Shown: positions 1 through 8,048 of the stretch, in pieces
How positions within the stretch are numbered: position 1 is the first letter of the stretch
Layout of the letters: the number at the start of each line of letters is the position of its first letter
IMG/VR virus record: IMGVR_UViG_2802429244_000008
Coordinates: 1-8,048 of that record
Length of the DNA stretch: 8,048 bases
Source: a virus
Taxonomy: Duplodnaviria; Heunggongvirae; Uroviricota; Caudoviricetes
Reading direction: 5' to 3' (one strand)
The notes under the pieces: generated by a model
Told to the model about the DNA's origin: nothing
What the model saw: the letters and a program-made list of their open reading frames with translations, nothing else
Databases searched by the model: none
Made by a program: the position numbers and the translations under genes

Positions 1-33
1 GTCAGTGCATAACACAATCTCGCCTTACTACTA

Positions 34-108
<75 letters not shown>

Positions 109-111
109 ATA

Positions 112-187
<76 letters not shown>

Positions 188-249
188 ACTGGTTCCTCAA
201 GAGAAATAAAAATGACCGCGCTTTACATCCCCTTCGGAACCGAAGACGG

Positions 250-277
250 ATATTAATAATGCCGGTTCTTTTTTCAA
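250..277 (-). promoter_or_regulatory. Candidate sigma70 promoter for the tRNA pair
   Basis: On the minus strand: TTGAAA (272-277), 16-bp spacer, TAATAT (250-255), about 55 nt upstream of the tRNA-Thr 5-prime end. Sequence match only. Confidence 0.3.
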
Positions 278-385
278 TAGAAAACCATGTCAATATTCGT
301 AAATATACGTATGTGTTTTTGTTATTTCTGAATTTTAGAAAAAAACAACATGCGCATTTAACGTACTGCACCACTTTTCGGACAC

Positions 386-411
386 AAAAAAACCCGCCTG
401 GCGACGGGTTT
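386..411 (-). terminator. Rho-independent terminator ending the restriction-modification operon
   Basis: Minus strand reads AAACCCG-tcgccagg-CGGGTTT followed by a T run (complement of A7 at 386-392). It lies about 130 nt downstream of the S-subunit stop codon and upstream of the tRNA promoter candidate. Confidence 0.6.
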
Positions 412-541
412 AAGCTGTGTGGCGAAGTGACCACTCTTAACAGAGTATCCAGATTTTTACGATTGTAAACTGCTTTTCATGCATCGTAACGCGATAATCT
501 GACCGCTCTCCCCTGCCTGGCAAGGAAGTATGATGTTTCTG

Positions 542-1609
542 CTAATCGATTTTTTCAGATGTAACATGCCTGTACGCTGCCAGTTTTTTATCAGCGTACT
601 GGACGACATCTTTGATGACGAGTTTCTGCATGACTGAAATAAGGTTATGCATATAACAAAAGTCGGGTAACTTGTTTTTTACTGGCAACCAGATAACATC
701 ATTTTTGATTTTTTTATTGCTAACACTATTACCCCAAGAGTATTTATGTGAAATAGATTTATAAATACATGTAATTAGCCCCAAATGAGTAAACATTGTT
801 CTACCATCTTCGTTATTAACATAAAGTCGTAAATTATGACTGTCGTTTGAAAAAAAGTCTCTTTCCTGATAAGTTACAACGAATGTCTTACCACCAATAA
901 AAATACAGTTCCCTTTCTCCAAGAGAGAAGAATCATAGGATATATAAGTACTGACAGAGTTATTCTCACGACTGGCACAAAGATAAGGAATATCTCCGCT
1001 GTTTTCTGTGATATCTCTGGACAATATGTTTCTCGTATTGCACACAGAGAATAATTCAGTAACAGGGAAACCTGAAAATTCAACATCCTTAAAGCGCTCC
1101 AGAATAAGATGATCTTTTTCCGTGAGTTGGTAATCGCTCAGTCCGGCAGCAACCAGGTATGTTTCCAGCTCTTCTATGTGGGTCGCTTCCAGCTCTTCTA
1201 TGTACTTTACCATATAATTATATGCAGGAACATTATTAAACGTAGGTATATTTATCTTTACCTTATTGAGAACATTCTCATTAAAAGAGCTACATCCCCA
1301 ACTAAACGTTGAAAAAGATTTTTTCATCGCTGATATAAGAAAAACAGCAATTCGCGAATTTAACTCTCCATGTCTGAGAGAAAAAATCTTTATTTTATCA
1401 CCTGTAAAATATGCGCTTTCCTGATAGAACATGGTCGCAGTATCCTGCCCAAAGCTAATTGTATTACCAGGGTTGAGATATGTTTTATCTTCATCTATAT
1501 ATCCTTTTATGCCGTTATTGTTACTTCCTCTCGCAACATAAGGATAGTTGCCATTAAATGTTAATTTATTGGCATTAAATTTCTTTTTAGGTGTCTGAAT
1601 ACTGAACAA
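542..1609 (-). CDS. Restriction-modification specificity subunit (HsdS/BcgIB-like, two target-recognition domains), 355 aa
   Basis: Size and layout fit an S subunit: two AT-rich variable halves separated by a central helical segment (YIEELEATHIEELETYL), with a more GC-rich conserved C-terminal tail. It sits directly downstream of the nuclease-methyltransferase gene. The start is TTG at 1609 with a weak, poorly spaced SD; there is no in-frame ATG nearby. Stop is TAG at 542-544. Confidence 0.65.
   Translation of the reverse strand: MFSIQTPKKKFNANKLTFNGNYPYVARGSNNNGIKGYIDEDKTYLNPGNTISFGQDTATMFYQESAYFTGDKIKIFSLRHGELNSRIAVFLISAMKKSFSTFSWGCSSFNENVLNKVKINIPTFNNVPAYNYMVKYIEELEATHIEELETYLVAAGLSDYQLTEKDHLILERFKDVEFSGFPVTELFSVCNTRNILSRDITENSGDIPYLCASRENNSVSTYISYDSSLLEKGNCIFIGGKTFVVTYQERDFFSNDSHNLRLYVNNEDGRTMFTHLGLITCIYKSISHKYSWGNSVSNKKIKNDVIWLPVKNKLPDFCYMHNLISVMQKLVIKDVVQYADKKLAAYRHVTSEKID
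1163..1203 (-). repeat. Imperfect 24-bp tandem duplication in the central spacer of the S subunit
   Basis: ttccagctcttctatgt occurs at 1163-1179 and again at 1187-1203 (17/17 identical, 24-bp period). It encodes IEELEATH / IEELETYL between the two target-recognition domains. Confidence 0.85.
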
Positions 1610-1683
1610 TCTTCCGATTGTATATTCTTCCCATTTACCACCAGATTTAATAAACTCCCGCTCAAGCTCTGCAAGACGGGAGT

Positions 1684-3816
1684 TTACCGCTTTTTTTCTG
1701 ACGCATCACGCCCCTGAAGAAGTTTTGACACTTCCCACGCAAGATAGTCCGCAACGGTCTTTTTAAAATCCTCCAGCGTCGGTCGGGTATCCACGGGCTT
1801 TGTCTGATTCCAGTCGTCCCCCCGGAGTGGATCTATCACATCCTCAAAATATTCATCTTCCGTAAATATACTGAGGCGGCTTCTGCCAAAATGCACCAAA
1901 TCAACAACTTCCTGATAGCGTTCTCTTGCACGATCCACATCCACAAGGTTATTTCGTGCCTTTTTCCGGTTCGTGCGGACATAACCATCATTCGAAAAGT
2001 CGATAAACTTCACCGGATGTTTTGAATTGTGCGGCAGTTTCACCTGGAATACATAAACATATGTCTGGACACTTGATTTACCAATAAACAAATCAGCAGG
2101 CATTTTTATACTGGCCAGTAGCGTATTCTCCTGAAGTATTTTCTGGTTGTATTCCTTCGCCTTACCTGAACCTGCGGACCCCTGAATAATCACCGCGGCA
2201 TACCCCCCTTTCATCATTGAAAGAGCCTTCTGCACGAAGATCATACCATTACCTTTCGCTGAATATGGCGGGTTCAGCACGAATGCAGTAGCCGGAAATT
2301 TCTCTCCCGATTTACCAAAACCATATCTGCCGTCAAAATCGGCCAGTGAGTCTTTGTTCAGGATGTTGGCGCTGCCATCGCCCATCAGGATCATGTTAAG
2401 AATCGCCAGCATGTAAATACTGGATAACACCTCAAGGCCAAGTAGCTGTTCAGCCTTAATTTGCGCCTCTTTCAGTCTGAGCTCATCCGGTGAGTTAATG
2501 TTCTCTCTGGCATCAATAAGCATCTCATTCATTGCAGCCACCAGCAACCCGGCAGAGCCCGTGGCAAAATCCCACACATACGAATCCCGGTTAACTCTGG
2601 CGAGTCTGGCCAGCAATGTAGCCACATAAGGTGGTGTCAGAACAACATCGTTCAGCTTATCCTGAGTAAACCCTAACCAGCGGTACATCTCATTAAACAG
2701 CTTTCCGGTAAAATCGGTCGTCAGTCCGATTTTGTAGTATTCCTCCAGGTCATCAACAACTTTAATAAATACCCGTTTTAACTGACTTTCACCATCGACA
2801 GGTTTATTAATATTTTCAGTCCACAGCGTATTCTGCAGAGTACGAAGGATCATATCCTTTTTGGTTTCCGGGACACCCTTTATCGTAAGAAAATTCTTAA
2901 CTTTTCTGAAAATAATATCGCCATCACGTTCCCCTTCTTCCGTTGAAGATACAAGCTCGCTTTTATCCAATGGGGTAAGTTTTCCGGGAATACCCAGAGT
3001 GGCAATAACCGTGGCTACAACAAGATAAACCCGATCACTTTCGCCAAGCCCCTTTTCATCCTGATAAATATCGTTGTTCAGACGGGAAAGTCGAGTGTCT
3101 ATCTCTTCCTCTTTGCTGGCCTTAATTTTTTCCAGTTCCTCAGGCGGCAGATTAAGGTGCTTTATCTTGTCGATAAATCCGTCAACATTTTTATCCGCAA
3201 GGAACGACAGATCAGTGTATTCACCAACCTTTTGTCCGGCCCCTAAATTATTCTTTGATACATGCCACACGCCAATTTCATGATGAAGTTCTCCTGTATC
3301 ATCATCGCACCAGCCTGTCATACCGATCGCTATAATATCTGAGTAGTTGGTAAACTGGAGAAGTGCGTTGGCATAATGGACTGCGCCATTAACCGCATAT
3401 CCATTAATGTTTTTAAAGTTCCATTCTTTTCTGGAATCTTTATTCTCGATGATACCGTTACTACCAAGCCGGATAAGCCTGTCCTTATAGCCTTTGTATT
3501 CGATAAGAACAGGGTACTGCCTGCCGTATTTGTCCTGAATAAGGAGTTTTACATCGGGACGGTTACCACCTGCGCCGCCATTTTTCGAAAAATAGGCGTC
3601 CAGGGCGTTATCTATCTCGCTGTTAAGTGGTGCCTGCTCCAGCCTGTAATCAAGCCCGTAAGATTTAAGCCATGAGTTCGCGAGGTCGGAAATTTGCGGC
3701 TCAACCGATTTTACCGTCTTTCTGGATTTACTGGTCGCTGGTCGCTGGTCGCTGGTCGCTGGTCGCTGGTCGCTGGTCGCTGGTCGCTGGTCGCTGGTCT
3801 GGCAGCATAGGATCAT
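1684..3816 (-). CDS. Bifunctional restriction endonuclease / N6-adenine DNA methyltransferase (BcgIA-like Type IIB/IIG enzyme), 710 aa
   Basis: C-terminal half carries gamma-class amino-methyltransferase motifs: VLTPPYVATLL, motif I DFATGSAG, motif IV NPPY. N-terminal region has a PD-(D/E)xK-like signature (RPD...VLIEYK). Residues 6-28 are the translated heptanucleotide repeat (TSDQRPA x3). An alternative ATG at 3806-3808 has the better SD (AAGGA, 7-nt spacing) but is out of frame at the present repeat number. Stop is TAA at 1684-1686. Confidence 0.8.
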   Translation of the reverse strand: MILCCQTSDQRPATSDQRPATSDQRPATSKSRKTVKSVEPQISDLANSWLKSYGLDYRLEQAPLNSEIDNALDAYFSKNGGAGGNRPDVKLLIQDKYGRQYPVLIEYKGYKDRLIRLGSNGIIENKDSRKEWNFKNINGYAVNGAVHYANALLQFTNYSDIIAIGMTGWCDDDTGELHHEIGVWHVSKNNLGAGQKVGEYTDLSFLADKNVDGFIDKIKHLNLPPEELEKIKASKEEEIDTRLSRLNNDIYQDEKGLGESDRVYLVVATVIATLGIPGKLTPLDKSELVSSTEEGERDGDIIFRKVKNFLTIKGVPETKKDMILRTLQNTLWTENINKPVDGESQLKRVFIKVVDDLEEYYKIGLTTDFTGKLFNEMYRWLGFTQDKLNDVVLTPPYVATLLARLARVNRDSYVWDFATGSAGLLVAAMNEMLIDARENINSPDELRLKEAQIKAEQLLGLEVLSSIYMLAILNMILMGDGSANILNKDSLADFDGRYGFGKSGEKFPATAFVLNPPYSAKGNGMIFVQKALSMMKGGYAAVIIQGSAGSGKAKEYNQKILQENTLLASIKMPADLFIGKSSVQTYVYVFQVKLPHNSKHPVKFIDFSNDGYVRTNRKKARNNLVDVDRARERYQEVVDLVHFGRSRLSIFTEDEYFEDVIDPLRGDDWNQTKPVDTRPTLEDFKKTVADYLAWEVSKLLQGRDASEKKR
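3731..3799 (-). repeat. Heptanucleotide simple-sequence repeat, 9 perfect copies (TGGTCGC on + strand, GCGACCA on coding strand) plus partial flanking units
   Basis: Perfect units start at 3732, 3739, 3746, 3753, 3760, 3767, 3774, 3781 and 3788 (63 bp), followed by the partial unit tggtc. The tract lies inside the 5-prime coding region of the nuclease-methyltransferase gene. Unit length is not a multiple of 3. Confidence 0.95.
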
Positions 3817-3836
3817 CCTTTTTCGAAAATCAATGC

Positions 3837-3845
3837 TTTTTTTTT
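3837..3845. repeat. Homopolymeric T9/A9 tract in the promoter region of the restriction-modification gene
   Basis: Nine consecutive T on the + strand (A9 on the coding strand), about 30-40 nt upstream of the candidate start codons. Confidence 0.9.
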
Positions 3846-3971
3846 GGAAAGTACTTAAAAATTATCGTGCTGGCTGAATCAATAACCAGCAAAGGGTATT
3901 AAGTGTGGGTGCGTTGAGGATGCCTGACACATCAGAGATGGCGGGAGATTACTTCCCCCGCCTGGTCACTC

Positions 3972-4127
3972 TTACTCTCCAGATTCGTAGTCTACGAAAA
4001 CAGCGACCTCCGTCTGGCCGGTTCGGATTCGTACCTCGCAGAGGTCTTTCCTCGTTACCAGTGCCGTCACTATGACGGTTAAACAGATGACGATCAGGGC
4101 GATTAACATCGCCTTTTGCTGCTTCAT
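3972..4127 (-). CDS. hok: Hok/Gef-family type I toxin (51 aa small membrane peptide)
   Basis: Translation MKQQKAMLIALIVICLTVIVTALVTRKDLCEVRIRTGQTEVAVFVDYESGE is, from memory, near-identical to E. coli HokD/RelF and Gef: a single transmembrane helix followed by the conserved RKDLCEV...TEVAVF..YES tail. Confidence 0.85.
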   Translation of the reverse strand: MKQQKAMLIALIVICLTVIVTALVTRKDLCEVRIRTGQTEVAVFVDYESGE

Positions 4128-4184
4128 AGCCTGCTTCTCCTTGCCTTTCGGCACGTAAGAGGCTAACCTGATGTTGTCATGCAT
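3972..4184 (-). CDS. mok: mok-like reading frame, an in-frame N-terminal extension of hok (70 aa)
   Basis: ATG at 4182-4184 is preceded by GAGG with about 6-nt spacing. It extends the hok frame by 19 codons, as recalled for mokC/hokC. Confidence 0.55.
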   Translation of the reverse strand: MHDNIRLASYVPKGKEKQAMKQQKAMLIALIVICLTVIVTALVTRKDLCEVRIRTGQTEVAVFVDYESGE

Positions 4185-4245
4185 AGGGAGCCTCAGATTA
4201 ATGTTAAGCGTCTTGCCGGACGCATAATGTTAACTGGGGCTTTTC
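4176..4245 (+). ncRNA. sok: Candidate Sok-like antisense RNA; boundaries approximate
   Basis: On the + strand, TTGCCT (4141-4146), 17-bp spacer, TAACCT (4164-4169) would start a transcript near 4176 that is antisense to the mok start codon and SD. A GC hairpin GCGTC-ttgccg-GACGC lies at 4218-4233. No clean terminator was identified. Confidence 0.3.
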
Positions 4246-4301
4246 TCTATCTGCCTTTTGGTGTTCATGCCTGAGACAGATAGCCTCAAGCACCCGCAAC
4301 A

Positions 4302-4329
4302 ATTCTACAAAAAATCATCTCAATTTCAA
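4302..4329 (-). promoter_or_regulatory. Candidate sigma70 promoter just downstream of Q (hok mRNA promoter and/or a pR-prime-like late promoter)
   Basis: On the minus strand: TTGAAA (4324-4329), 16-bp spacer, TAGAAT (4302-4307). It begins 3 nt after the Q stop codon. Confidence 0.35.
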
Positions 4330-4331
4330 TT

Positions 4332-4742
4332 TTACTGTATTTCTGCAACCGGCCTTCCAGATGAGCCGCGCCCAACATATCTGTCCATTTCCAGTCTGAT
4401 ATCAAGCATCATCAACATCCCATCAACTATCCCTTCAGCCTTTTGCAACAAACGACCAACCCAGCAATCCGAACGACCATGCTTTCGTGCCAGTGCCATG
4501 AACGTCATTCCTCTTACGTAATAATCCACCAGCAAATCATGCAAATCACTGTTATTCTTTTTCAGGCGAGCCATGCATCCACAAATGATCATCGCATCAT
4601 CATCACAACATTGCGGACGTGATTTAACCTTCGAAGGAATAAGCCCCTTGAATCCAGCAGCAATGGATGACCATGTAACATCCTCGTGGTTATTTGCCAC
4701 CCACGCCCCCCAACGCTCAAGAACCATCTGAATATCACGCAT
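4332..4742 (-). CDS. Lambdoid late-gene antiterminator Q (QuuD-like family), 136 aa
   Basis: N-terminal sequence [73 protein letters not shown] matches my recollection of E. coli cryptic-prophage Q homologues. It sits between the replication genes and the cargo region, the canonical Q position. Its ATG overlaps the stop of the upstream ORF (TGATG). Confidence 0.8.
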
Positions 4743-4999
4743 CAGCGCAGTACCTCCTGCACCAGTTTTTCAAACTTACCAACTTTGGTTTCCAGCTCTG
4801 CCACACAATCCACCAGCTCATCCACTGCTTTTTGTGCACGATGTTTCGCCTGCATCAGTTCCCTGAGCGCTGGCACCATATCCCGACGAATGGCATCTTT
4901 TGTTACACCTGTTTTTTCCAGTTGTTCCGCCTGTCGCAACATTTCCTGTGCCTGTTTACGTAGTTGTTCAGGGGTAAAAGTCATTGTCTGGTTGTTCAA
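4742..4999 (-). CDS. Hypothetical small helical protein (85 aa), translationally coupled to the helicase
   Basis: TTG at 4997-4999 overlaps the helicase stop (TTGA) and is preceded by GGAG with 8-nt spacing. An ATG at 4982-4984 lacks an SD. Predicted product is charged and largely alpha-helical, with no family recognised. Confidence 0.45.
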
Positions 5000-6387
5000 A
5001 AGAAACGCTCCATCTTACTGCTGTCAGTTCTTTTATTGCTGTATCTGCGCGGCTGGGGCTGCTGCATTGGGGTGGAAAGAATCTGTGCGCTTTCCTGATC
5101 CACAGGCAGAAAATGTCCGTTATAAAAACGCCGGTAAATCGTTCCCAGAGAACCGTTACGTTGTTTCGTGATATTGATTTCTGCGATGCCCCTAGCCTGC
5201 GTATCCGGGTTGTACACTTCATCCCTGTAAAGCATTAGAATGATGTCTGCATCCGCCTCTATTTCTCCGGAATTTTTCAGGTCTGAGTTCATGGGACGTT
5301 TATTGGGTCTGGACTCCACACCGCGGGAGAGCTGGCTCAGCGCAATCAACGGAAAACCACCGGATTTTGCCAGGCCTTTAAGCCCCTTTGAGATTTCACC
5401 CACGGCAAGGTCATGACGCCCCGTGGTTCGGGTTTTTATCAGCCCGAGATAATCAACCACCACCAGCGCCGTTTCCGGATATTTAATCAGGTGGTGTTTC
5501 GTTGTTGCGCATATCTCATCAATGGTCAGGTTCGCCTGGTCCACCATCCAGATATTGCGACCGGTCATCCGTCCCACCCCTTGTGAGAAACGCGCCCAGT
5601 CTTCGTCTTCAAAGTGAGCGACAGATTTCAGACGTGATACCGGCATTCCTCCAGCCGCAGATACCATGCGCTCACCAATCTGGATGTTCGCCATTTCCAT
5701 TGTGAACAGAAGAACACCATGCCCCTGCTCAGTCACCTTGTCGATGATATCCAGCGCCAGTTCGGTTTTGCCCATTGACGGACGAGCCGCAATAAATACC
5801 AGGTCGCCAGGCTCCATGCCGCCTGTTTTTGCGTCCAGTTCATCAATGCCGGTCATCAGTGTCCTGGATTTCTCCAGTCCCTGATTCCGGCATTCAACAC
5901 GCTCAACCACTTCCGGAAGCACATCATCAATATGTACCGGCTGAATAACGCCCTTTTCCGTCGACAATGAGGCCATCATGTTCTGTGCATCCTTCAGGGC
6001 ATCTTCAGCTGCTTCACAGGTATGCGCATCACGTAATTTCTGCAGCGCCTCATTCAGTGTTTTTTCTGCATCACGCAATGCGGCATTGCGCCGCAGCGCT
6101 GCAACATAGTGCTCCAGTGACGACTTCACCCAGGTTTTGCGCCCGGTATCAGTAATCACCGGGGCAAGTTCCGGCATCTCATTGCACAGCAGCACAGGAT
6201 CAATCACACCTGAAACACGGGCCTGTCTGCAGATGCCTGTGTAGATATCCCGATACGCTCGTACAGAAAAAACGTCCGCCGGTAGTGTGGCCAGAATATC
6301 CATCACTTCATGATCTGCCCCTCGCAGAAAAAACGCGCCAATGACAGCGCCTTCCAGGTCATCGTTACGCCAGACAGGAGAAGTCAT
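4996..6387 (-). CDS. DnaB-family replicative DNA helicase (phage type), 463 aa
   Basis: Walker A in the DnaB context AARPSMGKTELALD, a DnaB-like N-terminal domain and a RecA-like C-terminal domain. Its start ATG overlaps the loader stop (ATGA at 6384-6387). Confidence 0.9.
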   Translation of the reverse strand: MTSPVWRNDDLEGAVIGAFFLRGADHEVMDILATLPADVFSVRAYRDIYTGICRQARVSGVIDPVLLCNEMPELAPVITDTGRKTWVKSSLEHYVAALRRNAALRDAEKTLNEALQKLRDAHTCEAAEDALKDAQNMMASLSTEKGVIQPVHIDDVLPEVVERVECRNQGLEKSRTLMTGIDELDAKTGGMEPGDLVFIAARPSMGKTELALDIIDKVTEQGHGVLLFTMEMANIQIGERMVSAAGGMPVSRLKSVAHFEDEDWARFSQGVGRMTGRNIWMVDQANLTIDEICATTKHHLIKYPETALVVVDYLGLIKTRTTGRHDLAVGEISKGLKGLAKSGGFPLIALSQLSRGVESRPNKRPMNSDLKNSGEIEADADIILMLYRDEVYNPDTQARGIAEINITKQRNGSLGTIYRRFYNGHFLPVDQESAQILSTPMQQPQPRRYSNKRTDSSKMERFF

Positions 6388-7262
6388 GCTGCCACACCTC
6401 TGATACGAGAACGATAGCTGGGCCAGTTAAACGACAACCAGTTGCGTCCCCCGTCTGTGATCCTGTCGGCAATGCGGGGGCTGATGAATGCCCACAACTC
6501 TTCCGGTGAAAGGTTGCTGATCAGGATGGTGGGCAGGATGCTTTCGTACCGGGCATTGATAATTTCCTGCAAAATAGCCATTTCAGCCGCGCTGCCAAAC
6601 TGAACGCCGACTTCGTCGATGATCAGCAAATCCATTGACGCATAATGCTCAATAACTTCATCCGCTGTTTTTTCGCTGTCATTTCGCCAGCAGTTTTTCA
6701 CAGCACGGGTAAGGCGCATCACATCAGTAATCTCCACACTAGCCAGATGGTTACGGATGATGTGTTTTGCCATAGCCACAGCCAGATGATTTTTTCCGGT
6801 ACCACAACTGCCTGTCAGAACAAGACTGGTACCGTTAGCCAGAACATCCTCCCAGCTCTCCGCATAGCGGCGGCAGGCAGCAAGATTTCTGGCTGCATCA
6901 GAGTTAATCTCCTGATAGTTTTCAAACTCACAGTCGCGAAACCTACAGGCAACACCAGCATTCTCAATCAGCACATCAGCTTTCATTGCAACCAGAGTCC
7001 GATGTGTCACATCCATTTCATCCACCAGACACTCCGGACAGCGGGAAATTTTTGAGACAGCGCCCCCCTGCCGATCATCCCACACCAGTATATGCGTACG
7101 ATATTTACCGTGTTTTTCGCAGCATCCAACCCCTTCAGATTCCCGACAGGCACGGTAAGGCCATGGCTTTTCGCCATTCTGAGCAAATGCAATCTCTGCC
7201 CGTAACTCATCCATTCGCGCCTGTAGTCTTGTTTGTTTCTCACGTTGGTCAATCGTCATCAT
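6384..7262 (-). CDS. DnaC/IstB-like AAA+ helicase loader, about 292 aa
   Basis: Walker A LTGSCGTGKNHLA and Walker B LLIIDEVG. Preferred start is ATG at 7260-7262, preceded by GAGGTGA with 5-nt spacing; the ORF track's GTG at 7271 is the alternative. Confidence 0.85.
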   Translation of the reverse strand: MMTIDQREKQTRLQARMDELRAEIAFAQNGEKPWPYRACRESEGVGCCEKHGKYRTHILVWDDRQGGAVSKISRCPECLVDEMDVTHRTLVAMKADVLIENAGVACRFRDCEFENYQEINSDAARNLAACRRYAESWEDVLANGTSLVLTGSCGTGKNHLAVAMAKHIIRNHLASVEITDVMRLTRAVKNCWRNDSEKTADEVIEHYASMDLLIIDEVGVQFGSAAEMAILQEIINARYESILPTILISNLSPEELWAFISPRIADRITDGGRNWLSFNWPSYRSRIRGVAA

Positions 7263-7272
7263 CGCTGTCACC

Positions 7273-8048
7273 TCAGAATGTCAATTTGTTACTGGATTTA
7301 CCGAATTTGTCAGACATGGCTCCCAGGCCAGCCAGGACATCGACCTGTCGCTGTCGCCCACCTCCGTGAGCGGCTGGCTGTTGCCAGGTATCATCAAAAT
7401 GACGATCGGGGCCAAAGAACGTCGCTGCCTGCTTCACGAACTGTGTGCCGGTATTTCCTGTAGCACGTACCCAGGCGGCATACCGCTTCACGCCATCAAG
7501 CATGCTCTCCGGTTTTATTCCCTCCCTGATACGTGCTTTCCAGGCTTTGAAGGCTGCTGACTTGGAATTGCCACCAGCACGTTTGGGATATTCCTGCCAT
7601 GCCTGTTCAAATTCCGGTGAATATTCCAGTCGGGCAGAACGCGCTGGTGCAGACGCGTCAGCGGATGCGCCAATAGTTGATTCATTGACTGGTTCTTTGA
7701 CTGGTTCAAAAGAGTGACTGGTTCTGGGTGAATCTCCTGCACTACCCCCTGGTGCAACTCTTACACCACCTGGTGAATTTGCTGCACTAGGTAGTGAATT
7801 ATTTGCACTACCACCTGGTGAATCTTTTGCACCATCAAGACGAAGAAGATAAATATTGCTCGAGTTCCCTTTTTCACCTTTCCGGGAAACTTTTTTTACC
7901 AGTCCGGATTCACAAAGAGCCGTAATATGATTCATCACAGAACGTTTGCTAATCTCGCACTGATCAGCAATATGCTGATAGCTGGGCCAGCACTCGCCCT
8001 GATCGCTGGCATTATCAGCCAGCTTAATCAGAACCAGTTTTCGCAACG
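7273..8048 (-). CDS. Phage replication initiator / replisome organiser (lambda O-like), 5-prime partial
   Basis: N-terminal HTH region (ADNASDQGECWPSYQHIADQCEISKRSVMNHITALCESGLV), a low-complexity Pro/Gly/Ser linker that contains the DNA iterons, and a C-terminal domain. The reading frame runs to the window edge, so the true start is probably outside. Stop is TGA at 7273-7275. Confidence 0.75.
   Translation of the reverse strand, partial: LRKLVLIKLADNASDQGECWPSYQHIADQCEISKRSVMNHITALCESGLVKKVSRKGEKGNSSNIYLLRLDGAKDSPGGSANNSLPSAANSPGGVRVAPGGSAGDSPRTSHSFEPVKEPVNESTIGASADASAPARSARLEYSPEFEQAWQEYPKRAGGNSKSAAFKAWKARIREGIKPESMLDGVKRYAAWVRATGNTGTQFVKQAATFFGPDRHFDDTWQQPAAHGGGRQRQVDVLAGLGAMSDKFGKSSNKLTF
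7686..7823. repeat. Iteron-like direct repeats inside the O-like gene (candidate phage replication origin)
   Basis: Set A: TGACTGGTTC three times (7686, 7698, 7715). Set B: four copies of roughly TGCACTACCNCCTGGTGAAT at about 22-bp spacing (7738-7757, 7764-7778, 7783-7799, 7804-7823), with internal dyad CACC.GGTG. Confidence 0.5.

Follow-up and report, generated by a model that had tools for sequence, protein, structure and literature searches.

The gene pair on the minus strand of the stretch analysed here (the window, which is an entire 8048-bp contig of a short-read draft assembly) very likely encodes a BcgI-like Type IIB restriction-modification (RM) system, judging from its sequence. The best explanation of the observations as a whole is that this Type IIB module combines a repeat-based switch at the 5' end of its large gene with a -1 frameshift between its two genes, and we consider this combined reading probable.

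The A and S genes and their location

The ORF of the large RM subunit, A, is located at 1684..3816 on the minus strand and codes for 710 aa as assembled, with a repeat-encoded N-terminal extension, a PD-(D/E)xK nuclease domain (roughly residues 35-225, 3142..3714), a helical connector, a gamma-class m6A methyltransferase and a C-terminal helix. The sequence-only reading had described this protein as a nuclease joined to a gamma-class methyltransferase, and the motifs were found where it had placed them: NRPD at residues 85-88, IEYK at 105-108, DFATGSAG at 416-423 and NPPY at 515-518. On the minus strand, the catalytic quartet of the nuclease is formed by E39 (3700-3702), D88 (3553-3555), E106 (3499-3501) and K108 (3493-3495), and the catalytic core of the methyltransferase extends over 2263..2571, with motif I (DFATGSAG) at 2548-2571 and motif IV (NPPY) at 2263-2274. 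The profile searches which that reading had suggested placed A in a REase-MTase family, with a PADLOC REase_MTase_IIG match far beyond chance (E 8e-227, residues 35-701) and a Pfam N6_Mtase match at E 1.4e-18. The DxAxG and NPP motifs are invariant or nearly so among homologues of A. The AF2 model of A exhibited a mean pLDDT of 87.9, and its top full-length PDB match in Foldseek was BsaXI. This match, together with the finding that no HsdR or ATPase gene is present among the ORFs of the window, supports the proposed BcgI A+B arrangement rather than a three-gene Type I system.

The specificity subunit, S, was first listed as a 355-aa ORF (542-1609, minus strand) with a TTG start 74 nt past the A stop. 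Its assignment as a two-TRD (target-recognition domain) subunit stood, with matches to PADLOC Specificity_II (E 5e-22) and, in two stretches, to Pfam Methylase_S (E 2.9e-27). The 74-nt spacer did not, as it turned out to be open and conserved coding sequence in the S frame, and starting at the TTG would truncate the conserved N-terminal motif of TRD1, KWEEYTIGRLF (1604-1636). The S body (542..1636, minus strand) comprises TRD1, a central conserved region, TRD2 (approximate start FSGFPVTELF, 1049-1078), a C-terminal conserved helix (572-652) and the stop (542-544). The TRDs are mosaic among relatives of S, some of which are split or flagged as pseudogenes. The central conserved region contains an 8-aa (24-nt) tandem repeat, IEELEATH-IEELETY (1157..1201, minus strand), in two copies here and in most loci, three in L003, L017 and L030, and four in L004.

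Q (PF06530) was found at 4332-4742, tRNA-Thr at 112-187 and tRNA-Gly at 34-108, in agreement with the cargo position between Q and the tRNA genes that had been put forward. Downstream of S, a terminator-like hairpin (390..411, minus strand; 9-bp stem with 5 GC pairs, then TTTTTGTG) is the likely end of the module transcript. Another one, between hok and the A start (3868..3891, minus strand), has an equivalent in E. coli relatives and probably marks where the hok mRNA ends, so that a promoter serving the RM genes alone would have to fit into only ~50 nt; none was identified for the module.

The A-S junction

Two codons before the A stop, the A frame contains the slippery heptamer A AAA AAG (1691..1697, minus strand) in the context GA[A AAA AAG] CGG TAA. 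The A-frame stop TAA (1684..1686, minus strand) lies inside the conserved -1-frame codons GTA AAC TCC (V-N-S), and an RNA hairpin is present directly 3' of the slippery site (1649..1688, minus strand; arms ACTCCCG 1677-1683 and CGGGAGT 1654-1660), with an MFE of -20.2 kcal/mol, a z of -4.2 and 0/200 shuffles as stable. L001, L012, L017 and L018 retain the arms, with changes to U-G wobble pairs. Read in the S (-1) frame, the apparent intergenic spacer codes for the linker peptide AVNSRLAELEREFIKSGG (1637..1690, minus strand), in which no ATG, GTG or TTG was found. The linker amino acids are conserved in Salmonella and Escherichia relatives despite different TRD1s, and the same linker peptides are found in-frame in the natural A-S fusions P0138, P0192 and P0218.

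We extended the comparison to 87 unique A-S junctions of the family from many phyla. Of these, 75 contained an X XXA AAR heptamer 0-1 codon ahead of the stop, and 83 were open in the -1 frame. A second junction type consists of G GGA AAG TAA and a hairpin. At all 62 loci ending in x-G-K-stop, glycine is encoded by GGA and this codon follows a G, against 30% and 16%, respectively, at other positions of these genes, although 8 different amino acids occur just before the glycine. A family-wide 12-bp hairpin, which starts 5 nt past the heptamer as expected of a -1 frameshift stimulator, was paired in 95.8% of cells (34-48% in slid controls) and showed double compensatory changes at 5 pairs, reached by 0/500 shuffles, although both arms lie in conserved codons and protein constraint could account for part of the pairing.

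The heptamer, the stop, the hairpin and the in-frame fusions with the same linker point to programmed -1 frameshifting; the signal is present and conserved, and from it we infer, with reasonable though not high confidence, that ribosomes slip at this junction to fuse A to S. The heptamer is identical to that of dnaX and, as in dnaX, it is followed a few nt downstream by a hairpin and preceded, at 5-13 nt in the window, by Shine-Dalgarno-like GGAG/AGGGG; in E. coli, frameshifting at X XXA AAG motifs is efficient (PMC4066793). The dnaX shift truncates the protein whereas the shift here would add an entire S subunit to A, in the manner of IS element and phage tail-chaperone fusions. No RM system is listed in the frameshift surveys and review consulted, and no paper was found on a frameshift junction in such RM modules.

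The separate synthesis of S from a near-cognate start by termination-reinitiation coupling, with the signal serving coupling or mRNA stability, deserves consideration but appears rather unlikely. Candidate starts of this kind do occur, an ATT at 1649-1651 in the window and ATA or ATG in other members, and in the PGAP annotation S begins at an ATT in the source assembly (369 aa) and at an ATA in Providencia. A possible start codon was found in 26 of 72 junctions (10 ATG, 15 TTG and 1 GTG), the ten ATG being either overlapping as A-ATG-A (five) or at +20 (five); the other 46, however, have no canonical start at all before the TRD1 motif. BcgI and BsaXI have been purified with separate A/RM and B/S chains, and in EcoKI, where hsdM and hsdS overlap by 1 nt, the translation of the two is coupled (PMC3510504). 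Yet reinitiation leaves unexplained both the invariant G and GGA behind eight different residues and the retention of A AAA AAG in the junction type of the window, the two types having exact X XXA AAG heptamers. The spacing of the hairpin and the conservation of the linker as protein from the heptamer onward, in-frame in the natural fusions, also argue for frameshifting.

The heptanucleotide tract and the two start codons

The 5' end of the A gene contains a perfect heptanucleotide tract, (CGACCAG) x 9.9 (3731..3799, minus strand; TRF, 100% matches), which on the coding strand spans codons 7-29 and codes for TSDQRPA x3. The tract is open in three frames, and the two non-enzyme frames hit a TAA 1-8 codons past it. 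Upstream, the translation-start region (3806..3820, minus strand) has two ATGs in different frames, ATG1 (3816-3814) without a properly spaced Shine-Dalgarno and ATG2 (3808-3806) 7 nt after AAGGA (3820-3816). Reading of the window sequence revealed no canonical in-frame start between the tract and NRPD. The enzyme ORF of the window allele as assembled is in frame with ATG1, unexpanded alleles open the ORF at ATG2 (MLPDQRPAT...), and mutation has left L003 with ATA and L016 with ACG in place of ATG1. Homologues outside Enterobacteriaceae begin with M..K.QSVEPN and have no repeat.

The 29 expanded alleles contained 8-99 units (median 64); 12 of them were in frame with ATG1, 5 with ATG2 and 12 with neither, while the unexpanded alleles (1-2 units) were in frame with ATG2 in 3/3 cases. 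In long-read genomes, such calls may be distorted by indel errors in tracts of 400-700 bp. The repeat is uninterrupted in the window and most relatives, with interruptions in five long-tract alleles. Length varied even between strains with the identical A protein WP_001178557.1: 55, 82 and 57 units in an O111:H8 trio, 75 in UCPROB-001 vs 82 in UCPROB-002, and 90, 82 and 98 in G1/2, G6/7 and G8, each in a different one of the three frame states. Short-read contigs of relatives break within the tract and the window is itself a short-read contig, so its 9.9 copies and its ATG1-in-frame state may be a collapsed or assembly artefact.

The tract and the two out-of-frame starts have, as read from the DNA, the anatomy of a phase-variation switch, and the tract probably acts as an on/off switch of the enzyme gene, the observed changes of length and frame being expected to switch its expression. 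Type III mod, Type I hsdM/hsdS and the Campylobacter Type IIG gene Cj0031 likewise have a perfect repeat in the 5' coding region, with a unit not divisible by 3, a strain-variable copy number and wrong frames that end early (repeat-controlled phase-variable RM genes: PMC5909438, PMC7383803, PMC4889913). The present case differs by its heptamer unit and by tracts of up to ~99 units (700 bp), much longer than the classical ones, as well as by its host (E. coli or a close relative), its temperate phage carrier and its Type IIB enzyme. The main text of a Type I repeat survey makes no mention of E. coli or prophages, and no paper on a heptanucleotide repeat tract in such modules was found.

It is unlikely, in our view, that the tract is instead a runaway microsatellite without selective effect, in a prophage gene that is dispensable, giving chance inactivation and no evolved reversible switch. 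The alleles are spread over the three frames in a way that cannot be told from chance, which fits a switch but also neutral drift. Downstream of the tract, however, the core ORF of 675-677 codons is intact at every locus in the dN/dS set, out-of-frame alleles included, and dN/dS of A vs relatives is ~0.05-0.07, with the N-terminal domain covered too, which indicates strong purifying selection on the core ORF. Neutrality would be in line with tracts far longer than a switch needs, with the split S genes, with the rarity of the module (30/5426 complete E. coli genomes), with the possible collapse of the window allele and with the recurrence of the 82-unit allele in several unrelated strains, which speaks against extremely fast mutation. 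Against it stand the position of the tract exactly between the start codons and the conserved N-terminus, the openness of all three frames, the two wrong ones of which terminate directly after it, the differently framed starts upstream, the differences in length and phase between near-identical strains, and the same anatomy in the known repeat-controlled RM genes cited above.

Nuclease domain and relation to known systems

A Type I-like M+S methyltransferase whose N-terminal domain is inactive or non-nucleolytic, giving modification without restriction, is very improbable: PGAP/RefSeq name all relatives 'HsdM family methyltransferase' and 'restriction endonuclease subunit S', the methyltransferase core is nearest HsdM structures by sequence, N6_Mtase is the only Pfam family above threshold (VRR_NUC 21.4 bits vs cut-off 23.8) and PGAP gene models of 653 aa begin downstream of E39 (short because of the repeat tract and the out-of-frame alleles), but E39, D88, E106 and K108 are invariant across homologues with 23-72% identity, the domain has a PD-(D/E)xK fold with best matches to the HsdR, BpuSI and DrdV nuclease domains, BsaXI cleavage needs the equivalent quartet, the match to the Type IIG REase-MTase model is full-length and the low dN/dS extends over the N-terminal domain.

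Like BcgI, the module has a nuclease and a gamma-class m6A methyltransferase in one subunit with a separate two-TRD HsdS-like subunit, and neither ATPase nor translocase. A and S are hit (E 1.6e-44 and E 5e-22, respectively) by PADLOC models of 637 and 341 positions, which correspond in length to BcgI A and B. However, A better fits a 721-position PADLOC model (E 8e-227), and this profile comparison places it in a subfamily distinct from that of BcgI and far more widespread. Other annotators call relatives 'BcgI alpha chain-like'. No description of a repeat tract or frameshift junction in BcgI was found in the literature.

The methyltransferase core and S are homologous to HsdM/HsdS of Type I enzymes (EcoKI, EcoR124I; HsdM2S core), and as in these systems the TRDs reassort among relatives of S and a short repeat in its central conserved region varies in copy number. 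The TAEL repeat of EcoR124I/II shows comparable copy-number variation in S. In contrast with Type I, there is no HsdR/ATP motor and M carries the nuclease as an N-terminal fusion; HsdM structures align only with the C-terminal part of A (residues 330-567), and TIGR00497 hsdM gave 33.6 bits on A vs a cut-off of 242.75.

BsaXI (cryo-EM 8W0P, 8W2P, 8W2Q) aligned with A over ~672 columns in Foldseek (E 2.6e-15) and shares the R-connector-M order, the E...D...ExK quartet and a separate two-TRD S subunit. Sequence identity with A is only 16%, with no detectable sequence relation between the two nuclease domains, and the 916-aa BsaXI RM has 'knob' and 'paddle' elements absent from A. Unlike BsaXI, A has a single C-terminal helix (H652-673 in the model), typical of the EcoKI-like RM+S group (PMC11997821). 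BcgI is A2B and BsaXI (RM)2S (PMC3592470, PMC11997821).

The predicted 1091-aa frameshift product would be an enzyme of the single-chain Type IIB/IIG kind (AloI-like, BpuSI, DrdV). In family members of 840-1190 aa, A continues in-frame into one or two Methylase_S domains, and their linkers match the -1-frame linker of the window locus. The predicted fusion of the window would differ in needing a frame change and in having free A made alongside it.

The module is best explained as cargo of a lambdoid prophage in an Escherichia strain, between Q/hok-sok and the tRNA genes. Slipped-strand mispairing would add or remove units of (CGACCAG)n and move the enzyme ORF among three states, in the ATG2 frame (good Shine-Dalgarno), in the ATG1 frame (poor) or in neither (early stop). 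A fraction of ribosomes would slip to -1 at A AAA AAG and read into S, giving a ~1091-aa A-S fusion, and the remaining ribosomes would terminate at the A stop to give free A, so that one fusion and one free A may provide an A2S stoichiometry from a single mRNA. Judging by BcgI and BsaXI, the active unit would be A2S and would require AdoMet and Mg2+; S would read a bipartite DNA site via its two target-recognition domains, and A, as a PD-(D/E)xK nuclease and N6-adenine methyltransferase in a single chain, would methylate the host DNA and cut unmodified DNA either side of the recognition site.

Identity and genomic setting of the A and S genes

The nuclease-methyltransferase subunit A (710-aa ORF, 1684-3816, minus strand) and the specificity subunit S (355-aa ORF, 542-1609, minus strand) were compared with profile models of restriction-modification (RM) proteins. 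The PADLOC Type IIG REase-MTase model PDLC03616 matched residues 35-701 of A with an E value of 8e-227, a second PADLOC model of 637 positions matched A at E 1.6e-44, and the PADLOC Type II specificity model (Specificity_II, 341 positions) matched S at E 5e-22. Pfam placed N6_Mtase in A and Methylase_S in two stretches of S, and its VRR_NUC nuclease model fell on residues 59-115 of A with a score just under threshold. Against the NCBIfam hsdM model TIGR00497, whose cut-off is 242.75 bits, A scored 33.6 bits and is thus not a canonical HsdM; its RefSeq name is 'HsdM family class I SAM-dependent methyltransferase', and a note in the record of phage PhiR12_3 describes it as 'BcgI alpha chain-like'.

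The N-terminal PD-(D/E)xK-like region and the C-terminal gamma-class N6-adenine methyltransferase that the sequence-only reading had proposed were both recovered within one polypeptide, with NRPD at residues 85-88, IEYK at 105-108, DFATGSAG at 416-423 and NPPY at 515-518. Every feature of that reading lies at the coordinates it gave, and the protein-family matches far exceed chance. A search of 1.84 billion representative proteins returned 1830 relatives of A. In an alignment of 42 full-length homologues spanning 30-72% identity, P87, D88, E106, K108, the Asp and Gly of motif I and the NPP of motif IV are each at least 90% conserved, and E39, D88, E106 and K108 are invariant in an N-terminal-domain alignment of 26 sequences (23-68% identity). 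In BsaXI, cleavage is reported to depend on E73, D90, E105 and K107, residues that other Type IIB enzymes conserve (PMC11997821). Sequence searches of PDB chains with A, S and a profile of the N-terminal domain gave no match for S or for the nuclease domain, so the nuclease assignment rests on fold and motif evidence; A matched HsdM-type methyltransferases and, weakly and over the methyltransferase core only, BsaXI. The dN/dS of A against its relatives, at a dS of about 1.2, is 0.05-0.07, which indicates strong purifying selection, and a core of 675-677 codons is intact in every locus of this comparison.

The gene adjoining A codes for an HsdS-like specificity subunit with two target-recognition domains (TRD1 and TRD2), as had been proposed. 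No gene for an HsdR/Res ATP-dependent translocase was found in the window or in the relatives' loci, and DnaB is the window's sole helicase-like ORF. A Type I system has a separate HsdR with an SF2 ATPase motor and the nuclease, whereas here the nuclease is fused to M. The sequence-only reading, a BcgI A+B arrangement in place of a three-gene Type I system, is thus supported by the PADLOC and Pfam matches, the conserved residues and the lack of HsdR; the profile searches placed neither A in a nuclease-less methyltransferase family nor S outside the TRD proteins. With domain identity, motif and fold conservation and the genomic slot established here, the assignment as a BcgI-like Type IIB RM module carried as prophage cargo is correct, the likeness to BcgI being one of profile models and gene arrangement. 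BsaXI is an (RM)2S heterotrimer (PMC11997821) and BcgI is A2B (PMC3592470); we infer an A2S stoichiometry for the present module from these two enzymes only, and its cleavage mode, a biochemical property of the group (PMC1892151, PMC3592470), is likewise a prediction.

The window is the entire 8048-bp contig PTSP01000084.1 of the short-read draft assembly GCA_002965905.1, and all its genes described here lie on the minus strand. In transcription order, a replication-initiator-like ORF (7273-8046) comes first and is followed by a DnaC-like loader (6384-7271), the DnaB helicase (4996-6387), an 85-aa ORF (4742-4999) and the antiterminator Q (4332-4742; PF06530, E 1.5e-51). Between Q, which it directly follows, and the RM genes stands a complete toxin-antitoxin-type hok/mok/sok locus (3972-4295), with the Hok ORF at 3972-4184 (Pfam HOK_GEF, E 1e-22) and sok at 4122-4295 (Rfam RF01794, 117 bits); the hok mRNA is probably bounded by a promoter-like site (4329-4302) on one side and a terminator-like hairpin (3891-3868) on the other. 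A and S come next, and tRNA-Thr(tgt) (112-187) and tRNA-Gly(tcc) (34-108) close the order, which bears out the proposed position of the module between Q and the tRNA genes. The fetched relatives keep the same order and neighbours: Q, hok, A, S, tRNAs in some, an esterase and lysis genes. In the O111:H8 relatives (L019-L021, 726-975), tRNAs for Ile, Arg and Arg occupy the slot that holds Thr and Gly in the window, and S is separated from these tRNAs by a remnant 'site-specific DNA-methyltransferase' pseudogene. A scan from hok to the A start found no convincing dedicated promoter, the total of promoter-like sites equalling the shuffle expectation, and a terminator-like hairpin stands between hok and the A start. 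The module may be expressed in the lysogen or only by Q-dependent read-through, both being candidates for its timing.

The closest relative of the window comes from an 'Escherichia sp. MOD1' isolate (95% protein identity), and E. coli prophages are about 93% identical to its phage backbone. The module is carried by 30 of 5426 complete E. coli genomes and by one sequenced phage, PhiR12_3 (from ECOR13). A is also unusually well conserved, at 63-72% identity, across very distant hosts (L041-L120), namely Firmicutes, Bacteroidota, Proteobacteria, Campylobacterota, Spirochaetota, Actinomycetota and a Candidatus Campbellbacteria MAG, and some copies (L039, L040) lie on plasmids or beside mobilisation genes. 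This conservation, together with the plasmid and mobilisation settings, points to a wide horizontal spread of the family.

S is a mosaic, TRD1 and TRD2 having been exchanged independently among relatives. Compared with S of the window (542-1609), the S proteins of L001-L037 have both TRDs in common in L001, L003 and L005, only TRD2 in a large E. coli group, only TRD1 in L004 and neither in L006, L012 and L016; several relatives' genomes have an S gene that is split or bears a pseudogene flag. A tandem repeat of 8 aa (24 nt), IEELEA(A/T)H, lies at 1157-1201 (minus strand) in the central conserved region, with two copies in the window and most relatives, three in L003, L017 (Salmonella) and L030, and four in L004; the alleles of L006, L012 and L016 have GLADSRTR twice at the same site. 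This repeat recalls that of EcoR124I/II, which alters the length of the recognition-site spacer.

The heptanucleotide tract at the 5' end of A

Tandem Repeats Finder detected (CGACCAG) x 9.9 on the coding strand at 3731-3799, 100% perfect, inside the 5' coding region of A, where it forms codons 7-29 and encodes TSDQRPA three times. Since the 7-nt unit is not divisible by 3, the tract encodes the identical heptapeptide in all three frames and is stop-free, and both non-enzyme frames run into TAA directly past it, within 1 and 8 codons. Two candidate starts in different frames precede the tract: ATG2 (3808-3806) lies 7 nt past AAGGA, and ATG1 (3816-3814) has no spaced Shine-Dalgarno sequence.

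In the relatives the tract lies between the same flanks and its length is very different. The 29 expanded alleles hold 8-99 units (median 64), and their frame calls, which depend on assembly accuracy, place the A core in frame with ATG1 in 12, in frame with ATG2 in five and out of frame with both in 12, a distribution indistinguishable from random. The tracts are unusually long, and an 82-unit allele recurs in unrelated strains. All three alleles with 1-2 units are in frame with ATG2, and the N-terminus they encode, MLPDQRPAT..., seems to be the ancestral one; in Providencia, Neisseria and other genera the homologues open with M..K.QSVEPN... and are repeat-free, so the tract is a lineage-specific expansion. 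Tract length varies even among strains with the identical A protein, WP_001178557.1: there are 55, 82 and 57 units in three O111:H8 isolates, 75 and 82 in UCPROB-001 and -002, and 90, 82 and 98 in the German faecal isolates G1/2, G6/7 and G8, the last three alleles standing one in each frame state. The relatives' contigs often start or end within the tract, which therefore breaks short-read assemblies and makes their copy numbers unreliable. The 69-nt tract of the window, coming from a short-read contig, may be collapsed, and its state of 'ON through ATG1' is insecure.

By their sequence, the tract and its two starts have the anatomy of a slipped-strand phase-variation switch. The hypervariable length and the frame states are direct observations; A would be switched ON and OFF as the tract changes frame. 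Repeat switches of this kind are known in Type III mod genes, in some Type I genes and in the Campylobacter Type IIG gene Cj0031 (PMC5909438, PMC7383803, PMC4889913). Our searches for the tract in any rotation, for its encoded peptide and for 'YXWGXW', in a literature coverage that is incomplete, returned nothing relevant, and searches on heptanucleotide repeats with E. coli RM, on BcgI with prophages and on MLVA locus names gave no description of the tract.

The tract accounts for two kinds of database entry. RefSeq gene models of A always omit it and take an internal start, giving 653 aa, by which the invariant E39 is lost. Expression from an internal start past the tract in the OFF state is unlikely: in the window the first in-frame ATG, GTG or TTG comes no earlier than about residue 85, and a protein begun at the internal start that PGAP assigns in the relatives would lack E39. 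On the opposite strand, a mirror ORF of WSLVAGR repeats (window 3672-3902, plus strand; L001 9099-9770; equivalents in L019-L037) is annotated by RefSeq as 'YXWGXW repeat-containing protein' or 'hypothetical protein' and labelled 'EmrB/QacA transporter' in the PhiR12_3 record; the ORF of the window is a mirror-image artefact of the tract. Read on the plus strand, the tract (3731-3799) is GCTGGTCG repeated, extending to about 700 bp in relatives. This repeat matches 7 of the 8 bases of the E. coli Chi sequence, GCTGGTGG, and relatives hold up to about 99 such tandem Chi-like octamers within a prophage.

The junction between A and S

The A gene ends in ...GA A AAA AAG CGG TAA, and its heptamer A AAA AAG (1697-1691) is, judged by its sequence, a dnaX-type -1 slippery heptamer. 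The S frame lies at -1 relative to A, is open from five codons before the heptamer and reads KKAVNSRLAELEREFIKSGGKWEEYTIGRLF...; its first ATG, GTG or TTG is the TTG at 1609, itself inside the conserved TRD1 motif. The window can form a hairpin 3' of the heptamer with the arms ACTCCCG and CGGGAGT, extendable to 12 bp (MFE -20.2 kcal/mol, z -4.2). The linker peptide is kept in Salmonella and Escherichia relatives despite different TRD1s. This junction type is represented by only 5-6 variants, in which the hairpin changes are wobble changes only. Most E. coli copies have a second type, in which the C-terminus of A differs but the gene again ends in a slippery heptamer, G GGA AAG TAA, with a hairpin and the -1 peptide GKVNSPLSDKLRSVEWGEFRIGDLF after it. 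Shine-Dalgarno-like purine tracts (AGGGG, GGAG, AGGTG) occur 5-13 nt upstream of A AAA AAG in the window (1698-1720, minus strand), L012, L017 and L018, that is in 4 of 4 variants of the window's junction type, though the A-frame residues differ; they resemble the dnaX upstream stimulator.

The junction set was built from 80 loci of species-representative genomes of many phyla (A 63-72% identical) and the earlier loci, giving 87 unique junctions. In 75 of the 87, an X XXA AAR heptamer in the A frame is separated from the stop by 0-1 codon, and the -1 frame is open for at least 32 codons in 83. Where A ends in x-Gly-Lys-stop (62 loci), the Gly codon is GGA in every case (30% elsewhere in the same genes), and the codon before it always ends in G (16% elsewhere) while its residue varies among eight amino acids. 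The family hairpin has 12 bp and a 15-nt loop and begins 5 nt past the heptamer; 95.8% of its cells are paired, and compensatory double changes occur at five pairs. These values were never reached in 500 shuffles, and sliding the partner columns reduced pairing to 34-48%. Natural single-chain members of the family contain the same linkers in frame: ...LGKISPS..WGEF... in the fusion P0136, and ...ALSPRLRELEKDFKQNGGEW... in the fusions P0138, P0192 and P0218, for which the window counterpart is AVNSRLAELEREFIKSGGKW.

A minority of family junctions (L100, L103, L104, L107, L085, L069 and L116) have no heptamer in the two codons next to the A stop; among these, several (e.g. L103, L107) are ones where the A frame is about 12 codons longer, with a GGGAAAA-like sequence upstream. 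A displaced site, a true fusion and sequencing errors are the candidates for such junctions.

The features expected of a frameshift site are present together, namely a slippery heptamer of the X XXY YYZ form conserved at the nucleotide level, a structure 5-9 nt downstream backed by covariation and a conserved -1 extension, and programmed -1 frameshifting is the simplest reading of the junction. The main rival is that S is initiated independently, at a near-cognate codon or by reinitiation. In favour of this, PGAP picked ATT as the S start in the source assembly, and among the 72 junctions in which heptamer, open -1 frame and TRD1 motif are all present, 26 have a possible start between heptamer and motif; the other 46, the window included, have no canonical start there, and independent initiation leaves the nucleotide-level conservation of the heptamer unexplained. 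Transcriptional slippage at the A-run is unlikely, as the majority GGGAAAR junctions hold just A3-A4. Under programmed -1 frameshifting, which we infer from the conserved signals and their covariation, the products of the gene pair would be free A, 710 aa long as assembled, and a fusion of A with S, about 1091 aa long, and one of each would make up A2S, the composition that BcgI and BsaXI have. S may be a separate protein or part of an A-S fusion product.

No description of a frameshift in any RM system was found in the literature, and the frameshift surveys and the recoding review consulted contained no RM or hsd genes. To our knowledge no recoding event has been described before in a restriction-modification system, and this would be the first; the novelty of both tract and frameshift is provisional, as the literature coverage is incomplete.

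Significance of the phage-borne module

Taken alone, a BcgI-like Type IIB RM module as prophage cargo is another case of a known system that is poorly annotated in databases; the tract and the putative frameshift cassette set this one apart from previously known BcgI-like systems. The gene assignment corrects a systematic mis-annotation in RefSeq, in which the module appears as an HsdM methyltransferase plus S, with a start past a catalytic residue and a spurious protein on the opposite strand. The tract also makes the locus a tandem-repeat marker of high variability.

The reading that joins these features, to which we give an even chance, is that a widespread Type IIB family, the prophage copy included, sets A2S from one mRNA by -1 frameshifting, and that the Escherichia/Salmonella prophage lineage has added a phase-variation tract whose heptanucleotide units number up to about 99, so that in E. 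coli a temperate phage carries a restriction barrier that switches stochastically. The module rides the phage in the cargo slot that holds Shiga toxin genes in related phages. If the switch is real, a repeat would drive phase variation of a restriction system in E. coli and its relatives, a group from which there are few reports of such switches, and lysogens would differ stochastically in the DNA they accept and in their methylome. Some annotated S subunits of Type IIB systems model poorly (PMC11997821), and we speculate that the frameshift, if real, may explain this. If the frameshift is real, RM enzymes would join the short list of cellular genes with programmed frameshifting, the setting of a 2:1 subunit ratio would have a simple answer, and the two-subunit and single-chain Type IIB architectures would be linked by a one-nucleotide frame relationship.

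Follow-up and report, generated by a model that had tools for sequence, protein, structure and literature searches.

To our knowledge, the switching of target gap length through repeats in the central helix of a specificity subunit has so far been documented for Type IC restriction enzymes only. The closest described case is that of EcoR124I and EcoR124II, in which the number of repeats in the central helix (CR1) of the specificity subunit (S) switches the spacer of the target: EcoR124I, with two TAEL units, recognises GAA N6 RTCG, while EcoR124II, with three, has a spacer of N7 (PMC3874165). As for the Type IIB enzymes, each RM subunit of BsaXI docks on one target-recognition domain (TRD) of S and the two RM subunits make no mutual contact (PMC11997821), so that the geometry of S sets their spacing. 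The CR1 of BsaXI has a hinge and samples two conformations (PMC11997821), and BsaXI homodimers of TRD1-CR1 from which up to 32 aa of CR1 were deleted still recognise AC N5 GT, with impaired cleavage (PMC9159934).

Here we describe an RM/S pair from a prophage whose S gene carries a 24-nt in-frame repeat in CR1, present in one to four copies among natural alleles, and we weigh what this variation would mean for the target of the enzyme. The window, by which we mean the whole stretch of DNA analysed, is 8,048 nt long, and the coordinates of its features are collected in Table 1.

Results

The RM/S pair and its genomic setting

The RM gene adjoins S directly upstream, on the same strand. Its product matches the PADLOC model REase_MTase_IIG (E 8e-227) over residues 35-701 of 710 and Pfam N6_Mtase (E 1.4e-18), with a weak VRR_NUC match at 59-115; its sequence shows an NPPY motif as well as a PD...ExK-like one near the N-terminus, RPDVKLLIQDKYGRQYPVLIEYK (RPD...IEYK). 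The S frame contains two Pfam Methylase_S stretches (E 1.7e-30) and matches PADLOC Specificity_II, 'Type II specificity subunit' (E 1.2e-22). With its nuclease-methylase RM and its S match, the pair is, on sequence grounds, a BcgI/BsaXI-like Type IIB system and not a Type I system: the nuclease and the N6-adenine methyltransferase are fused in one polypeptide, and a separate S has two TRDs and two conserved helices. No HsdR motor subunit was found among the other ORFs of the 8-kb window or beside the pair in annotated relatives. An orphan Type I methyltransferase (M+S), suggested by the 569-aa 'HsdM' of the PGAP annotation, was rejected: the RM ORF extends through the 7-nt array near its 5' end and includes the nuclease domain.

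The remaining ORFs of the window encode an antiterminator Q, Hok/Gef, a DnaB-like helicase, an IstB/DnaC-like loader and an HTH replication protein, and tRNA-Thr and tRNA-Gly are also present. In the annotated E. coli relatives the RM/S pair lies between Q/hok and the tRNAs, nanS-p and a holin gene; this position is the late-region cargo slot of lambdoid prophages. The closest named relative is Escherichia sp. MOD1-EC6158 (98% identity), and the exact S protein was found on one 3.6-kb Logan contig only. Megablast against the phage collection gave a single half-length match, phmmer of RM and S against solved structures gave no match, and NCBIfam has no model for S.

Table 1. Features of the RM/S module, in window coordinates.
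Feature	Position	Strand	Description and basis
CR2, C-terminal helix of S	548..661	(-)	38 residues, residues 346-383; AlphaFold2
Linker, short helix and TRD2 of S	662..1147	(-)	Pfam, AlphaFold2; TRD2-only megablast matches end at 1201-1217
CR1, central helix of S	1148..1222	(-)	Residues 159-183, holds the repeat; AlphaFold2
CR1 repeat unit 2 (terminal)	1154..1177	(-)	ATAGAAGAGCTGGAAACATACCTG, codes IEELETYL; exact 17-nt copy 1163-1179
CR1 repeat unit 1	1178..1201	(-)	ATAGAAGAGCTGGAAGCGACCCAC, codes IEELEATH; exact 17-nt copy 1187-1203
TRD1 of S	1223..1636	(-)	Pfam Methylase_S from residue 21; AlphaFold2 strands 21-153; allele homology breaks at the repeat
S reading frame, slippery site to stop codon	542..1696	(-)	Frame open up to 1705; S ORF 542-1609 from TTG
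Hairpin just downstream of the heptamer	1649..1688	(-)	Core stem TAAACTCCCG / CGGGAGTTTA; RNA fold -23.4 kcal/mol, z -2.85
A_AAA_AAG heptamer, candidate -1 frameshift site	1690..1696	(-)	RM zero frame, one codon before the RM stop; sequence
RM gene	1684..3816	(-)	710 aa, fused PD-(D/E)xK nuclease and N6-adenine methyltransferase (NPPY); PADLOC, Pfam
7-nt array	3731..3799	(-)	CGACCAG (coding strand) x9.9, RM codons 6-29; first variable element of the module

The repeat and its place in the predicted structure of S

The sequence TTCCAGCTCTTCTATGT occurs twice, at 1163-1179 and 1187-1203, as a direct repeat of 17 nt, 100% identical, with a period of 24 nt. No near-tandem repeat of the window other than the 7-nt array is as long. 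Chance was ruled out with 200 first-order Markov random sequences, in which the longest such repeat had a mean of 9.6 nt and a maximum of 13, 17 nt being reached in 0/200. Tandem Repeats Finder, at a minimum score of 30, does not list the 24-nt repeat, because two imperfect copies score below 30. The first-pass annotation had reported a 17-bp exact repeat with a 24-bp period encoding IEELEATH and IEELETYL, and the repeat search and the random control confirm it; its placement of this repeat between the two target-recognition domains of S is likewise borne out by the two Methylase_S stretches, and that in the central helical region by the structural model described below.

S was modelled with AlphaFold2 from a 60-sequence alignment, in a 384-residue frame (mean pLDDT 90.1, pTM 0.73). 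The model runs from an N-terminal helix (2-17) through TRD1, the CR1 helix (159-183), a linker with a short helix, and TRD2 to CR2 (346-383), and the repeat occupies residues 166-181, within the CR1 helix. Foldseek matched the model to HsdS structures, namely 1YDX (E 1e-16, TM 0.61), 1YF2, EcoKI S and PacII S, and further to BsaXI S (8w0p_C) and EcoR124I S (7bst_A). CR1 is 25 residues long in the 2-copy window protein, and in the model of a 4-copy Salmonella homologue, P0017 (pLDDT 90.2, pTM 0.61), it comprises 41 continuous residues (156-196). CR2 stays at 38 residues in both, lying at 359-396 in the 4-copy protein. The unit number varies among alleles, as set out in the next section, and the residues added are predicted to prolong CR1 without a break in the helix.

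Natural alleles differ in the number of units

Among S alleles with identical or near-identical flanks, the number of units ranges from 1 to 4 in E. coli and from 2 to 4 in Salmonella. The E. coli strains 48 and JNEC-KY171, whose TRDs are near-identical, carry 3 and 2 units, respectively, and the extra unit is a perfect 24-nt copy. The 1-unit homologue P0008 and JNEC-KY171 are identical at 362/367 residues, differing by five substitutions and one 8-residue gap. Grouping the homologues by TRD identity yielded further series in which copy number alone differs. The flanks are 100% identical in Salmonella P0019 and P0021 (2 units), P0024 (3) and P0017 (4). An E. coli series with the TRD1 NNEIDWFFMDNY comprises alleles of 2, 3 and 4 units, and a second E. 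coli series covers the same range with flanks that are 100% identical. An IEELE-type unit was present in 46 of the best 120 homologues, eight of which had one unit, 21 two, 12 three and five four.

The RM/S system was found in 30/5426 complete E. coli genomes. For one allele, 18 of the complete E. coli genomes carry 2 units, while SCU-104 and JNEC-KY173 have exactly 24 nt more and no further difference across 548 nt. Flanking DNA that is 100% identical and a single RM protein accession are shared by E. coli E2855, with 2 units, and SCU-104, with 3. The added units are identical at 24/24 positions at the DNA level. Prophage loci from IMG/VR show 2, 3 and 4 units, and their internal units are DNA-identical, which indicates recent duplication. 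Cluster representatives with 3 copies occur on many contigs (107 and 69). The question raised at the outset, whether homologous S genes carry one, two or three copies, is therefore answered positively, with 1, 2, 3 or 4 copies among homologues sharing the same TRDs. A fixed structural duplication, with two divergent copies in every homologue, is ruled out by this copy-number series, in which the number runs from 1 to 4 with identical or near-identical flanks, and the repeat takes its place as a second variable element of the module, alongside the 7-nt array.

The variation extends beyond enterobacteria. Measured from the end of TRD1 to the linker in 60 diverse homologues, the CR1 segment is 30, 38, 46 or 54 residues long in 2, 48, 7 and 2 of them, respectively, the sole exception being P0061, in which a separate GLADSRTR repeat adds length after CR1. 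To judge from these sequences, the length of CR1 changes in 8-residue steps only, and does so in several independent lineages: extra units with other sequences were found in separate lineages, namely IADLEAER in Microcystis (P0022 compared with P0020), SAELEARR in P0075/P0115 compared with P0087, and IRELEEER in P0120 compared with P0058. Two units are the commonest state (48/60) and probably the ancestral one.

Stability of the repeat and recombination at CR1

Compared with the neighbouring 7-nt array, the 24-nt repeat is by far the more stable, and it is not a hypermutable contingency locus. Two units are found throughout the 18 E. coli genomes whose flanks are 100% identical, and likewise in all the loci L004-L011, whose 7-nt arrays span 8 to 66 copies; across related loci, this array ranges from 8 to 119 copies. 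Since the 24-nt unit is stable among genomes with identical flanks, it varies between strains and not within clones. The units have 17/24 nt in common in the window, 19 in the E. coli consensus and 24/24 when the internal units of longer arrays are compared with one another. A lower rate of slippage is therefore expected in the window, where the units have diverged.

CR1 is a point of recombination as well. In megablast comparisons with other E. coli alleles, homology breaks exactly at the repeat (query 664-704): the matches that share TRD1 start at query 655-664, and those that share TRD2 end at query 702-718. Some alleles have only a 60-nt CR1 core in common, and one TRD1 was found with two different TRD2s. 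Because the homology between alleles breaks exactly at the repeat, CR1 is also the junction for TRD exchange, as in Type IC.

A candidate -1 frameshift cassette at the RM/S junction

S lies in the -1 frame relative to RM, which ends ...GAA AAA AAG CGG TAA. No ATG, GTG or TTG is found in the S frame of the window before the TTG at 1609, which falls within TRD1, in the first strand. Nine codons upstream of this TTG the Pfam domain begins, and a confident predicted helix lies further upstream; a start of S at the annotated TTG or ATT was rejected because the domain and this N-terminal helix begin upstream of both. The sequence of the hairpin is conserved in two further loci (L001 and L002), and at the RM/S junction conservation amounts to 97-99% among loci whose identity is otherwise ~85%.

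We compared the junction in 64 loci, of which 13, the window among them, are enterobacterial and 51 represent species from many phyla. The heptamer is GGGAAAG in 32, GGGAAAA in 27 and AAAAAAG in five, and the RM zero-frame stop directly follows it in 58/59 GGGAAAR loci. The codon before Gly always ends in G, though the residue that it encodes varies, and Gly is always GGA, which points to a constraint at the nucleotide level. No canonical start occurs until at least 20 codons past the heptamer in 19/51 species-representative loci and in 13/13 enterobacterial loci. About 6 nt downstream of the heptamer there is a 12-bp stem, in which 95.9% of the cells of the alignment are paired, as against 35-49% with the partner columns slid; its 38 double-change cells, a number reached in 0/500 shuffles, mark compensatory changes, and RNAalifold predicts the inner 10 bp. 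The junction thus has the parts of a dnaX-like cassette: an X_XXY_YYZ heptamer, a -1-frame ORF lacking a start of its own, and an RNA structure further downstream. These features imply that many members, at the least, would make S as a trans-frame fusion to RM (~1090 residues here) together with free RM. An engineered EcoKI M-S fusion is functional when free M is supplied (PMC3510504).

Two other general explanations of the junction were rejected: reinitiation, as half of the loci have GTA where the candidate start would lie, and transcriptional slippage, as most loci have runs of A3-A4 only. Rfam has no family at the RM/S junction, and the literature searched holds no report of recoding or frameshifting in RM-S genes. 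PGAP annotates such S genes as truncated or split.

Discussion

We consider that the number of units changes target specificity, that is, the gap between the two half-sites, with a probability of about 0.6. The first-pass annotation had suggested such a change by analogy with Type I systems. The case is one of analogy: as in a Type IC-style switch, an in-frame tandem repeat lies inside the CR1 helix and natural alleles differ only in unit number. According to the mechanism that we propose, slipped-strand mispairing (replication slippage) or unequal crossing-over between units would add or remove whole units, each of which would alter CR1 by 8 residues, equivalent to ~2.2 turns, ~12 Å and ~80 degrees of helical phase, with CR2 staying at 38 residues. 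TRD2 would then be shifted and rotated relative to TRD1, leaving a different number of unspecified bp between the half-sites, and a new specificity of both methylation and cleavage would arise without any change to either TRD, as in EcoR124I/II. The predicted change per unit is +2 bp on the EcoR124 scaling (4 residues per bp) or ~+3.5 bp from the helix rise. Several points count against a change of gap. The BsaXI homodimers with CR1 deletions kept their site; 8 residues correspond to no whole number of bp in both rise and twist; a CR2 that does not change in step with CR1 presents a problem of coiled-coil register, one also posed by EcoR124 (PMC3874165); and the expression of S seems to hinge on a putative frameshift or on a weak start codon. 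No recognition motif and no methylome paper for any copy-number member was found in the literature searched, the O111 STEC methylome paper being concerned with a different Type IIG enzyme.

The copy-number variation may also be read as a neutral length polymorphism, in which the difference in helix length is taken up by a hinge or linker, the same site being recognised at every copy number. The BsaXI work speaks for this, both through the CR1 deletions that left the spacer unaltered (PMC9159934) and through the hinge in CR1, by which a change of length might be absorbed (PMC11997821); the fall in pTM from the 2-copy to the 4-copy model is consistent with it, and so is the predominance of two units among the 60 homologues, as expected if the other states were mildly deleterious or drifting neutrally. 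However, the homodimers used in the BsaXI test were truncated and their activity was impaired, a change of this kind does alter specificity in Type IC enzymes (PMC3874165), CR1 varies by whole 8-residue steps only, which recur in unrelated lineages, and the 3-copy representatives are on too many contigs to be rare accidents. For these reasons we regard neutrality as rather unlikely.

CR1 might instead serve mainly as a homology patch for TRD1/TRD2 swaps, the changes in copy number being a by-product of misaligned exchange. The breaks in homology exactly at the repeat, the alleles that have the CR1 core alone in common and the TRD1 found with two TRD2s all fit such a role, which is nevertheless compatible with a spacing function, Type IC enzymes doing both (PMC3874165); moreover, many variants differ in copy number only, with flanks that are 100% identical, and TRD exchange is not needed to account for them. 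As the main role of the repeat this is improbable. We think it very improbable that the number of units alters activity (how methylation and cleavage are balanced, at what distance the enzyme cuts, or whether it is on or off) rather than sequence specificity: the CR1 deletions of BsaXI did impair the endonuclease while specificity was kept (PMC9159934), but here an on/off switch is already supplied by the 7-nt array.

If a change of the target gap is indeed the outcome, one slippage event could suffice to give a prophage restriction enzyme a new target, with its DNA-reading domains unchanged, and this would alter the set of phages and plasmids restricted and of host sites methylated. The unit would also be a natural ruler for spacer length, of use to enzyme engineers. 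Natural allele series exist: 1-4 units in near-identical backgrounds in E. coli, and 2-4 units with 100% identical flanks in Salmonella. The frameshift cassette, for its part, would explain the annotation of S genes as split or truncated and, if confirmed, would represent recoding in a restriction-modification system, which is not described in the literature searched. Of greater interest than the repeat by itself is the module as a whole, which combines the 7-nt array, the proposed CR1 ruler, the exchange of TRDs and the putative coupling of S to a frameshift. A joint reading, which we put forward tentatively as possible rather than probable, is that the 8-residue module would be a quantised gap ruler across a widespread Type IIB-like family, in which S would normally be made only as a -1 frameshift extension of RM, the efficiency of frameshifting setting the (RM)2S stoichiometry; together with the hypervariable 7-nt array in the E. 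coli and Salmonella prophages, this would let a single module vary at three levels, namely on/off state, gap length and TRD exchange.

Comparison with known systems

Literature searches on the 24-nt CR1 repeat, on Type IIB systems in E. coli prophages and on STEC methylomes returned no description of this system. The prophage pair resembles BcgI and BsaXI in that these likewise consist of a fused nuclease-methyltransferase and an S of TRD1-CR1-TRD2-CR2 architecture. It is set apart from them by its carriage in the late region of prophages, and the BcgI/BsaXI papers searched, in contrast to what is seen here, describe no variable CR1 repeat, 5' heptanucleotide array or frameshift site. A similar idea has been put forward for the phase variation of Type I hsdS and hsdM genes through simple sequence repeats, since repeats within or adjacent to the coiled-coil region of S were likewise proposed to alter TRD spacing (PMC7383803); the repeats described by Atack et al. 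2020 are, however, short hypermutable tracts (PMC7383803), whereas the 24-nt unit is stable.

The closest parallel is with the Type IC enzymes EcoR124I/EcoR124II, EcoDXXI and EcoPrrI, which likewise have a short in-frame tandem repeat in CR1 between the TRDs (PMC3874165). As here, the natural alleles EcoR124I and EcoR124II differ in unit number only, CR1 changes and CR2 does not, and unequal crossing-over, which we propose for the 24-nt unit, is the presumed mechanism (PMC3874165). The differences are also clear: (i) the unit of the prophage S is 24 nt or 8 residues long (IEELEAxH) and occurs in 1-4 copies, as against 12 nt or 4 residues (TAEL) in EcoR124; (ii) the prophage system is a motor-less Type IIB-like RM+S pair, as against the HsdR, M and S of EcoR124; and (iii) the effect on the gap was demonstrated for EcoR124 and is here inferred. 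By the lack of HsdR, the fused RM subunit and the IEELEAxH unit, the prophage system falls outside the Type IC family, and its 24-nt repeat may work like a Type IC gap switch without belonging to Type IC.

Repeats and allele exchange in the specificity gene

When the gene for the specificity subunit (S) was compared with other E. coli alleles, homology ended exactly at the repeat of CR1, the central helix between the two target-recognition domains (TRD1 and TRD2), at window 1154-1217 (query positions 655-718). Depending on the allele, what is held in common with the window S is TRD1 only, TRD2 only or only the 60-nt CR1 core, and this partial sharing, together with the position of the breaks, marks CR1 as the junction for TRD shuffling. 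In another E. coli S allele (P0061, P0063, P0064, P0102, P0108, P0109 and P0073), the linker directly after CR1 holds one more 8-residue repeat of variable copy number, (GLADSRTR)x1-4; these 7 proteins are 100% identical except for the copy numbers of their GLADSRTR and IEELEAAH repeats.

Further repeats lie elsewhere in the window (see the table). The 7-nt array near the start of RM, the fused nuclease-methyltransferase gene, has 9.9 copies in the window and 8 to 119 in relatives (L001, L002, L004-L012), reaching ~800 nt in L001 and ~600 nt in L002. Its copy number should toggle the RM reading frame on and off, and the array should also give RM a variable N-terminal tail. Within the array PGAP called spurious opposite-strand ORFs ('hypothetical protein', 'YXWGXW repeat-containing protein'), and it shortened RM to 569-653 aa. 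Of the two 12-nt repeats, the one in the replication-initiator-like gene might represent origin iterons.

Features of the window and of related loci
Feature	Position	Strand	Details
Candidate -1 frameshift cassette, RM gene end	window 1649-1696	-	A_AAA_AAG + hairpin
SD-like AGGGG	window 1711-1715		14 nt 5' of the A_AAA_AAG heptamer
7-nt array	window 3731-3799		CGACCAG (coding strand), encodes TSDQRPA; codons 6-29 of RM
12-nt tandem repeat	window 4410-4437		2.3-2.4 copies; within Q gene
12-nt tandem repeat	window 7681-7708		2.3-2.4 copies; within replication-initiator-like gene
Cargo-slot flanks of RM-S pair	window 34-187 and 3972-4742		compared with L001, L095, L096
S genes, inconsistent RefSeq annotation	L095 3316-4428; L096 3316-4452; L001 3431-4540

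The RM/S junction

The candidate -1 frameshift cassette at the RM 3' end is conserved across loci: in 59 others, from many phyla (among the L004-L093 junctions), G_GGA_AAR is followed by an immediate stop and then by a 12-bp hairpin. The S frame, moreover, often lacks its own start codon. These features predict an RM-S fusion protein. RefSeq records of the S genes listed in the table vary between a truncated TTG-started CDS, an ATT-started CDS (older records) and a pseudogene fragment plus partial CDS, probably because these genes lack a normal start codon. We found no description of this RM/S cassette in the literature searched, and no Rfam family. In dnaX, an SD-like element at spacings such as the one seen here is reported to stimulate -1 frameshifting.

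A prophage cargo slot

The cargo slot that holds the RM-S pair follows antiterminator Q and hok and precedes tRNAs and nanS-p. The tRNA set varies among relatives, with Thr and Gly in the window versus Ile-Arg-Arg in E. coli E2855. In Stx phages, this same cargo slot is occupied by stx.

Follow-up and report, generated by a model that had tools for sequence, protein, structure and literature searches.

Why does the gene for a restriction-modification (RM) enzyme in a prophage open with a perfect heptanucleotide array, and what would such an array do to expression of the enzyme? The window studied here (the whole stretch of 8,048 bp) contains replication genes, Q, hok/sok, the RM gene, an S (specificity) subunit gene and two tRNAs, and nothing else; all features located below by coordinates lie on its minus strand. 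The locus is situated in a lambdoid prophage of Escherichia, downstream of Q and hok/sok. We propose, with a probability of roughly 0.8, that the array makes it a contingency (phase-variation) locus controlling a BcgI-like RM enzyme.

The array consists of nine exact GCGACCA units at 3732-3794, read from 3794 to 3732. An earlier note on this DNA had reported nine perfect 7-bp units, and both Tandem Repeats Finder (a period-7 array at 3731-3799, 9.9 copies, 100% matches, score 138) and direct reading of the minus strand bore this out. A three-unit probe gave seven overlapping matches in the window and none in 200 dinucleotide-preserving shuffles; the perfect tract far exceeds chance expectation. 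With a unit of 7 bp, not divisible by three, the tract separates the start codons from an enzyme body of 681 aa, and its register encodes the heptapeptide SDQRPAT in each of the three frames, with a stop in none. Searches with the (SDQRPAT)n peptide returned short fragments only, without domain context. When genome contigs were searched with a four-unit probe, a Planctomycetota MAG proved rich in GCGACCA, and no enterobacterial loci were among the matches listed.

Two ATG codons in different frames precede the tract. ATG-1 (3814..3816) opens a 710-aa ORF (1684-3816) at nine units and is embedded in the Shine-Dalgarno (SD) sequence AAGGA (3816..3820), which serves ATG-2 (3806..3808), 8 nt further downstream. 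The SD overlaps ATG-1, at a spacing of zero, and lies 7 nt upstream of ATG-2; the anti-SD duplex amounts to -5.4 kcal/mol for ATG-2 (spacing 6) and -2.8 kcal/mol for ATG-1 (spacing 0). The two out-of-frame starts, the zero spacing of ATG-1 and its in-frame status at nine copies had all been noted earlier and are confirmed. The well-spaced SD of ATG-2 and the termination of its frame after the tract at nine units (26 codons, ending at TAA 3730-3728) likewise stand, but the claim that ATG-2 would come in frame at 10 or 7 copies does not: in a frame simulation covering 5 to 15 units, ATG-2 was in frame at n = 5, 8, 11 and 14, and neither ATG was at n = 7, 10 and 13. The third frame is shut by a TGA that overlaps ATG-1. 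ATG-2 appears to be the canonical start, since it has the good SD and is the only start retained in two other genes that bear the same cassette of leader and tract (mod and an M.EcoRI-like gene), from which ATG-1 is absent. ATG-1 is probably weak as a start, and two relatives have ATA in its place. The arrangement of SD and start codons is conserved, and products of either start occur in the cluster of the window's allele, one of 727 aa from ATG-2 (MLPDQRPATS...) and one of 724 aa from ATG-1 (MILWCQTSDQ...). Further upstream lies the conserved leader element TTGATTTT (3826..3833), whose distance from the ATG is the same in each of the four gene contexts of the cassette. With TATGCT, this element makes up a promoter-like pair (TTGATT-N17/18-TATGCT), which we do not claim as a promoter; it scores 8/12, and transcription would start past both ATGs.

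The gene behind these starts (1684..3816) encodes one protein chain in which a PD..ExK nuclease, at the N terminus, is joined to a gamma-class N6-adenine methylase. Read against the BcgI motif definition (PMC3592470), the motifs are P87-D88...E106-Y-K108 for the nuclease (3493-3558) and DFATGSAG (motif I, 2548-2571) and NPPY (motif IV, 2263-2274) for the methylase, and they are invariant in 20 homologues. Pfam recovered N6_Mtase (1.4e-18) and, below threshold, VRR_NUC over residues 59-115, and PADLOC recovered REase_MTase_IIG PDLC03616 over the full length (8e-227) as well as PDLC03602 (a 637-position profile, 1.6e-44). The S gene (542..1651) encodes two target-recognition domains, matched by two stretches of Pfam Methylase_S (2.9e-27) and by PADLOC Specificity_II PDLC03591 (1.1e-22, profile positions 7-332 of 341); its start is uncertain, being ATT 1651 in the source's gene call, with TTG 1609 as the first canonical start. 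No HsdR/Res-type ATP-dependent translocase was found in the window or in the annotated E. coli relatives.

This combination of nuclease and NPPY methylase in one polypeptide, a separate S subunit with two target-recognition domains and no HsdR sustains the earlier candidate assignment to Type IIB, and the RM and S layout fits a predicted BcgI-like (Type IIB) system. A Type I system was considered and rejected: the locus does have an HsdM-like domain and an HsdS-like gene, yet HsdR is missing and the nuclease is fused to the methylase. Against NCBIfam hsdM, the RM protein scored 33.6 bits vs a cutoff of 242.75. PDB sequence searches with the RM protein gave zero matches, and its AlphaFold model was poor (mean pLDDT 53.5 from a shallow alignment, with the repeat tail below 35). 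Foldseek on this poor model ranked HsdM proteins first and also matched the BsaXI RM protein (8w0p_A; E 7e-5, 633 columns, 18% identity, low TM), hinting weakly at structural similarity to BsaXI. One relative is named 'restriction enzyme subunit alpha' in one source.

Directly upstream of the RM gene lie an ORF for the hok/mok toxin (3972-4184) and the region of the antitoxin RNA sok (4122-4295), and upstream of these the Q antiterminator gene (4332-4742). A sigma-70-like promoter (TTGAAA-16-TAGAAT, 4329-4302) follows just past Q, a terminator-like hairpin with a T-run (3868..3891) lies between hok and the RM gene, and a promoter scan from the hok terminator to the ATGs found no site at the scan threshold. 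Lying downstream of Q and the sigma-70-like promoter, the RM-S operon occupies a late-transcript 'moron' position, and because the RM gene follows Q and a terminator, prophage induction would probably raise RM expression through Q antitermination.

In line with the variability that the earlier note had expected among related genomes, 23 complete RM-type tracts ranged from 8 to 119 units. Ten stand in the ATG-1 frame, five in the ATG-2 frame and eight are OFF in this partly clonal sample; the strong-start frame of ATG-2 is the rarest (5/23), and selection for ON is not evident. Length differs even between prophages with base-identical flanks (0 mismatches over 1.9-2.7 kb upstream and the 2,046-nt gene body, about 4 kb), with 22, 29 and 22 units in OkiPb isolates, 64+26, 82 and 98 units in Symbioflor G1/2, G6/7 and G8, 55 vs 57 units in O111:H8 loci and 82 vs 75 units in UCPROB loci. 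The steps in unit number are not confined to multiples of three, and tract length evolves at a far higher rate than the DNA around it. The refuting test set in the earlier note, which asked for variation in tract length, comes out on the side of its reading. Carriers include Stx2b-type prophages, the probiotic Symbioflor strains and the isolated phage PhiR12_3.

The gene body is under strong purifying selection, with dN/dS of 0.044-0.058 between RM alleles (dS 1.2-1.7); every locus examined retains an intact 681-aa body and an intact S gene. Apparent S-gene frameshifts in loci L039-L042 were discarded, as the split annotations differ on identical sequence and no frameshift is present. Phase variation is well supported by comparative evidence, because unit number varies between identical flanks, all three frames occur and the body is under purifying selection. 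Because homologues from Neisseria, Providencia and Facklamia, which lack the tract, start 5-12 residues before SVEPNIADLANGW, the tract itself is an addition that has taken the place of the native start; downstream of the tract, the first in-frame start is M176.

In the proposed mechanism, replication slippage would gain or lose 7-bp units, and each step would rotate the reading frame. Given the junction in the window, the body would be read from ATG-2 with its well-spaced SD when n = 2 mod 3 (full expression), only from ATG-1 inside the SD when n = 0 mod 3, as with the nine units here (low expression), and from no start when n = 1 mod 3 (OFF); we infer these three levels from frame and SD. 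Restriction and modification would appear and vanish jointly, because nuclease and methylase form one polypeptide, and the S gene would be unaffected. The likely benefit would be bet-hedging, in which defence against foreign DNA is weighed against enzyme cost or autoimmunity, with changes in genome-wide methylation as a side effect. Tracts of 55-119 units far exceed what a switch needs, which counts against this reading, as do the rarity of the ATG-2 frame and the lack of a promoter match between the hok terminator and the ATGs; moreover, a cell whose DNA is unmethylated might be killed when the nuclease-methylase turns ON.

Among the states that the earlier note had offered for the present copy number, low or OFF, the former is plausible for the window, where nine units correspond to the ATG-1 frame and ATG-2 is the likely canonical start; n itself, and with it the frame, may be under-called, because the window is a short-read contig. 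That the nine units, and hence the in-frame state of ATG-1, reflect assembly collapse of a longer real tract is a tentative reading that we hold to be the less probable one, although several observations speak for it. The window is a whole 8,048-bp short-read draft contig, and two contigs of the same allele (L028 and L029) end inside the tract, after at least 11 and at least 16 units. Draft and metagenome contigs hold 2-33 units or are broken in the tract, against 15-119 units in complete genomes, and Atack et al. found deposited tracts always shorter than measured ones (PMC5909438). On the other hand, the 69-bp tract is shorter than a usual Illumina read, unique flanks were assembled on both sides, and 15-22 units are also seen in complete genomes.

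The leader (TTGATTTT, SD and ATGCTGCCAGACCA) and a GCGACCA tract precede three unrelated methylase genes: the BcgI-like RM gene in lambdoid prophages of the Stx type, a mod gene of Type III on conjugative plasmids and, as a third host found in this analysis, a predicted methylase of the EcoRI family, accompanied by a GmrSD/HNH nuclease, in a different lambdoid prophage. A metagenome scan for leader plus repeat matched eight contigs, all RM-type, with no new host gene for the cassette among them. One prophage lineage, in which the locus lies just upstream of stx2b, holds a second repeat in the S gene, the octamer (CGCGGACT)n. We see an even chance that the leader of ~50-70 nt with its (GCGACCA)n tract is a portable stochastic switch, put by Escherichia and Salmonella mobile elements at the 5' ends of at least three unrelated methylase/restriction genes and probably exchanged through recombination in the tract, and that the S-gene octamer is an independent second switch, making combinatorial defence or epigenetic states possible.

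Sharing of the cassette also raises the idea that the long tract is chiefly a recombination portal, at which mobile elements swap defence genes behind a common leader, with phase variation as a secondary or additional property. We consider this unlikely as the chief role. It would account for a leader and tract placed before a BcgI-like RM gene, a Type III mod gene and an EcoRI-family methylase on prophages and conjugative plasmids, for homology that breaks off precisely where the tract ends on its 3' side, and for the identity of leader and unit between RM alleles whose bodies have a dS above 1.2; tracts of up to 0.4-0.8 kb would suffice for RecA-dependent exchange. However, the contexts number only three, no recombinant junction was caught among them, and a portal leaves unexplained both the variation in unit number between identical prophages and a unit length that is not a multiple of three. 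Exchange in the tract is in any case compatible with phase variation, and the two are not exclusive.

A role mainly in the protein seems improbable: the tract would then specify a variable, disordered N-terminal (SDQRPAT)n tail that tunes activity or assembly, like the heptad poly-psi domain of NeuO, and frame shifts would be a by-product. A stop-free unit with the same heptapeptide in three frames would suit such a tail, as would in-frame products with repeats of up to about 280 residues (a 966-aa ORF in L002), tracts much longer than switching needs, and the precedent of NeuO, whose catalytic efficiency climbs with repeat number (PMC8653822). Yet a purely protein-level role fails to explain why 8 of the 23 loci stand in a start-less frame, homologues of other genera work without the tail, the AlphaFold pLDDT of the tail is below 35, and one tail occurs on three unrelated enzymes, which argues for a generic switch and not an enzyme-specific domain. 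A neutral microsatellite in a decaying, disused moron gene would agree with the common OFF states, the lack of an enriched frame and the rarity of the locus (~30 of 5,426 complete E. coli genomes) but is very hard to credit with a dN/dS of about 0.05, a body and S gene intact everywhere examined, invariant catalytic motifs and a conserved SD/start arrangement.

In E. coli, phase variation driven by repeats is regarded as uncommon. As a contingency locus, the RM gene would represent a second kind of phase-variable system in this species, borne by a temperate phage, in which nuclease and methylase flicker jointly. If the switch works as we infer, lysogens of one clone would vary stochastically in the foreign DNA that they accept, in the methylation of progeny phages and possibly in genome-wide methylation. 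The tract breaks or collapses short-read assemblies, leads annotators to shorten the RM gene and to call spurious 'YXWGXW repeat' proteins on the opposite strand, and is usable as a hypervariable marker for sub-clonal typing. The presence of one cassette on three unrelated methylase genes suggests a modular trade in regulatory switches among mobile elements.

Several known systems share parts of this design. In Haemophilus influenzae, lic2A and lic1 reportedly have several initiation codons in different frames upstream of a (CAAT)n tract. The RM gene likewise places two starts in different frames before one tract, a potential strong/weak/off switch; unlike it, lic2A and lic1 carry a tetranucleotide repeat and are chromosomal genes of LOS biosynthesis. 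BcgI and BsaXI, for which we know of no phase variation or prophage carriage, offer a comparison at the level of the enzyme. Both are Type IIB (RM)2S enzymes (PMC3592470, PMC11997821), and the RM system resembles them in joining a PD..ExK nuclease and an N6-adenine methylase in one polypeptide, served by a two-domain HsdS-like subunit and lacking a translocase. Cj0031, a Type IIG restriction-modification enzyme of Campylobacter jejuni that is phase-variable (PMC4889913), is similarly a fused nuclease-methylase whose two activities are switched jointly by a repeat tract; unlike the RM gene, it is chromosomal, its tract is a poly-G inside the gene, and specificity resides in the same polypeptide, without an S subunit. 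The neuO gene of the E. coli K1 prophage CUS-3, described as a 'mobile contingency locus' by Deszo et al. (2005 PNAS; summary in PMC8653822), likewise resides in an E. coli prophage and has, in its 5' coding end, a heptanucleotide repeat that is translated as a heptad peptide. In that account neuO is ON in one frame class only, has the unit (AAGACTC)n in 14-39 copies behind a single start codon, and differs from the RM gene in its leader and in its cargo, a capsule O-acetyltransferase in place of a defence system.

Our search of the literature on the repeat unit, on phase-variable Type IIB systems and on E. coli prophage phasevarions returned no account of this RM gene, and the O111 Type IIG enzyme of Forde et al. 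2019 (PMC6602927) is a different system. Atack et al. 2018 (NAR 46:3532, PMC5909438) described the plasmid-borne Type III mod gene of STEC (M.Eco131I / ECSTECDG1313_5492) with a CAGCGAC[n] tract, which showed mixed lengths inside single cultures by fragment analysis and was reported as the first phase-variable methyltransferase of E. coli. That the window holds this published gene was considered and rejected, as its primers are absent from the window and 37 loci and map to plasmids with a PF01555/TypeIII_RM_meth gene. Unlike the RM gene, it encodes a Type III Mod (PF01555 and TypeIII_RM_meth), resides alongside a res helicase on ~100-kb conjugative plasmids, has just one start codon in its leader, and belongs to a system whose methylase and nuclease are distinct proteins. 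The two genes nevertheless have the identical heptamer (CAGCGAC being a cyclic permutation of GCGACCA), the same leader of TTGATTTT, SD and ATGCTGCCAGACCA, the same host genus and a tract whose length varies between strains.

The RM gene, which encodes a 710-aa fused nuclease-methylase (1684-3816, minus strand), has a perfect, hypermutable repeat between its start codons and the body of the enzyme, and the 7-nt unit is not a multiple of three. The minus strand reads ...TTGATTTTCGAAAAAGGATGATCCTATGCTGCCAGACCA(GCGACCA)9GTAAATCCAGAAAG... around the tract, where Tandem Repeats Finder reported a period-7 array (3731-3799, 9.9 copies, 100% matches) and a three-unit probe gave 7 overlapping matches in the window versus 0 in 200 shuffles. 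ATG-1 (3816-3814, minus) is the start of the 710-aa ORF, and ATG-2 (3808-3806, minus), 8 nt 3′ of it in a different frame, opens 26 codons that end at a TAA (3730-3728); the third frame is blocked by a TGA overlapping ATG-1. ATG-1 is overlapped by the Shine-Dalgarno (SD) sequence AAGGA, which precedes ATG-2 by 7 nt. Anti-SD duplex energies are -5.4 kcal/mol for ATG-2 (spacing 6) and -2.8 kcal/mol for ATG-1 (spacing 0), and ATG-1 may exist only as an incidental part of the SD. The repeat finder, probe matches, ORF analysis and SD energetics thus bear out the tract, two ATGs and SD described in the earlier note, but its statement that ATG-2 comes in frame at 10 or 7 copies was an arithmetic slip: simulating 5-15 units placed ATG-2 in frame at n = 5, 8, 11 and 14, and neither ATG at n = 7, 10 and 13. 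The tract is also open on the opposite strand (window 3672-3902, plus), encoding WSLVAGR repeats. The corresponding CDSs, annotated by RefSeq at related loci (L002, L003, L031-L043, L174 and L175) as 'YXWGXW repeat-containing protein' or 'hypothetical protein', are almost certainly artefacts; at these loci RefSeq begins the true gene internally, which shortens it to 569 or 653 aa.

An allele ~83% identical in DNA is present in ~30 of 5,426 complete E. coli genomes, at the same site after Q and hok. Tracts with both flanks were recovered from 23 loci in complete genomes (15, 22, 22, 29, 55, 55, 57, 63, 75, 79, 82, 82, 82, 64+26, 98 and 119 units) and in draft contigs including IMG/VR (8, 8, 9, 15, 18, 33 and 55+25+20 units), nearly all of them perfect. 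The body was in the ATG-1 frame at 10 of the 23 loci (one with ATG-1 mutated to ATA), in the ATG-2 frame at 5, including a second locus with ATA in place of ATG-1, and in a frame that no start reaches (OFF) at 8, with no enrichment of the ATG-2 frame. The comparison across related genomes proposed in the earlier note showed that copy number and frame differ even between prophages with identical flanks, defined by 0 mismatches over 1.9-2.7 kb upstream and the 2,046-nt gene body. This held in four strain sets: OkiPb01714, 01692 and 01696 (22, 29 and 22 units; OFF, ATG-2 and OFF), Symbioflor G1/2, G6/7 and G8 (64+26, 82 and 98 units; ATG-1, OFF and ATG-2), two O111:H8 strains (55 and 57 units; OFF and ATG-1), and UCPROB-002 and -001 (82 and 75 units; OFF and ATG-1).

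Exactly 82 units occur in three genomes (L036, L040 and L042). Two of them, G6/7 and UCPROB-002, show 4 base differences in 7 kb and are possibly the same probiotic strain; if so, a tract of 82 units may be able to stay stable from one isolation to the next. The 82-unit O111:H8 strain is an independent lineage. Some genomes hold two cassette copies in different prophages, namely JNEC-KY171 (L175, H38), in which a 55-unit tract leaves the second RM-type locus OFF, and the OkiPb strains, with two places each.

The window is an entire 8,048-bp short-read contig (PTSP01000084.1, assembly GCA_002965905.1), and the count of nine units rests on this contig and may be too low. Short-read and metagenome contigs carry 2-33 units or end within the tract, and complete genomes carry 15-119; for the STEC mod gene, measurement invariably gave longer tracts than the deposited sequences (Atack et al. 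2018, PMC5909438). The sequence of one Salmonella contig opens precisely where the tract ends on its 3′ side, with lambdoid lysis genes downstream. Read as assembled, the 9-unit tract would be the 'low' expression state.

All three frames are populated while the ORF is conserved. The enzyme body has a dN/dS of 0.044-0.058 at dS 1.2-1.7, indicating strong purifying selection and therefore a gene that is maintained rather than decaying, and the cluster of the window allele contains both the ATG-2 product (MLPDQRPATS..., 727 aa) and the ATG-1 product (MILWCQTSDQ..., 724 aa). Slipped-strand mispairing would rotate the frame, giving full expression from ATG-2, low expression from ATG-1 within the SD and none in the third frame, and nuclease and methylase would switch jointly because both reside in one polypeptide chain. 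Variable tracts, three occupied frames and a conserved ORF support the phase variation first proposed, the frame arithmetic excepted. Homologues from Neisseria, Providencia, Facklamia and others (~71% identity, 677-686 aa) lack the repeat and have their initiator methionine 5-12 residues ahead of SVEPNIADLANGW. The Escherichia prophage genes have lost this native start and the next in-frame start past the tract is M176; expression must therefore begin upstream of the repeat, which is an add-on to the RM gene.

The 710-aa protein contains an invariant nuclease motif (P87-D88...E106-Y-K108) followed by methylase motifs (DFATGSAG, NPPY), matches N6_Mtase (Pfam) and scored 8e-227 and 1.6e-44 against fused 'REase_MTase_IIG' profiles (PADLOC). 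The S gene (542-1651, minus), which follows the RM gene, encodes a protein that aligns along the whole of a 341-position 'Type II specificity subunit' profile (1e-22, PADLOC), and no HsdR is encoded in the window. BcgI and BsaXI (Type IIB) combine an RM fusion with a separate two-domain S subunit and have no translocase (PMC3592470, PMC11997821), and the predicted proteins have this layout, in keeping with the Type IIB candidate of the earlier note. Sequence searches of the PDB gave no matches, and a low-confidence model (pLDDT 53.5) was weakly similar to BsaXI, ranked behind HsdM proteins. The source gene call starts S at an ATT (1651), position-for-position with the profile; the first canonical start, a TTG at 1609, would cost 14 residues.

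The window comes from a lambdoid prophage and has all its genes on the minus strand: an O-like HTH protein, a DnaC-like loader and DnaB helicase for replication, Q antiterminator (4332-4742), a promoter-like site (4329-4302), hok/sok (3972-4295), a terminator hairpin (3891-3868) between hok/sok and the RM gene, and tRNA-Gly(tcc) (34-108) and tRNA-Thr(tgt) (112-187) at the contig end, where Stx-type E. coli relatives have tRNA-Ile/Arg/Arg. A probably spurious ORF of 94 aa (150-434) overlaps one of the tRNAs. The window's 90% protein cluster has members from E. coli, E. marmotae and Escherichia sp. Behind the terminator, the RM gene would be transcribed by read-through from hok or the late promoter, boosted by Q on induction. 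In STEC 04-00955 (L001 1-1040, 1132-1381) the RM-S operon lies between Q/hok and the tRNA cluster with stxA2b/stxB2b, ~2 kb upstream of stx2b, which puts the tract and the enzyme genes on the late, Q-dependent transcript behind Shiga toxin expression as well. A close RM-S homologue in Salmonella enterica (AAIXRA010000034.1, L172) adjoins conjugation/ICE genes (RAQPRD, TrbI-like) rather than a prophage; its contig begins just past the expected tract position.

A CAGCGAC[n] tract, the GCGACCA heptamer in another register, was described in the STEC 'Type III mod' gene M.Eco131I, with mixed tract lengths within cultures; by that account, E. coli had no earlier phase-variable methyltransferase (Atack et al. 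2018, PMC5909438). Identity of the RM gene with this mod gene was rejected, the published primers being absent from the window and 37 related loci. They map to ~100 kb conjugative plasmids in 8 of 5,426 genomes, where a DEAD-box res gene comes after a PF01555/TypeIII_RM_meth gene; this mod gene (3760-5884 in L038, plasmid NZ_CP182309.1, and in 7 other E. coli plasmids) adjoins a relaxase gene and has the same leader, TTGATTTTtattGAGGGAAtttttATGCTGCCAGACCA(GCGACCA)29, in frame. BLAST with the leader revealed a third host directly after Q of a lambdoid prophage in E. coli A34 (NZ_CP028741.1, L174 4477-7392), where TTGATTTTttatGGAGaaaacacatATGCTGCCAGACCA precedes 98 units joined in frame, as one 603-aa ORF, to an EcoRI-family adenine methylase (PF13651, 2e-143), with a GmrSD_N-HNH nuclease downstream. 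The mod and A34 leaders share extra upstream homology (CAGATTA[G/C]CCC...) lacking in the RM-type leader.

The four cassette contexts agree throughout in TTGATTTT, TATGCTGCCAGACCA and the unit; between the two sequences the SD region has diverged, and beyond the 3′ end of the tract homology ceases. Of the two ATGs, all four share the ATG-2 equivalent alone, which supports ATG-2 as the real start. RM alleles with bodies saturated at synonymous sites have the same leader and unit; the cassette therefore looks like a recombinationally shared module, with exchange perhaps occurring inside the tract. A promoter-like TTGATT-N17/18-TATGCT pair (window 3826-3833 and 3804-3809, minus), kept in L001, L031, L038 and L174, has conserved hexamers and a diverged spacer in all four contexts; if used, it would start transcription past both ATGs, which makes no sense for gene expression.

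A second repeat, the octamer (CGCGGACT)n, sits midway along S, after the central conserved region and ahead of the second recognition domain, in Stx2b-type E. coli alleles (4, 6, 18, 6 and 23 copies in L001, L003, L032, L033 and L034) and is not present in window 542-1651. Annotation gives a full-length S for n divisible by 3, and otherwise a half-S plus a 173-aa ORF; three identical-flank isolates have 18, 6 and 23 copies. An additional 24-bp in-frame repeat (3.8 copies) adjoins the octamer in L032 and could change the recognition-site spacer. Among the matches listed, the Planctomycetota MAG JALHRW01 (L048-L121) has dozens of separate (GCGACCA)n arrays on many contigs, a genome-wide dispersed repeat unrelated to the enterobacterial cassette. 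Environmental IMG/VR contigs (L008, L010 and L012), GC-rich and phage-like, carry (GCGACCA)9-12 then (GCACCA)4, with copy number differing between contigs and no long ORF through the array.

No paper in the searched library was found to link phase variation to a Type IIB system or to describe the RM gene. Multiple out-of-frame starts were reportedly described by Dixon in 2007 for H. influenzae lic2A. The heptanucleotide (AAGACTC)n of neuO on prophage CUS-3 is a 'mobile contingency locus' (PMC8653822), and Cj0031 is a Type IIG enzyme controlled by poly-G (PMC4889913). Repeat-switched restriction-modification genes are already well known, and the GCGACCA repeat and leader have been published on a different gene. 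What is new is the BcgI-like, prophage-borne host gene for the switch cassette, the quantitative evidence of hypermutability between identical prophages, and one cassette common to three unrelated methylase genes. A sister lineage additionally carries the octamer repeat in its S gene.

Follow-up and report, generated by a model that had tools for sequence, protein, structure and literature searches.

The Stx2 phage 933W and the Sakai prophage Sp5 carry hokW-mokW-sokW, of which hokW-sokW is an experimentally shown type I toxin-antitoxin pair (PMC8621323). In those experiments HokW was toxic and was neutralised by sokW expressed from its own promoter, and HokW shares only 44% protein identity with Hok of plasmid R1 (PMC8621323). 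The plasmid-borne R1 system (hok/sok, parB) is the paradigm of the family and has a role in post-segregational killing. In 933W, the module formed by the late promoter pR′, the qut site and the first intrinsic terminator overlaps the stop codon of the antiterminator gene Q, and the gene order is Q, pR′, tRNAs, stx. The promoter PR′, mapped by dRNA-seq, has been described as 'closely associated with Q' (PMC7547250). A literature search on hok genes beside Q, and on restriction systems of E. coli or Stx prophages that are phase-variable or involve a heptanucleotide, returned nothing relevant.

The stretch of viral DNA analysed here (the window, 8,048 nt; contig PTSP01000084.1 of NCBI assembly GCA_002965905.1) carries a co-oriented hok module immediately downstream of a 933W-type Q gene (Table 1). 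Judged from its sequence, the locus (about 4329-3858, minus strand) is very probably an intact hok-mok-sok type I module of the hokW/hokD type with an R1/Sp5-like mechanism, and it heads a cassette lying between Q and pR′. A preliminary description of the window had proposed a hok/mok/sok type I locus directly after Q, with a 51-aa Hok/Gef-family toxin and an in-frame mok extension. Both reading frames were found where it had placed them, and three lines of evidence (Pfam HOK_GEF, Rfam sok and identity to hokW-sokW) agree with the assignment.

Table 1. Features of the hok locus and its neighbours in the window, listed from Q towards pR′.
Feature	Position	Strand	Details
Q antiterminator	4332-4742	−	136 aa, 933W type; PF06530 E=1.5e-51
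hok promoter	4302-4329	−	-35 TTGAAA 4329-4324, 16-nt spacer, -10 TAGAAT 4307-4302
Predicted full-length hok mRNA	3858-4295	−	~435 nt; 3′ end past terminator-like hairpin and T-run
tac element (GGGUGCUUGAGG)	4284-4295	−	5′ half of the 5′-3′ lock; MFE pairing with 3907-3919
Predicted Sok antisense RNA	4176 to ~4248	+	~69-73 nt; single-stranded 5′ tail over mok start, long terminator hairpin, then CUUUUCUCU
mok reading frame	3972-4184	−	70 aa; ATG 4184; SD-like CUGAGG 4196-4191; frame and stop common to hok
sok promoter	4141-4169	+	-35 TTGCCT 4141-4146, 17-nt spacer, -10 TAACCT 4164-4169
hok toxin gene	3972-4127	−	51 aa; SD AAGGAG 4142-4137; Pfam PF01848
3′-UTR hairpin	3940-3962	−	right after hok stop codon; conserved
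fbi (fold-back inhibition) element (CCUCAACGCACCC)	3907-3919	−	pairs with tac
Terminator-like hairpin (3891-3868) and CGAUAAUUUUU	3858-3891	−	probable, possibly leaky, hok mRNA 3′ end
Heptanucleotide repeat (GACCAGC)x9	3737-3799	−	within 5′ end of restriction-modification ORF
Type IIG restriction endonuclease-methyltransferase fusion (BcgI-A-like)	1684-3816	−	PADLOC REase_MTase_IIG E=8e-227; Pfam N6_Mtase
Specificity subunit (Type II/BcgI-B-like)	542-1609	−	PADLOC Specificity_II E=5e-22; Pfam Methylase_S E=3e-27
933W pR′/qut/first intrinsic terminator homolog	390-469	−	-35 TTTACA 469-464, -10 TACTCT 447-442, terminator 411-390

The hok product matches the HOK_GEF family over profile positions 1-42 of 42 (E = 1.1e-22; 79.8 bits, cutoff 22), and is identical to HokW at 49 of 51 residues and to HokD of K-12 at 47 of 51. 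The NCBIfam Hok models also match it, but under their curated cutoffs (54.3 vs 73), and no PADLOC model matched Mok or Hok. The mok frame starts at the position of the annotated mokW, and coupled translation of mok and hok is predicted. Many relatives carry the RefSeq name hokD.

The leader (4122-4295, minus strand) matches the Rfam model RF01794 ('sok') over its full length, 1-157, with 117.5 bits (gathering threshold 59; E = 5e-27), and the Rfam and Pfam scores on the locus are both well past chance level. As this model is oriented in the hok-mRNA sense, the match is evidence for the leader rather than for the Sok strand itself. The hok promoter begins 3 nt past the Q stop codon, agrees with the consensus at 10 of 12 positions, and was the sole sigma-70 match within 3600-4800 in a promoter scan; its -10 is kept across the family alignments. 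Agreeing with the consensus at 4/6 and 3/6 positions, the sok promoter is weak; it fell under the threshold of the same scan and was not called. The stretch is identical in 933W, where sokW is annotated, and its column entropy among 60 relatives is 0.08 bits. Promoter-like elements on both strands, as earlier noted, were thus recovered, one of them below the scan threshold, and the convergent antisense gene is predicted on the plus strand opposite hok from family homology and the 933W-identical promoter. The 5′ end of Sok was set at mok nt +9 by homology with the annotated sokW and sokC, and the predicted RNA folds at -33.1 kcal/mol (z = -5.3).

The 5′ end of the hok mRNA was likewise set by homology, at G4295, where the Rfam model begins; the ends of both RNAs are placed purely in this way. 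The full-length mRNA has a predicted MFE of -170.5 kcal/mol (z = -6.7). Across 62 family members, 92.8% of cells pair according to this fold vs 38-44% (about 40%) in slid controls, and 27 pairs are altered on both sides vs 10-14 in the controls. The MFE fold contains the tac-fbi helix (4295-4284 with 3919-3907), which is 98.8% paired across the 62 sequences; tac has a column entropy of 0.01 bits, and fbi co-varies with it (GGGUGCCUGAGA / UCUCAUGGCACCC in hokB, GGCGCUU / AAGCGCC in R1-type hok). The hairpin following the hok stop codon (helix 17) is 96.4% paired in the same set, and two of its stem positions show compensatory G-C to A-U changes, in 11 and 15 of the 62 sequences. It had been placed at 3939-3961, here corrected as in Table 1, and had been suggested to belong to the 3′ end of the hok message. 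The conservation and compensatory changes indicate that it is part of the hok mRNA, but it is not the 3′ end, since fbi and the terminator-like hairpin come after it. As all three elements are part of the locus, its functional limit is not 3972 but about 3858. The terminator-like hairpin is modest (centroid about -11 kcal/mol), and cassette relatives have another hairpin, then UAAUUUUUU, in its place. Thermodynamic folding of 3′-truncated hok mRNAs refolded the 5′ end, with a small rise in mok AUG accessibility (0.09 to 0.20-0.30) and no rise at the mok SD; these changes were too small to count as a sign of translational activation.

By homology with R1 hok/sok and hokW-sokW of Sp5, a strong constitutive promoter would produce a stable hok mRNA of about 435 nt, in which pairing of tac at the 5′ end with fbi at the 3′ end would keep the message shut to both ribosomes and Sok. 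Slow 3′ trimming would strip off fbi and allow the mRNA to refold. Short-lived Sok (about 70 nt, from the opposite strand) would then pair over the mok start region, blocking translation of mok and hence of the coupled hok, and marking the duplex for decay. If sok transcription stops, possibly by loss of the element, by host shut-off of transcription during phage infection or by prophage induction, Sok would be lost first and the stored hok mRNA would be translated, the 51-aa Hok peptide entering the inner membrane and killing or lysing the cell.

The Q gene of the window is 79% identical to that of 933W, and the pR′/qut/terminator homolog shows 81% identity over 91 nt to the 933W module. Between them lies an accessory cassette of about 3.8 kb with hok/sok as the first gene, followed by the heptamer repeat, the Type IIG restriction-modification (RM) gene and the specificity gene (S). 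The order Q-hok-repeat-RM-S-pR′ is common to the six relatives checked. A 30-kb sister contig carries, on one strand throughout, the repressor, cro and replication genes and then Q-hok-RM-S. TUM9812 offered no useful comparison downstream of Q, its Q being of another type (44% identical). Transcription from pR is predicted to read through into hok, which is co-oriented and contiguous with the cro-replication-Q genes. Because the cassette sits between a 933W-type Q and a pR′ homolog, its sequence context makes it the last part of the early (pR) operon, ahead of the late operon.

The preliminary description also raised the idea that Q-dependent late transcription drives hok, so that Q-modified transcripts from pR′ would tie the toxin to the late phase. 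The hok gene is co-oriented with Q, and its promoter, so close to the Q stop codon, holds the place that pR′ has in 933W. However, the hok promoter region has no similarity to the conserved pR′/qut module, and a search of the window with the 933W Q-end/pR′/qut/terminator segment gave a single match (471-384, minus strand), 3.9 kb downstream of hok, for which reason the hok promoter was rejected as a candidate pR′. The module, terminator included, is conserved in 13 phages, and in cassette carriers it always follows the S gene, while the -10 of the hok promoter and the transcribed part travel with the hok module, even at loci without a nearby Q. Since hok lies between Q and pR′, with the RM and specificity genes separating it from the promoter downstream, Q-dependent transcription is unsupported as its driver and is very unlikely. 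More improbable still is that the locus, like K-12 hokD/relF, is decaying into a relic whose regulation and toxin no longer work. Degraded copies are common in the hok family, as illustrated by K-12 hokD, which is without the tac, mok and sok region, and hokC, which is cut downstream by IS186. In the window, the promoter, tac, mok, sok promoter, Sok hairpin, hok and fbi are all present. Disruption of the hok frame in close relatives, named beforehand as one mark of a relic, was not seen: Hok is intact in 59 of 59 distinct modules (drawn from 80 loci), and 52 of these 59 have the 70-aa mok. The regulatory elements are the most conserved columns, the least variable segments among relatives being tac, fbi, the sok promoter, the hok SD-AUG and hok codons 2-44. 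This intactness, together with the compensatory changes that maintain the mRNA fold, argues that the hok locus is no relic. It appears instead to be an ordinary yet fully intact module of a type already known from Shiga-toxin phages. The finding is an ordinary one in that its nearest relative, hokW-sokW, is already characterised and hok/sok is widespread in E. coli (4,933 of 5,426 complete genomes have such modules).

The repeat-controlled enzyme is a more unusual by-product of the analysis than the hok/sok locus. The heptamer is hypervariable in copy number (7 to 88 in relatives), and its count is the only difference between the window and an otherwise identical 7.9-kb contig. In four of seven loci, the repeat puts the enzyme in frame with no upstream start codon. 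A possible promoter of the RM gene itself (TTGATT-18-TATGCT) was rejected on reading the sequence, as its start would fall downstream of both candidate start codons. When the enzyme protein was compared with species-representative genomes, only relatives of 45-72% were found (Clostridia, Helicobacter, Flavobacterium and others). These non-enterobacterial relatives all lacked both hok and the heptamer, and the species-representative genomes yielded no enterobacterial source. The absence of hok beside the enzyme's relatives outside the enterobacteria suggests that the association of hok with the enzyme arose within this phage lineage. The earlier suggestion that hok might stabilise the adjacent cargo is borne out as far as a link between the two, namely their strict co-occurrence.

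The most likely role of the module is addiction, stabilising either the cassette or the prophage; by analogy with hokW-sokW it possibly also helps lysis on induction, and it may possibly act in abortive infection. As for its main role, a tentative reading is that hok/sok is the obligatory leader of a mobile RM cassette, supplying addiction as well as a strong promoter that reads through a leaky terminator to the enzyme. The Type IIG enzyme, a single polypeptide that would often be switched off, could not provide addiction by itself. In each of the 30 complete E. coli genomes where the enzyme occurs, hok lies directly upstream of it; one of these genomes has another Q type and other neighbours. 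A promoter scan found no promoter-like site other than that of hok between hok and the enzyme start codon, and the modest terminator-like hairpin, the repeat-set reading frame without an upstream start codon and the hok-less enzyme relatives are all in keeping with this. On the other hand, one ancestral acquisition could explain the co-occurrence (the carriers are about 82-90% identical to the window here), the read-through is a prediction, and hok modules of this type are also found in many phages that lack the enzyme (78 of 80 IMG/VR loci). Held just as tentatively is a main role in the lytic cycle, in which induced pR transcription would run via Q into hok and collide head-on with sok, so that Sok vanishes and Hok aids lysis or release. 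For hokW-sokW, sokW RNA disappears on mitomycin C treatment, the appearance of HokW depends on RecA, and phage release is about twofold lower in a deletion strain (PMC8621323). In the window, hok is co-directional with the whole early operon, Q and hok have no terminator-like site between them, and Q and a nearby hok module were co-oriented at all loci examined. However, hokW of 933W lies elsewhere (near attR), outside the pR operon, so that the published effect is independent of pR-operon geometry and the induction phenotype may not transfer to the window. Transcriptional interference is itself conjectural, and early Hok could equally cut burst size.

That the module acts mainly in abortive infection, forming with the restriction enzyme a two-layer defence island against other phages, is less likely than either of these. 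The module adjoins an RM system on a prophage, and R1 hok/sok on a high-copy plasmid lowers the plating efficiency and plaque size of T4 (Pecota and Wood 1996, in the account given in PMC8621323). According to that account the R1 effect was modest and seen at high copy number, and the lack of a matching Mok/Hok model in PADLOC also counts against a defence role. A reading that joins several of these elements is similarly doubtful: instead of a free-standing addiction gene, hok/sok would be the obligatory first component of a mobile defence cassette in the Q-pR′ gap (hok/sok-(GACCAGC)n-Type IIG RM-specificity), with its promoter and leaky terminator feeding the enzyme. The heptamer would switch the enzyme between reading frames, hok/sok would hold the cassette in the population during the enzyme off-state, and read-through on induction would silence sok by collision, timing Hok release to lysis.

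If the cassette is placed as the sequence suggests, accessory cargo can occupy the gap between Q and the promoter on which Q acts, where it would be expressed with the early genes or from its own promoter, and not with the late genes. This matters for predicting the regulation of stx-adjacent cargo, as one cassette carrier has stx1c right after its displaced pR′ homolog. The strict linkage of hok to the restriction enzyme points to a testable example of a defence cassette that a toxin-antitoxin module stabilises or drives, and the hypervariable heptamer tract would be an uncommon case of repeat-mediated RM phase variation in E. coli prophages.

Among the known systems, hokW-mokW-sokW of 933W and Sp5 is the nearest, with 93.2% nt identity over the whole 406-nt module, a 70-aa mok and a 51-aa hok, the same tac and fbi sequences and an identical sok promoter stretch. 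The two differ in the -35 (TTGAAA in the window, TTTGCG-like in 933W), in the last two residues of Hok, and in mok codons 2-6 (MHDNI in the window, MLNTC in 933W). Because these codons are the target of the Sok 5′ tail, cross-neutralisation between them is uncertain. They also differ in location: hokW of 933W lies past the tail-fibre genes, on the strand opposite the late genes, whereas in the window the module directly adjoins Q, where the early operon ends. K-12 hokD (relF, in the cryptic prophage Qin) is homologous to the window in its hok coding sequence, 3′-UTR hairpin and fbi, but it sits behind relBE and everything upstream of the hok SD is gone (promoter, tac, mok start and sok), whereas the copy in the window is complete.

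Plasmid R1 hok/sok has in common with the window the tac-fbi lock, the overlap of mok and hok, a Sok promoter in the leader, the Sok hairpin terminator, and an fbi followed by a terminator hairpin; the GCCTCTTAC / CAAGGAGAA core is invariant in all 62 aligned sequences. The tac/fbi sequences differ (GGCGCUU/AAGCGCC in R1, GGGUGCUU/..GCACCC in the window), and the Sok hairpin is about 20 nt longer in the window. The E. coli chromosomal hokB/sokB and hokC(gef)/sokC have the same 5′ end (GGGUGC...) as the window. The annotated sokC begins at nt +9 of mokC, the rule used for Sok of the window, and sokB likewise overlaps the mokB start. In contrast to the window, the hokB and hokC toxins are divergent, their Sok hairpin is shorter, they are chromosomal and not prophage-borne, and K-12 hokC is truncated by IS186. 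In position, the cassette shares its neighbourhood with the Q-pR′-stx cargo site of lambdoid and Stx phages, but stx and the tRNAs are downstream of pR′ and Q-dependent, whereas the cassette of the window precedes pR′, in the gap that separates this promoter from Q.

[quoted passage not shown] The Rfam sok family matched nt 4122–4295 of the same strand (117.5 bits, E = 5e-27; gathering score 59). Both scores are far beyond chance, and bear out the preliminary description, which had proposed a hok/mok/sok locus at nt 3972–4331, immediately after Q. The consensus of the Rfam model ends at the hok AUG, so the model is in the hok mRNA sense and certifies the leader region, not the Sok strand. The locus is a genuine, intact hok/mok/sok module of an ordinary kind, belonging to the hokW/hokD subgroup.

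Features of the hok/mok/sok module and its surroundings in the window
Feature	Position (nt)	Strand	Column entropy (bits)	Remarks
Q antiterminator	4332–4742	−		PF06530, E = 1.5e-51; 79% identical to 933W Q
hok promoter	4329–4302	−		TTGAAA-16-TAGAAT, sigma-70-like; begins 3 nt past Q stop codon
tac	4295–4284	−	0.01	first 12 nt of mRNA, GGGUGCUUGAGG; pairs with fbi in predicted fold
mok ORF	3972–4184	−		70 aa, from ORF listing
mok codons 2–6	4167–4181	−	0.77	
sok promoter	4141–4146, 4164–4169	+	0.08	TTGCCT and TAACCT, 17 nt apart
hok	ATG at 4127, stop 3974–3972	−		last 51 codons of 70-aa ORF
hok SD-AUG		−	0.04	
hok codons 2–44		−	0.06	
3′-UTR hairpin	3962–3940	−		first element after hok stop; fbi follows
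fbi	3919–3907	−	0.08	CCUCAACGCACCC; pairs with tac in predicted fold
Terminator-like hairpin	3891–3868	−		3′ of fbi; followed by CGAUAAUUUUU
Whole module		−	0.20	
(GACCAGC)n tract	3799–3737	−		n = 9; inside 5′ end of ORF 1684–3816
Type IIG endonuclease-methyltransferase fusion (RM)	1684–3816	−		PADLOC, E = 8e-227
Specificity subunit of Type IIG enzyme (S)	542–1609	−		
pR′ homolog	−35 469–464, −10 447–442	−		TTTACA and TACTCT; match to 933W segment
Intrinsic terminator	411–390	−		strong; part of pR′ module

The hok promoter was the only sigma-70-like promoter found in a scan of nt 3600–4800, and the mRNA 5′ end was placed at G4295 by the Rfam model and family alignment. The predicted fold of nt 4295–3860 (−170.5 kcal/mol, z = −6.7) contains the tac–fbi lock of the hok family. 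A hairpin previously noted at nt 3939–3961 is indeed present after the hok stop, displaced by one base. With this hairpin, fbi and the terminator-like hairpin all lying past the stop codon, the locus reaches about 115 nt beyond its earlier left boundary.

Promoter-like elements occur on both strands, as had been suggested, and the sok promoter stretch is identical in the Stx2 phage 933W. The annotated sokW (933W) and sokC (K-12) RNAs start opposite nt +9 of mok, and the Sok start was therefore placed at nt 4176. In the fold of nt 4176–4250 (−33.1 kcal/mol, z = −5.3), a free 5′ tail precedes a long hairpin, after which comes CUUUUCUCU. The target of the tail is mok codons 2–6, the most variable stretch of the module among 60 relatives, which would fit a diversifying Sok specificity. 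In the window these codons read MHDNI, a version that resembles R1-type mok and was found at just one further locus (L060).

The alternative that the locus is a decaying relic, with the hok frame disrupted in close relatives, is rejected in view of intact frames, a compensated fold and low-entropy regulatory elements. Among 59 distinct full-length modules, drawn from 80 IMG/VR loci and fetched E. coli and phage loci, the 51-aa Hok is intact in every one, and the 70-aa mok in 52. The window's minimum free energy structure was imposed on 62 aligned sequences, including hokB and R1-type hok, with slid partners as control. Paired cells made up 92.8% (38–44% in controls), and pair changes on both sides numbered 27 (10–14 in controls). 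The tac–fbi helix was paired in 98.8%, and in hokB and R1-type hok both of its strands have changed in concert. In 20 sequences an A-U pair of the 5′ hairpin is replaced by G-C, and the 3′-UTR hairpin has two compensated positions.

It had also been proposed that hok may be driven by Q-dependent late transcription. In 933W, the annotated late promoter pR′ overlaps the Q stop codon, with qut and terminators following. For prophage Sp5, dRNA-seq and Term-seq located a PR′ 'closely associated with Q', together with StxS, the terminated transcript that arises from it (PMC7547250). The 933W pR′ segment has a single match in the window, at nt 471–384(−) (81% over 91 nt), which includes the conserved GTTAAGAGTGGTCAC...GCCAC block. 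This pR′/terminator module (nt 469–390), alignable across 13 phages, lies 3.9 kb downstream of Q, past hok, RM and S; it lacks the 3′ part of 933W tR′/StxS. Since hok is upstream of the late promoter, its Q-dependent transcription is not supported. A 30-kb sister contig carries repressor, cro, replication genes, Q, hok and restriction genes on a single strand, and no terminator-like site was found by scanning between Q and hok, so that hok forms the far end of the early operon, which transcription from pR might plausibly reach on induction. Directly past the pR′ homolog are tRNA-Thr(UGU) and tRNA-Gly(UCC) (nt 34–187(−)), where 933W has ileZ-argN-argO.

The C-terminal 13 or so codons of Q (nt 4332–4370(−)) are unlike those of 933W Q, and at nt 472–541(−), just upstream of the displaced pR′, is what looks like a remnant of the 3′ end of 933W Q, of weak similarity (TTGCCAGGCAGGGGAGA vs TTGCCGGGAGGGAGA); together these suggest that the hok-repeat-RM-S cassette was inserted within the 3′ end of Q. 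In four IMG/VR phages (L019, L059, L064, L066), 0.5–1 kb separates a 933W-type Q from the pR′ module. Six other loci have the gene order Q-hok-repeat-RM-S-pR′, namely those of phage PhiR12_3 (L001), E. coli JNEC-KY171 (L004), an IMG/VR contig (L058), 2013C-3033 (L091), an O111:H8 strain (L092) and OkiPb01714 (L093). 2013C-3033 carries an Stx1c prophage, in which stx1c follows the pR′ homolog. All of these loci and L126 hold the cassette parts together (nt 542–4331 in the window). The Q-hok junction occurs in 29 of 5,426 complete E. coli genomes, every one of them among the 30 that carry the restriction gene, and in all 30 hok lies directly upstream of that gene. The thirtieth, E7-1N7, retains hok-repeat-RM-S, but there it follows a different Q and two additional genes; hok is thus tied to the restriction genes more tightly than to Q. 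Of the 80 IMG/VR hok loci, 78 are without this enzyme and do not adjoin Q, and the enzyme's relatives from other phyla have no hok beside them.

The heptamer tract is hypervariable in length. An otherwise identical contig (L123; 7,932 bp, no mismatches) has 7 copies, and relatives have 9, 23, about 58, 58, 83 and 88. Between 599 and 1,327 bp separate the Q-hok junction from the enzyme gene in the 29 genomes, and several sets of sister isolates differ in this distance by multiples of 7. Tract length determines whether the enzyme body is entered in the frame of ATG 3816, that of ATG 3808, which is better spaced from its Shine-Dalgarno sequence, or a start-less frame, the last being the case in four of seven loci. 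To judge from the sequence, this looks like phase variation; a literature search found no paper describing the tract. Reverse-strand ORFs annotated on the arrays as 'hypothetical protein' or 'EmrB/QacA' (L001 5519–6136, L004 6099–6770, L091 6635–7075, L092 6553–7077, L126 2969–3508) are almost certainly spurious. Two distant RM homologs, one from a Clostridia MAG and one from a Helicobacter sp. (L101, L104), have poly-G tracts (8–10 G) about 130 nt into the gene, a different repeat at a similar position. What is chiefly of interest about the locus is that the cassette separates Q from pR′ and that hok/sok is strictly linked to an apparently repeat-controlled restriction enzyme.

The hok/sok elements were defined by sequence, structure, conservation and position relative to Q and pR′, and their mode of action can be drawn from R1 hok/sok and hokW-sokW. 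By analogy, the hok mRNA would be stable and locked until slow 3′ trimming removed fbi; unstable Sok would block translation of mok and, with it, hok; and once sok transcription stopped, Hok would be made and damage the membrane. In predicted folds of 3′-truncated hok mRNAs the 5′ end does refold, with a slight gain in accessibility for the mok AUG (0.09 to 0.20–0.30) and no gain for the mok SD. Addiction to the cassette or prophage, possibly with promoter donation to the enzyme, and assistance of lysis on induction, through read-through colliding with sok, are two tentative assignments of equally low probability, and abortive infection is somewhat less probable than either. These roles are compatible and not mutually exclusive.

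Matches to the 410-nt module (nt 3899–4308) occur in 4,933 of the 5,426 E. coli genomes (median, two sites in each), annotated as hokD or Hok/Gef (best identity 96.6%), and in 110 phage records. The latter include hokW/mokW/sokW of 933W, 93.2% identical to the window module. Experimentally, hokW-sokW is a type I toxin-antitoxin pair; mitomycin C leads to loss of sokW RNA and to RecA-dependent induction of HokW, and a strain deleted for the pair releases about twofold less phage (PMC8621323). In K-12, the whole part upstream of the hok SD is missing from hokD, and hokC is interrupted by IS186. The window copy retains every element.

Follow-up and report, generated by a model that had tools for sequence, protein, structure and literature searches.

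In this study, we concluded that positions 7674-7832 of the window (the whole stretch of 8,048 nt that was analyzed) are probably the cis-acting replication origin of a lambdoid prophage, located in the linker-coding part of its own initiator gene, and we give this reading a probability of roughly three in four. Two classes of repeats lie in this region, namely 15-bp dyad-symmetric units and 10-mers that belong to a conserved 37-nt block. Both classes are under purifying selection at the DNA level, and both are tied to the N-terminal DNA-binding domain of the initiator. The first-pass annotation, made from the window alone, had proposed that the repeats mark an origin inside the initiator gene as they do in phage lambda, and the comparative evidence (covariation with the recognition helix, frozen synonymous sites and reading frames that differ between lineages) supports this proposal. 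The origin activity of the region is predicted from such comparisons of related sequences.

The initiator gene and its neighborhood

The coding regions and repeats discussed here are listed in Table 1. The full coding sequence of the initiator, of which the window holds the greater part, is 825 nt long in phage PhiR49_2, where it is annotated as "DNA replication protein O" and is 97.9% identical to the window gene. The protein begins with an N-terminal HTH_36 winged helix, continues with a linker rich in Pro, Gly and Ser, and ends in a C-terminal domain. Pfam HTH_36 was found at residues 3-50 of the gene fragment (E = 4.6e-11; 42.8 bits against a cut-off of 25), and PHROG 270 (phrog_270, "replication initiation protein") matched the whole initiator (2e-90, residues 3-273). 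By both the domain and the protein family, the window initiator is a member of the HTH_36/PHROG 270 phage replication initiators. A Pfam search of the C-terminal domain returned no match, and a PDB sequence search gave no result.

Lambda O matches Pfam Phage_rep_O (PF04492) at 5.7e-36, whereas the window protein matches HTH_36 only; PF04492 was not matched at E up to 0.01 in the window protein or in L001, the locus with the full 825-nt coding sequence, and hhalign of the initiator against lambda O gave a probability of 3%. Judged by these sequence comparisons, the window initiator is unrelated to the lambda O family and resembles it in layout only. The description of the gene as "O-like" in the first-pass annotation thus fits its layout but not its protein family.

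Downstream of the initiator and on the same strand, the order is a DnaC/IstB-like ATPase, a DnaB-like helicase, a small ORF and the antiterminator Q. This gene set is the early-right operon of a lambdoid prophage.

Table 1. Positions of genes, domains and repeats in the window, from the initiator gene through its parts to the downstream genes.
Feature	Position	Strand	Remarks
Replication initiator gene	7273 to beyond 8048	minus	about 51 nt of the 5' end (first 17 codons) lie past the window edge
Coding region of the N-terminal winged-helix (HTH_36) DNA-binding domain	7897..8040	minus	Pfam HTH_36, residues 3-50
Dyad unit 1 (putative iteron)	7818..7832	unstranded	plus strand GTGAATCTTTTGCAC; unit closest to the coding region of the N-terminal domain
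Dyad unit 2 (putative iteron)	7794..7808	unstranded	GTGAATTATTTGCAC
Dyad unit 3 (putative iteron)	7773..7787	unstranded	GTGAATTTGCTGCAC
Dyad unit 4 (putative iteron)	7752..7766	unstranded	GTGCAACTCTTACAC; one mismatch to the strict dyad pattern
Dyad unit 5 (putative iteron)	7728..7742	unstranded	GTGAATCTCCTGCAC; abuts the conserved block
Conserved 37-nt block	7691..7727	unstranded	coding strand CCAGAACCAGTCACTCTTTTGAACCAGTCAaaGAACC; extends through a third GAACC
10-mer copy 1	7715..7724	unstranded	coding strand GAACCAGTCA; read R-T-S-H
10-mer copy 2	7698..7707	unstranded	read E-P-V-K; codon phase differs from copy 1
10-mer copy 3	7686..7695	unstranded	read E-P-V-N; only the GAACC half is conserved across the family
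Possible degenerate fourth 10-mer	7674..7683	unstranded	coding strand GAATCAACTA; same 12-nt period; weak candidate, read from the sequence
Coding region of the C-terminal domain and tail	7273..7677	minus	mosaic module of its own, which moves together with the DnaC-like and DnaB-like genes
DnaC/IstB-like AAA+ protein, putative helicase loader	6384..7271	minus	Pfam IstB_IS21 4e-16, Bac_DnaA 2e-6
DnaB-like replicative helicase	4996..6387	minus	Pfam DnaB_C 1e-72

Two classes of repeats in the linker-coding region

The repeats encode residues 72-120 of the gene fragment, which lie in the linker between HTH_36 and the C-terminal domain, and their placement in the linker-coding segment at first reading was correct. 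Their span had been given as 7686-7823, of which the start holds and the end has to be moved to 7832. Three exact copies of the 10-mer TGACTGGTTC are present, just as first described, with start-to-start spacings of 12 and 17 nt. By chance, 0.49 matches to this 10-mer with at most one mismatch are expected in the 8-kb window, and an exact 10-mer occurring three times within 45 nt was obtained in none of 1000 Markov simulations of 8 kb. The possible fourth copy sits in a 30-bp stretch that is among the least stable in the gene.

For the dyad units, four copies of about 20 bp had been reported. Four copies do fit the strict pattern, but the unit is a 15-bp imperfect palindrome, GTGMA-N5-TKCAC, whose half-sites are centered 10 bp apart, and a fifth copy is recovered when one mismatch is allowed. 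The units in the window are spaced by 24, 21, 21 and 24 nt. No cluster of more than one unit arose in 1000 simulations, and the observed count was reached in 0 of 200 shuffles. Both motifs could also be counted in the complete 37-kb genome of SfV, in which orf39 is the only replication gene: they are confined to orf39, and the counts are 3 and 5, while the expected counts are 0.23 and 0.30.

Two further matches were considered and set aside. An inverted 10-mer copy at 8029-8038 (ACTGGTTCTG paired with CAGAACCAGT) was rejected as a distal site and attributed to chance, because the K-L-V-L codons at that place vary freely among homologs. A likeness between the 10-mer and an iteron half-site (CCAGTCA versus CTAGTGA) is partial only and is absent with other iteron types, and it was dropped.

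Conservation of the repeats at the DNA level

Homologs were taken from annotated phages and from one genome per species in a GTDB species scan (80 species-level loci, L089-L168), with Pseudomonas, Enterobacter, Aeromonas, Shewanella, Marinomonas, Xenorhabdus, Providencia, Rahnella, Erwinia, Aliivibrio and Marinobacter among the genera represented. A scan of IMG/VR with the N-terminal profile found only relatives that are 96-99% identical, which are not usable for conservation tests. The first reading had named the absence of the repeats from homologous initiators as evidence against an origin; they are present in essentially all homologs.

A 30-nt core of the block, CCAGAACCAGTCACTCTTTTGAACCAGTCA on the coding strand, encodes (P/T)RTSHSFEPV and is identical base for base in phages of E. 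coli, Vibrio, Stenotrophomonas and Klebsiella whose flanking sequences have diverged. This core carries three or fewer mismatches in 63 of the 80 species-level loci, and among those with at least 12 are indel variants from Shewanella and Parashewanella, in which the 10-mers persist at another spacing. Most columns of the core hold 1.5-2.0 bits, and four variable positions hold 1.1-1.3. Over 52 non-redundant loci, the N-terminal domain is 75% identical in amino acids and 69% in nucleotides, and where a residue is identical the codon is identical in 43% of cases; its synonymous sites vary freely. The corresponding values for the block are 78% in amino acids, 91% in nucleotides and 98% in codons. 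Where amino acids of the block do change, the replacements are non-conservative and stem from single-base differences (T to I, H to N, F to S or L, P to S).

Positions 4 and 9 are variable in both 10-mer copies, giving the consensus GAAYCAGTMA, with C or T at position 4 (18/52 and 9/52 loci for the two copies). This matching tolerance indicates two sites that are read by one factor, rather than two different peptides. In the Shewanella variants the spacer is shorter and the first 10-mer copy is read E-P-V-T, and in Arsenophonus phage-plasmids the copies lie 14 nt apart and are read N-Q-S and R-T-S-H. Because the synonymous sites are frozen, the frames depend on the lineage and the amino acid changes are non-conservative, selection acts on the DNA and not on the peptide. 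The protein repeats are then the shadow of the DNA repeats, as the first-pass annotation had suspected.

The dyad units behave in a similar way. Members of the family have 3 to 8 of them, most often 5, at intervals of 21-24 nt, and the last two units are in register with the conserved block in nearly all homologs. Another codon phase is used by 49 of 586 units, and neighboring units are often 22 or 23 nt apart; as a result, the same dyad unit is translated as GSAGDSP or as VVQEIHQ. More distant relatives still have dyad iterons in the linker; among them, a Massilia plasmid is without the 10-mers and Pectobacterium ZF40 keeps the block with two changes.

The block is linked to one kind of N-terminal domain. 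All 114 evaluable exact 27-mer matches in IMG/VR (114/114) lie downstream of this HTH_36 N-terminal family, and the block is constant whatever the iteron type, the C-terminal domain or the helicase partner. In high-GC relatives it forms a local GC minimum (0.42 versus 0.55-0.65). The block may be doubly constrained, as a DNA site and as coding sequence, and this may be what freezes its synonymous sites from Pseudomonas to Shewanella.

Modular exchange around the block

The N-terminal domain, the iterons and the block move as one unit. What follows the block differs among phages: at least four kinds of C-terminal domain occur there, some with DnaC-like and DnaB-like partners together, others with a gp4-like primase-helicase or with DnaB as the only partner, and some phages lack a helicase gene altogether. 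In Stx1 phages, only 7273-7677 is shared with the window (92.8% identity); this part is joined to an N-terminal domain unrelated to that of the window and is followed by the two genes that also lie downstream in the window. This unrelated N-terminal domain is accompanied by repeats of its own at the same position in the gene, three 23-nt units followed by an array with a 12-nt period. The SfV-like phages, in which helicase genes are absent, differ from the window from about 7381 to the 3' end, that is, over the last 36 codons or so. In the Vibrio, Klebsiella and Stenotrophomonas phages, similarity to the window at the DNA level is confined to the stretch of the block. In circular Arsenophonus phage-plasmids of 40 kb, the initiator with its iterons and 10-mers adjoins ParM partition genes.

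Correspondence between recognition helix and iteron type

The dyad units seem to behave as initiator-specific iterons that change together with the recognition helix, and the comparison of related sequences, judged by eye and without phylogenetic correction, supports this. The recognition helix S[KR]RS[VA]xxH is found with the iteron type GTGMA-N5-TKCAC and SKRSVMRH with GTGACACAGAGTCAC, while SRTTAINH goes with GTGTAA..TTACAC, DRSTVRKH with GTAGGCCCACAGCCTAC and AKSTVRKH with TATGCCGTCAGATAGCA. Lineages that differ in iteron type and recognition helix, four such types in all, have the same 10-mers. Since they do not track initiator specificity, the TGACTGGTTC 10-mers are not iterons in the strict sense and form a family-wide constant element. 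The two arrays therefore differ in kind: only the dyad units are matched to specificity, and the 10-mers are part of the constant 37-nt element. Of the "two iteron arrays" initially described, the dyad array keeps this name and the 10-mer array loses it.

Comparison with known origins

In lambda, as in the window, the origin or its candidate occupies a central place in the initiator gene, with the DNA-binding part on one side and the partner-binding part on the other, and the gene order is also the same, with the DNA-binding domain followed by the iterons, a lower-GC element on the promoter-distal side and the C-terminal domain. The comparison with the annotated lambda origin, which had been suggested at the outset, gave a similar layout, with 18-bp iterons spaced 20, 24 and 23 bp in the middle of gene O and followed by an unwinding tract. 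Lambda and Stx phages on the one hand and the window on the other all have 4-6 imperfect inverted-repeat sites of 15-19 bp at spacings of 20-24 bp; the five units of the window, phased by about two helical turns, exceed the four such sites expected of a lambda-type origin. Stx phages have 6 iterons against 4 in lambda, and the gain adds 13 amino acids in frame (PMC7466680). The same kind of in-frame gain is seen in the family of the window, where phage cdtI has three extra dyad units (66 nt, +22 amino acids).

The strongly AT-rich unwinding tract adjoining the iterons of lambda has no counterpart in the window; the first-pass annotation had advised looking for such an element nearby. The GC content is 41% in the 10-mer array, 44% in the block and 50% in the gene, against 27% in the lambda tract, and what adjoins the dyad units is the 37-nt block with its GAAYCAGTMA direct repeats. 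Among 30-bp windows, those of lowest stability exceed the mean by only about 1.7 sd, and they are not unique. The partners are different as well, lambda P in lambda versus a DnaC-like loader together with a phage-encoded DnaB-like helicase in the window. Neither a DnaA box (TTWTNCACA) nor an IHF consensus (WATCAANNNNTTR) was found in the region, and a comparison with the Fis consensus by hand gave a half match only.

An origin inside the gene of its initiator is a textbook arrangement, and a cis-acting origin is likewise located inside the gene of its binding protein in P22 (gene 18) and in Bacillus phage SPP1 (oriL in gene 38), although the protein families and the repeat sequences of these phages differ from those of the window. 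What may be new here is the near-invariant block, which is both coding sequence and DNA site and is shared across genera. The 13-mers of E. coli oriC and RK2 oriV resemble it in being short direct repeats beside initiator-binding sites whose sequence matters, and not only their AT content. In RK2 oriV all four 13-mers are required, point mutations block opening, and TrfA binds one strand (PMC4980987). Unlike these 13-mers, the repeats of the window are 10-mers at spacings of 17 and 12 nt, are not AT-rich, lie inside coding sequence and have no DnaA boxes nearby.

The SfV record and the other phage records that were examined contain no origin feature, and the gene is annotated in them only as a helix-turn-helix or replication protein. 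In the searchable literature, the papers on Eru included, we found no description of the origin, the 10-mer or the peptide motif; older subscription literature lies outside this coverage and may hold a prior description.

Alternative explanations

Selection on the DNA and covariation with the recognition helix would fit any function that involves binding of the initiator equally well, and the repeats might be cis-regulatory, serving in autoregulation, as a roadblock to transcription from pR or in copy-number handcuffing, with the origin elsewhere. Dyad-symmetric sites are typical of operators, and autorepression by plasmid Rep dimers at inverted repeats provides a precedent. We nevertheless consider this explanation unlikely, as no promoter- or terminator-like site was found inside the gene on either strand, SfV has no other such repeat cluster and no other replication gene, phage-plasmids retain the arrangement, and the layout copies that of lambda ori, whose equivalent sites are the origin. 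Regulatory and origin roles are mutually compatible. A more trivial explanation would be that a low-complexity peptide linker was expanded by slippage and that the DNA itself has no function. The region does encode a linker rich in Pro, Gly and Ser, and its copy number varies, but the synonymous sites are frozen, the frames differ between lineages, the amino acids change non-conservatively where the DNA stays constant, and the units covary with the recognition helix, all of which makes this explanation barely credible.

Other explanations concern the 37-nt block in particular. It could be mainly a recombination joint at which N- and C-terminal modules are swapped, with no role in initiation: the mosaic breakpoints fall at the block, the Vibrio, Klebsiella and Stenotrophomonas phages share only the DNA of the block, and Stx1 phages share everything 3' of 7677. 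However, selection for exchangeability is too weak to account for 98% frozen synonymous sites in Pseudomonas, Shewanella, Aeromonas and Enterobacterales, and the same position-specific tolerance in two 10-mers points to recognition by a factor. Moreover, among the evaluable IMG/VR matches the block was never found without this N-terminal family, whereas a general joint would be expected in other initiator families too, and it is missing from the Stx1 phages, which combine another N-terminal domain with the same C-terminal domain; we regard a mere joint as very unlikely. Just as improbable in our view is an action at the level of RNA or translation, where a pause, a frameshift or an internal start would yield a separate N- or C-terminal product. 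When read from the sequence, the -1 frame of CTC TTT TGA stops at once, and in two natural alleles (L110 and L137) a shifted frame is used, which ends right after the block. Against this, there is no canonical slippery heptamer, Rfam gave only a sub-threshold snoRNA match in the region (E 0.18), and folding against shuffles showed no notable structure (z = -1.4 for RNA, -1.9 for DNA). The Shewanella and Arsenophonus variants also keep the 10-mers while changing their spacing and frame, which would destroy a frame-dependent signal and leave a DNA site intact. The reading of the region as an origin, with the block as one of its parts, is therefore preferred.

Proposed model and implications

Considering the above results, we have proposed a plausible model for initiation at this origin. 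Dimers of the winged-helix N-terminal domain would bind the five 15-bp dyad iterons, which are 21-24 bp apart (about two helical turns), and the bound dimers would form a wrapped, DNA-distorting nucleoprotein complex like the lambda O-some; the covariation of helix and iteron supports such binding. The resulting stress might be relieved in the adjoining 37-nt block, where the two to three GAAYCAGTMA direct repeats would be recognized either by a surface of the initiator that does not vary, in double- or single-stranded DNA, or by some factor that Gammaproteobacteria have in common. Stress relief together with sequence-specific reading of the repeats would make the block the site of opening and helicase entry. 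This is the least certain step of the model, and the role of the block in unwinding or loading is a conjecture, since the sequence of the block does not change with the recognition helix. Finally, the C-terminal domain and tail would recruit the DnaC-like loader and the DnaB-like helicase of the phage, which are encoded just downstream, as is suggested by the way these modules travel together.

In general terms, we tentatively suggest, and give it somewhat less than an even chance, that the 37-nt block (CCAGAAYCAGTMACTCTTTTGAAYCAGTMA-nn-GAACC) is a previously undescribed, sequence-specific origin core that a very large group of prophages and phage-plasmids in Gammaproteobacteria has in common. 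Such a core would be independent of initiator specificity and of the helicase and loader, and would be read by an invariant surface of HTH_36 initiators, possibly on single-stranded DNA, or by a shared factor.

If these proposals are true, the origin of a major replication module other than that of lambda could be located by sequence, and the block could serve as a one-line signature for prophage origins. The iteron type could then be used as a marker of replication specificity or incompatibility, and work on the opening of origins that have no AT-rich tract would gain a defined target in the invariant 10-mer block. At least one defence system, Lamassu, detects infection at phage origins (PMC12663957), so that the location of the origin matters for the conflict between phage and host and for the biology of Stx-phage induction. 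Among 5426 complete E. coli genomes, 1230 contain sequence related to the window gene, Stx-converting phages included, and the initiator gene is also carried by prophages of many genera. Its RefSeq name in the E. coli genomes is only "helix-turn-helix domain-containing protein."

Initiator relatives and their linker repeats

The initiator of the Stx1a-converting phage Stx1_14040 (L003) shares its C-terminal domain with the window's protein and has an unrelated N-terminal domain, for which no Pfam match was found, and it carries two repeat arrays of its own at the same location in the gene, namely three 23-nt units and an array with a 12-nt period. These paired arrays, present in an initiator with an unrelated N-terminal domain, suggest that iterons combined with short-period linker repeats are a general design across initiator families. 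The linker of a betaproteobacterial relative, encoded on a Massilia violaceinigra plasmid (L294), holds five CCCCGCAGAATCCGCAC-type repeats, and GAACCAGTCA is absent from this initiator relative. Two stretches containing YCAGT come after the repeats; they may correspond to the conserved block in diverged form, or may have arisen by chance.

In Arsenophonus nasoniae, homologs of the initiator are also present on ten plasmid records, which range from 28 to 104 kb and are mostly about 40 kb in size. On one of these, paPv8 (L292), ParM and a partition protein adjoin the initiator, and a DnaC-like ATPase and phage lysis genes lie downstream, so that paPv8 looks like a phage-plasmid.

Frameshifted and single-iteron initiator alleles

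Two species-level homologs, from Pseudomonas bharatica (L110) and Erwinia tracheiphila (L137), are frameshifted alleles in which the iteron region and the block are translated in another frame (...HPEPVTLLNQ), with the DNA repeats remaining intact; both are probably decaying prophages. The same shifted frame gives rise to a spurious 80-aa ORF in the window. The homolog from Candidatus Phlomobacter fragariae (L133) keeps the block and has only one iteron in a linker of 28 nt, and its origin may be disabled, the host being an insect-borne symbiont and the prophage possibly one that is degenerating.

A tandem repeat in the methyltransferase gene

The perfect tandem repeat CTGGTCG (7 nt, 9.9 copies) sits at the 5' end of the prophage N6-adenine methyltransferase gene, where it is translated as TSDQRPATSDQRPAT... 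As the unit length is not a multiple of three, slipped-strand gain or loss of copies would change the methyltransferase reading frame, and the prophage thereby carries a candidate phase-variable restriction-modification system, with a specificity-subunit gene also present in the window.

Positions of the features discussed
Feature	Source	Position	Strand	Remark
Initiator homolog and neighbours	plasmid paPv8 (L292)	145-4019		
Repeat region of initiator	Stx1_14040 (L003)	1911-2037		
Initiator relative	M. violaceinigra plasmid (L294)	1201-2148		N-terminal domain 42% identical
Frameshifted initiator allele	P. bharatica (L110)	gene start 1501		protein ends at 133 aa
Frameshifted initiator allele	E. 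tracheiphila (L137)	gene start 1501		protein ends at 118 aa
Single-iteron homolog	L133	gene start 1501		
Spurious ORF	window	7515-7757		
Specificity-subunit gene	window	542-1609		
N6-adenine methyltransferase gene	window	1684-3816	minus	710 aa
CTGGTCG array	window	3731-3799
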